This document shows positions 1 to 64,000 of a stretch of DNA of 64,000 bases, piece after piece. The position numbers and the translations under genes are program-made. The stretch covers positions 42,290,862 to 42,354,861 of the forward strand of contig CM074511.1 in assembly GCA_037379345.1 (NCBI GenBank). Reading direction: 5' to 3'. The notes beneath the pieces are model-generated. The model was not told where the DNA came from. It saw nothing but the letters and a program-made list of their open reading frames with translations, and ran no database searches. The first letter of the stretch is position 1; each line of letters opens with the position of its first letter. This stretch comes from Perna viridis. Taxonomy: Eukaryota.

Positions 1-2757
1 TTTATTTGTTTTATGAAATGTGTTATTGTAGTGTTACCTACGCTATAACTTTCTGACTTTTAAATTAGGCTATATCTATTTTTTTTCTTTCGAAATTTCC
101 CTTTTACGTGTTGGTTTCATTAATTAGCATGTCAATTTTCTCTCTATCTGCAGTTTTATTTTACGTTAACAAGACGATATGCAACAAGTATCACTACTGG
201 CAACAACAAAAACCAGTGAAGCGTGAGCCCCAACTCGAGATGCAATTTTGCACTTGGGCTGCGACCATTTTTATTTTGGGGGAGGGGTGGGGTGCTGGGA
301 TTTGATGTCGGATAAAATATTTTTTTCGCGCAAGCGCAAAATTTTTATTTTCATATCAAAACCAATCGAAATCAATATTTTTATTTGAAAATCTGCCTTG
401 TAAAGTAATGGAGAAAATATAGAATAATATTTTTTAAATTTTTTGGTGCCTTAAGTACGTGTTAACGGATATTCGCCTTTCAACAATTTACATTTTGGCT
501 GTCTTTGGATGGGGCTACATAAACCCTTAATTTTGACAATAACAATTTACTGTTTTTTTTACATTACAATATGAAGATAAACATCTGAGAACACTGATGT
601 GTATATCAAGTGTAAGTTTTTGTAAGAATCAGGCAAAATGGGAAAAATCAGAAACATACATGTCAAAACCCACGGATCTGATAATGTAATATCACTCAAG
701 GATACTTTCTTTACTTGAAAAGCCCATTATTCGATCTCTGCATCACTGGCTTTGTGCAGAAATTTTTCGATAGAATCTTAGAAAAATGAGGTTTTTGACA
801 GAGTTATCTGGCCTTCGAAATGTTCATTATCAGTGCATTTCAATGAAATCGTATCTGAATGGTCCAGCATGATATGGAAAATCTTGTCTGTTGCACTATT
901 AAAATGATGTTATTTAATACCATGTTTTACCCACCACCTAATTCTTACAGGGACTGACACTTAACTGTTTATTAATTAATTCAAACACCTGACTATACAT
1001 TGGCCTATGACGACTAATAAAAAAAATTGAAGCAAATTATGAATCGGTAGTGTATACCCTATCAAGGATCTGTATATGCATATATCAACCACCGAACACG
1101 AATGTAGTGGTATGTACATATATGTGTAAAAACTGGAAAAATGTTCAAACGTTCATGTACAAGAAATTAATATAGAGTATAATATTGCATGGATGCTACT
1201 ATATAGTATATATATATATAACAAATTAGATTTTCCCACAATGGCAAACTTGTTATACAAAGAAAGAAAGAACCGTCTAGCCTACAAAAATGCATAAAAA
1301 ATGAATTGTAATGTTTAAAACGTTCTGCTCTAAACGTGTTTTCTTGAAAATCACATAACTTGAATTTAACACAATAATGATAAAATTGTGCATAAAAGCT
1401 CTTGAGCAAAGGAATAAACAGGAATTTGATTTGATAACTCTGGCATTTGATGATTAAAACCACATTCATAGATACCGTTATTGTAATGATACATGATGGA
1501 TATTGATTGCATAAGTTTTAAAATGATTTACAAAAAAAAAAAGCGAAATACTCAAGACTACAGTAGTTTGAAGCTTTTTCAATCTGCAGTTTCAATGCCG
1601 ATCTTTGATCAAGTTTCCAAATTCTTTTTCTCATTACGAAACTAATTTGTGGGATTAACATTTTCAATTAAGCTTGCAATCCTTCCCAAAGTAGTGTACG
1701 CAACTGCTATAAAAACATTGTATAAGTCATTAGAAATGCTACGCTAATGGATCTTAAACATGAAACCAAACTCCTCGGACATTCATTTGAATCTTTGATA
1801 TGATACAATAATGGGCGTTTTACGTTAGAGGACATATGGGGTTTGTGTCAACATCTATGCACTTTTACAATGCATATCGTATGAATAAATTTAAAGAAAT
1901 ATTAAATATTTTATAAGAAAGACACGCACGTTTAATTGGTAAGAAAAGACGAAAATGTGTATACTGCTTAAGGTTTTACGCGAAAGTAATGCAGATTATT
2001 AACCCGCCATTTGCAATATAGCGGTTGAAGTTAAAGGTATGTGTATGCATGTTATACAGATGCCAGGAATTACATGACTGAAAAAAAAATTAAGGGAGCA
2101 AACCGTTTGATCTTTATCGAGAGTGGGGGGTAATCATTTTGTGAAAATATTGGCCCTGCCTTTTTCATTTTTTTCCTTTATGGTCTGTCCCCATCTGCCT
2201 TTTGTTTCAGGAAAATTTGGACTATGTCCTCTACTTCAATTTTCACTCTAGCCCCCAATAAAATTATCAAATGAAGGATTCCCGGAGTCTTGACAGAATT
2301 TAATTGTGACAATCATGCCTGATTCTACATATGGGTAGAGAGAAGACGATGCCACAAATTCAAAATCTTTATATGGTTCAATGTGTTTATTATCAAGACT
2401 AAAAACAAGCGATGTTAGTTTGAAAGACCCGGATGGTGATATTTTTTTTTCATTTCAGGCTTATGATCACATCTCTCTTCTGAAATCATCACTTCAAAGT
2501 TATTCGGCCGTCTTTGTATAAAACAATTCTCTCCCACCCCACTTTGTCTCAAATCTATTTACAGTGATTTAACAACGACAAAGAGAGATATTGATCCTTA
2601 TTCATATAATAGTACATATATTTGTAACGAAGCTACCATGCATCCAATCATACACCAAGTTGTGGTATTGATAGTAATATAGTAATCATCAACACACCTT
2701 TTAAAGACTATTTTATATTAATGAATTCAATATATTTCAGTTGTTTGAAATTCTGAA

Positions 2758-2812
2758 ATGAAGCTTTTAGATGATTTTCAAGCACTTTACACTGATGCGC
2801 TAAATAAAGCAG
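2758..2812 (+). CDS. ELOVL coding exon 1 ([19 protein letters not shown])
   Basis: Acceptor tttcag ends at 2740, ATG at 2758, donor G|GTAAGT; phase 1 joins to DSRVETW. Confidence 0.85.
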
Positions 2813-5800
2813 GTAAGTTAAGCATGTAAAAATTTATTAAGGTCTCTAGCTAAAACTGCAAGACTTCCATTCAGTGTTATACAAAACTGCTATTTGTACC
2901 ACTACGGGCTTTTTGTTGTATTTAATTAAGGATTTGGTCAGAAAAATAGAAAAATCGGATATTGTGTATGATAAGAAAGAAGAAATCGAAATGAACTATC
3001 AGGACATACAATAACACTTTGAGTTAAATTATTTTTTGTAATTTAAAAAATGAGAAAAAGAGAGGGAAAAAAGCAGGTAATTATAAGTATATATTGTATG
3101 TACCGTGAAATTAAATAACATTTATCTATTAGAATTATGCTAGAATGTTAAAAATTGTTTTCAAACTCTCCGCTCAACATGAACTAGCATAAAAACGTCA
3201 ACAGGCAATATAAATTCCGATAAGCACGTACATGTATTTACAAGTTACAAGAAAACAAACAATAAAGGTAAATCGTCAAGACAAGAGATCACATATATCA
3301 TTCCATATTTAATTTACTTCATTATTCTGTCAAATAACGTAGGGGATACAGATACAAATATTGCATAAAATTTAATACACCATTTGAAGGCAGGCTTTTA
3401 TAATGCTATCTGAAAAAAAATTATGTGTGTTCCTTTTTTGTAGATTCTAGAGTAGAAACATGGCCTTTGATGCAGTCTCCAATTCCAGTCTTTTCCATAT
3501 CCTTTGGATACATATTAGTGGTTTATTTGTTTCCAAAACTCCTAAAGCATAGACCTCCATTAGATCTTAAAGTAGTATTGGTGCCTTATAATTTCGCTCT
3601 GGTAGCACTTTCTGTGTATATGCTTGTAGAGGTTGGTATACTAATGCACATGAAGCTTTTTTATTACGTCGGACATTTTTAAATCTACCCATATCCGCAC
3701 TTCGCGCCGGATTTACCAACGCACTACACCGTCGACTAAAACACTTCCACCCGTTGGCTGCTACACATAATCATCAACGTTTTGGCACAGGAACCCGATC
3801 ATCGCACTACGGTGTCCTCATTGCAATTTCGAGTATACGAGATTATTACATGTAGTAAACGAAAACCATTAGTTATTGTGAGAGGGAAAGACCTTTACAA
3901 AAAGTATACAACAATTTTACAATTTCGCAGCTGTTTCAACGCCTGACGTTAAATTGCGATAATTACAATGTACGTACCATGAAAATAATGTCATTCTAAG
4001 GGCATCACTTTTTGATATTGAGGAAGTGGCGGGTAAGGCAGCTTGAAAGATTTCTTCGGATCAAAAATTTATATCTTTCTTTCCAGTTTATAACGGTTTC
4101 AGTATTATCGGGTTACAGTTACAAATGTCAGCCTGTAGATTATACTGATGACCCTCTTGCTGTCAGAGTAAGTTACAGTTTTTATTTACGTAGTTAAAAG
4201 CTTATCAACATTTTAATAAAAGATGCAGCTTGTCAAACGTAATCCAATTGAATCGAATATGTACACTTAAAACAGAAACAAATCCAGAAAAGTTTTTAAC
4301 CGTTTGATTTGCAACAGGTCAATTTTTTTTCAACAAGTGTCAATCGGCATGTCATGACTTTGTATTTTTTTTTATTTACCCTATCGTTATAATCAAGGCC
4401 TAGTTTTGAAAATTCAAACCATTTGCAAATGTCAATATCCAAGACTTGATGTAGAGATATGAAAAATGATAAGTATTAGTATTAGTATCAAAATAAAAAA
4501 AAAACAATTTAAGATGATAATATGAAACCCTCTTTGCTACAAATGGGAAGTCTTGAGTTAGTTCTTGTCATAGTTGTACTTAACTATGGATTCCGAACCA
4601 CGACATTCCAAATTAATTACATTAACTGTTGACTGTTGATTGGTATTTTTGCTATTTGTAGATGGCAAAGATTATATGGTGGTTCTTTTTCTCAAAGGTT
4701 ATAGAATTACTAGACACGGTGAGAATTGGCATAAGTTGGTTGATGACAGCATGGTTTATTAGGTCTTATCCATTTGCATACCCCCATACCAACACAAAAG
4801 TCTAGCAAACAAAAAGCAACAAACACACAAACAAAAAAACACAGTATGAATAAGATTTGAAAAACGGAAACTTCGTGTTTTGCAATCGTTGATGAAGTGG
4901 AGACTCCGGCATGCAATCCATGCGTGTTGTATCCCCTCAAAAGGAACCTTTTTTAGGTGCGGTCAAAGACGAAGATATATTTTGTGTTTAGATATTCAGA
5001 TATTCGGCTTAGCTATAAAAACCATCACGGGCAATGTAAGAGAATTTAATTTAAAATAAAAGTTTTAAAAAAAGTTTTAAAAATGTTGCAATTACTGGAA
5101 CAGAAAATACGACAAGTGACTGTAATATGACGACTACTATAAAATGAATGGACCAATTTAGAAACTCATGCCGCTGCAGCATATTCATGAAATACGTTAT
5201 GACCAATCAGTAATGTCATGAACTTTTATAAGAAATCCCAGAATGCAATACAGTTTCTGGAAAGATCCATTACTAGTATGTTCTCTTTGTAGGTGTTTTT
5301 AATACTCCGGAAACATAATGTGTCCTTTCTCCATGCATATCATCACTGTACAATGATAGTAAACTACTGGTTTGGTACCAAGTTTGTTGCTGGTGGTCAA
5401 GGTATATTTCGACTCTATTTCGTGCTGTAAATTTGAACAATACTTTAGACTTTTCATACATGTAAGTATGGAAACCTTAAACTGACATAAGAACACGTAT
5501 CTTAGCTTTTATGATATTGTGACGAAATGGCTTATAACATCTGCAAGAAATAGGTTTAATAATTATCTAAAGCATCCCGTCCTAAACAGAAATCAATCCT
5601 TTATTAAGGGTAATCAAGGAAATGTTTATCATGGATACATATATACGCTTAAGTTCTTTGGTTTATAACAACTAAAGTGGGTAATTGTAATGGATAGTGT
5701 CATTAACAGGTTTCTATCCAGTGACAGTTGAATATGCCCATTATCATTCGGAAGCAATACAACTTTAACCCCCAACCTAACTTACAAAGAAGAGAATCCC

Positions 5801-7771
5801 GATTACATCAATGGGGTGTCTTCTTCGAAGTCCGCGCTTATAGTATATAAAGCATCAAAATCTAGAAAACGTATTCATTCTGAATCAAGCAGTCAGGAGC
5901 TAGGAAAGAGTATTTGTTTATAGGGGTTATATAAATAATTCAAGGATTCTAAGCCTGGTGTGGTGTACAAATATTGCATTGGTCACAACAAAACGGCTTG
6001 AAACATTGTCTGACTGAAGGGGGGTCTCAAATGGTTCGAGGCTAGTTGGCCGAAACACTCCATATCTTGGTTTGAGGTTTTTTAAATTGGGGCTGTACAG
6101 TTTTTTGCGGAGTCAGGGTTCACACACTACTGCAGTGAGTGTTCCCAGTCATATCATACCTTGTCACAGACGTTAAGTTTACGTTTAGCTTTATAAATAG
6201 TTTGGTTTCCGTTTCCCATGATATAAAATAATAGGAGCGTGTAGGTTTATTAAAAACAATTGTAATCAGTCTGTAAAACAATTGTAATCAATCAGTGAAT
6301 TTTAAATTTGGTTTCATTTATACAGTTTCTTTAGATTGACGAATCCAGAAAACTGGTACGAACCAAGGTTTATTTCATAAAGGAAATTAATGCGTGTACG
6401 CCCCGCTCGGGTACACGTTACAATATCTTGTAAGCATAACAAACTTCGCTATTATCATATCTTAAGTCTATGCAAGAATTTCCTTCAACAATGATGCGTT
6501 TATAAAAGAATGATAAGTAAACGCTTTATGCATGTTAATTAGTACTTGTAAGTAGATTATCTCTCTTTGTAGCTTTCTTTATTCCAATGCTTAACTGTTT
6601 CGTACATAGTGTAATGTATATGTACTATGGACTCGCAGTTATGGGACCTCATATGCAAAAATATCTGTGGTGGAAAAAATACCTGACCAAACTACAATTG
6701 GTAAGTAAAATGATTTTAGGTTTTGATTATGTGTGATGTCTTCACCAATTGGAATGAACGAGATTTCCTATGACACATGCCGTGTCTGAGTTCAAAGTTC
6801 AAACACATTACTCTCTAATTACATTTAATTTCCGAAATACTTCATCGGGGTCAATGTCGACAGAACGATTTTGAGCAATATTGTATCGCAGACGCTCCGT
6901 CCTTATAATTATATGAAGTTTGCGATTAAAAACTGAAAAAAAACAACAACAAAAACAAAAACAAACATTATTTTAATTTATTTTTTAATCTTGTGCATTT
7001 TACACTTTTATAGTAGCTAGACTAAGAGTTCATTTCATTAACCAAATACTATAGTATAGTATACATAACATATTGTAATGGAATGCAAGGTACACTAAAT
7101 TTCATGAATATTCATACTGATCAAAGGTGTAGACAGGATATTAACCTCTTCTGCTCCGTAACTAATTAATTAGAACGTATCATTTATGTGTTCATTTCGT
7201 ATTGTCACAATTAATATATGATATAAATCAAAATAGTTTGCCAGAAAATTCATGATTGTTTCTATTTATGCGAGTTCTTTGTTTTCACTACCGTCTTATA
7301 TTTTATCACAATTCATATATTAAACTTATATTTCTAAAGTACGCAAAAATATAACAATATAAAATCGAATACTTGGTCTAGAAAACTACATGCTGTATAG
7401 TATATATACGTTTGTATCAAACTTTATAACAGGGGCGGATCCAGATATCCAGGGGGTTCCAGGCGATTTGCTCATTTGTGTAAAAATTTTGGAAGAAAAT
7501 AATAACAAAATTTTCCAACAAAAGGGGTGGTTCCGACCCTTGACCCCCTGGATCCGTCACTGTATCCTTTATTTTTTTTAATTTACTTAATACTTGACAG
7601 GTTCAGTTCTTAACATTTATTGTCCACACTGGCTACAACTTACTGACAGACTGTGAGTTTCCTAAAGGTTTCAACGTGGCAGCTATTTTGTATTCAGTAA
7701 CACTTATTGTACTATTTAGCAATTTTTATTATCAGTCATATGTGAAGGCCAAAAGTAAAAAGGATAAATAG
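2758..7771 (+). CDS. Very-long-chain fatty acid elongase (ELO/GNS1-SUR4 family, ELOVL4/ELOVL8-like), 7 coding exons, 262 aa
   Basis: Hand-spliced exons 2758-2812, 3444-3631, 4087-4167, 4662-4718, 5293-5401, 6573-6700 and 7601-7771 all have GT-AG boundaries and compatible phases (789 nt). Motifs: KVIELLDT (KxxExxDT), FLHAYHH (HxxHH), [12 protein letters not shown] (NxxxHxxMYxYY), TKLQLVQ (TxxQxxQ), [10 protein letters not shown], and C-terminal KKDK ER-retrieval signal. Exact ortholog needs a phylogeny. Confidence 0.95.
3444..3631 (+). CDS. ELOVL coding exon 2 ([13 protein letters not shown]...VYMLVE)
   Basis: tttgtag acceptor, GAG|GTTGGT donor, 188 nt; typical ELOVL D-R-xx-WPLM-SP motif. Confidence 0.93.
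4087..4167 (+). CDS. ELOVL coding exon 3 ([27 protein letters not shown])
   Basis: ttccag acceptor, GTAAGT donor, 81 nt; CQPVDY motif. Confidence 0.93.
4662..4718 (+). CDS. ELOVL coding exon 4 ([19 protein letters not shown])
   Basis: ttgtag acceptor, GTGAGA donor, 57 nt; KxxExxDT box. Confidence 0.93.
5293..5401 (+). CDS. ELOVL coding exon 5 ([21 protein letters not shown]...AGGQ)
   Basis: ttgtag acceptor, G|GTATAT donor, 109 nt; histidine box. Confidence 0.93.
6573..6700 (+). CDS. ELOVL coding exon 6 ([21 protein letters not shown]...[11 protein letters not shown])
   Basis: ttgtag acceptor, GTAAGT donor, 128 nt. Confidence 0.94.
7430..7562. mobile_element. Short MITE with CAG-type terminal inverted repeats in ELOVL intron 6
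   Basis: CAGGGGCGGATCCAG ... CTGGATCCGTCACTG imperfect TIRs; no clear target-site duplication. Confidence 0.65.
7601..7771 (+). CDS. ELOVL last coding exon ([23 protein letters not shown]...KSKKDK*)
   Basis: gacag acceptor, TAG at 7769-7771, several AATAAA immediately downstream (about 7780-7800). Confidence 0.93.
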   Translation, partial: VQFLTFIVHTGYNLLTDCEFPKGFNVAAILYSVTLIVLFSNFYYQSYVKAKSKKDK

Positions 7772-9838
7772 ATTGAACTAATAAAATTGAATAAAATAAA
7801 ATTAATTAAAATACTGTATGATTATTTCTTGTCTGAATACGGGTCAGTTGTTAAACAGACCACGAGAATTCCGCCAATGAATTAATCTCTTCCACAGACT
7901 TGTAACCGCTTCCCGATTTACTATGTATCATTGCGCTAGTCTATAGACTCTGCTATTCAGGGTGTGAAAAAAGCTGTAACTGTTAATTCTAGTCTATGAA
8001 TTTAATTTTTCGTTGTTAACAGACAGTGTCTTGTCTTAGGGCGTTTGACGTTTCGGAGAAGAAAGAAAAGCTTGATAAATCTGTACGGAATTATTTCTGT
8101 ACTAAACGACTAAAAGATAATCTGAAAGTGTTCTAAGGCCCCATTGAAAGGAACCAGGACTTGAATTGTAATAAAAAAGAGCATATTGCAGGATTAATGA
8201 CTAGATAGAGAAAATAAACACAAAGACCTGAATAACACGCATATAGTAACAAAAGTAATTGAGCAACCCGGACTCCACAAAAACTGGGAGCATAGACCAG
8301 GTGAATCGGTGAGGTAAACGTCCTCTGACTTTTTACAAACACCATGATTGCTCATAAATCTCATGTCAATGGTAGACGAAAGACAATCGCATTATAAGAC
8401 CAATTAGTTGGTCCAGTCAGTCACTGCAACACTTCATTCTACTTCCTGTTCTGATGATTTTTCTGGTCAGTCAATCAGAATTCATCTTTCATTATTTTGA
8501 AAGCATTATTCAAAGACAAAAAAAATATAAAGGATTCTAAAAAGGTCATCTGAACAGATAGTAGAATTGAGTTTTATTAGATCCTATATGCAGTGACTAA
8601 ATGGAGCAATTGATAGGACTAATTTTGATTAGATTGGACGAAAGAGAAAAAAAACCCTATAACGCGAGTGAACAAATCGATTCTTGTGGTTCAGATGGAT
8701 TTACAAAAATCCACGACAACCAAAATGATGTGATCATCTCCATCATAAAAATGATATCAAGGGAAAACTCCGCGTGATCGATTGTTCATTGGGTTACAGG
8801 GATAGACTAGCACTGTATATGATACCTGAACTTGAATTGATAATGCAGAAAACTGTAACCATATAATCAACCAGGAGTCCATCTAGGAACATGGACTAGG
8901 CGCACCGGTAGGATAGTCGTCATCTACTTTAATTTTTTCAAACATTGATAAACTTTTTATTTGTGCCTATTGAGCGGGATTAAAAAAATTTAAAAGTGGT
9001 AATCAAAATTAATATTCTAAACTCAGTGTTCACCAACAAGGCAAGTTTTAATGCCCAATTTATAATTGGTGTGGTGTTTTTGTGTCGTACCGTCTGTTAG
9101 TCTGTCACACGTTTATAAATGATGCTGAAATTTTTTGTGTTTTTGCTGTGTTAAAGATCGTCATCATCATACCTTCCCAAACTGATTTTCAGAAAAAAAT
9201 TTACTTCATCACAACTCTTGGAAAAGAGCCAGTTTAGGGTATTCCGAGGTGTTCCATGACCTTTTTTTTTTAAATTGAATGTCTTATCTGATTTTTTTTC
9301 AATTTTTCTTCCTTTATTATGCTACTTGCATTTTTAAATCTTTTTCGTCACTTACACAGAGTTATTTCACTTTATACTTAAAGAAATTAAAGACTATGCC
9401 ACCCTGGTAGCCCTAGATATAAACGGCATAGTTAACTGGTAAAAAAGGCTTTCCTGAGCTTTATTAATAAAATGACAAATGTTTGATCATTAAAACCAAT
9501 TTTAACTAGCATATAATTATCCATTTTATATTCTATATTTATGCTGTATTATGTATAAATCTTCAATAATAATATTTCGCTGTAAAAAGGCGAAAGAGTT
9601 AAAAATATAAAAAAATATCAATAAAACATCACACTAGTAAAGAACACACGGATGTATGAGTTTAACGGATAAATCAACGCAAAAGACAATTATACTTTGG
9701 CGTGGAAAGACTTTGCAGTATTTGTTTTGTTCTGGAGTTTGGAAACTTCTACTGACTCGCTCACAACAGGGAGTGACTAACTCAAGATTTATAATACTTA
9801 GTTTTTCGTTTGTTTCAAAATACAGCAACAACACATAG

Positions 9839-10717
9839 TTAAAGAATGATACACCGCCCTTTGGAATGTTTACGTTGCGTCTCTCGCCGTATATTGTTGA
9901 GTTCATCTTTCAGTTTTTTCTCACGATCGTCGTATTCTTTCCGTAGTCTCTCATCCGTCTCCTTTCTGATTTTTTCCTGGAGCTCCAGCATTTCTTGTTC
10001 TTTTTGTCTTTTATCTTCAGCTATTTTCTCCTGTAGAATTCGTTCAGCTTTTGCATAGTCTTCGTTTGTATAATGCGAGCCTCCATTATCACTTACCATT
10101 TTATCAATCATATTAATTAAGTTTTGGACTTGAGGAATGGCATCATTACCACTAAGTCTATTATTAAAAGCGATGTATCGGTTATTACATCTTTTTAGGA
10201 AGTTTTTCGGACATTCTGTTAATGTATTGATGAAACCCTCAATGCCGACTCCTTTGTTCCCCATATCTTCCTGGTCCCTCTCCCAGTCATCAAGACGCGT
10301 GAAGAGGACGATGACGTACTTCATTAAGGCCTCTCCGAAATGGTTAATGAAATGATTGACCGTTTCCACATCCTCCTCAGTGAACCTTCCAATAGGTACA
10401 CACAAAACTATGGCGTGTGGTCCAGGTGTCGTCAACCATATGCATCGCTTTATCTCCTCTTGGGTTTTGTCATTGCCATTCCTTGTATCGAAAACTCCGG
10501 GTGTATCGACAATGTTAATGACTTTCCCGAACCTTTTATTATCTCGAAGTCGACAAGTATCAGTTACGGATCCACCACCGCAACCAAACTTAAACTCATC
10601 CTTGCCTAAGATTACGTTCCCAGTTTTACTTTTTCCACTTCCGGTTTTCCCGATCAGAACAAGTCGAATTTCTTCATTTGATGGCTGGTGCATTTCAGCA
10701 GCTATATCTTGTGCCAT
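9839..10717 (-). CDS. GTPase of immunity-associated protein (GIMAP/IAN, AIG1 domain) copy A, about 292 aa, coiled coil plus CaaX (CIIL)
   Basis: G1 GKTGSGKS, G2 SVT, G3 DTPG, conserved box PGPHAIVL..RFTEED, G4 TRLD, G5 FNN, E/K/R-rich helical tail. A splice acceptor (ttttcag at 10721) means the ORF-track start at 10741 is intronic; first ATG in the exon is 10717. Confidence 0.95.
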   Translation of the reverse strand: MAQDIAAEMHQPSNEEIRLVLIGKTGSGKSKTGNVILGKDEFKFGCGGGSVTDTCRLRDNKRFGKVINIVDTPGVFDTRNGNDKTQEEIKRCIWLTTPGPHAIVLCVPIGRFTEEDVETVNHFINHFGEALMKYVIVLFTRLDDWERDQEDMGNKGVGIEGFINTLTECPKNFLKRCNNRYIAFNNRLSGNDAIPQVQNLINMIDKMVSDNGGSHYTNEDYAKAERILQEKIAEDKRQKEQEMLELQEKIRKETDERLRKEYDDREKKLKDELNNIRRETQRKHSKGRCIIL

Positions 10718-11072
10718 ATACTGAAAAAGAAAATTTACCACACGTTAGTGCTTTTACATAAAGAATGTTGAATCAGTAAATGACTGAGGCAACGGCATAA
10801 TTATTCAGTTATAAAAACTGTAAAAGAAAACAAAAATGGTACTTGATATGATACAGCCTTTAAGTGTAATAAAAATGAAGGAAGAAAATACATTTACCAT
10901 CTATCGCTAAAGTATGAGGTAAATTAATCGAAGCAAAACAAAACAAATAAAAACACCATTGATGATTAATCAGTACACTTAACATTTGTACATGTTTGAC
11001 GTCTTTCTACCTTATGCGCAATTTTGAAGCCAACAAAATCGTTGTTCTCTATAAATATGCAATAACACTTAC

Positions 11073-11399
11073 CACTAGTGGGTTTGCCTCGACAGTACTT
11101 AACATTTGTATCTTGTTTTTGAAATATATGATGTTTTATAGGCGTTCAAATCCTCTTTGTGAAAATTTAACTTTATGTATAAAATTAGAGACTGGAAAAT
11201 CCAGGTGATTTTAGAATCTTGTAAACAATTTATAATCCGATCATCGTTCTAAATAAAATCCATTTTCTAATTTTATAGTGGGAAAACCCGTGTATCTAAA
11301 AGTATATACCTACATGTATATAAGGAGAATGGATATGGTGAATATATATGTGTGTATATTCAGTATAGAAAAATCACGATTAAAAGTATTAATAATCAG
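11073..11399. promoter_or_regulatory. Candidate bidirectional promoter and non-coding first exons of GIMAP A (-) and GIMAP B (+)
   Basis: Minus strand: TATAAAA near 11134-11140 and donor G|GTAAGT at 11073/11072. Plus strand: TATATAAG 11317-11324, TCAGT Inr-like at 11360, donor CAG|GTTAGT at 11399/11400. kB-like sites TGGAAAATCC 11193-11202 and GGGAAAACCC 11280-11289. Confidence 0.55.
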
Positions 11400-11420
11400 G
11401 TTAGTCCTTACATAAAATTC

Positions 11421-11775
11421 ACTCCCGTGCAGGTCCGGGTGTTAAAAGAATAGGCCTGCAGCAGCGCTAAGCTTGTCGTAAAAGGCGACTAAATAGTGCT
11501 CAGAACCCTAGCCGGGGGCTAGGGCGCTCTGCCCACAGAGCAACTGGGATGTGTGTCCCAGGTGGTGGAATGGGGTACCCCAGGCGTGTTACATGCTGGG
11601 GTTGTCAGGCTATAATACAGAAAATCTGACCGCAAACCATAGTGGTGCACCGTGTTGGGAAAGATGCCACGTTCCTCGCACGTTAAAGAACCCTACTGTG
11701 GTATTCTCCCGGAGTAGGAACCATAGGGCTCCGCCACAGGAGGCTAAATTGCCCACCTCTCACCTTTATCATATA
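11421..11775 (+). mobile_element. GC-rich SINE-like element with a structured 5' head and a Deu-domain-like 3' part
   Basis: Abrupt GC-rich island with many hairpins. GCTTGTCGTAAAAGGCGACTAAA and GCACGTTAAAGAACCC...GAGTAGG...GGCTAAATTGCCC resemble invertebrate SINE motifs as I recall them (not checked against a database). Confidence 0.6.
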
Positions 11776-12048
11776 GATTTCCTCTATTATTCATTTTTTT
11801 TTCAACATGAATTTAAAATTTTGTGAATTGATATTCGTGCTGTGACGTTTGGGAGAGAGAAAGTCCGAGAATGAAAATTATCGAATTTATTTCACAGTGT
11901 GAATAATCTAAATTACACAATGGAAACATTCAATTAAACACTGCTTCTATATGAAAATATTCAGTATCTACTTCAGATATATTACCACAGATATTTTCTT
12001 GCTTTATTCTTGTATAGTTTAAGTTTCTCCTGTTGATTGTTTCAGACC

Positions 12049-12882
12049 ATGGCATTAAGAATGGTCCTGTTAGGTAAAACAGGCAATGGAAAGAGTAGAA
12101 CTGGAAATATGATTTTAGAAAAGATGGCGTTTCAGTTCAGTTGTCAGTCAGATTCAGTAACAAAAACATGTCAAAAAGAAGAATGTAATAGATTCGGAAA
12201 ACAACTAAGTATAGTGGACACACCAGGATCATTTGACACGCGTACAGACAATAGTACAGTACTGGCTGAGATACGGCGATGTATTTCTCTAACAGTTCCA
12301 GGACCACATGCCATCATACTTTGTGTTCAGATGAATAGATTTACACAGGAGGACATTGATTCCCTGAACTTTTTTGTGATCCACTTCGGTGATGCGATGA
12401 TGAAGTATGTTGTAGTGCTGTTTACGAGGTATGACGATTGGAAAAATGATCATGGCCAAAACTTGAATGATTTTATTAGATCTCTTCCTCCTCATCTACG
12501 TTCCTTTATAGATAGTTGTAATAATAGGTATGTAGCGTTTGACAATACTCTAAAGGGCACTGAAGCCGATCAACAAGTTCGTGATCTAATCACCATTACA
12601 GAACGAATGGTTCAAGAAAACGGCGGAAGTTACTACACTAACAATGACTATTTAGAGGCAGAGAGGAGGGTCAGGGAGGAGGAACAGAGAATACGACGAG
12701 AACAGGAAGAACGTGACAGGCAAATCAGGGAAGAAATTAGAAAGAAACAAGAGGAAGAAATTCGAAGGGAACGGGAACAGAAGGAACGAGAGTTACAAGC
12801 AGAAATAGAGAAGGCAAGACAAGCGGCCGCGGCTCAGCATCGGAGGAGACGTCGTCGGAAAAATGATTGCACAATACAGTGA
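12049..12882 (+). CDS. GIMAP/AIG1 GTPase copy B, 277 aa, coiled coil plus poly-Arg and CaaX (CTIQ)
   Basis: Acceptor tttcag ends at 12045, then ACC ATG G. G1 GKTGNGKS, DTPG, PGPHAIIL..RFTQED, TRYD, FDN; tail REEEQRIRREQEER...RRRRRRKNDCTIQ*. Confidence 0.96.
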   Translation: MALRMVLLGKTGNGKSRTGNMILEKMAFQFSCQSDSVTKTCQKEECNRFGKQLSIVDTPGSFDTRTDNSTVLAEIRRCISLTVPGPHAIILCVQMNRFTQEDIDSLNFFVIHFGDAMMKYVVVLFTRYDDWKNDHGQNLNDFIRSLPPHLRSFIDSCNNRYVAFDNTLKGTEADQQVRDLITITERMVQENGGSYYTNNDYLEAERRVREEEQRIRREQEERDRQIREEIRKKQEEEIRREREQKERELQAEIEKARQAAAAQHRRRRRRKNDCTIQ

Positions 12883-15800
12883 TCAAATTCTTGTGGTTTT
12901 TATCGTGTCATAGTCAGGACAGTCTCCCGTCGAACCACACACTGTGACTATTTGTACATTAAACCTAATTATTTTGTTTCTGTCATACTAAATGCATATT
13001 TTATCATCACAAAAAATAAATTATGAAAAACAAAACTAGAAATTCGACTAGAATTACTTCGAATACAGTTCACCAAAAGAACACCCGTTGCTTCATGTTT
13101 ATTTGAACAGTCAACTACATGTACGTAACAAAAGTTGCAAAACCAACTAACATTCGTATATACATGTAACATATTTCTGAACTAAAAATATTCACACCTT
13201 TACACAGACAAACAATAATCATATAAAAACATTCTTTTACCATTTTTTTTTCCAGAATGTACAAACTCATATTACGTGAAATGAAGCAGTTTTCAGATAA
13301 TAAATCAGGAATAAACCTGTCTCTCTATTTGCCATGGCCTCCCGCACGTAAGGCGAGTACACTTTAACTACACCATCAAGGCGGTGTATTTAATTTAATG
13401 AAAACAGAAAAGATACATCTATGACACTGCAATAATCTTTAACAGCCACATCTGCATATGCAGTGTGTTGAGAAAAGTTTTTTTTTAAACAGAAACAGTT
13501 TAGGGAAAAATGTGTTTACACAAATGTTTCAAAACTTAAATACTGATGAGGTTGTTATTGAATACGATTGTGTACAGACTAACAGACCAATAGAAAATTA
13601 CAGATTTATTTTTAAAATATTTATTTACATATACCATGTTCATGAGTTTTAGTTCTTTTTATGAAAATAATAATTCTTCAGCAATGTATATGCAAGTGGG
13701 AAGCAAGCCTTTATAGTAAATCAAAAATAAATATTGACTGGTGTGTATTATTCGGCCTAGATTGACCAGTTAGGAAGAACCTCTGGGAGAAAATTTCACA
13801 AAAATATATTAGTAAGGACGGAGAGACGGACACATATAGTATATTTTTTCGACAATAATTTAACTAATCAAAAAGAGAAAAAGAAAAACTATTATTTTTT
13901 TAAGATTTATACAAAACGATAAGAAAATAAATTGCATTTTATGAAAGCTTCGTAAAAAGCATCTATTCTTTAGAAAACCCTGGAAGTAACTGTTTTAAAA
14001 GTTATGCAATATAAAATAATAAGCGAAATAAATCACGTATGTGTATATTTTCTGAAACATGATTTTATGTAATACTGCGATTTACATAATATGCGCATAC
14101 GTGACCTGTATCAAATCAGCACGACTTATTTATTCGAAATTATTATTTTATAAAGTAAACGGTCAGGAAACATGGGTTTGAATCAGACAACCTTTTCTCA
14201 AGAAATGAATGACAAACACATGATAAAGACAAGTGGTTGGCGATAAAACTGAGTAGATCGAAATACTATTTAAAAAGACGTTTTGTTTTACGACACCAAA
14301 ACGCTGATAAAATTACATTTCGTCTTGTAACATCAGAGGCCGATTCAACCACACAAAATAATATTCCCGCTTCCATACATGTACAGAAATAATCTAAGAA
14401 TTGCAATTTAATCCTCAAACTTTACTCTCATCAATATCAAACTTTAAATCCGGTGTCAAAATAGCTTTAGAAGTATGATCAGCGGTGTGAGCAGAATGGA
14501 TACTATACCCGCTAAAAATAAATCATTGATTAACACCTATTATCAACCTCTATATGCCTATGTCGAGTAACAGTCATATTATAGTATCAAATATTTTTAA
14601 AAATAAAAGCAACGCAGAGCGCTGCATGATACGATTACGACATGTTAAACTCTGTTCACTCGGGGCAAGTGTGGTCACACAATTAGTATTTGGCACTCTT
14701 AAGCATAGGAACTTACAGTAAATTATGAACATAACTAGTTTGAATACAATATAGCACAAAATTTGAAATTCAATTAAATGTGAAAAAGTATTGCTTAAAT
14801 GGTGTTAATTAAATACCTTTGCCTTCATCCCATGTAATTAAAAAACATAAGAGATGTAAATCTGATAGAAAAACACAGGAGGAGATGATCGTAAGAAATC
14901 CAAAGAGAACATATTTCAAATTAAAATAATAAAAAAGTCATTTTTTGTGGGGTGTGGTCCCTTTGGCCCCTTATAACTCAAAAACCGAAAGAGATGTCTG
15001 AAATCAAAGAAAACGCAGGAGTCCAACCAAGAAAAATGAAATTAGAACCGAAAAAACCAATTTTCTTTTTGGCTTGGCCCAATTTCGTACCCTTTTAACC
15101 CCAAACGGTTTTCAAAAGGGGTGGTGCAAAGACCTCCAAAACCTATAGGGTCCTCTGTCATGTCCCCTGGAACGATGTTTTAAAATTTCATAAAGTTCGG
15201 ATAAGTTTTACTCAAGTTATCAAGTTGTAAATACTAGTAAACTAAAGTAAACGGACAAGAACGACAGCGGACGACGACGACGACAGTGTGATACCATTAT
15301 ACGACCGACAAAAAATTGTGATTGTATAAAAACGAAGTAGCAATGCTGAAGATACAAACGAGGTTGAACGTGAACACTGCATTGCTAGGAACACAAAAAG
15401 AACAACAGATGAAGAACAGACGTACAACACAAAAGAGCTTATAACAACACGAACTTATAGCTAAACGCCGGATATTACTGGTATTCTGGTGTACCGGAAG
15501 GGTTAGCAGTTCTCGCTTCTCACAAGACACCCATCATATTTCTCGTGGAATATTAATTTCGGTAGAGGAAAAAATACATGACTTGGGAGGTTGATCGTTT
15601 GTTACACTCCATATCGGTCAATCACGTCATGCATAATGACCTTTGGAGTGACGAACTTGATCCTTGTCCCAGCACCTTATGTGAAGCAATCGGCCGAGCC
15701 ATGCTATCAGTATACAGGTCACAGTTTCTATCGAAGGATTTGAGTTGAAGGACAAATCTCCATTGATTGGACAATTTGGAATGTTCGTTAACTTTTCTGT

Positions 15801-16993
15801 TTAGTGAAACGAAACCAAATTCCATCAAATATTTGAATTGAGCCTTTTTAGTGGACTCTTTTTTACCCCATCTGAAAAAAGTTTAACTCGCGATGTACAC
15901 CACTGATGTAAAAAGTTGCCATATATCATTATTTTTTTAACAAATGAATGTTAGACTTTGCACAAAGACTCAAAAATGAATGAGCTTTCCAAAGATTTTT
16001 TAAGATTCAAACATAAGGTTATCTAACTGACAGGCCAAATTTTTGTGAAACTTGCTAATATTGTTAATACATGTAATATACATACATGTAGTATTTATCA
16101 GTGGACTTTAGTAGTATCATGTTTATTCATTATTACATGGAAATTTGTGGCAAGCCTTATGTCACGAGAAAAGGTTGATGTCCCATGCACAGAAATTTTT
16201 CTTTAAAAAGTATATGTCCCATGTCTTGATCAATTTTGACCTAAAAAAGTGATATTCAAAGAAAAATATCTGCAATGGCTTTTAAGGAAAATGTAAAAAA
16301 AATGGCTTATTGAGTTATGTATTGGTATCAGTCTTGGTATTGCATATTCAAAACTTAGAGGCTAAAAATATAGTGCGCTTCCTTATTGCCTTTTCCTGTT
16401 TTTGTTTTTCGAAAATGATTATAATTTTTCATCGAAAGTACAGGGTAAATATCAATCCATGACACAAAAAAAAACTTGTTTATAGGAAAAACAGTATTTT
16501 CATGAAAATAATGCTTCAGAAAGGGGGTCTATTTTACGAACTCAAAAAAAAAGTGAAAGTAGAAAAGTCTATTTTTAGTTTGACTGTTCTGGTGTACAAA
16601 GTCCGTGCTTTTTTTTTCTAAAATGGATCTAAAAATTATTTTTGACATTCCCTTAATAGGACAACATGGTCAAAAGTTAGATTGAAACTCCTTGTTTATT
16701 TTTTTTTAATCATGAAAATCTAAGGTTTACTATACGAAGCCTATTGGGCAAAGAATACAGGACTGACCCCTACTACATTATCGAAGGGCGAAATTTGCAA
16801 ATACATAGAATGACTCAGACATTCTTTTGTTACCTATTTTTAGCCTAGGATTACCAACAATTTTCATTTCATGTAAGTTTAAATAAAGAAATCTATATTT
16901 AGCATGCGATCGATCATGTACTAACTTATATTATGCGTATGGAAATTTTTAGGTACAGTTATATAAACTTAAAACCTAAATAGCATACTCGTA

Positions 16994-17075
16994 ACCTGGA
17001 AATTCCAGTGGTTTTATGTAAAACTTAAACCATTTTAACTCACACAATTCAGAATTATAACATATAAGAGAGAAG
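16994..17075 (+). promoter_or_regulatory. Candidate promoter and non-coding exon 1 of GIMAP C
   Basis: Palindromic kB-like CTGGAAATTCCAG (16996-17008); donor AAG|GTAGGT at 17075/17076; acceptor ttttag ends at 17896, just before the ATG. Confidence 0.45.
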
Positions 17076-17124
17076 GTAGGTTTTGTTTTTGTTTACAATT
17101 TTTTGTAATTCCGTCTTTTTAGAC

Positions 17125-17175
17125 GGGGCGTAATATGGTAATTACTATACCGGTGTCCGTCCGTCCGTCTGTCTA
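17125..17175 (+). mobile_element. Helentron/HINE-like non-autonomous element end
   Basis: Short palindrome CCGTC-TTTTTA-GACGG followed by a (GTCC)n microsatellite. Similar ends at about 15250-15325 (GACn), 52850-52925 and 62600-62680. Class assigned from memory of bivalve repeats. Confidence 0.5.
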
Positions 17176-17897
17176 TATATATATATGCATCCCTCGTTCA
17201 CACTTACATGTATCTAAATAAATTGTGCAACAGTAAACCATTGCAGTAATGCCAATAAAACTTTGCTGCATTGTTTATTTATGTTGATATAAGCTTCCTT
17301 TCAATTTTTGTAAATTTTCGATTTTGCGATTATAAGAGTTATGGGATATTGATAATAAAAAAGGGGGGTTACATTTTTGGACTAGTACTCAATAGTGGTT
17401 CCACTCATTTTCACTTTGGGAAATATTTTACCACTATTATTGTTAGCTTTATTTACAATTGTTGTAAAACTTTGATTTTGGTTTTCGAGTTTTTTTTTAC
17501 TTTATATATTTAAAAAAAGGAATTTCCGATAATTGAACAATAACTTAAAAACGCTTCAAGCAATTTTCTTTAAACCTGTTGTATTATTTTGTGTCTACAG
17601 TTACGTACCCCATCTGATTTTCCGTTAGGTAAAGGGTAACCGGTTAATACCCTCTCTTGTTCAGTAGGTTAGGGTGCTTTCTTGATGTTAAACATATCCT
17701 CTATGAGTCAGTTTACAAAACAATATTTATTCTTTCATCATATATTGTGCATATGTTGCCATGTCTCATAACTTAAGAACATGCAGTTTTCAAATTTTTC
17801 AATGCATTTATAAGGAAAATAGACAAATAATTCATTTCAAAAGGGAGGAGAGTAATATCGATACTTCTTGATATGTATCTCTGTTTAAATTTTTAGC

Positions 17898-18773
17898 ATG
17901 GTCGAACCTCCAAGTAATGAAGTACGCATTGTCCTTATTGGGAAAACCGGTAATGGAAAGAGCAAAACTGGAAACACCATACTAGGAGAAAAGGTATTCG
18001 ACTGTGGAGCTAGTGCTACATCTATAACAACCACTTGTCAATTAAGAGATGCAACCCGGTTCCAAAAGAAGATCAGTCTTGTGGATACACCAGGGGCCTT
18101 CGACAATAGGACAAACAACGAAGAAATTCAAAATGAGATTAAGAGATGTATCTGGCTGACAAGCCCTGGACCACATGCCATCATTTTATGTGTTCAAACC
18201 AATAGGTTTACCAAAGAAGATGTCGAGACAGTCGAGCACTTTTGCTCTTATTTCGGGGAAAATCTTGCGAAGTACGTGATTGTTTTATTCACTAGATTCG
18301 ACGACTGGAAAAGAGACTCTGGTAACTCAAATATACAAGGTTTTATTGATACATTACCATGTTCTTTGACAGATTTTCTACAAAAATGCAAAAACCGCTA
18401 TATTGCTTTTGACAACACATTAACCGGCGATGAAGCCAATGCCCAAGTTGAAGGACTGCTGTCGATGATTGAAAATATGGTCAGAGAAAATGGAGGTAGC
18501 CATTACACTAGCGAAGACTATCAACGCGCAGAAATAGCTTTACGGAAACAAATAATGGAGGACAAAGCCAAGAAAGAGAGGGAAATACTGGAGATGCAGC
18601 AAAGAATAAGAAAGGAAGCAGACGAAGAACTAAGGAAGATGTATGAAGAGAGAGAGCGAAAGTTGAAAGCTGACTTAGAGGAGATACGAAACGAGACAAA
18701 AAGTTCAAACAATTGGTTAGATTGTGTTATCGAAGCAGGAGTTAATCTGGTCCGAACAATATTTAGGTTTTAG
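17898..18773 (+). CDS. GIMAP/AIG1 GTPase copy C, 291 aa, coiled coil plus amphipathic C-terminal tail
   Basis: G1 GKTGNGKS, DTPG, PGPHAIIL..RFTKED, TRFD, FDN; closest to copy A; ends WLDCVIEAGVNLVRTIFRF*. Confidence 0.96.
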   Translation: MVEPPSNEVRIVLIGKTGNGKSKTGNTILGEKVFDCGASATSITTTCQLRDATRFQKKISLVDTPGAFDNRTNNEEIQNEIKRCIWLTSPGPHAIILCVQTNRFTKEDVETVEHFCSYFGENLAKYVIVLFTRFDDWKRDSGNSNIQGFIDTLPCSLTDFLQKCKNRYIAFDNTLTGDEANAQVEGLLSMIENMVRENGGSHYTSEDYQRAEIALRKQIMEDKAKKEREILEMQQRIRKEADEELRKMYEERERKLKADLEEIRNETKSSNNWLDCVIEAGVNLVRTIFRF

Positions 18774-18951
18774 TTTAGTTGAAAGCAACAGTAAATCACT
18801 ATACATGTATGTGTCGATGGTATATTTAAAACATTGTATGTGTATGTTCAAGACATGTCAGATTTTATCAACTATGTATGTATGATAAGAAAAAAAATCT
18901 AATACATTTTAATCATATTAACATTTGATGTGAATATTGTACATTCTAATA

Positions 18952-19124
18952 CAGTGAAATCTGTCTAAACCGAACCCTGAAAAATCCGAAAACCTGTGTA
19001 AATCAGATAGTTCTTGAAGTCTCTTTGTATCAATTTTAATGTATTGTAACCTGGGTAACTGAACTCCTTTCTAACCGAACAACCTTTAAGTCCGAAAGGG
19101 ATTCGGTTTAGACAGGTTTCACTG
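18952..19124. mobile_element. Tc1/mariner-pogo-type MITE
   Basis: TIRs CAGTGAAATCTGTCTAAACCGAA / TTCGGTTTAGACAGGTTTCACTG flanked by TA on both sides. Confidence 0.85.
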
Positions 19125-19510
19125 TATATCAAAGTACTCATGTACTGAATCAATTCATATCGATTGTTTGAATTTCTACGCCTCAATAATCGTAAAATTG
19201 CAAAATAGGAGATAAAAGGAAAATACATTGATCGAATTCAAACGTATCTTAGCACAAGCTTATTGTTGTAAATGGTTATTATAATAATATATTGAACTCT
19301 TTGATTTATTTTTAAATTCATCTGATTATGAAAACACACACACACCAAACTCATGATGTATCAGTGTGCCAATTTCGTAATATTCATGTTTTAACTATTA
19401 CTTTTGCTATCGTCAAAAAAAAAAAAAAAAAAAAAAAAACAGACCTATTTAAATGTTCTGTCCAGATAATAACACATCATTACATGTACCAATTTGTTAG
19501 GACCAGATTT

Positions 19511-19710
19511 CAATGAAATATGTCTAAAAAACCGAAACCCGAATAAAAAGAAAATTGTCTACCAGTAATAAAAACTATTTCGATGTCACATCATATCAAA
19601 TCCATTTACATGTGTATAAACAAGTGTGGTAAACAAAAAGTCACAAACATATGCCCAGACCACACATTTCGTTCAATCTCAAAATGGTTCGCGTTAGACA
19701 GGTTTTACTG
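19511..19710. mobile_element. Degenerate second copy of the same MITE family
   Basis: CAATGAAATATGTCTAAA ... TTAGACAGGTTTTACTG match the TIRs at 18952-19124. Confidence 0.6.
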
Positions 19711-20682
19711 TTTTGTGATAAAAAGAAACAGTGAAGTGGTTACATATGAATTACTATTCGAATTTTATTTTGTCATGAAAAAAGAGGGGTTGCTAATCTC
19801 CACAACCAAAGTACATGTGTTCATGTTTACTTTAAACTTATAACAAGTTAAGACTCTCTCGTTTCTTTTTGCTTTGGTAAACATGAAAAAAATGCAGAAG
19901 AAAAGGTTACAAACACTTTTTAAAGTTTATTAAAAAAGTGGAAATCTATAATACAAAACTATGAATGACCATATACAATATTTTAGATTTTATGTGCTGT
20001 ATACACAACACGTAAAATAAAAGACCACATATTGTCAAAAAAAGTGAAGCCTCTGTTTCATTGTATGTTTCTGTCAGTAGTTAGTGTAAGAACTTGTTAC
20101 TTAATCAATACTCTGAAGAAACATGTAATATAAGGTGCTATGACAACGGTTCTGCGTTTTTAATTTTGCTACAAAACAGTATTTTTAGAAGGATCTACAC
20201 AGCATTCTTAAAGATAAGAAAATTATTCCTTATTTTTTTCTTACAGTCTAAGTTTGATGTATTTTTTGTCTGTCAGGTTTATGATGTTAATCTTACCATT
20301 ACTCCATCTCACCATCTTCTGTAGCCGACATGGTTTTTATGACATAGTCTCCAGTTATTTGTCTTTCGGTTGACAAATGTGATTCGTTTGGATTACATTA
20401 TCAGGAGTAGAGTACATGCAACATAAACCCAATAGCGGATCCAGGTTGTTCCGAAGTAAGGAGATCCCTTTAGCTGGATTTTTGGGGTTAACCTCTAGAT
20501 CATCCAATGAAACTAAGACTGCCAGTATCATTTGATCCCGAACACGTACATCAACCGCCATCACTTTCCATTTATGGTTTTCTTTTGAATCTTTATTATC
20601 TTTAGTCATAGGTAAAAAGATAGCCGAATTGAGAATACTTTACAGCCATTGTAATGAATACTTTCCTTTTCGTATATAAAAA

Positions 20683-20715
<33 letters not shown>

Positions 20716-20736
20716 AAAATTAAAATTTTCAATGAC

Positions 20737-21071
20737 TCAACACAGCAGAAGGACTATAAAAAAGATATTTGCCGAGGGTTGACAATATATTTTCAATGAT
20801 GTAGCTAACCGCTCTCTCAATCTCCAAGCTACACGTACATTAACATAAACGCCGATGTCTTGGAATACAATTTCAACAATTATGTATGGTACAGACAACA
20901 CTAGCCATGCACTTTTAAGGCCCTGTAGCACCTGCAGCACACGCAGCTCTATTATGTTTACACATGGCCAATATAGCCCAATAGAATGATTATTTACAAA
21001 AAGCAATAGCACCAGACCAGAGACTGACACCATTCCCGAGAAATGCATAATCGAAATTCCTATGCCATCGT
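20737..21071 (-). pseudogene. Possible degraded GPR180/TMEM145-like multi-pass membrane protein exon
   Basis: Acceptor tttttag precedes an open hydrophobic frame DDGIGISIMHFSGMVSVSGLVLLLF...WPCVNIIELRVL...SAWLVLSVPYII...RERLATSLKIYCQ..IFFIVLLL. Motif order resembles the GPR180/TMEM145 C-terminal TM region from memory, but the spacing is shortened. Confidence 0.3.
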
Positions 21072-23248
21072 CTAAAAATATATTTGTTTGCCATCTCCGG
21101 GCTTCCGATGTCATGAGGCAGTAACCGTTATAAAAATACACGGTACAGTGAGTGATACATCGGGATGGTTTCAGGGGGTTTTGCTACCCTTTTGTAAAAC
21201 ATTTGGCAAAAATTAATGAGTGGCAAATGATAGCATTGGACCCCTTTCTTTACATAAGTTTCTCGATCGAATCCACTACCCCCTTTTTGTAAATATTTGG
21301 ACCCGCCAGGGCCTGAAATCTCAGAAGACAGCTTTAGCATTCCGAGGTTTTCATTTCTATCTGTATTATGCATCTAAAATATATAGACAACGTGAATATA
21401 TCGACAGTGAACGACTGATTGCATAGAGATAAACAAGTACTGATAAGAGATTAGAGGTCAACTATTTTAATTGGGTCGTTGTTAATACAAATGAACAATC
21501 CTGATTAATCAGCAAATTAAGTTCGCAGTAAAAGTTGTTTATTGGGTTTGTTTATTGGCTTAAATAAAATAGAATTAAATATGTTATATTAGAAATACCA
21601 ATAAAATGGATTTAACTATCTGCATTTGAATCTATATGGGGTATGCCTGTGGGACTATTTTATTGCGGCAGTATAAGGTAATTGCAAATGCTATCAGGCT
21701 TTACAAATTTAAAAGCTCTGGTGACTGCTATGTATATATATATCTTCGATCTAAATTGAAAAAAAAATATCGGTATCTGATACATGTGATATAGCAGAAT
21801 ATTACCATCGTACGGTACCAATTAAAATACAGCAAATTGACATGAAGTATATTTTTTATTTGCAGTTAGCTAAACGTAAAGAATTCTTCACCAATAAAAT
21901 GATTAAATAAAATGAAAACTACCAATGTTGTGTGTGAAGCAGGAGTTACTTCTCTTGTAACGCTGTTGTATATGGTCCCAATTTGAATGTATCTAACAGA
22001 ATTTTTCAGTACAGTAACTAACGGACTAATTCACAGAGAAAACAAGTAATAGGACAAAAGGACACACAGATAATTTATGTATATGAGTAATAAAGTAAGG
22101 AATTTTACATTAATTTAGATTTTTTTGTGTAAAATTGTCCCATAACATATTGTTCTACCAATTTTGTGACTTTTTTACTTGCAAATGATGTCACGCGACT
22201 TTTCGTCCGTCAGTGATTGTTTGTATGTCCATTTAATCTCACATTTTACAGCCCATCTAGCCCCTATTTTGTAAGCCATCTAGCCTATTATATTTTATGG
22301 TCCAATTAGTCTCCGTGCATGGTCCAGCTACATTATATATTATGTTTTATGATCCATTTTTGTAGTCTATTTTTGTGGTCCAACTAGTCTCCGTTTTATG
22401 TTTTATGGAACTTCAATTCCTCGTTTTCTTGGTGCTTCCGTTTTGAATTCACGGATTATTCCCTAGAGACTCAATTTTATGTTTCACACATCTTCCATTT
22501 TAAAAATTTATAAACGCAACCACTGTTTTGTAGCGAAACTAAAGAAAATATTTATATGCAACGTAAAAGGAAACTCAATAAATCTCTCGACCGATGGTTT
22601 ATCTAATTATAAGTAAGAATATAAAGAACGCTCTATCAATATATTTACTTGCTGTCCGGAAAGTTAATCAGTCTTTGTTTGGGCCAGCAGGTATGTAATT
22701 TTAGCCGAAAAAATCCATAGTCAGTTCCTATATAAGTTTTAATGATAACTAAAAAAGCTGTTGAATGCTCATCATTTCCCCTTTATCTACTAATTCAGTA
22801 GTCTAGCTAGCGTCGTTAGTTTAACCATTTATTAAACAGGACGGTGTTTTACTAATTTACTGTCTTAGTTGACATCAAGTTTCGACAAATTAAGCAATTT
22901 ATCCACAGGTGTTTTTAGATCATTTGTGAGTAATGCCTTTAGCGTGAATGGATTGTTTTTGTCTCTCATTAGAACAAACTTGATATCAGCTTTAGGCAGA
23001 CATGGAGCACTAAACAAGGCCCTCAATGAATAACTACTTTGAAAGATATTCATAAGTACATCAATGCGAGGTTTCAGACATTCATTAGCTTGATAAGGAC
23101 TGTAGGAGTCAAATGTTATTTCCCTTTTGAAAGATAACTTTATGATGTGTGGCGCAGCTTACCAACAGCTGGGATGACTTATTTAACTTTGATCAATTTA
23201 TGGTGAGTAACAAGCAAAAACTTTCTACACATCTAATGTAAAAGTTAT

Positions 23249-23305
23249 CGCCTGAATATGGCTGAAATATTGCTGCTCAGGCGTTAAACCCCAACAATCA
23301 ATCAA
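23249..23305 (+). mobile_element. 3' tail fragment of a mollusc-type SINE
   Basis: GGCTGAAATATTGCTG...GGCGTTAAAC..CAACAATCAATCA, ending in a CAAT microsatellite-like tail. Confidence 0.5.
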
Positions 23306-24103
23306 AGTAAAAGTCCTGCATGTGATATCTAATTTATGACTATCATATGGCTATCATATTATGTAAATATTAGTTTGTAACACATGATTATCGTAGTACG
23401 TTTGTAAATAAAACAACATATGATTATGATGTGATAAACACGTGAATATCATATGTGAACTGAAGCATATGTTTTCATGTGTTAAATACAAGTTGCAATC
23501 ATTGTGATTCCCATGTGTCGCACTTTTGCTGCACGTGGCTGTGACTGTGTGGAGCTCAATCGTCACAAAAAAATTATTATACTTCGTATTTGCTTGTTAC
23601 CTGAAGTAAAAACATTATATTTAAAAAGTCACACATTAGTAAATAATAATTCAGAGAGCAAATCAAAACAGAAAGGTTTCAACCGTTTTAATCGTTTTTT
23701 TATTACAGTCTTTTCTTACGGGACTATAGAATATTCTATAAACCAAGGCTATATATTGATAAAGAACAGATTCTGGGAGATCGAAGCTACCAATCACAAT
23801 GGAGGAAATACCAACACTACGCGTTAATAAAAGTCTCAAATGTGATGATGATGTAATGCGCTAAGTAATAGAACAGTATCTTTAAATTTTGAAAAAAGTA
23901 AGCAGTAATTTATGTAATTTGAATGAAAAATACACAAAATAATAAAATAATTACGGCACAGAATGATCATACGATATATGGTTGGCTCATGTACAAAGAA
24001 AATGTAGGTGTCAGCTATTCCTTTTTATATCATATATTAAGATTAAGATAACTTTTTTTGTATATTTTGCATTACAAACGTTTGCTTCAACTCTATATCG
24101 TCT

Positions 24104-24695
24104 ACCCTATATCGCATACCCTATATCTCACCCCTAGACCTATATCGCAAACGCTATATCACGCCTCTAGACTTATATCGCATACCCTATATCTCACCCC
24201 TAGACCTATATCCCATACCCTGTATCACACCCCTAGACCTATATCCCATACCCTATATCACACCCCTAGACCTATATCGCATACCCTATATTACACCCCT
24301 AGACCTATATCGCAAACCCTATATCACACCTCTAGACCTATATCACATACCCTGTATCACACCCCTAGACCTATATCGCAAACCCTATATCACACCTCTA
24401 GACCTATATCGCATACCCTGTATCACACCCCTAGACCTATATCCCATACCCTATATCACACCCCTAGACCTATATCGCATACCCTATATCACACCCCTAG
24501 ACCTATATCCCATACCCTATATCACACCCCTAGACCTATATCCCATACCCTATATCACACCCCTAGACCTATATCCCATACCCTATATCACACCCCTAGA
24601 CCTATATCGCATACCCTATATTACACCCCTAGACCTATATCGCAAACCCTACATCACACCTCTAGACCTATATCGCATACCCTATATCGTACCCC
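24104..24695. repeat. 33-bp minisatellite, about 18 copies (CCCTATATCACACCCCTAGACCTATATCGCATA)
   Basis: Direct tandem repetition with an internal CCTATATC sub-repeat; explains the 226-aa ORF 24058-24738. Confidence 0.95.
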
Positions 24696-25050
24696 TTCAC
24701 ACAGCATACATGAAGTCTGGTTAAAATATATGATATAATGAACATGACATGTTAAAATCTGTATCGCATGCTGTATCAACCTTCCACCTATATCTCCCCG
24801 TGGGCCGGTGGCCTCCAACAAATCTACTGACTGTCTAAATAATCATAGACGGTCAGCTGGAAGCTTATGACTTATAAAAAAACTACTGCGCCTGCTTTCT
24901 TTTTCATGAATCTACTACCTGTTAAATAGTTACCTTGCAATTCGAATAAGATATCGCAACTTTGTTTTCAACGTTTATTCAAGCTTATAAAATGCTGTCG
25001 ACCACTAATCGTTAGACAAACTTATATGTCAGGAACTACAGCAGATTTCT

Positions 25051-25180
25051 CTGCCAGTACTGATTAGATAGCCAATGTATAATATCACTTGCAAATCTCG
25101 CATCAATCAGGACCAATATTATCTTCCCCATACCACTGATGATCTCAGATAATCAGCGTCACGAACCGGTCTTTTTAAGT
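25051..25180 (+). repeat. Dispersed repeat, inverted copy at 38299-38429
   Basis: About 130 bp aligns closely with the reverse complement of 38299-38429. Confidence 0.85.
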
Positions 25181-28100
25181 TGGTGCTATGCATATAAACT
25201 GTCTGTTACCAGGGTTATTTATACGAGAAGCCCAACCCCGGAGAATTGTTTAGCACACCAGTATGTATCAAATCACGTATCAATGTTCTGAAAACTGTAA
25301 ATTTTCAAACGATTTATCATTATAAGTTTTATCTTTTTTAATGAATTTGATTAACTAGTGTCCACTTAAACTTAAAACGCACTATGGCAAATCCGAATAA
25401 ATTTGCATTACTGCGTGTTTTGTGAAAAATGATAACATCTGTATTGACTAAAAACATGTGGCTGACAATTTTAATAGATATTTTGTAAATGTAGCTAGAA
25501 GTATTTGTAATAGTAGCTGTTCTGTACTCGGGCAAAATTGCAACATATGTTTTCAGAAATTACTTATTTATCGTTTAAGTCCCTTATCAATTCAAAGGGA
25601 CTCAAGTGGTCACATTTCATAAAAAAATAGTCAAGTCAAGACAAAGAAGCATCTTGCTTTGGTATTACTATTCCTACTAATGATGTCAATGTGTTACAAC
25701 AGCTAGTTATTACTTTTCAGGTAGAAGTCAATGTTTTCAACCACATTTCATTTTCGTATAAATTTTGATGTTTCTTTAGTTTTTCCGTATCATTTATTAT
25801 TTCATTAAATGTTTGCTTCGTTTCATTTTGCTACAAGTTTATGAGTATCGATATTTGTAGTACTGTAAACATCCAAAGTCCACGCGTTATTTTAGAAGTT
25901 TTCTTTCTTTTTCTGTTTTTCAGCTAAATGTGTTTTGCAAACCTAATATGCCTTAAATGTAACCATGTGTTTTTGTCTTGTGCTTATAAATGCGTTGCTT
26001 TGTTAACTCTGTCAACTATGTCTATGCATACAAAATAAGGCTGTGGAGCTTCGCTGTGTTTGAACACGTGTGTGAAGGTTTCCATTTTTCGCGATGCTCG
26101 TTCGTGATAACTATAACGAAAATAGCACACACGGTGCCATTATTCATGCTTCAGCTTAATAACAAATTTCATATCATTTCCATGTTGAAGCTAACGATGA
26201 ATTACACTAGAAAATCCGAAAAATATAACCAGTGAATGTCCGAACGCTTGCAAGTGGTAAAAGTCGCAGAATGATGAAGCTTGAAACAAAATATCAAATT
26301 ATTCCCTTTGAAGGGTTTCTAAGTTTTATCTCACGATGAAACAAAATTTTGAAGATCAAAAAATAAGAAAAAATACCCAAAAGACATCAGTTCAACTTCA
26401 TACAATGATGCAAGGCTAGGCTGGGTTAAAAAGAGAATACCAGACCAAATAATCAAGTGAACAGAGTCAATTACAAAAAACAATCACATATCGAATAACT
26501 TCCGGTTTGACGCATGTTACAACCTTGTAACGAAAAAAGTTGATCTTATCTTCTTCATATCAAATCAAATAATGAATTTTACCAAAAAGAGCATCAAATT
26601 GATATGAATTCAATTAAATTCCCATCTCGACAATAGAATACCATTAATTATCAACAAATCCAAAATTTAAACACGGTGCATTGAAATAGTAACCTTCCAT
26701 AACATTCATTTATTGGAAAATTGATACATCACAAAGATTCATAAGGATAACACAAAAGGAATGTTATTGCAGCTTATTATCTAGATTCCCCCCATTATCT
26801 TTTTGTCGTAAACGGTTTGTCAAAGCAAGTAAGATGAACCTAATAAGCACGCTAGATGTATAGATTGGAATGATAAATCTGAAAGAGACTGAGCAGTAGT
26901 GTCACTATCACATACACATCAATAGTTTCCCTGATTCTTCAAATTGAAATATTATGACATATGATAAATGTAATTTACGTTCCAGACAAGATAATTGAAT
27001 TTTTTTCTATGGAAATGCCAGTGGAGATATGAAAGATGAGTGTTTGATTAGAACAGGCATCAACAGAACAAAAAAGCTCTTGTTACCATCAAAATTAAAT
27101 TTATTTAAGGCATATAGGATTTACTTGTTGTTTATATATGTATATTCAATTTGTAAAAGTCCTATGTCCCTTGCTAAGATAAAACTAATTATGAACACAT
27201 TAGTTGTGATTGGAACTGTGAACTAAGGAAGCAATGATTCCAAGTACTAAAAGATGAATCCAGCAGCTAGTGCTGACCACAATACAATTCGTTATTGAAG
27301 CTGTTAATATCATTACAAGACGGGAATGTTGTACAGCTAAAAAATTAGACCCCCCACAAAAAAACCAATATAAAAACAAACTAAAAATGTGGTATAAATG
27401 TGCATGGTCTAATAGTTGCAACACATCGGTTCTTCCCTAAATAAAGTGAATCCCGAGAAATTTGGTGATCACTTTGTAGCATAAAATTTGACAAACCTCC
27501 ATGGGAACGATTTGAAATGTGGTGTGCAGATTGGCTGGTACCTTGTGATGGTTTGTCGGCTCCAATGTGCACCAAATTCCTGTTTGCTATCATGTTTTTA
27601 GATGCTTTTGAAAAAAAGGCCGAGAAGCGGCACTGCTTTTGCTTGTAATCCCATTGTTTCGAATGTCAGAATTATAAGGAAAATTAATGCCCATTTGTCA
27701 TTGATAACTCCTCGCTAAATTACATGCTATTTTGAAATTAGAAGCAATCTAACTACATTCCACATATCTGTAAACGAATACCAGCATCATCACATATAAT
27801 AAGGTGTCCACAAACCATTACATAAATTAAATACTGATACATGTACATGTAATTAAAGACTATTAATTCCTATTCTAAATTCTTTCGAGAACTTAAATTG
27901 AAGCGAAGAAAAGCAAAGAAAAGTAACTGAAATCTTCCTACTGTAAGTGCATAGGCACTTTAATGCTGGAATCAGTAAGAATCTGGCAAAATTGAAAAAT
28001 GATAAATAAGCTGAAAAAAACCACATAAATTTACAACGTGGACACACAGTTTGTGGTATATTGAAGACAAATTGACAGTTCGTTCGTCTTAGAAGTAACA

Positions 28101-31100
28101 GAAGATGTAGAAGTTACAATTGAATGATCGGGGAAACTGAGCTATCTCCCTTCGACGATGAAATTGCAGCGCAATTCATATATCACTGGCATTTAACAAA
28201 GAAATGAATGCCATTTTTGCAGACAACATTTTAAATAAGAAGTCATGGAGAGATTTGTGTGTTTTTCCGTCACTATGAATCATCTACTGCCTTATTCTTA
28301 TAGTGAGTAGTTACTATAAATAATACATTCTCACTGTTGATGTAATTGTATTATAAAAAATAATTGTAGTGAAAAAAAGAGGAAAAACAGAAAAAAAGAG
28401 AAGAAGTAATAAACATTAAAAGAAAAGAAATAGAACAAGCGATGTAACAGATGATGTTCAGAACATCAGAATTTCGTAACATTTTTAATTAGTTCAAAAG
28501 AATGGCATTCATTTGTATTTTATTGCAAAGTGAACACGAATAAAGATTTCGGTACCCATTACTTTGTCTAATTATTGGTATATTATTTAGCAAAAAATAA
28601 GTAATATTGCGGTATCAGAGAAACAATCCGGGTAAAAACCAATTATGTCAAGTATAACAAGTACGTGCAGGCCAGAGATAATTTCTGTATGAACAAGATA
28701 ACGGCCTCTGTACTCTGGTTTTAAATCTGTGATGTTATTCTTGTAAAGTGAACGTAGTGAAAGTACTAGTACATTTATTCTCTGGGTTTTAGGTAAAAAA
28801 AAATGAAAGAAAATCAACATATTAAAAATGTGTTTTCGTAACGAGCAAAAAAAAAAAATACTAAATTAAAAACATAGATAATGATAAATAACAAATAATA
28901 ATAATAATATATAAAAAATAATAATAAATCTTTTTTCTAATTTTCTTGCAAGGGCTTAGCGGCTCGCACAGAAACTACTTAACTAGGATAGGTTGACCAA
29001 AGAATGAAATCATTGCTTCGAAAGTTATACGATTGTAACCGTTGTGGAATTTATTCCCTATTAGTTCATGTCAATGATTATAATAAAAGTTACGTGTATG
29101 CCAAGTCAGAATGGGTCTTTTTTCGATGTTGTTAAAGTGTCGAAAGTGATGGTCAGAGTCTACTCTTCGTTCTATTTTTTAACTGAAAAATCTAGTTACT
29201 ACTTTTCTTATACGATACTGGGAAAAAAAATCCACTAGTAAACCCTATTACTTTTTAGCATTTGGTTAAAAAAACACATAACTATTCACATGATTTAACA
29301 AGAGAGAAGTTTTATTTCTATTAAAATATTACATTTTGCAAATTGTACCGTTCGAAAAAACTGTAGAAACGAATTTCACACGCACACACCTCTTCGTTGA
29401 TAGGGATACCACACAAAACAAATGAGAAAGAAACAAGATAATTGTCTTGTTTAAGCCTACGCCAACCAAGCCTTCTTCGTCAATTATAGAAGTAAGTTGT
29501 CAGAATAAAGAATAGGTTATTCTTTCATCCTTTGTGGCTTGTTGTACAAAGACGAAAGAAGGGTATTTTTCTAGATTTATATTCATGTAGTTTCATTGAT
29601 TGTCTTGTAACATCTAAAGGACTTGAGACAGCTTACAAAGACAACCACAACAAAAGGTGACAGAGACACAAAGCCATTATACATAGATCTTAATAGAAAT
29701 CGCAAGATCGTTTCATCTTATGATTAAAACATCTTTGATGTCTTGTAATGCTTTCAAATCTTCGTTCAGTTGTGTTGCTGTTTTAGGTATTTTAAGAATA
29801 AAGTACATGTTTTAATGTTTTTTCTTGTGTTAAATGCATTTTAAGAGTTATTTTTAAGTACACCAATTAAGCTGATATATTTGAATGAAAATGAGATTTT
29901 CACAAAAAAGTGAAAGACTCTTTGAATATTAGATCTAATATTATTTTTAATCTAAACTTAATATGCGTTTTAGTTGCGTTAATTATAAGACGACAAATTA
30001 ACAGGCGCCTATCTTCACTTCGTGTATTAATGGTCTATTATTCCTTCCTTCCTTTCTTTGTAATTTTATTTTATATAACATGCTTTCTAGGTTTATTTTA
30101 AATACAAACTTAACTCGCTTAATACACGCATACAGCAAAAAGAGATTTTCGCGAAACATAGGTCACCAAAACAGCAGAATTGAGGGCAAACTTCGGCATC
30201 CTTAGATTTACACATGGAAAATTGTCAGGAATTAACGCCAACAAACAATAAAATGTACAATAAGTCAAGGGAAATACATAACACTAATTGTTCTCTAAGT
30301 GGCTTGTTTAGTATATATTTAACATACACCCTACTTGAAGTAAGAAAAAAGTGAAATGTTTCTTATTCTTTTTCTTTTTTTTTTTTTGAAATCTTGCACA
30401 TTTTAGTTTTTGCTTCATGATCTGGGAATATAGTACGTGTTTAGGCAAGATTAACATTAGTTGTAATTATCTGTGACGAAACATATCAATTTTGTGGGTA
30501 AATCTCTATTAAGTTCCTATATAATTGTCAGGGAGACCAAATTCACAGATTTAATGATAAGAAATTCACTGGTCAAAATTATTTCCATGAATTTTGTAAT
30601 TGCGTCCAAAATAAAATTCAGATTTGGAATGCATTACATTAATTAGTCGGCTAATATCTCTAAAAAACAGGAAAGAGATCACAGATAAGACAGAATTTAG
30701 CTACATTTTATGCCCTAGAATCGGATGTCGAAAGCTTCAAGAAAATCCGAGAAAATTAGTTCTCTACGACATAAGATACAAAATGGAATTACAGATTAGT
30801 CTTAAAATCGTAAATTTGTCGTTGAACGTAGATTACAGTATTATAATGTCATGGCACATCGTTTTTCGTAAATTAATTTCAGAGTTTTATTGTTGGAGAT
30901 TAGAGGTTGGACCCCAGATAATGTTAGACATGTCTATCAGAAGACGTTATTATTAGGTAAAGTAGTGCTGCCAACATAGCCAAAAGAAGGTATTTTTTTA
31001 TTGCTGAATACGATAAGATATTTGGTTAAAAATTAAGCAAACCTGCAGTGACGTTATAAATCGTAACCATAAAAAAACAAAAAACAAAACAAAACAAAAA

Positions 31101-32169
31101 AAAAACCAAAAAAAAAAAAAACCAAACAAACAAACAAACAAAAAACAAAATTTAAAGATGTTTAAAGGTATACAAGTTAGTACGTACAACTTGTAAATAT
31201 TGAGGATAATTTTCATCAGAATACTCTCTTGCTAGTCATGTTTTATTTCATCTTGTATTTCTATTCAAGTTTTACATCTCTGAATTTGAATTTTTTTTCT
31301 AGTTTTACAACCTGTGAATTTCGGTTCAGATTTTAAATATTTTGTTGTTGCATTATATCATAAAGTATTTTATGTGAAAATAATGTGCAATTTCGCAAGT
31401 TAATTTCATAAATTCATGATCTTCTGATTTTTTTCGTTCTTCGACTTTCCAAAGAAATGTTATTTTGACAATAAAACATCTCACCACAGGAATATATTCA
31501 CTCTTTAAGTAAACACCATAGACTAACTCAACTGTCTTCTCAAGTTGTATTTGAGCTCTCAAATACATTTTCTTCGAGAAAACCGCAAAGCTATCCCATC
31601 GTTCACACATGATACATATAATATAGGTATCTGAACCAACGAGTCATTTCGATAAAAACAAGACTATAATAAATTGCCGATGTAAGTCATTTACTTTGTC
31701 AATATTATCTATAGGAATTAAGTAGCCATTTCTTACATAAACATTCCACTGGAAGAGATGATTTATCTGAAGTTTCAGTGATTTGTCAAATACAGGCTCT
31801 TAATGCTATCAATAGACTTATTTCTCATCACGATTTATTCGACAGATTTCATTTGATTTTCGTCCCGTTATAGACAAATCAAAAAGAATTGTCTGCGAAA
31901 AACAGATTCCTAACGGTAACTATTGACTTATTTCAGGGGATTAATGTTTCAAAACTTTATAAATTTGTCTATTTAGTTACAGATGCTATAAGATTTGTTT
32001 GGATTTACTAATATTTCTTCTGTTGATGTGTAACCATATGATTTGAATTCAGTTCGCTTTTATGCTTTAATAAGTTATGTTTGTACAACTATATCAGGAA
32101 AGATATCTGTCACCATTAAATGAATCACCAAGAATGTTCAAGGAATTCGTAGTATTACCCATCTACTTG

Positions 32170-32570
32170 TACATCAATTTGTATTCATGTTCGAGTTTTT
32201 TTTTATTATCTTGTATTTCTGTCTAGTATAAACATCATCTTGTATTTATGTGTTTGATTTTACAGCATTTTGTATCTCTTTCCTGTTTTTTTTAAATCAT
32301 TTTGTATTTTTGTCTTGGCTTTTCACCATTTTGTATTTCTGTCCCTGTTTTTACTTCATTTCGTATTTTGTTTTTGCTTTTCATCATTTTATATTTCTGT
32401 CCCGGATTTTACATCATTTTGTGTTTTTGCCTTGGCTTTGCACCATTTTGGTTTTCTGTCATGGTTTTACATCATTTGATATTTCTGTCCCGGATTTTTT
32501 TACATTATTTTGTATTTTTCCTTTGCTTTACATCATTTTGTTTTCTGTCCGGGTTTTATATCACTTTATA
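32170..32570. repeat. Degenerate tandem repeat of about 30-32 bp (TTTTACATCATTTTGTATTTCTGTCCCGG)
   Basis: About 12 diverged units; explains three overlapping Phe-rich ORFs at 32250-32639. Confidence 0.85.
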
Positions 32571-35500
32571 ATCTACTTTAAAGTTTTGGATAATAATACA
32601 ATAATAATAATCCGTGGTTACATTTTACTTATGAATTGAAAAAAAGAAAAAAAATATCAGAAAATAGACATTTGAACCCTGTCAATGTATTCGTAGTGGA
32701 AAGTTGTACAAGTCAACGAAATAATAATCGTACTACCTTTCACATATCTCCATAAAACAATCAAGAAACAAATATCACAATCAAAATAAAAAAAAAACCC
32801 TGACATTAACTTTATTAAAACAGGATAGTCGTGCACTCAACAGATGTTTGATGTTTCAATTCAAGCATTGAAGATGTTGATTTAGACCTTTTCTTCCCAA
32901 AGTTATAGAATATCGATATTTTGTCTACTCGAAAATATAGAATAAGAAAACTACAAAGTTATTTTTTTCTGAAATAAACCATGATTCTTTAAACAACGGA
33001 GAAATAATTCGGTACAAAAGACAGTGAAAATCCTTTAATCACATCAATTCTTTTTGTAATAAAAATCATGATATGTCTACAAAGTGTCATTTAATGTTAT
33101 ATTAGTTCAGTCAAAAATCGAACTACAAATAAAATTGTGACCTGATTTGTATCATAGGAAGCAACATATAAAACTGAATCAAAATCCGTTTAGTCAATTT
33201 CAGTATCCTTCTAAAAAAAACCAGTTTATAACAAGAATTATCTCCCTTGATCAGTAGAAATCACAATGCTGAGGTTTGCCATTGTTCAATTTAAAAAAAT
33301 GTGGACATTTAATCAGGATATATTCCAGCAATATAAGATTCAATTTTCCTTCTTTTTATTGAAATTGTTTTTACTGAGTTAATAGTTTCATGTCTCCCTG
33401 ATAGTTTGAAAAGTATACAAGAACAATACAATGCATGTTTATTTCTAGTATGATCGAACATAATAGTTTATCACGTGGTAACAAACATTTTACGAGTGAT
33501 ATCAAAATGTACATTGCTTACCCCAAAATTATTCCTTTCATTCAAGAAAGTACATAGGAAACACATTTTACCAGATGATATTCAGACTTATGTTTTTCGT
33601 GAGTTTTATCTTCAGTCCAAATACAATTGTGTTTTAGATGTGTCTCAAATTGGTTCTAAACACACATGTTGCATTTTTTTGTGTTTGAACTTCATTCACG
33701 GCTTTAGAAATCGTATATTTACATAAGCTTTTATTATACTATACAAATTGATATGTCCAAACCAGTTTTAATCATATTATTCAATATGTTTTAACCAGAC
33801 TTTGTTTTTAATCGAAGAAAACTGAATTCAAAACATAGTTTACGATATTTAAGATATTTAAAATTGAACATAAAAATTAAGGCTTCATAGACCGACAAAA
33901 AAATATGGTGAAACGCAACAAATGCACCAGCTTATAACCTAAATTCAAAATAGTAAATACTTTCAGGGATCACCAAAAAGGTCCTGAACACACCTTAAAG
34001 TAAAATCAGAAAGATCCTGACATTAAAATTAATATAATCCACGGTAACAGACAATATTTCAAAAATAAACTAAAACTGAATGTAATTTAATGTAATGTAC
34101 TATATATTCTCCATGCTCCCAGTTTTAGTGGAGTGCGGGTTGTTCATTTACATTTGTTTTTTTTTTTTAACGTGCTGTTTTTGGTTACTTCATATTCATT
34201 GTTGTGTGTGTTTTCCCTGTCTCGCCTTTGTTTTGATTACCGCTCGAATCTTGATTCTCTTTATTACTCCTTTAATGACTGAAACAAGAGGCTGAAAACT
34301 GATTTTGACATGTTTTTGATATCTCTCAATTGTAAGTAACTATTATATGAACTAAGACTTGTTTTTGGCAAGTTGCTAGAAGCTTACTAATAGTATTTAA
34401 TAACTTTTGTAAGAACTGACGCTGGTTTTGACGTGTTTTAGAAGCTTACTAGTAACAGTAACATTTATATAAACTAAACCACTTAATGGGAGCTGGTATA
34501 TTGTTGAACATGGAAAGGTCATCAACTGGTATAGCTATTGATCTTCATACAAGTCAATTGTCTCTTCATAATGGGACATTTATATGAATGCAATTCGGCT
34601 TTATAAAACAGTCAACTCCAATACAATTTATATACATCAATTGATTTATTGAAAATGAGTTGTAAATGGACAACTTACTGTGATGTTGTTTATTTTCGTA
34701 GAATGTAAATTTAATAAATTTCATTATTGACATAAGCATGTAACATCAAATTCAGTTCCTTTTTACACCATGATGGCTAATTGTGTAGCCATGAGTAAGA
34801 ATACATTAATGGAAAAATAAACGTTCTTGATGTGAAAGTCGGGAGAGTTTAGTGCATCTCATGAAGTAACATTATAAAAATGGTAATTTATTGTTCAATA
34901 TACACATCTAATCATATTTATACAAGTAAATTGCATTTAAACAATTAATGTAAAGCAGAAATCATTTAAGTAAACTGTATATCAATTCCCATTACATTTA
35001 TTTTTCTTGTTTCGTACTTAAGCACATTATTATTCTAAGTAAGTTTCATGTCAGGCTTGTTAATATTTGAAATTTTTGTTGCGAGATTCTAATTGATTTA
35101 AGAATTGACAGAGAGACACAGATTAAATTGATAACATATTAATCTAGAAAACGTATTCTAGAATAAACCGTATAGACATGACTCCAGTGTTCGTATAGTT
35201 GATGACCTGTCAACCTAGCGAGGTCACTTTAATCAGAATGACCGGAAACAGATTTTCCGGCCCAAGAATATGCACGCCAACAGCTCTAATTATATTATCA
35301 TGGCATGAACATCTTTTGTCGTCCGTCAATTAATTGTGTCCGGAGACGCAAATTGGAAATTGTCAGAAATCCAACAGATTTAGTGCTGTGTAAAGTAATC
35401 GTTATAATGCATTTATTCACAGGTATAGCGGAGACATTGGTTTATCAAAGATCCAAATTAAGGACTTAATAGTATCTCGCTGAGGTCCTTTTATGGTTAG

Positions 35501-38298
35501 ATGGTAAACGTCATATTAATATTCCACCCAAATGAATCTTGACTGTGGTAATAGCCAGATGCTACCCTGTATTTATAACTGAATGGTCTCATTTAATGTT
35601 AGTTAGAGAAAGAACTGTGACTGCGGAAACTTTCTCTATTAATCTCTCGAGGATTTCTTTTGCACTAATAAATATGCTTTTACACCATTAATGAATTTTA
35701 TGCCAGATTGATAGCTATATTAAACTCATTATAACTCCTGCTCAGAATAGTGCAACTCCTTAAGAAAAAAATAAGGTACCCACACATTAAAGACATGCGA
35801 CCTTGAAGGTACAACATACAAAATAAAGGTCAATGTATTATGAAGACTTTTAAAAACAAAATCACGATTATGTAATATTGTAAATTTATTGCGGTGTTTT
35901 TTTATTATTGCGACAAATGCAACTGATTATTGAGGATATCATTGTAGAACATTTTAATTTAACTAATGGATTGTTTGCAAGTTTTTCAAAATCGCAAAAA
36001 CTAAAACCGCATTATTGACCGAAATTACAAAATCGCAATAATTAGTGTATACACTGTATTTCTGTATAGTACTTAGAACGTTGTACAACCAAAATAAAAG
36101 TTATTAAAAAAAGAAAGGACGAAAATTTAGAATGAGAAGGCAATTGACAACAAAAGACACATTGAAGTAAGAAATGGTGTCTAGGTGCAAAACGTACACA
36201 TGCCAATGCCATATGAAGATATCTAGATTTGAGCCATGTTGATGATAATGAACAAAGCTGATAAGTGACAGTTATCACTTTAACTAAGAGCATAACATCG
36301 CTTTAGGCAAGGAAGGGGATTTGGACGGAGGTTTTTGAAGATGTAATGACTCATTGAAAAACCATTGAAATAGCCAAAACCAAATAATGACCATCGCTAA
36401 TGATACCCTACGATATATTTTCTTTTTGCTGTCAAAAGAAACAGACTTCATTATGATTTAATGGCCTCCAGTCCCTTGATGATTCTTGCACTTCTTTTTA
36501 CTTGAAACGCACTACCATTTTTGCCAGATGTGACCAGTGTTTTATAGTAACTAGACAATTTGTTTTTCTTGTGTTAAAAGAGATTGACGATAGTTATTAA
36601 GTTTTTTTTAATTAGAAACTGTTGAGTGTAAACGTCAACGTAGTCTCAGTGTGAAGATTACTACCGCATTGCATTGTTTTACAAAATACCTCTCACAGCA
36701 GGGAAACCCTATGTTGTCGACCATACTGACTACTGTTTTTTTCACTTTATCGTTTAATACATTCTCTTTGTGATTTGTAACGTGATGTTTTTTTCGCAGT
36801 ATGAATCCTTTTTAATGTTATATAAAAACGATAATCATATTATAAAAATCCATCCGTCCGTTCACCAAATTATTTTCAGAATTTTTTGTGAAAATAAACT
36901 TTCATTATCTTTTTTTTTGACCTGTTTGGAGAAGTCATTATGGGAGATTGAGATTTTAACACAACGAAGAAAAGATTATCTCGCATTGTCTTAATATATT
37001 AAAAAAACCAAAGGAACAATACACCACGAACCACACACCATAAATTGAAATTAAAAATCCAACTTAAATTCAAATTATTATGGGTGCCAAGAAAGATAAC
37101 AATTAAGAATTGGCAATAATAAAAAAATGTGTCTATTGAAAAATAACATAAATTTTCCATGTGCATATTGTTTATTGCGCGAATTTTTTTTTATCATAGC
37201 CAATTCTTATAAATTAAATTTAAAATAAACTTTTAATTTTAAACATGAGAAAAGTAGCTCTGAATTTAACTGAATAGGGGCTTGTCAATATTTTTTTATT
37301 CATTTAGATATAACAAAATTGTTTTAACCAATCAGATTACAGTATTTATCTCAAATTAATTTATAAGGAAATGGCTAAAACAAAAAAGAGAAATCTTTGA
37401 TTATCTCTACGGTGCAACAGCATTTAAAATCTTCAGAGGTAGCAAAACTATTGTTTGTGATCACCACAGTTGTGCCTAAAGACAAGACTTGAAACTTCAT
37501 CGCTTTTGTTCTTAGAAAATATTACATTGGGTGTCATTTAAATTATCAGAGTGAGGCATGTATATAGATAGCATATATCTAATAAAACACGCGATAGTAA
37601 AAATCTTAAGCTATTCTCATTTCCGTATTCCCTCAGGAAAGGATCGTGTTTCTACCTCGCAAATGACTCTTATAATCCGCATGTATCCATACAAATACCA
37701 TTTTATAGCTTCAAATGTAACAAAATTTAAAAGAAAAAAAAGGAATTTAGCCAGGTCTATTGATAGAACTTTTCGTATGCCGTTATCACAATTTCCATGA
37801 TAAATCCATAGTCAAAGCAGATGATTCGTGTGCATCTGTGCAAAAATCCGAATTTACTCCAAGGTTTACCATTATGCTTTTATTTGTTTTGTCTTACAAA
37901 TTTGTAAAATTGAATAAAACAGAGCTCAAATAATTTTTCAATAACTTCAACTTGTTACTTAATATGTATTACTTTAGTTACTTTATGTTCTTTGTTGTGT
38001 TTTGGCTGTTTTTCATACCTGGTCTTCGTCCCTGGATTACATTCTTTTAATTTCCTCTAGAATTTTGGTTCCCTTGATTACTCTTTCAATTCATTTTATA
38101 GCACTTTCTATTTTAAATGTGATGTTAGTTAAATACGTTCCGATGTTCTACGCTCTAATATTTTTGTTTACAACCGTTCTTTACATTTTCTTGATGTTGC
38201 CTGACTTATCTTATATTCATTAAACAGTACATTAGAACCCCTAGAAAAGGAATGATATAAATTATTCCTGAAACAGACAATTTATACGCACCCAGCCC

Positions 38299-38429
38299 AC
38301 TTAAAAAAGACCGGTTCGTGACGCTGATTATCCGAGATCATTAGTGGTATAAGGAAGACAATACTGGTCCTGATTGATCTGAGATTCACAAGTGATATTA
38401 TACATTGGCTATCTAATCAGCACTGGCAG
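38299..38429 (-). repeat. Dispersed repeat, inverted copy of 25051-25180
   Basis: Direct sequence comparison. Confidence 0.85.
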
Positions 38430-41400
38430 CATAATAAAAAGATTGCAGATTCTGAAATATACCGGTCTGTATGATAATTACTGGCCACATCAGGATCCTT
38501 GATGGTTTTCTCCGGAAAATACTTCAGTATAAACCGTTTCCATCGGAAATACCTGTACCAAATCAGGACCATTGTGGTTATTTTTTTCAACTTTTCGGTT
38601 TTTAAACCATCTTTTTGACAATTGCCTAGATCTAATCAGTACGGTAATTTGGATTATTACCCCCTTTTTACATACATGGACACGTCTCTAATGGATGATG
38701 GGTCACTTAAAACTAACTAAATATTATTACACATCAGTGCGATTTGTATTGATGTACTAGTATATGTTCAGTGAAAGAAGCTCCGCCACGACTAAAGTCT
38801 TAAGATGTCATCTCAGAATATATTTCGAAAGTCAGCCAAAAGTATTGTTGGCCATAATGACAACCAAAATAATATCATTGGAATAATGTGGTATTAAACT
38901 GGTCTTGCAAACAATGCTTTATTTTCTCTCTTCTGTTTTTTATTTGCATTACACCATTCAGGAACATTAATGTAAATTGAATGTCAATTTAGTATCCATT
39001 AAGCCGGCCAAGTATGAAAAGGAGACTACGTATGTATTAACCGCAATTTGAAGATTTGGGAAAATACACAATATAGAAAGTAATTTTCGGCGTCTTCATT
39101 AGACATTGTTTAATATTCTACTTATAGACCCAAAGTAATTGCCAAATACTAGATTCATTGTCAAAATCGAAGTTTGACTCATGGTTAGTCGACATTGATA
39201 CTTGATTATATGGCATATAATGGTGTTAAAAATGTACAACACTCCATTTGTATTGTAAATCACCCCAAATCACAGTTATTTATGCTTTAAATAACTCAAT
39301 CACTTACTAGGAACAATTTAGAGACATCAATCATAGTCCAAAGACATTGCCAAAATGTAAACATAGGAAACATGGACGAACCACATAAATAATAAAGATA
39401 ACTAAGACAAGCCAACAATAAAAAAAATGATAAAAAAAGAGAAAAACATCAGGTACTCTTGAAGGGTTAGCATATCCTGCTCCTACATCAGATAAGCCAC
39501 ATTGACAGTTAGTATCCAGTAAGCGTCAAATTAGGTTCAATAAGTACCGTATAACTTTAATAGCGTAGATAAATAAGGCTGAACATACCCCGTCTTAGAG
39601 ACTAATTTGACAGTGTGCTGACTCTAAAGAAAAATCGGGTGTACAAATCATATGCACGACAGTAAGAACTTTGAAATGTATACAACGTAGGCTGGTGTGT
39701 TGGAATATTGCCATTTAAAAAAAAATCACGTTGTCATAAAGTTTCTATTTTCAAAAGTCCTGTGCCAAACTGTGTCACATAAATGTGTTTGTTTACGGCG
39801 ATGTACATGCAAATTAATGAAATAAAATTAATAAAATACATTTTTTGATCAAAAAAATTAATTTGTTCTTAGAAAATACATGTATGAAGATGTTAGGACT
39901 AAGTTTTCCATGACATGGATGTAACTTCTCTTTTCAATCACAATCTCTCACTGTGATACTTAAAACTTTCCGAACAACATCCATGAATATGATATGAATA
40001 TTTAGATATATTTAAAACATTTAGTTTTTGTTACAAAATGTCTGAGTGAGAGTATGTTTGATTAATTATTTATTTACTATTTTAAGTTTTCCGATTTATA
40101 AATCGTATTATGCATTCAAACAGAAGCAAAAAAGGTGAGAATACACTTCTCTTTAAAAAAAAAAGAATTTGTAAAAAGGAAGAAAACGTTTAATGAATTT
40201 AGATTTTGATCAAAGTTTGAAAATTATTGGGAAAGCGTGTAATTTGTGATTTTTATTTTATACTGCAGCTGGCCTCTTTCTTGGGAAGTATGTGGAATAT
40301 ACAGGAAACACCTCAAAGAGCATGGATTCTTAGTAATATTGTAATTGTTGAATAAATATTCATTCCTTTGTTAAAAATTCTTGATAAAAAAGAAGAAACA
40401 CAATAATCGAGTTTCGTCTCTAAATCTCTACTACACTTGGCAAACATAACCAGATAATATTAATGAAAAATGTTTATTTTTTTTTCGTTCATAATCATAA
40501 ATTCTTCACACTTACACATCTGCATGCATTCAACAATATAAACATTACCCACGTTTCGTTACAGACCATAATTATACAAATGCTTTGACACTTCGACCGT
40601 TTTCGCAATGTAAATCACAAAAACACACTTCATACTTCAAGACTAAAGTAATATATTAAAAGTTTTTTCCAATCAGAACTTCCTTTTCTTTGAAATATTG
40701 ATGTTACAAAGATAATTTAGTAATTAAATTAATTGAATTGGTAAATTTCTTTCCTGATGGTACATCAAAAACACTAACCTGACTGGGTTCTATGGTAGTC
40801 TTTCGTTGAAGAAAATATTTCATTTCAACATATACACTCAAGCAAATATTACATACTTAAATCCAGCCATTCCTTACATATCCCTTTACTTACATATACA
40901 CTTAAACTACAGTTGAATAATTGATTCTTAACGATCATATATTCAGTCATAATCTCAATAACATATAACATATTCATATTCACAAACATGAATCTACAGT
41001 ACATATATGGAAATTATAAATTCAACACACAAATAAACAATACTTTGGAATTGGCTATAGTTGAATTGAAGATATGAAATTGAAAATAAACTAAAGTTGT
41101 AACCTTTTCAGAACTGTTTTGAATTATTATCTGTCATCAGTTTTGCTTGTGAAACATTATTGTGAAGTTGACAAAATGAGCTGTTTGTTTGCATTCGAAT
41201 ACTCCAATTGATAAAACTTTTGAATTTAAAATGCTTAAAGAAAAGACAAAGTATCCAACTCAGAAGTATGAAAATTGAAAAAAAAAACAAAACATGTCAG
41301 TATGTTGTTGATAATTACCTATCTAAATGTCAACGCAAAAAGATCGTTTGAACAACACTGCACAGTCAATTACAACAGTAGTTCACGCTGTTACAGGTTT

Positions 41401-43501
41401 ACTACAACTCTCTTGTTGGTACATTTAGAATAATTAAGGTTGGTGCATTATTTCTTTCGGCTAATATGGGGACAATTTCACCACAAATTGAACTGCAGAC
41501 AATCATGCATGTCTTACTTTTTAAGGCAGAGCATGCCTTTGATATGAGGAAGTTAAATTAATTTTATATTAAATTGAATTAAAAAAAACTGGCCTGACCT
41601 TTACTGTCCTGTGCTGCCAATTCTGCAGAAGACGACAAAATAATCAAACACATAAGATTCACTTGATTCGGTCCACTCATTTACAGTTTAAATCATCTAT
41701 TGTGTATTGATTGCTATTGTCCCTCTATTGCCCAGCATGTCAATTTGAATAGAGTTCACCTTTTAATATATGGGGACATCTCAAAACATTATCTCAAATT
41801 ATTTGGCACTCTGCAAAATTTATAAAAACAAACAGCACAGCAAAGTCAAGTTAAGATTTTAATACTTTAAAACAGAAAAGGAACTTCAATTTTGATAATC
41901 TATGTCAGCCATGATTAAAATCATTCCCAAGGGCACGGGTTTGTTTGTAGTCGGGGGGAAAATTGTGATGAAATAAGTCCCATATTCTTCAAAAGGTAAA
42001 ATTAACCGAATCACAGCAACTGTCTTCTTGTTTTAGGGAAAATAATAATTGATACAGTAAGTAAAGCAAACCATCAAAAACGTATACAGCAAGTCAAGTC
42101 AAACACAGGCTTCTTGTTTTACAGTTATAACAGTCAATACCAAAACCGTTTTGTTACGAAGAATAAAGTCAGTTTTATCCGCTGTCTTCCAGGTACAAAA
42201 CTTAATTTGATGTATAGAAAGTGAAGATAAACAAAAAGGTTTAGGTTGCTTTTGCAGTGAGTAAAGTAATTCCTTCAAAATGTACAGCCATTCCTGCAAA
42301 AAGTACAATCATTCGTACAAGTACTGTCATTTTCAACAGCTGTCCTTACAGTAAGCAAGTACGGTCAATCAAAACAGCTGTTTTAACAAAAGTACAGTAT
42401 TTTTTGTTATTTTGTTATTTTTTAACAATTGTCTTTTCTTACTAACCAGACAAAGTAAACAATTGAAACGATCACTCACCAAATTACATTAGCTTGACTA
42501 TACCTATTAAATTACCTGAGACGAAATTAAAATTGATTTCCATAATAAATCAAGAAATGAAAAATGAATAACATGAACTTTTTTTAATGAGCTTATGAAA
42601 AAAAGATGTAACATAACACATCATCGACAAAGGAATGAATGAATTCTTAATTCGCTTTAAATGCAATTGTCATCTCTAAAAAGATACTAAAATAATATCT
42701 TTATATAAAATTATTAGCAAAAAAACTAATTAATTTCCTTGAGAAACTACATTTTCAATGAAAAATTAACAAAAATTGTATGCCCTTTACGATTAAATTC
42801 TTTGTTAAGATTGAAAAAAAAGAATATGTCAAAAATTACGACACTCGTTCTTGGTTTCTCATTCATTTAAACTAATTGCATTTCGTTGTTAAGCATCGCG
42901 GTCATTCTAACAGCAATGGTATGTACAAAATAAAAAAAAAACAATCTCAAATAGCACCACAACGTGAAAACAAAAAACTATGGGACTATGAAAATGAATA
43001 AATAATATTATCACAGTACCTTTTGAAGGCGAAATGTCACTATAGGTGTATATCTAATGAGTTTAAAGTAACATGTGTTACACATTGTATGTAAATATAT
43101 ATATATACAGTGACATGGCAAGATGAACCCATGAAAATGGTCAACTTCAACCGGAATTCAAATGTCGAATATTTATGTTACATTCACTGGTAATTACTAA
43201 TATCTGTTGTCAATAAATAAATATCATATACCATTCTAGCGGTTCTTTTTTTCTTACTCGACAGCATGTTTTACTCCCATGTGCATTAGCAACCATACTT
43301 TTTTTTCGTTTTTACCCCACAAACGTTGGTTTGTTTCAGTCATGACAATTGATAAAACATTTAAATGTTTGAAAGTCCTATGAAGTTCCACGCTTAAACT
43401 TTCATACATGAGATCATGTTGACTGACTGTTGCTCCGAACTGAATGAATGTTCCTGAAGTTTCATTTGTTCAAAGACATCTCATTCAGCTTCATATCGCC
43501 A

Positions 43502-43707
43502 TCATCTATTTGTATACAGTAAAACAAACACAAACGTTAATAGCAGAGTGATACCACTATTTATTGTATGTTTCGAGGTACCGTTAGACCCTGCATCGAT
43601 GATGACTGCACTGGCACCCGCAGGATCAGAATTACTAGACGAACCAATGTTCCTGTCTGATGTAATACCACTAGGAATAGCTGGGGGTAAGTATGTGCTA
43701 CATTGAT
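43502..43707 (-). CDS. Cys-rich gene last coding exon (stalk plus GPI-signal-like tail)
   Basis: ttgtag acceptor; DQCSTYLPP...NSGITLLLTFVFVLLYTNR*, TGA at 43504-43502. Confidence 0.87.
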
Positions 43708-46700
43708 CTACAATTCAAAGCAAAATAATGTGTAACTCAGTGTAACATTGATTTCATTTCGATTTTTACGTTAGCTTATATTTTTATTTAGTATTGTGAT
43801 TTGGTGTTTTAAAAGTATGAACCACGAAAATAATAATGCTAAATTGTCCGCCGTTGTGATACAAAACAGTTTGCGTTAGTGCATACAAGATGTCTTCATT
43901 GTTAAATCACAGTAGGCAGAACTAACATTGTAATATTGGAATGATTACACAGAAAACACAACACAAGCATTGTTTAACATTATGAATTACCACGTTTGTC
44001 CAAGAAATAATTGTCAAAAGAAACATGCTGTCTTAGTATTGCCAACGATCATGCCAAACATTTTTGTTAAATATAGGTAATGCAGTCTAAACTATGTCTG
44101 TAAAAATAATAAATTTGCCGATAAAACACCTTGTCAAGTATTTTTTTATTATTTGTTCTCCAGCAAATAGTTTTGCAAACGCAAAGCCATCATTTCATGA
44201 ACATTTTAATGGCTTACCTGCTGGCTTCAACAAAGAATAATTAATTCTTCTGTTTGCAGTGGTAGATAACCTATTTCTACATAATTCATCTTCATGTACA
44301 TCAATTCCATTAGATGTCTCACTGTAGACCTGAATCCCAAAATATACAGTAAATCTCAGGCATGTTCTAGCAGATGAAGTTTCTGTTTTCATATTGTTAA
44401 CCGGGTGTGAGAATGTTAACAAACATCAGCTCATCAAGCACAGAACAATATTTTATACCTGATGAGTACAGGATAGTCAAATTTAAAATTTATAATCACT
44501 GCGTTAACTTCCTGTTTAAAAAGGTTTATCAATCATACTGCAGACAGTTACTTTTTAATAAAGTTTTTTTTTATTCAGCATTACATTATTTTGCGAAGGT
44601 TTCTTGCATTTTAGGGTTCAGAGGAACGTTGTATATAGTTATATTTAAGTAGTTTAGTTTCCGCTTATAGAATGGTTCTGTTTTAATAGGTTTAGGGACA
44701 TCAAAGAGTAAGTCATATCAAAAAGTACATTTTAAGAAATAAAGCATTGACTGTGTAAGTATACATATATTGCTATCAATTATTTCATTCAAAGCAAAAC
44801 ATCGCTTTGATCCCAAGCTAATATGATTTATATTCGTACCAGACATTTTGCAGGATTTCTACTACTTCCAGGGTGATGAGCTATCACATAATTTGATCTA
44901 CCTTCCTCCCAGCTAACTAAACACTGGTATATATCAACTGGAACACAAATATTATTACATAAGAAATACCATTTCAAAAACATATTTCAAAACTGCAAAA
45001 TCATTTTATTAAAAAAAAGAATTTATGAAGACGTGTAACATCAAAACTGTCAAAACTATGTGTCATATTGCTGAAGGAAGGAAAGTTTCTAAAAGATTTA
45101 TCTTATCTTCCCGTCAGCATCAGTTTTTAATTTTGCTAATTTTGAAAACATGCTTTTAATAAAGAATTTAAATGTTATACTAGACTAAACACTTTGTTGA
45201 TAAGACAGTCTGTTTAACAGCACAGCATGCAATAACATGTCCTCAAATCCCTTAAACTAAATATTTCTTGATGCGTTGGAAAGAATGATATTGAAGATCT
45301 AAAGGTTTTTAGGTTCGTTGGGTATATATATATAAAGATAGGAAACTATTATGCAGTTCCCAACAAAGTAGTTCGCAGAGATAAGTCCTTTGTTATCAAA
45401 GAATAAATATTGTATGTATTAAGAATACCACATCCTCGTAACAGCAATCAATACGAATTTGACATTTGAATTACCGAGAGTCTGATTTCAGTCTAACAGG
45501 AAGTTCCATTTCGTGGAACTATTCGGGCATTCTGGGTTTACAGAAAGGTAATTCTGAATGAGTAATAAGCGTGAGACTGGTGGTGACCTGGGTGGCTTAC
45601 ATGAATCATTGGTAGTGAAAATACTGGTCGTTAACCAGTAACATCTAAAGATCTAAACTAGTTTCGGATTTAAGTTGTTTATACGACTATAAGTAATTAG
45701 CAAATCCAGATACTTATATTTCCGTTTCCGGTGTGCTAAAGAATTGGGTCTTTCTGGCTTTAGGTGACACATTTCTTGGAACAGCAAAAATGTTACTTCC
45801 TATGACTCACGAACACATCTCTTTTCTTCCTCAAATTTTTAAGATTGAACATTACAATGTTGTAGTACTTGAAACATTTATTTACTGGTTGTATCAAAAT
45901 ACCGACCTGATCTTCTATTGGTTCTTGGACAAAAGTGTTGGATTTCTATTTCGTCACTAACTCTACATCCGCTGTTGTATTGTCCTTGACACTCCGTTGC
46001 AATGTCATTGAATTTAAAAGATCCAGGCTGAGGACAAGATGTCGATCTAGTATGTCTTCGTTTTTCTAAAATGACATGATGTTGATGCTATAATATGTTG
46101 CAGTCTTATCAGCCTCTATAACCATGCATAATTCAAATGTAATCAAAACAAGGACCTTATCAGACTATTAAAGTTCTAAAGAATCATAAAATATGTATGA
46201 AAAAAAAACCAAACATATCTTCACTTCAACAAGAAAATCAATAGTCTTTTAGTCAACCTACTTACTCAGAGTATGAAGTCATAAAAAATTGTCCAAGAGA
46301 AAAAAAATGTCAACAGAATTATTTATCAAGACTTACGTATCAATAGAAAATTTAAACCGGGATTGAATCGTCCATCATGACAGACATTATATTCCTCTTC
46401 TAGAGCTTCTCCTAAAACCAAAAATATGAGCATTCAATACCATGGGAATCCAGATAACAATCTAGTAACACCTGTGTAAGTGCAACACAAATTGCAGTGA
46501 TCCGGGGATTTTCCGTTCTCTAACGAGGCTCCGCCTATCTTGCATGGGAAAACTTTGCATTTGATTCATTATCTCATTTTGAGTAGTTCTCCAATTATTA
46601 TGTCGGTCAAAAGCTCTATAGAACTTGTGTATATTATTATATATTTCATGCCAACTTTAAATAAAACTTATTCATTTATTGTTTAGTTATTTATTTAGTT

Positions 46701-49700
46701 GACCAGTGATAGGTCGAAACCAGATCACTGAAAGCAGCCACTGGGTGAGCAAACTGCACGAATAATCAATCATGGAATTTAGGAAACTGTTAGACACCAA
46801 TGGATGAGACAGGACTGTTAACGGACTCTTTATTGTAATATACAAGACTTTTACGGGTTCTATAATCTCGACCCATCATTTCGCACAGCTAAAAATAGGA
46901 ACTTTCTTCTCTCTTTAGTAAAAAAAAATTTTTCTAAAAGACAATCGACATTTTCCTTACAGGCTGTTATTTTCTACCCAGAACAAAAACGCAGTTTTAA
47001 GTACATAAAAGGAACGATGCCGTTGTTCTCATTGTAATAAAGTATCATATATACCTATTTGTAGTTCAACTACTTTACTGTGTCGCTTTGTCAGTCTCAC
47101 ACATCTGTATTTGGAGGTGCTGGAAGATGAATTGAATATATAAATATAAAATCATCATTTTTGCTAAATAAAGTTTCGTACCACCATTTATTCCATGAAG
47201 CAGATTGGTGTTCTTAGAGTCTTGATAAAACAAAAACATAATATTAATTAGTATTTTAATTACAATGATGGACTAAAAAAACGCTGAAGTGAGCATTTTT
47301 TATTTCAGTTGTTAAAACAAGATAAGTGAAGTTTGCATTCTAACAGACTCAGTAGCACATTTATTTCATCGTCTCGTATGGATACACGAATGTTACTGCT
47401 GAAAGATTAATACATTGCACATAAAATTGCGTATCATCTGGAATAATTATGTCCTATATTTTCATTGATACTATTTGTCAGGCGGGAGTCGCTTCAAATT
47501 TCTTTGGTACTATCACTGTGTTTAAATATCACATATCAATTTAAGGAGGTAGACCTATGGTAAGGGACATAACTCATGAAATAAGTGATATGTTTGCATC
47601 ATATTCAATTTCACCAAAGCCTCTCTAGCTTTCGTTTAAAGCAAAATAAAATGAATCCAAGTTAATTAGATGCTTACTTAAGATTGTTGTAAAATTGTGA
47701 ATACAAACGTTCAAATGATTTTAAAGAGTTGTGTGTCCCTTATCCTAGGTCTACCTCGTTAAAAAAAACATCGAAGTACATCAACGGTCAATAAACTTAA
47801 AGAAAACAAACCAACCAAGTATCATCAGTTGAGTGCACGACAAATTGCTCAAAGTCGGTGTCTCCTGAACTACCGGCCTGGTTAATACATCTCAGCATTA
47901 GCCATGTGTCAGAACTAAAGTTGTCTTCATCAAATATATTGTTTTCCTGAGCATGTGTATCTTTTATGCGGAACATTTGTGATTCAACCTCCAGTTCGTA
48001 CTGTCCCGATAAGTCCCGCCATTTCTTGTGGTGAATGAAGAACTTTGAAAATGAACAATGTGGTAGTGGCCATCTGTAGTCGTAAGGATCTGTAAAAGAA
48101 CATAATAATGTGGTATGAAAAATAAAGAATTATTCAAATCGTTTTGATGATTACATCAAACGACTTCGCACTTTAGATGTTATCAGGAGTTGGTTCAGAA
48201 TGTGACAAATGATTAATATAGAAACAACAACAAAAACATTTTCGATATTTTCGCTGGGGTCAGAAAACCGCGAAAAATAGTACCCTCGAAATAGACTTTT
48301 AACACAATATAAAGTTAATCATTTTTTTTGAAGCGGCATAAATTGATACCCGAGAATATGTTCATTTGACAGAATCCGCCAAAAAATAGCAGACGCGAAA
48401 AATCATACGTTCACAACAAGTCTAGAAGCTTGGTTAAACGACCATAACTTGATGAAATTTAAAATTTCTATTAGTTTCAGATTAAATACCTATGAAATAG
48501 TGGAAATTTATACCTCCTGAAGTGAATCAGTTATTGTCCTTTAATCAAGGAAGACCAACTCTGTTCCCTGAAGTTAACTAACGTACTCGCTGTAAAAAAA
48601 TCGAATAATTACCCTTATCCAATTTCATTGTAGAAACCCCGACGGTTGGACTCTGAAGCCCCTGACACGTGGCATCAGCTGATATCGACATATCTCCTGA
48701 CATACTGAAGAAATTATGCATCTGAAAAACCATAATTAGAGTTAAATTACATCGAAAGTAAATTATAGAGCCTTGAGTAACTTCTATAACGTTTTGTTCA
48801 GTCAGAATAATTCGTCGACAAAACTGTAAATTTTCTTTTTAATGAAAAAGCTTGAGGGAACAACTCGGAAAAGCCTGTTATGGCTCTCCTTGAAACCGTG
48901 ATAATGGCACACATTTTTTGGCTTCATGTGTCATAAAAAATAAGGTAATTATTGAAATCAAGCACTTGTAGACAGGAGACGATATTCTAATTTTAGACCA
49001 TGAATGGTGTAGTGTCAATTTGATCTTTCTTGCATCAAATTACGTATCTTGAAATGAAATTTTCTCCAAAATGTATTATTAAATTAACTCCATTTCTTAC
49101 TATAACATACTTCATCACATTATCAATTACTAACATAATCATTTCTGTGTGAAAGTCTTGTCTTTGATGACATCCCAGAAAAGGAAAAAACATTTAATTT
49201 GTGTTAACGTACGTAGGAAGAGAAATTGTAATAAATAAGGTTTGAATTTCTCTTTTTACCATAAGGTGATCAATTATATATAGTCTTAAAATAAATTTTC
49301 ATATTTGCATTTTTCCTTTTTATGAAAATTTATAGTTTGAATCATCTTCCTAGATTTTGTCAAATTCTAAAATCCCCAAGTAAAAATAAAAAAACGGATA
49401 TGGATGACTAAACATTCGAGAATGAAATGCTTTGGTTGCAATTTTTAATCCAATTCTAAAGCCTTACCCCTACTTAACATTCAGTTAGTATTCTATAAAG
49501 GAAAAAAAAACTAGTACAGGCAGTCTTTGTTTCTTGAAATTTGAACATTAATTTCATATTTTTGGGAGTAGACGAAATATCCCAAATGTTAATCCCCACT
49601 GACCATATATTTTTCTATTTGAAAAGAAAATTGTGTCAAAAATTTGATAATTTGACAGGGGAGAATAATACAAAGGTTTATCAATGAACCCTTCCAGCTT

Positions 49701-52700
49701 CCGAAACAACAAAGGGAGCGCATATTTTTCAAGAACGTATTTGAATAATGCTTTTGATGACTCCTGTTGTTAAAATTCGAAAACACTTTATATGATGCAA
49801 AAGAAGACTAAAGGCGTCCCTTAATGTCAGAGACTTGAATAGTGTCTCTAAAACAGGATTAATTTTAAAGATAGATGAGTATAAATCTTAACATTAGTGT
49901 TTATTGCACACTCGCTACTTTTATAAGCATTTCCCATGGTAAAAAAAAACTGACAAAATCATTTATGGATTATTTTGTTCCAATGATTTAGTCTAGACAT
50001 TCGAAACAAGCGAACTGTTAGACAATGCATTAACAGTACTCTTTTCTTGTTTAAAGACTGAATGAATACATGTATAATTGTATGTCTAAACAACATGTTA
50101 TTCAAACTGATATGGCAAGATTATATGATACCAATCATCTCTAGAAGATCAAAAACATTTACATTAAAAATTTGAAAGCGAAAATTTCATAATTCATACA
50201 TGTACATAATTTAGTTCTAATTAGTGATTATATTATTTCCTCAAATTCAACATCATTACAAAAGTATTATCGATATAGAACAAAACCACAAAATTATATG
50301 TACTGGTACATGTATACTGGCAGACAGAAGATAAACGGTAAATAAGTTCAAACGCGTTGTTTTCCTGTGAATGAAAACAATAACTCGAAAACTACACGAT
50401 GACAAATATATTGGTAAAAACAGATAGCTTATCATTTTAGACTGTACATACAAAACAGCGGTATTCTTGTTCACGGCTGTGAAGTTGTGGACTTCTGAAC
50501 CTTCCGTATAGAAACTTTTCTCCATTCTCCCATGTAGCCAGGCACTGGAAATCTAATTCTGTAAGACAATAGTACAATATTACCTCAATGATTCTCAATA
50601 CATTTAACAGAAACATAAATGCATAAAAGCGTGACTGAAAGAATGTTTTTGATATAATTACTGAAATTTATTGATCTATATGTGGTAAAATGATTTTGAC
50701 AAAATATTTTTGTGATAAAAAGTCAGTTCATATAAATAGAGCTTAACAGAACCAGAATTGTCATTAACTATTTCATTCTCATTTCTAAAGCATATAATAC
50801 AAGAACAGACTGCTAATTTTAAGCGAAAAAACACTTATCTGAAATATCAATTTAATACCTTTATCACTTGTTTCAGGCATTCCCGGACATTTCCGGTATA
50901 CAAATTTAAATTTAGAATCATCAGCGCATGCTCTTATCTCCGACAAAGGAGACGAGCACTGCCTGTTGTGTGTCGTGCTGTTAGAATACTTAAAGGAATA
51001 ATATCCTTGGAATGGACATGGTACTGGTTTGCTTGGAACTGAAACAGAAAACAGAACGAAATTAGTTATACTTCGGAGGTAATCCGCCTTCCATGTAATA
51101 GGCAGAGCTCAATTATTGTGCATGCATACATATACTCAATTATCTTGTAAATTCAAAAGCATGTGCGATTCATTTCAATGTATGCTTGGGGACAGTACTG
51201 TTACCGAGCCCATTGTGCGCATTACTCTATTAAAACAATGTTGCTGAGCCCATGGCGCGCAATTCACTTTTACTGAGCCCATGGCGCCATGCTCTATCAA
51301 TGTACTGTTAATGATTCCATGCATTGTGGCCATATTCGTTTGACAATATATGGTAAGCATGGAGCTCGATGGGCAGAGAATCAGTGCAGTGATGAAGCAT
51401 AACGCACCATAAGCTCAGTACAATGTATACTGTGAATGGCACAAGATAAGCTCACGATGTAGAATGCAGTGATAAAAACTCATTGCGCGTCCTTGCTCTA
51501 TCAGAAATACAAAAACTTTCACTTATTAATTTATAGATAAACATTATATAAATCAGTTCAAAATAATTAAACAGCGCCTTTCCTTGTCATTGGCGCTCTT
51601 TATAGTCACTACATATAATAGGATACCGATTGAAAACACAATACACAATATGAGCATGGGCTAATAATTATCCCTTGAGGCAAAATATGAACATAAACTA
51701 TAATTATCATTCTCAATTACAAAATGGATCTGTTTAATACCAGTTTGATGGCATCATTATCATCTGTAATATTGGCGATGAAAATAAGGATTTAAAGAAT
51801 ATCTGCCAACCAATTATATCCGTGAATGGAGCATGCTATGCATAATAATTTCTTGATAATCATTTTAGTTAAAACCGTCAAAATTCGGTTATAAGAGTGA
51901 TAACAAATGACCAATATTGTAAGAGAGATTTATGAGGCTCGGTAAAACAATGTGTTTTTTTGTGTGTATAGACCCTTTTGTGCTAACTCTGAGATAGTCG
52001 ATGAGCATGCTCAATGCACACTTCCGCAAGGAAAATTCTTTGTTCTACCAAGCCCTACCTCGAGGAAGTGTATATTTAGCATGCTCATCAAGATCTATTA
52101 TTATTAATGTAAATAGATCGACTCATATCTATGAAGGGAAAAAATATTGCTAATTTTTGCAATGATTTATCAGTTAACAGATTTTATATATTAAAATTGT
52201 TATCTCTGGAAAACGTTATCAGAGTTTACAGTAATAATTTTGTTGATTTTGTTTTCTTTTACACTGAATATAAACAACATTAAGTTACGAATAAATGTCA
52301 TTAGCAATAATTCGGTTGTGAGAAATTTGTAAAAAAAAGTGAGAAAAGGTATGCTGGAAACTATAGACCCCTATTACCTTAATTCTGGCTGAAAAAGAAA
52401 ATTTAAGTTTAAAACGTTATGCATATTGAACTTTGAACTGTTTTCTGTAGTGCGTGTACCCACCTCCCCATCTGAGATCGACTACATTGTACAAACCTCT
52501 AACTATAGTATGCAATTGTGCTTCTCCGTGTATTCTGTTACATATTTTATCTATATCATTTTCTACAAAACAGTAACCTACAACAGAGAGAATATATAAA
52601 AACAGTAACCTACAACAGAGAGAATATATATATGTACCTAAGACGCAACTTCCATTTCGTTTTTAATTGTAATCCACTGAATTGAGCAAATCTAAATCAA

Positions 52701-55700
52701 GCATGTTAACCGTATAGCTGATTTTATCAAATAAAACATAACTTGATTTAGATTGAACATTACTTATTTCCAATAAAAAAAAACACAAAGTTCGAAAAAT
52801 AATCAAAGATAGTGGTTCGTTACAGTCACATTATTCTAAGAGATCCCTGAGCGTGATGGACGGACAGACGGGCGGCATCGGAGCGTTTACTCGACCTGCA
52901 TTCACCTTTAGCGACGCAGGTAAAACTCCGAACTCTTTCAAGGAATCATTTCACACTTGACATTGTGGTGCCTAGTGTAAGCGTCAGAATTCACTTCCAC
53001 CACAATTTATCCAGAAAACTCATTTACATGTTTAAAGTCCTAATTTTGTACAAATCAGAGGCATTGAATCTAAGAAGTGAATTTGTAAATGAAATGACAT
53101 CATCTTAGCAAGCCTAATTAGATCAAATACTACTTCTTGGTAAACTGACTCCAGGGAGAATATTGATCCGTAGGAATCACCGAAGGCATTGAATTAAATC
53201 ACGCCTTGGATCGTGGGATTACTGTGTTTATGTGTCTTTTTGCTGTAGTATAGGTCACTGTTTGTTTCCTGACATACCATGCTGACGTATAATCATTTAC
53301 GCATATGCTCAAAATACCATCGAGTGTTTGCTCAGGCCTCAAACTCATTGAAAGTGGAGCTCTCTCACCAAACAGTCAATAGACATTAATCTGCATTTTA
53401 TAATTTGTAACATTCATTTCTATTATGTGACAAGAACGGCTGCTTGGCAATCCATTGAGACACTTTGTGCCTTTGCAATCAACGGTTTCAATGAAATATG
53501 GGAAGAAAAACGGCTTAAAGTACTTAAACTGTCGTCAAAATGAACAAAGAAGAAATATTATTAGCAAATATAGAAAATAACAAAGAACTTAAATTCTCTT
53601 GCAGAATTCTTCTACTTCAAAGGAAGAAAGAAATAGCACCGCTGTAAATATATCGATAAAAAATATCAGTTTTCTTTCCAATTTCTGCAAAAGGCCTGGA
53701 AGCTTTTGTCCGGACGGAATTTTTCGAATCAGGAAATTTAGTTTCAAATACTATTGGGCTAGATTTATTTTCTTATATTGTACACTCAGTAGAATCTGAA
53801 GGCCAATTTTAATTTATTTTCTAGGTAGTGGCGGCTAGGATTTTTTCTGTCCAAAATTTTTCAAAATCCACAGTACAAAAATGTAATGATTATTTTTACT
53901 TACTTTCTTTATACTGCAATATGTTTTCATGCCATAAAGTCATCACAACACACATATAACAATTTCTGTTTCTGAAAAAAGGCAACAAAAGCATTTCAAA
54001 ATTGTATCTTGGACTCTGAGGCATCATAAAGTCTATTTTTGTCGAATTAAAACAAATATGGTAGCTATAATTCAAATTGCAAAATTGAGATCAATTCTAT
54101 ATAATAGTTAATATTTTTCCGAAGCAGGATTAGAAAAAAGGCTTAAGTATATCCATTTGTTCTACCTCGGGAGATATGCAACTTTCGTATCAAAAAGTCA
54201 TTTTGCGTGTTTACTTGTTAGAGGGAAAGTTAATGTTCGCCTGATATTTTAGCAGTGACGCATGTGCACTTGTTCCAAAGTAAAAGACCAAATGTGTTTT
54301 CAGTAAAAATGCATGTGTGAAATGATAACTGGTTGAATTTAATGCACCCAGTTAAATAAAGGAATTTCTAGACTTTTTGTAAAGAAATTATGCTCTAAAT
54401 TCCGAAATAATAGTGGTGTCTTTATTATTGCAAAACAATGCTTAAAATCACAATAATAAAAATTCGCTTTATATAATTTTCGACATTACCGATTCGGGAT
54501 ATTTGACTCAAAATCGCAAAAACGTATTCACATTTTTTACTTAAAAATCGCAATCGCAATAATGAATACATGCAATAATTTCTTACTTGATTAAGCGCCG
54601 TTACAGTATGACCTTTTTGTGATTAACCAAAACATTATATATACGAGCCTAAACATTAAAGTATAAAATTCTAATTTAGCGTTCATCAGTACTAGATCAC
54701 CTCTTCGACAGATAAAAAAAATATATACAAATTTTCTATTATAATACATTATTTATTACAAAACGTTAATGATAACAGAAATAAATTTTAATTAATTAAC
54801 AATCAAGTGAAAGACATAAACAATAAAATGTCAATAAACACTTTTGAACAAAGAAACTATCAAGGGTTGGTGAAGTCAATTGGACATCTATTTAATTAAC
54901 TCCATACGGGACAAAGAGCCTGAAAATAGCTTCAGAATAAAAGTCGATCTGCTAAAACCTATATCATATTGATCTATAAAAAGCATGCATCGTTTATTAA
55001 AAACCAAATTAACTGTTGGATCAATGCTTTGTATTATGAAGCATGTGTTTGGTATATAAACAGCTGCATGGCCTCAGTCTTTATGGCCAAAACCATAGTC
55101 CTATATTTTTGTTTCATTTGACGGTTTAATTTGTTCCTCTGACAATAAACCTGCATGATTATCGGTAGAAAACTCTAATAGTACATAAACACAGTAATAT
55201 TGATAATACAGAACAAAGGGAGAAGTCGACTTAGTCAAAGCATACCTCGTTTAATGTTATTTTATTCATAACATACAGAAAAAAAAATTGACGCCCCACA
55301 AATTTTCAGTAAACAAGTACTATTCAGACACACGAATGCATGTAAATGTTGTCTTTATCACCAAAGTGAATTTTAATGCCGTGTAAATATTGAACTTATA
55401 TTCTCTAGTTTTAGTATATTTCTGTGGGAATTGCACATGTACTGTTATTTCAAATTGAAAGCCAATAGCTTTATGTAGATAAAATATCGCTAAAAAATGT
55501 CAACAATTGGTATATTCTAAATCTAGTCGTTTTTTTTTCTGAACAATGGAAGTAGATTATGGGGTATTTTATAGTTCAATTACGAATGTACTACAATTTA
55601 ACCAGAAAGTTTTAACAGACAACTAGACATGATCCGTACCTATTATACAAGAGGTATTTATTGTCTTCTTTCTGAGCACATGTTCCTTTCCTTGTTATTT

Positions 55701-55781
55701 CGTTGTGGGAAATTTCTAACTCGCCGTATCGACTCTGATACCAACGCCCTCTCATACCATTGGGAAATACACACGCCGTCA
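43502..55781 (-). CDS. Uncharacterised Cys-rich extracellular protein, probably GPI-anchored (DUF7042/7043/7044-like invertebrate family); at least 13 exons, about 558 aa without the missing first exon
   Basis: Hand-spliced minus-strand exons 55781-55640, 53971-53904, 52577-52497, 51038-50859, 50558-50452, 48721-48613, 48089-47816, 47119-47055, 46411-46337, 46065-45907, 44937-44840, 44329-44218 and 43707-43502; all GT-AG, phases compatible, no stops. Motifs CVFP..RGRWYQS, HENILQYKE, PVPCPFQG, FQCLATW, YRCF, SADATCQGL, VVELQIG. C-terminus is an S/G/A-rich stalk plus hydrophobic ITLLLTFVFVLLY. Family name recalled, not searched. Confidence 0.9.
44218..44329 (-). CDS. Cys-rich gene exon (VYSETSNGIDVHEDELCRN...LLKPA)
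   Basis: attcag acceptor, GTAAGC donor, phase 0 to 1. Confidence 0.85.
44840..44937 (-). CDS. Cys-rich gene exon (VDIYQCLVSWEEGRSNYVIA...AKCL)
   Basis: ttccag acceptor, GTACGA donor, phase 1 to 0. Confidence 0.87.
45907..46065 (-). CDS. Cys-rich gene exon (QKRRHTRSTSCPQPGSFKF...FCPRTNRRS)
   Basis: ttttag acceptor, GTCGGT donor, phase 1 to 1. Confidence 0.85.
46337..46411 (-). CDS. Cys-rich gene exon (EALEEEYNVCHDGRFNPGLNFLLI)
   Basis: ttttag acceptor, GTAAGT donor, phase 1 to 1. Confidence 0.82.
47055..47119 (-). CDS. Cys-rich gene exon (TSKYRCVRLTKRHSKVVELQIG)
   Basis: ttccag acceptor, GTATAT donor, phase 2 to 1. Confidence 0.85.
47545..47758. mobile_element. TTAA-targeting MITE (Kolobok/piggyBac-type) in an intron
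   Basis: TTAA|GGAGGTAGACCTATGGTAAGGGACA ... TGTCCCTTATCCTAGGTCTACCTCG|TTAA: TIRs of about 30 bp and a TTAA duplication. Confidence 0.85.
47816..48089 (-). CDS. Cys-rich gene exon (DPYDYRWPLPHCSFSKFFIHHKKWRDLSG...STDDTC)
   Basis: ttacag acceptor, GTTGGT donor, phase 1 to 2, 274 nt open. Confidence 0.87.
48613..48721 (-). CDS. Cys-rich gene exon (MHNFFSMSGDMSISADATCQGLQSPTVG...)
   Basis: tttcag acceptor, GTAATT donor, phase 0 to 1. Confidence 0.88.
50452..50558 (-). CDS. Cys-rich gene exon (ELDFQCLATWENGEKFLYG...EYRCF)
   Basis: ttacag acceptor, GTATGT donor, phase 1 to 0. Confidence 0.9.
50859..51038 (-). CDS. Cys-rich gene exon (VPSKPVPCPFQGYYSFKY...CPGMPETSDK)
   Basis: tttcag acceptor, GTATTA donor, phase 1 to 1. 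Confidence 0.9.
52497..52577 (-). CDS. Cys-rich gene exon (SYCFVENDIDKICNRIHGEAQLHTIVR)
   Basis: ttgtag acceptor (duplicated upstream), GTTTGT donor, phase 1 to 1. Confidence 0.82.
53904..53971 (-). CDS. Cys-rich gene exon (NRNCYMCVVMTLWHENILQYKE)
   Basis: tttcag acceptor, GTAAGT donor, phase 2 to 1. Confidence 0.88.
55640..55781 (-). CDS. Cys-rich gene exon (TACVFPNGMRGRWYQSRY...YLLYNR)
   Basis: ttgcag acceptor, GTACGG donor, phase 1 to 2. Confidence 0.85.
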
Positions 55782-56801
55782 CTGCAATAGAAAATGATAT
55801 AATTGGTGTTTTATCATGAATCATGCATTGGAGTTCTACAGATGTAGTATGTCTGATAGAAAAAATATTGTACATTTATAGTACTTTTAAACAGATGAAC
55901 ATTTTCATCAACCCCTACTGGGAACAGAAAACATTTAGTGCGATAAAGAAGAAACAATACATACACGGATTTAGGTCAATTAAGGCAAAAATATAATCGA
56001 TCGAACGGGTCTATTGGAAAAGGGTTAACAGAACATGATGTTCGTTTTCTTATTTGTAATTCATAATATATGAAAAATTTTTTGGATCGAAAATGATAAC
56101 CGTGAGATTTTCCATAAAAATCAAAGACAAAGATTCCATTCATGTGTTATCGTTTACTTCTACTACATCAAGATCTAAGGCATCGAATAACGAACAGACT
56201 GAATCTATTCTGGTAAACGGAACCAAATCTCAAGAGTTTCCATTGTTGACTGACGAGTAATTAAATATCAACATTATAATTGAATGATTGTCAATAAGAG
56301 ACCCATTTTCCAATAACGAATTCAAGATTGCTTAGATTTGTTGTAGATATATAGTATGGAATGTTCAAACGTAGCAGAATTTGTGGTAAAGAAACAATTT
56401 CTTGGTGATGGGATAACTACAGTCATAATTAATTGAAGTTTTCATTTATTTGTAGTTCAGATAAGCTTAATTATTCTTGCAACATGCCTATACATAAATT
56501 GCTTGTCCGAAAATGTCATTGAACTCGGACCTGATCATGCATTAAATATCAAGTTTGATTTTTGGGTCATTTTATGTGTAGACATTAACAATTTAAATGT
56601 ATACAACAACTCGCTTTATATCATAGCAAAACATAATTATAACATTTTTTTACTATGTAATTGTTTATCAAAATAATAAAATACAAAGTTGACTAAGATC
56701 TACTTCATATATAAAGGAACATACAAAAAATGGAAGGAAACCAGACATTGTATAGACAAACAGACAAGCGGACTGAACCTATTTAAGCCGTGTTGACATA
56801 A

Positions 56802-57010
56802 TCAAAGAGTAATCAAGGGAACCAAGGTTATAGCGGAAATCAAAAGAATGTAATCCAGGGACAAAGACCAGACATGGAAAACAGACATACACAACAAAGA
56901 ACATAAGGTAACAAAAATCATACATACAAAGTAACAAAAGCAAATGAGCATCTCGGACTCCATTAAAAACTGGGAGCATGGACCAGGTGCACCGGTAGGG
57001 TAAGCGTCCT
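56802..57010 (-). mobile_element. Most intact copy of a dispersed SINE-like family (CCTACCGGTGCACCTGGTCCATGCTCCCAGTTTTT...)
   Basis: Related copies at about 8140-8325 (-), 8755-8925 (-), 34110-34270 (+) and 37945-38085 (+); more distant copies at about 15340-15535 and 39340-39485. Confidence 0.8.
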
Positions 57011-58869
57011 CAAAGTTTACCTTCATAAACTTGATCAAAGAAATATTGGGCAAAGTTTTCAATGTCTGCTGACGCCATCAAAGTCTTTGGTGGATCTAAG
57101 ACAAAGAAAAGTTGGAGGAAGACTATATTTATATTTCACTTTGCCAATTTGCGAAGATCTCATGTATAACACCGTTTCTTTAATCACAAATCACTTCACT
57201 CTTTTACTTTACCATTCCAGATAGACACTCTGCTCTGAACTTAAAAAAAATGTCTATTAAATCTTCTATAGTTTCATTTGTCCAAAAATTTTACTGGTCT
57301 TTACTTCATCATACTTTCCTTTCTCGTGATATTAACGTGTGCATTTGTATTGTAAACAAAACGCTTGCATTATTACAAAACTCAAACAGTAATTGGTCAA
57401 TGTCCGTCAAAGTCCATCAAAGTTTAAAGAAAAATAGGATGAATTTATATTCCATGCCAGTCCATCAAAGTTTCAAGAAAAATAGGATGAATTTATATTC
57501 TATTCCAATCCATCGAAGTTTTTTTATCCAAATTTTCTTTGATGGCTGAACACTATAAAAAAAATTTAAAAAAAACTTTGACCAAGTTTCCTTAGACGAA
57601 GAAAAGTTTGATAGTGTCAACGAGACTACATTGATAGCTCCACATTGATAATCTTATTAGATGATACTTAAACTTTTACATTATGATTAGATGTTAAAGC
57701 ACCAAAATCATTTCTAAATATTCACCTTTGAAATCAGAACTTAACAAACTCAAAGGGTGTCAAAATAAATTTAGTAATAAGACAGTATCATTTAGCTTAA
57801 TAGTATTTGGAATACAATGAACTAAATACGAAAATAAAATTGAATAGCTTTATCATAAACTTTGCGTGATTTGTCATGTTAAAATGATAGTTTCCATAGA
57901 TTATTGAACCTTCCTTGTGGATTTGTTTTATGGTAATATCAATAAAAATAAAACTGGAACGGTGCAAAAAATAACTCCTTTACTGAAAGGTCAATTAAGC
58001 AGAATAGTTCATGTCATTTGAAAAGGGTGTCTTCTTTAACTTTGAAAACGGATGACAAATACACTGTTTGAGTCTTTTGTATGAAGTGCCGATAGTTTAA
58101 CGGTATTACTTTACAATTTCTTGTTTCTAAATACTGGTGCATTATTGCATTATATATTTCAGTCATTATTTTGGTCGTTAGTTAGTTTGTAATTTAAGTT
58201 TAATGTCAAATGATTTATTAACACACAGTAGGGTATGTCAGCTGACACAGAAGGACCGTTTATTTCTTATCCTAACGATGAATGCAGTCATACCGAACTG
58301 ATACAGACTGATAATGTACGATGACAGATATAAACTAGACTAATTCTGACCGATGAAACAAAGCATCGCGTATCGTTTCTGATGACAGAAAAAGTCATTT
58401 ATTATCAAGACCATTAACTGATTGATTATTAGTCAGAATACAATATTCATTAACACCTTCAACATTGTTTCTGGAGTATCAGTGGTTACATATTAGTAAT
58501 AAGGACTATTGTCATTGAACCAGAAGAACAACACATGTTAACAGTATTTGACAAGGCCGAAATCAGCAACAAAATCATGCTTCAGATAAATAATATCATC
58601 CCATTGTTGCATGATGGTTTTTTTTTTGGAAGAAGGACATATCAATTAGAGAAACCAAGTATAAGTAGTCAAAACATTCACGATTATAACGTGGTATACT
58701 AAAATGAAACCACAGTAATAAGACCACAGAGAACGAATTTGCTGACCAAACTCTATCTTTGTGTCATTCCATAGATTGTCCATGTAAAAGAAGGTTCCAT
58801 AAGTACATTATAATCTGACTCATGAAAAATTTCTTCTTTTTTTTTTTCACACGTCTATCCAATAGATAT

Positions 58870-59200
58870 ATAGCGAGTAACACAGTTAACTTCATGGAAA
58901 AGAGTTGGTCTTCCCTTGATTGAATAACGATTAATAAGAAACTTTTCTATCAAACATAGATTCAAACTGATATCTCTTGTAAATTGTCAAGCATACAAGT
59001 AACTACCTAATTCATTCCACAAGGTAATCGTCATTTAAACAATGGAAGACTGACCCTACTCCATGAAATTAACTATGTTACCCGCTGTAAATCTCCTTAT
59101 CATTAAGTTTGAAATGTAATTTACCGAAGGAAATTCATCTGGTAATATTAACTTAATTAACGGAAGACCAACTCTACATGTAGTTATATTATTCGCTGTT
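58870..59200. repeat. Foldback of a roughly 50-bp repeat unit
   Basis: AGCGAGTAACACAGTTAACTTCATGGAAAAGAGTTGGTCTTCC (about 58872-58914) is inverted at about 59044-59090, partly again at about 59162-59200, and also occurs at about 48545-48595. Confidence 0.65.
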
Positions 59201-62200
59201 AACATAAAACCGCTTGACCACTCGACAGAAGTCAATCTAACCTGCAGTTACATGATGTAGTTGTGTTGACCGATTTATCAGAACTATAATGGAATAATTA
59301 TCAATCACTCATGTAATGATGAACACTTAAAGCAAATTATGATAATTATCACTTTGTTATACATGAAACCTTGAATTATACTGCATCAAAACAGTATAAA
59401 CAATCCTTGAACAAATTCTCATTGAAGTCATTCATGTACATGTACATATCCCTCAATTCTTCAATGTCCCATTCACCACAGATCCTATAAAATCTACAGT
59501 TTATTACTACGGCATCAACAGAAATGTACATGTATTTTTTAATTCTCTGTTATTCAGTGTTGTTTTTAGTTAAATAACACATCATTTTGATAAATATAAC
59601 ACTATTTAAAAGGAAACCGTCCATTTCCCATTTAAAATCCCCAGACAATTTCATTCCCTGTATATCATGCTCCACGAAATCAGAAGTATATTTAGATTTA
59701 TCCGTCTGTGAGAGACCAAAGTGTGGTCAGTGACGTTAAAAACCTCTTATGGCTTTCTATTTCGATATTTTTGGTTTCGAGTACTTCGTGCATGTGTACA
59801 GCTTTCATGTAAATATTCCTATATGTATTTGGTTCTTATGGCTCTTAAGAAAGGTTACTCATTTAAATTTGTGTATTGGCAATATCAATATGAGTGGTAT
59901 TTTTGTATTTAACTAGCATATTCTAGCATAACTAGCATATTCTAGCATAACTAGCATAACAAGTATATTCTGCTTTATTTAGACAACCCACGTGTAGGTT
60001 AAACATAGTAACAAAGAGACAAAAAGCAAAATTAATATTCTATTAGAACCGAATCCAGACTACCATTTAATTTTGTACCTTTGAACAAGGTACAATTATA
60101 TAAACAAGTTCCCTCCCTTGGATTAATCTTTGATGTTGCTGAAAAAATCCGGATACCATTGAAATGATGGTTCCTTTACAAATTATATGTCTTCTTTGAA
60201 AATACGTTGACATCTGATTTCACGTCTTTCATTCTATTGACAGCAAAGGTTTCAAAAAAGTAATTTTAAAGAATTGTCTGCATAATGCACCATAATCTCT
60301 GACAGGTCATTTCCTTCTTTTGTACAATGTGACATACAATATCCTGATAAAGGGGCTCTGTTACCTTATTGTTGCAATTACAGATCCTTTGGAGTTCGAG
60401 CATGAAAACTGTTTGCACTGGATAAATCAGATGTTGACACGTGTACATTGTTAAAAAGGTCTTGGCAGTCAAGTGTCAAGAATTTCATTCATTTTTTTAC
60501 CAAATGGTGTGATATACCGGTAACCAGCTTTTGGGTAAACCAAATTTGGTTTTGTAAGCATAACTTGGTCAGAAATAATAATAATAAAAAAAAAAAAAAA
60601 CAACAACAACAATTCATAGACAAGTCAATTATTTTTTAATCGATTCCATTCCAAATTTAGTTTTGATCCTTAATCGAAATTTTATTTATTTCTGGATTAT
60701 TTGCGAATCTGCCGATGTTAATTAAGGACGTAAAAAAATTCCATATTTATTAAAATATATGGAAATTGTGGTCTGGAAATTGGGTGATGGTACTTTATAT
60801 GTTAGTTACATAAACATTAGACTAATCTAGCATCCACGAATATATTGACGGAGAGATCTCCTAAGAATATCAAAAGAAACAGCCAGACCCATAAGATTCT
60901 GACATTTTTTCTGCCTATATGCTCATAAGTCTCAGAAGATAGAAATTTCCCTCTAGAAGACAACAGATTGATAAAACTCCGAAGGCTTATTAATATTTTA
61001 TCCAAGGAGATGCACTCAGTATTGATTCTTTATATAATTCAGTGACAACGCTACTATCAAGAAACAACACGAAAACAATGGACGCTAAGTGAATCTAAGT
61101 TTCTTTACTTAAGCCATTACTTTTATTTTAATGCTTTGTTGTGCGTGTTGTGGTTTTAACGATATAGTGATGCTATCTGTTAGTATTAACATATCTTCCT
61201 TGTACAGAAATGAATACTTATACTACTAGTGAAGCTAATGTTTAAGATAAATGCTATGTCATGGTGGATGAGATTCCTGTAAAATTATGATATTAGATTT
61301 TACTATACATGATATATACACTTAAATGGGTATAAAGTAGACTTATTACACTCCTTGCAGTAAAAAACCTTTTGTCATTTTATCCAAAACATAACATATG
61401 TTTGATGTCTCCTTTACGTGTCCGGATAAAAAAATAGATTTTATACTAGATAAGAGGATTAAATGCATTTTCTATTGACGCCATGATTACATAATTTATA
61501 AATATATTGCGACAATGATAAATAATTTCTCTTTATCCAAAATTTATAAAAATGAAAAAAAATACAAGAAAGTCGGACTACACGCTTTAATGTTGAATGC
61601 AATACTGGTAATTTGATAATTTTGTAAACATGCACACCAGATTAGAAAGAAGAAAAAAACTGATCTGGGTACACCACGCACACAATGTTTATGTGTATTC
61701 TGGGTAAACTATACAGTCAGGTGTGTTCTTGTGTTTCCGCAGGTCACTTAGGCGAAGAATGTCTTACATGCGTCATTGATAATTTAACACTTGTTGTTTC
61801 GGTCTCACAAATGTTTCGGTGAAACAGTATGAACACAACACCAGCAAAACTTAAGCAGCAATCAGTAATCAATCCAGATACGCCGAACAAGCAAATACCA
61901 ATGAACCTTGAATGTTAATGAGTATACATTTCAGATTGCAGGTGAGATGCCAATAGTTTATCGAGCATAATCAGCCCAACAAGTGAAAACAGGAGATAAT
62001 CCACAAAACTGCAGTTAGGTACCGATAAAAAGCAATCTGTCGAACATTTCACTCCATATCTTAATGATAAAACATCGGAAATAAATGGCAAAACCTATCA
62101 GAATTTAACGTGTTATGGCAGATATAGTAGGTCAGCTGATTTAAAGATATAAAAAAATCAGCAATGTTTTATTAAACTAAATCGTTCTGTGTCTCAAAAA

Positions 62201-64000
62201 TTATAGGGAATAACCACAAAACATGTAAGGATAAATCGACGAAATTTGTAATTATCTAAATCCCGCCATATTATACCTTTGTTAGAACATAAACCAAATC
62301 GCAATGTCATCTCAGTTCCTTTGGTGGTGAATGTTTATATATAGTCCATTATTAGATGAACATAAATAGAGATGACCATAACATTCTGCAAGGAAAACCA
62401 ATATTTACAATGCTTACAATGGCACTGAGCCGAGTTGATGACACTCATAAACTAACGCTACATTGGTATTCAGTGATTGAATTTCCTAATGGTGGAAATG
62501 AACTGACCAATACATCCGCTAATAATACGGAATGGATGGAGGGAAAAACCAACGTAGAATTACAATTATCTCAATTTCTACACGAAGTCTGCAGAAAAAT
62601 TACACCAGGTTTCATTATATTAGTCCCCTCTCTATATTACAATCACCTTGTCGGTCCGTCAATCCGTCCGTTACACTTTTCTGTAACATATTTCTTAGAG
62701 CTTCTATATGAAGGAAAGTACCCAGATATGTATATGACTTGTATCGTGTCTGCCCTTTCCACGTTCTTCGCTTTTCTACTTCTTGTTTCCCGTACGACTT
62801 AATTTGACAGAATTGATAAAGTGAAGAAATTCTTAAAACGACGTAGAGTGAAGCAAATTATTAATCATATAGTACGTGTAGTTAATTTTTATTGCTAATT
62901 GATAAAAACAAATGCATTTTTATGAAGATTTTTTTTTCTCGAAAAATTACCAGAATGTTTGTACATGTCCTTGATTCAAGACTCTTTAAAAAGTAAATCA
63001 AAAGAGGACTTGACAAACAAGGACGGGGTAGGGTGTGTATGCCGGTACAATATTTTCTACAAGAATCTTATCCCCCGGGGTTAGTATTTGCGACATGTTT
63101 TTGCTTCTAGATAAACAACAGCCCTCAAGAGAAAACAGAAAGTGGATTACGACATTCGTTTGTCGTATTATATGAAATTTAAACCAGCATTGATTTTGTC
63201 TTATTATTTCACAATCAGTTACCAAAATGATTGAATTTATCAATGAAATTTAATCCTATTGAATGTCAAAAATCTGTAAATATTTAATTTGAATTATTTT
63301 GATATTTTTATAGTATTGTTTTGTCAAAACAAAACTATTGTTCATATAAAATAGCTTTCGAAATACGAAACTGAATGATGATGGCTGTTAATCCGGGAAT
63401 ACCTGGCATAAGATGATCTTGTATCGATCAGGCAGAACTGAAGGCCTTCTATGAATCACGGTGTTTTGAAGTAGCAGTCTTTATAAGAACCATGTAAATT
63501 TTGTGATGTGTTATCCCCTCAAAAAAGGCTTCAAATTATTTTTTTTTTGTTATTAAGTTGAGTCTTTATAATGAAGTGCATAATTATTCGTTCCAATCTG
63601 TTTGGTCTTAGGAAATAAGTTACATCGAAAACCCAATATTTAATTGTATTTCAGAGTCATTTACAGAGTTACCTCCCTTAATTTTGAATTCCTATATGAT
63701 TTTTATCTTTTATACAAGGGTTATACAAAAACCACGTTTTACTTTATTCATGTCAAAAACAACGTCAAAAACAAAATATCAAAATTAAAAAAAAATATAG
63801 GCTTTCCAACCATGTATTACATTTTGCACGATTCTAAGCTAGAGTGTTACTGAAAACTGAACGTTTATCGACGAATCTTGCTTTTCAATTTACTTCCGAT
63901 CATACAAGCACATCAAGAGGTCATTAAAATAATTACAAGTGTATGATAGGCTTGCTTTGCTACTAGCCTTTTATAAATTGAATATCTGCTGTAGCTAGAG

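Follow-up and report, generated by a model that had tools for sequence, protein, structure and literature searches.

A conserved geranylgeranyl-type CaaX tail on a mussel GIMAP, one of three predicted membrane anchors in a co-expressed gene cluster

GIMAP A of Perna viridis, encoded within a window of 64,000 nucleotides (the whole stretch of DNA analysed here), ends in a geranylgeranyl-type CaaX signal which, judged from sequence comparison, is real and conserved, and which is one of the three anchor types seen among the paralogs of a conserved cluster whose genes are co-expressed (Table 1). Taken as a whole, we consider it likely that A acquires a C20 chain through GGTase-I and its neighbour B a C15 chain through FTase, with an amphipathic helix serving C, such that the conserved cluster would hold three kinds of membrane attachment. 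Of these elements, the prenylation of A is very probable and C20 is probably its main lipid; that A and B carry different lipids is likely, as predicted from published motif data.

Table 1. Features of the GIMAP cluster, in window coordinates
Feature	Position	Strand	Remarks
GIMAP A coding exon	9839..10717	-	292 aa, with its ATG at 10717; comprises the G domain, a long helix towards the C-terminus and the CaaX tail
CaaX motif CIIL of A	9842..9853	-	followed by a TAA stop codon (9839-9841); predicted to be modified by GGTase-I (from sequence, conservation and reporter values for this tetrapeptide)
Basic linker RKHSKGR ahead of the Cys of A	9854..9874	-	net charge +3 across the 10 residues before the Cys; relatives range from 0 to +4
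Intron 1 of A (GT-AG)	10721..11072	-	supported by 13 X21 reads and by X18 and X3 contigs
Exon 1 of A	11073..11220	-	5' end approximate; in-frame ATG at 11105
Stretch between divergent 5' ends of A and B	11220..11399	.	exon 1 of B ends at 11399; read depth by strand; putative promoter
GIMAP B coding exon	12049..12882	+	277 aa; ends in six Arg, Lys, Asn, Asp, CTIQ; predicted FTase substrate
Polybasic patch and CaaX motif CTIQ of B	12838..12879	+	net +6
GIMAP C coding exon	17898..18773	+	291 aa; lacks a CaaX; intron at 17076-17896
Last 18 residues of C	18717..18770	+	predicted amphipathic helix

On the minus strand, positions 9839-9880 read TQRKHSKGRCIIL-stop and close the 292-residue frame at 9839-10717, so that the protein ends RKHSKGR-CIIL. 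None of the runs that carry this sequence is catalogued as RNA, and the evidence for expression comes from the raw reads of run X21, which cover the coding exon at a depth of about 27-45 and on the strand expected of minus-strand RNA. The only joint of A in these reads is a GT-AG intron in the 5' part of the gene (11073 to 10720, 13 reads); within the coding exon they contain no joint and no alternative 3' joint, and at 9839-9880 they carry no variant letter at a depth of about 32. Since the intron lies in the 5' part only, the coding exon is free of joints and the final stretch shows no other letter, CIIL is the real C-terminus of A, and on this point sequence and RNA reads confirm the preliminary description. 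The ATG in exon 1 (11105, minus strand, in frame) could add 12 residues, and N-terminal extensions of this kind are found in the relatives P0004, P0006 and P0007. The X21 reads also include a minority of frameshift type in the coding exon, at 9969 and 10069: an inserted T within a T run (6 of 44 reads) and the absence of two bases (4 of 34 reads, with two starts). These variants, which were not found in contigs of six other runs, could be null alleles or read errors, and each by itself would cause a frameshift before the CaaX is reached. The window contains 6217 frames that end in a stop; the pattern C-x-[ILV]-L forms the end of 0.064% of them, and Cys stands fourth from the end (-4) in 3.8%.

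A falls within the AIG1 family (Pfam PF04548, 192 bits against a cut-off of 27). Alignment to GIMAP7 and GIMAP2 places G1 at residues 23-30, followed by Thr52, DTPG at 71-74, the PGPHA box with Arg111, TRLD at 140-143 and AFNN at 183-186; by this alignment G1-G5 are intact, as is Arg111 of the conserved box, whose role is catalytic. An AlphaFold model (mean pLDDT 80, pTM 0.70) comprises the G domain and a single long helix (218-286), at the end of which the CaaX tail lies outside secondary structure with low confidence. By eye, the N-terminus of A shows no signal-like sequence. The best sequence match is GIMAP7 (E 3e-46) and the best fold match is 3zjc (human GIMAP7, E 7e-21), while the best named relatives are Mytilus proteins with up to 64% identity. 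A thus resembles the mammalian GIMAPs (GIMAP7, GIMAP4 and GIMAP2; PDB 3zjc, 3lxx and 2xtp) in its AIG1 G domain, G1-G5 and conserved box, and in having a helical C-terminal extension and clustered genes; it differs in its CaaX tail, whereas the mammalian proteins have transmembrane anchors or are cytosolic.

To assess the conservation of the tails, 54 mytilid-like proteins were selected and a tree was calculated from their G domain alone, with the tails removed. Clades A (support 96/99, 18 rows), B (100/99, 13 rows) and C (100/99, 13 rows) are recovered, and tail type switches only three times. In clade A, P0033 (truncated) and P0005 (which continues past CTI, probably through a frameshift) were left out, and the 16 intact tails read CTIL in nine proteins, CSIL in two, CSIQ in two, and CIIL, CNIL and CEVL in one each. 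Cys occupies -4 in 16 of 16, Ile -2 in 15 and Leu the last position in 14, despite a variable linker in which the top residue at positions -5 to -14 reaches 25-56%. Clade B, counted without three truncated rows, ends CTLQ (6), CTIQ (2) or CSIQ (2), that is, with both Cys and Gln in all ten. Clade C has no CaaX, and C itself and the six relatives examined end in a predicted helix. The placement of P0034 (CEVL) is unstable, as it lies inside clade A in the G-domain tree and outside A+B+C in a second tree of 66 rows. The relatives represent few species, five named Mytilus species plus further contigs; within this sample, conservation in orthologs, the check that the preliminary description had named against itself, came out in its favour, with CxxL in 13 of 15 intact relatives of A and CxxQ in nine of nine relatives of B.

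The same description had presented A as a basic patch joined to CIIL. The patch exists, with four K/R and net +3 in the ten residues before the Cys, and the CaaX type is conserved; the patch is real but modest, the strong one (+6) belonging to B, and the word CIIL is private to gene A, its relatives mostly ending CTIL. Net charge before the Cys ranges from 0 to +4 in the 14 Leu-ending A proteins and from +4 to +6 in the ten B proteins, a difference whose p value of 5e-5 is overstated as the rows are related; among representatives at 50% identity the trend is weak (p 0.046). The two-signal rule for membrane association combines a lipid with charge. The charges of A and B appear to fit this rule, and the CSIQ members of clade A, a Mytilus branch (P0014, P0018) with a weak patch of net +1, go against it. 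This branch indicates that Leu is not fixed and that Gln is not always accompanied by a strong patch.

In its sequence A follows the CaaL rule, with Cys fourth from the true C-terminus, an aliphatic a2 residue and Leu last. In order to relate such motifs to a lipid, we draw on published Ydj1 reporter data, whose values describe the motif on another carrier protein with yeast and human enzymes (PMC11152559). In strains without FTase, CIIL reached 94% with yeast GGTase-I and 100% with the human enzyme (PMC11152559, Table S1), and CTIL 95% and 98.5% (PMC11152559). Eight Q-ending motifs, CTIQ not being among them, gave 0-1.5% with yeast GGTase-I and, for the two paired with the human enzyme, 0%; the same motifs reached 100% in the presence of FTase, in strains which also carry yeast GGTase-I and which therefore cannot tell the lipid of CIIL when both enzymes are present (PMC11152559). 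CTIQ, CTLQ and CSIQ are included in a prenylation-positive training set (PMC9231725). CIIL is also the tail of yeast Rho2 and CTIL that of Rsr1, and human G-gamma-7 and -12 end CIIL (PMC11152559, Table S2); these Ras-superfamily CaaX proteins bear four-residue signals identical to those of clade A, but they represent another GTPase class or protein family and the likeness is limited to the tail. The genome encodes the beta subunits of FTase (E 6e-151), GGTase-I (one exon examined, E 1e-29) and Rab-GGTase. FTase beta (L034, G000:C2:53.79 Mb) is one intronless open frame of 432 residues, unlike the genes for the other two, which are split into exons. The clade-wise conservation of the tails, together with the reporter data for CIIL and CTIL against the Q-ending motifs, makes C20 for A and C15 for B likely. 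The earlier assignment of A as geranylgeranyl-type and B as farnesyl-type is thereby upheld as a prediction, both beta genes being present in the genome.

A, B and C share 48-56% pairwise identity, match Pfam AIG1 with E values of 8.9e-57, 2e-59 and 3e-62, respectively, and are all spliced and expressed in one RNA run (X21), B and C on the strand opposite to A (joints 11399 to 12046, 9 reads, for B and 17075 to 17897, 6 reads, for C). A and B stand head to head: exon 1 of A reaches about 11220 and that of B is visible from about 11320, which leaves their 5' ends about 100-200 bases apart, and the stretch at 11220..11399 is likely to be a bidirectional promoter shared by both. Contigs of X2 and X7 join 10743 to the B acceptor at 12046 (GT-AG), which suggests a B transcript variant that starts within A and overlaps it in antisense; this joint is absent from the raw reads. 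The first intron of B contains a SINE-like high-copy repeat (11424-11754), very deep in all runs mapped, and at 24106-24696 lies a tandem array of a 33-bp unit (17.9 copies, 91% matches) crossed by open frames. The hydrophobic moment of the tail is 0.67 for C and 0.51-0.70 for six of its relatives, against 0.37 for A and 0.16 for B. A Cys in the tail of C was considered as a CaaX relic and rejected, as it is not retained in the relatives of C. In Mytilus coruscus, the near-consecutive CAC5415787, -89, -90, -91 and -92 of one contig fall, in that order, into clades A, A, B, A and C, and in M. trossulus XP_063400053, -065 and -075 of one chromosome are A, B and C. These accessions suggest that the cluster is kept in Mytilus, adjacency being read from accession order. 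A division into a catalytic A and scaffolding B and C, based on the residue three positions ahead of Arg111, which is Pro in A but Gln in the other two, was rejected, since most B and C relatives have Pro at that position and since the L100Q form of GIMAP7 is more active rather than dead (PMC9111091).

The CaaX pathway consists of prenylation followed by trimming and methylation, and K-Ras4B combines a farnesyl group with a polybasic patch. According to our proposed mechanism, GGTase-I would add C20 to Cys289 of A and FTase C15 to B, and both tails would then be trimmed and methylated. The C20 chain would hold A at membranes largely unaided by its weak basic linker. The shorter C15 chain of B would need the Arg-rich patch, a two-signal logic like that of K-Ras4B, with an expected preference for acidic membranes, for example the plasma membrane, while C would bind through its predicted amphipathic helix. 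The lipid would take the place of the transmembrane segment that anchors mammalian GIMAP1, 2, 3 and 5 at the C-terminus (PMC8201404, PMC9111091) and would position G-domain dimers on a membrane. Pairs among A, B and C are plausible by analogy, given the published human GIMAP6-GIMAP7 and GIMAP2-GIMAP7 heterodimers (PMC8201404, PMC9111091), and hetero-oligomers of A and B in particular may form, although we put this at somewhat below an even chance. Residence of A and B on different membranes is an equally tentative proposal and the weakest step of the scheme, because the CaaX motifs of human GBP1 (CTIS), GBP2 (CNIL) and GBP5 (CVLL) alone each sent GFP to the Golgi and were insufficient to set the compartment (PMC2998424).

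The human GBPs offer a close parallel in design. GBP1, 2 and 5, like A, B and C, are clustered immune GTPase paralogs in which farnesyl- and geranylgeranyl-type CaaX motifs occur beside non-prenylated paralogs; some carry a polybasic patch as B does, and prenylated GBPs recruit non-prenylated paralogs by heterodimerisation (PMC2998424). A, with 292 residues, is an AIG1 protein: Pfam returned only AIG1 and MMR_HSR1 (E up to 0.001), with neither the N-terminal GTPase nor the C-terminal domains of GBPs, and no GBP is found among its eight solved-structure matches. Going by these domain and structure matches, A may work like the GBPs and is not a member of that family. A second parallel is Arabidopsis AIG1/IAN8, which belongs to the same AIG1 family and is listed as prenylated in plant immunity; it represents the plant lineage, and the source, as far as available, describes no Leu/Gln paralog split (PMC6866125).

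CaaX tails extend well beyond this locus. Among non-self matches, 39 of 212 have Cys at -4, compared with 1.2% at neighbouring positions. Among representatives at 50% identity the count is 37 of 150 (1.6% at neighbouring positions), 28 of the 37 looking canonical; the profile search placed multi-domain proteins first, so that these 150 do not sample single-domain GIMAPs fairly. With a chicken GIMAP8-like query, and with taxa assigned from source names, Cys at -4 occurs in 20 of 27 bird and 14 of 20 reptile proteins among the 120 matches listed, and in none of the 7 fish, 8 marsupial and 52 placental proteins or the 6 from unnamed sources; mammals thus contribute 0 of 60, and a further 16 mammalian matches gave 0 as well. 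Among the matches of a separate search, Cys at -4 is present in one protein from fish (CVTQ) and one from oyster (CTIL). In the tree of 66 chosen rows, the CaaX proteins of birds and reptiles form one clade (100/99) with no mammal row, and both a mammalian loss and a sauropsid gain of the CaaX are compatible with it. A galliform CSIQ/CVIQ clade (100/100) is nested among Leu-ending copies, indicating on the tree a Leu-to-Gln switch independent of that in mussels. The galliform GIMAP8-like copies include CSIQ/CVIQ and CTIL forms as a paralog pair (P0053, P0045, P0368, P0049 and P0369 versus P0444, P0367, P0062 and P0261). Other GIMAP frames of the mussel genome (30 loci examined of 54 matches) end CTLL (two), CTLI, CRIM, CSVS and CTTQ, the last four at L025, L015, L010 and L028. 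The two CTLL frames, L024 and L026 (G000:C2:54.55-54.56 Mb), read CCTLL, a double Cys that might take palmitoyl plus prenyl. The CYTN end of L008 was rejected as a CaaX owing to a premature stop. On these counts, CaaX tails appear widespread in non-mammalian GIMAPs and are not special to the A/B/C locus.

Three other explanations bear on this reading. That CIIL arose by chance or is unused, with the Cys unmodified or the real protein ending elsewhere, could appeal to the minor frameshift-type reads, but it is very improbable in view of the 0.064% chance rate, the invariant Cys of clade A beside its variable linker, the family enrichment (37 of 150 against 1.6%) and the lack of an alternative 3' joint in the reads. 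It is less remote, though still improbable, that A is farnesylated or mixed in vivo, so that A and B share a lipid and differ in charge only. FTase is able to accept Leu-ending motifs (PMC1847700), CVLL, CLLL and CKVL depend mainly on FTase in the yeast reporter (PMC11152559), and basic residues lying upstream are reported to favour dual specificity (Hicks 2005); CIIL and CTIL, by contrast, rank among the best GGTase-I motifs at 94-100% (PMC11152559), and they match Rho2 and Rsr1, known or strongly suspected to be geranylgeranylated.

The strongest competitor, a real possibility albeit one that we judge the lesser, accepts the chemistry of our preferred explanation and departs from it in function. 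Both A and B would be prenylated, probably with different lipids, but the type of lipid would matter little, location depending instead on the basic patch, on the G domain and on dimer partners while Leu and Gln drift slowly. The Leu-to-Gln switches within clade A (Mytilus) and within the bird clade, the varied last residues of the 37 family representatives (Leu in 12, Gln in 10, Ser in 5, Met in 3, various residues in the rest) and the common Golgi pattern of the GBP1, 2 and 5 motifs alone (PMC2998424) all favour such drift. Yet all ten B proteins, with identities as low as about 58%, retain Gln, Leu persists in 14 of the 16 A proteins, where identity falls to about 60%, and switched copies constitute stable clades of their own, as in the galliform CSIQ/CVIQ clade (100/100). 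These patterns speak against the competitor.

In the literature, mammalian GIMAPs are described as having no prenylation motif (PMC3804274). The main text of a snail AIG survey (PMC7053062) does not contain the terms prenyl, CaaX or farnesyl, that of the PRENbase paper names neither AIG nor IAN, and the available parts of PMC8857920, PMC12845241, PMC10773965 and PMC6401078 hold nothing on lipid tails of GIMAPs. A full-text search, with most subscription journals and bioRxiv supplements outside its scope, returned no paper on prenylated animal GIMAPs. We regard CaaX tails as a family-wide feature for which no description in animals was found in the literature searched.

The motif as such is textbook knowledge; what gives these observations their value is that it is conserved, that it extends across the family and that the Leu/Gln split recurs. 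Work on mammals deals with transmembrane-anchored or cytosolic GIMAPs that have no lipid motifs. We speculate that non-mammalian GIMAPs carry exchangeable C-terminal anchors that form a code (geranylgeranyl; farnesyl with charge; amphipathic or transmembrane helix), and that Leu/Gln paralog pairs arose independently in mussels and galliforms because co-expressed GIMAPs are directed by the kind of lipid to different membranes, whether of the host or pathogen-containing, with mutual recruitment, thereby converging on the GBP design; in its full form this idea is rather unlikely. If true, mammals would be without this branch, and studies of mouse and human GIMAPs would have missed it. Many chicken, reptile and mollusc GIMAPs are predicted to be prenylated, and such proteins should consequently be sensitive to statins and prenyltransferase inhibitors. 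The co-expressed trio with its three anchor types would offer a ready test system, in which anchors could be switched by single residues or by inhibitors of FTase and GGTase-I.
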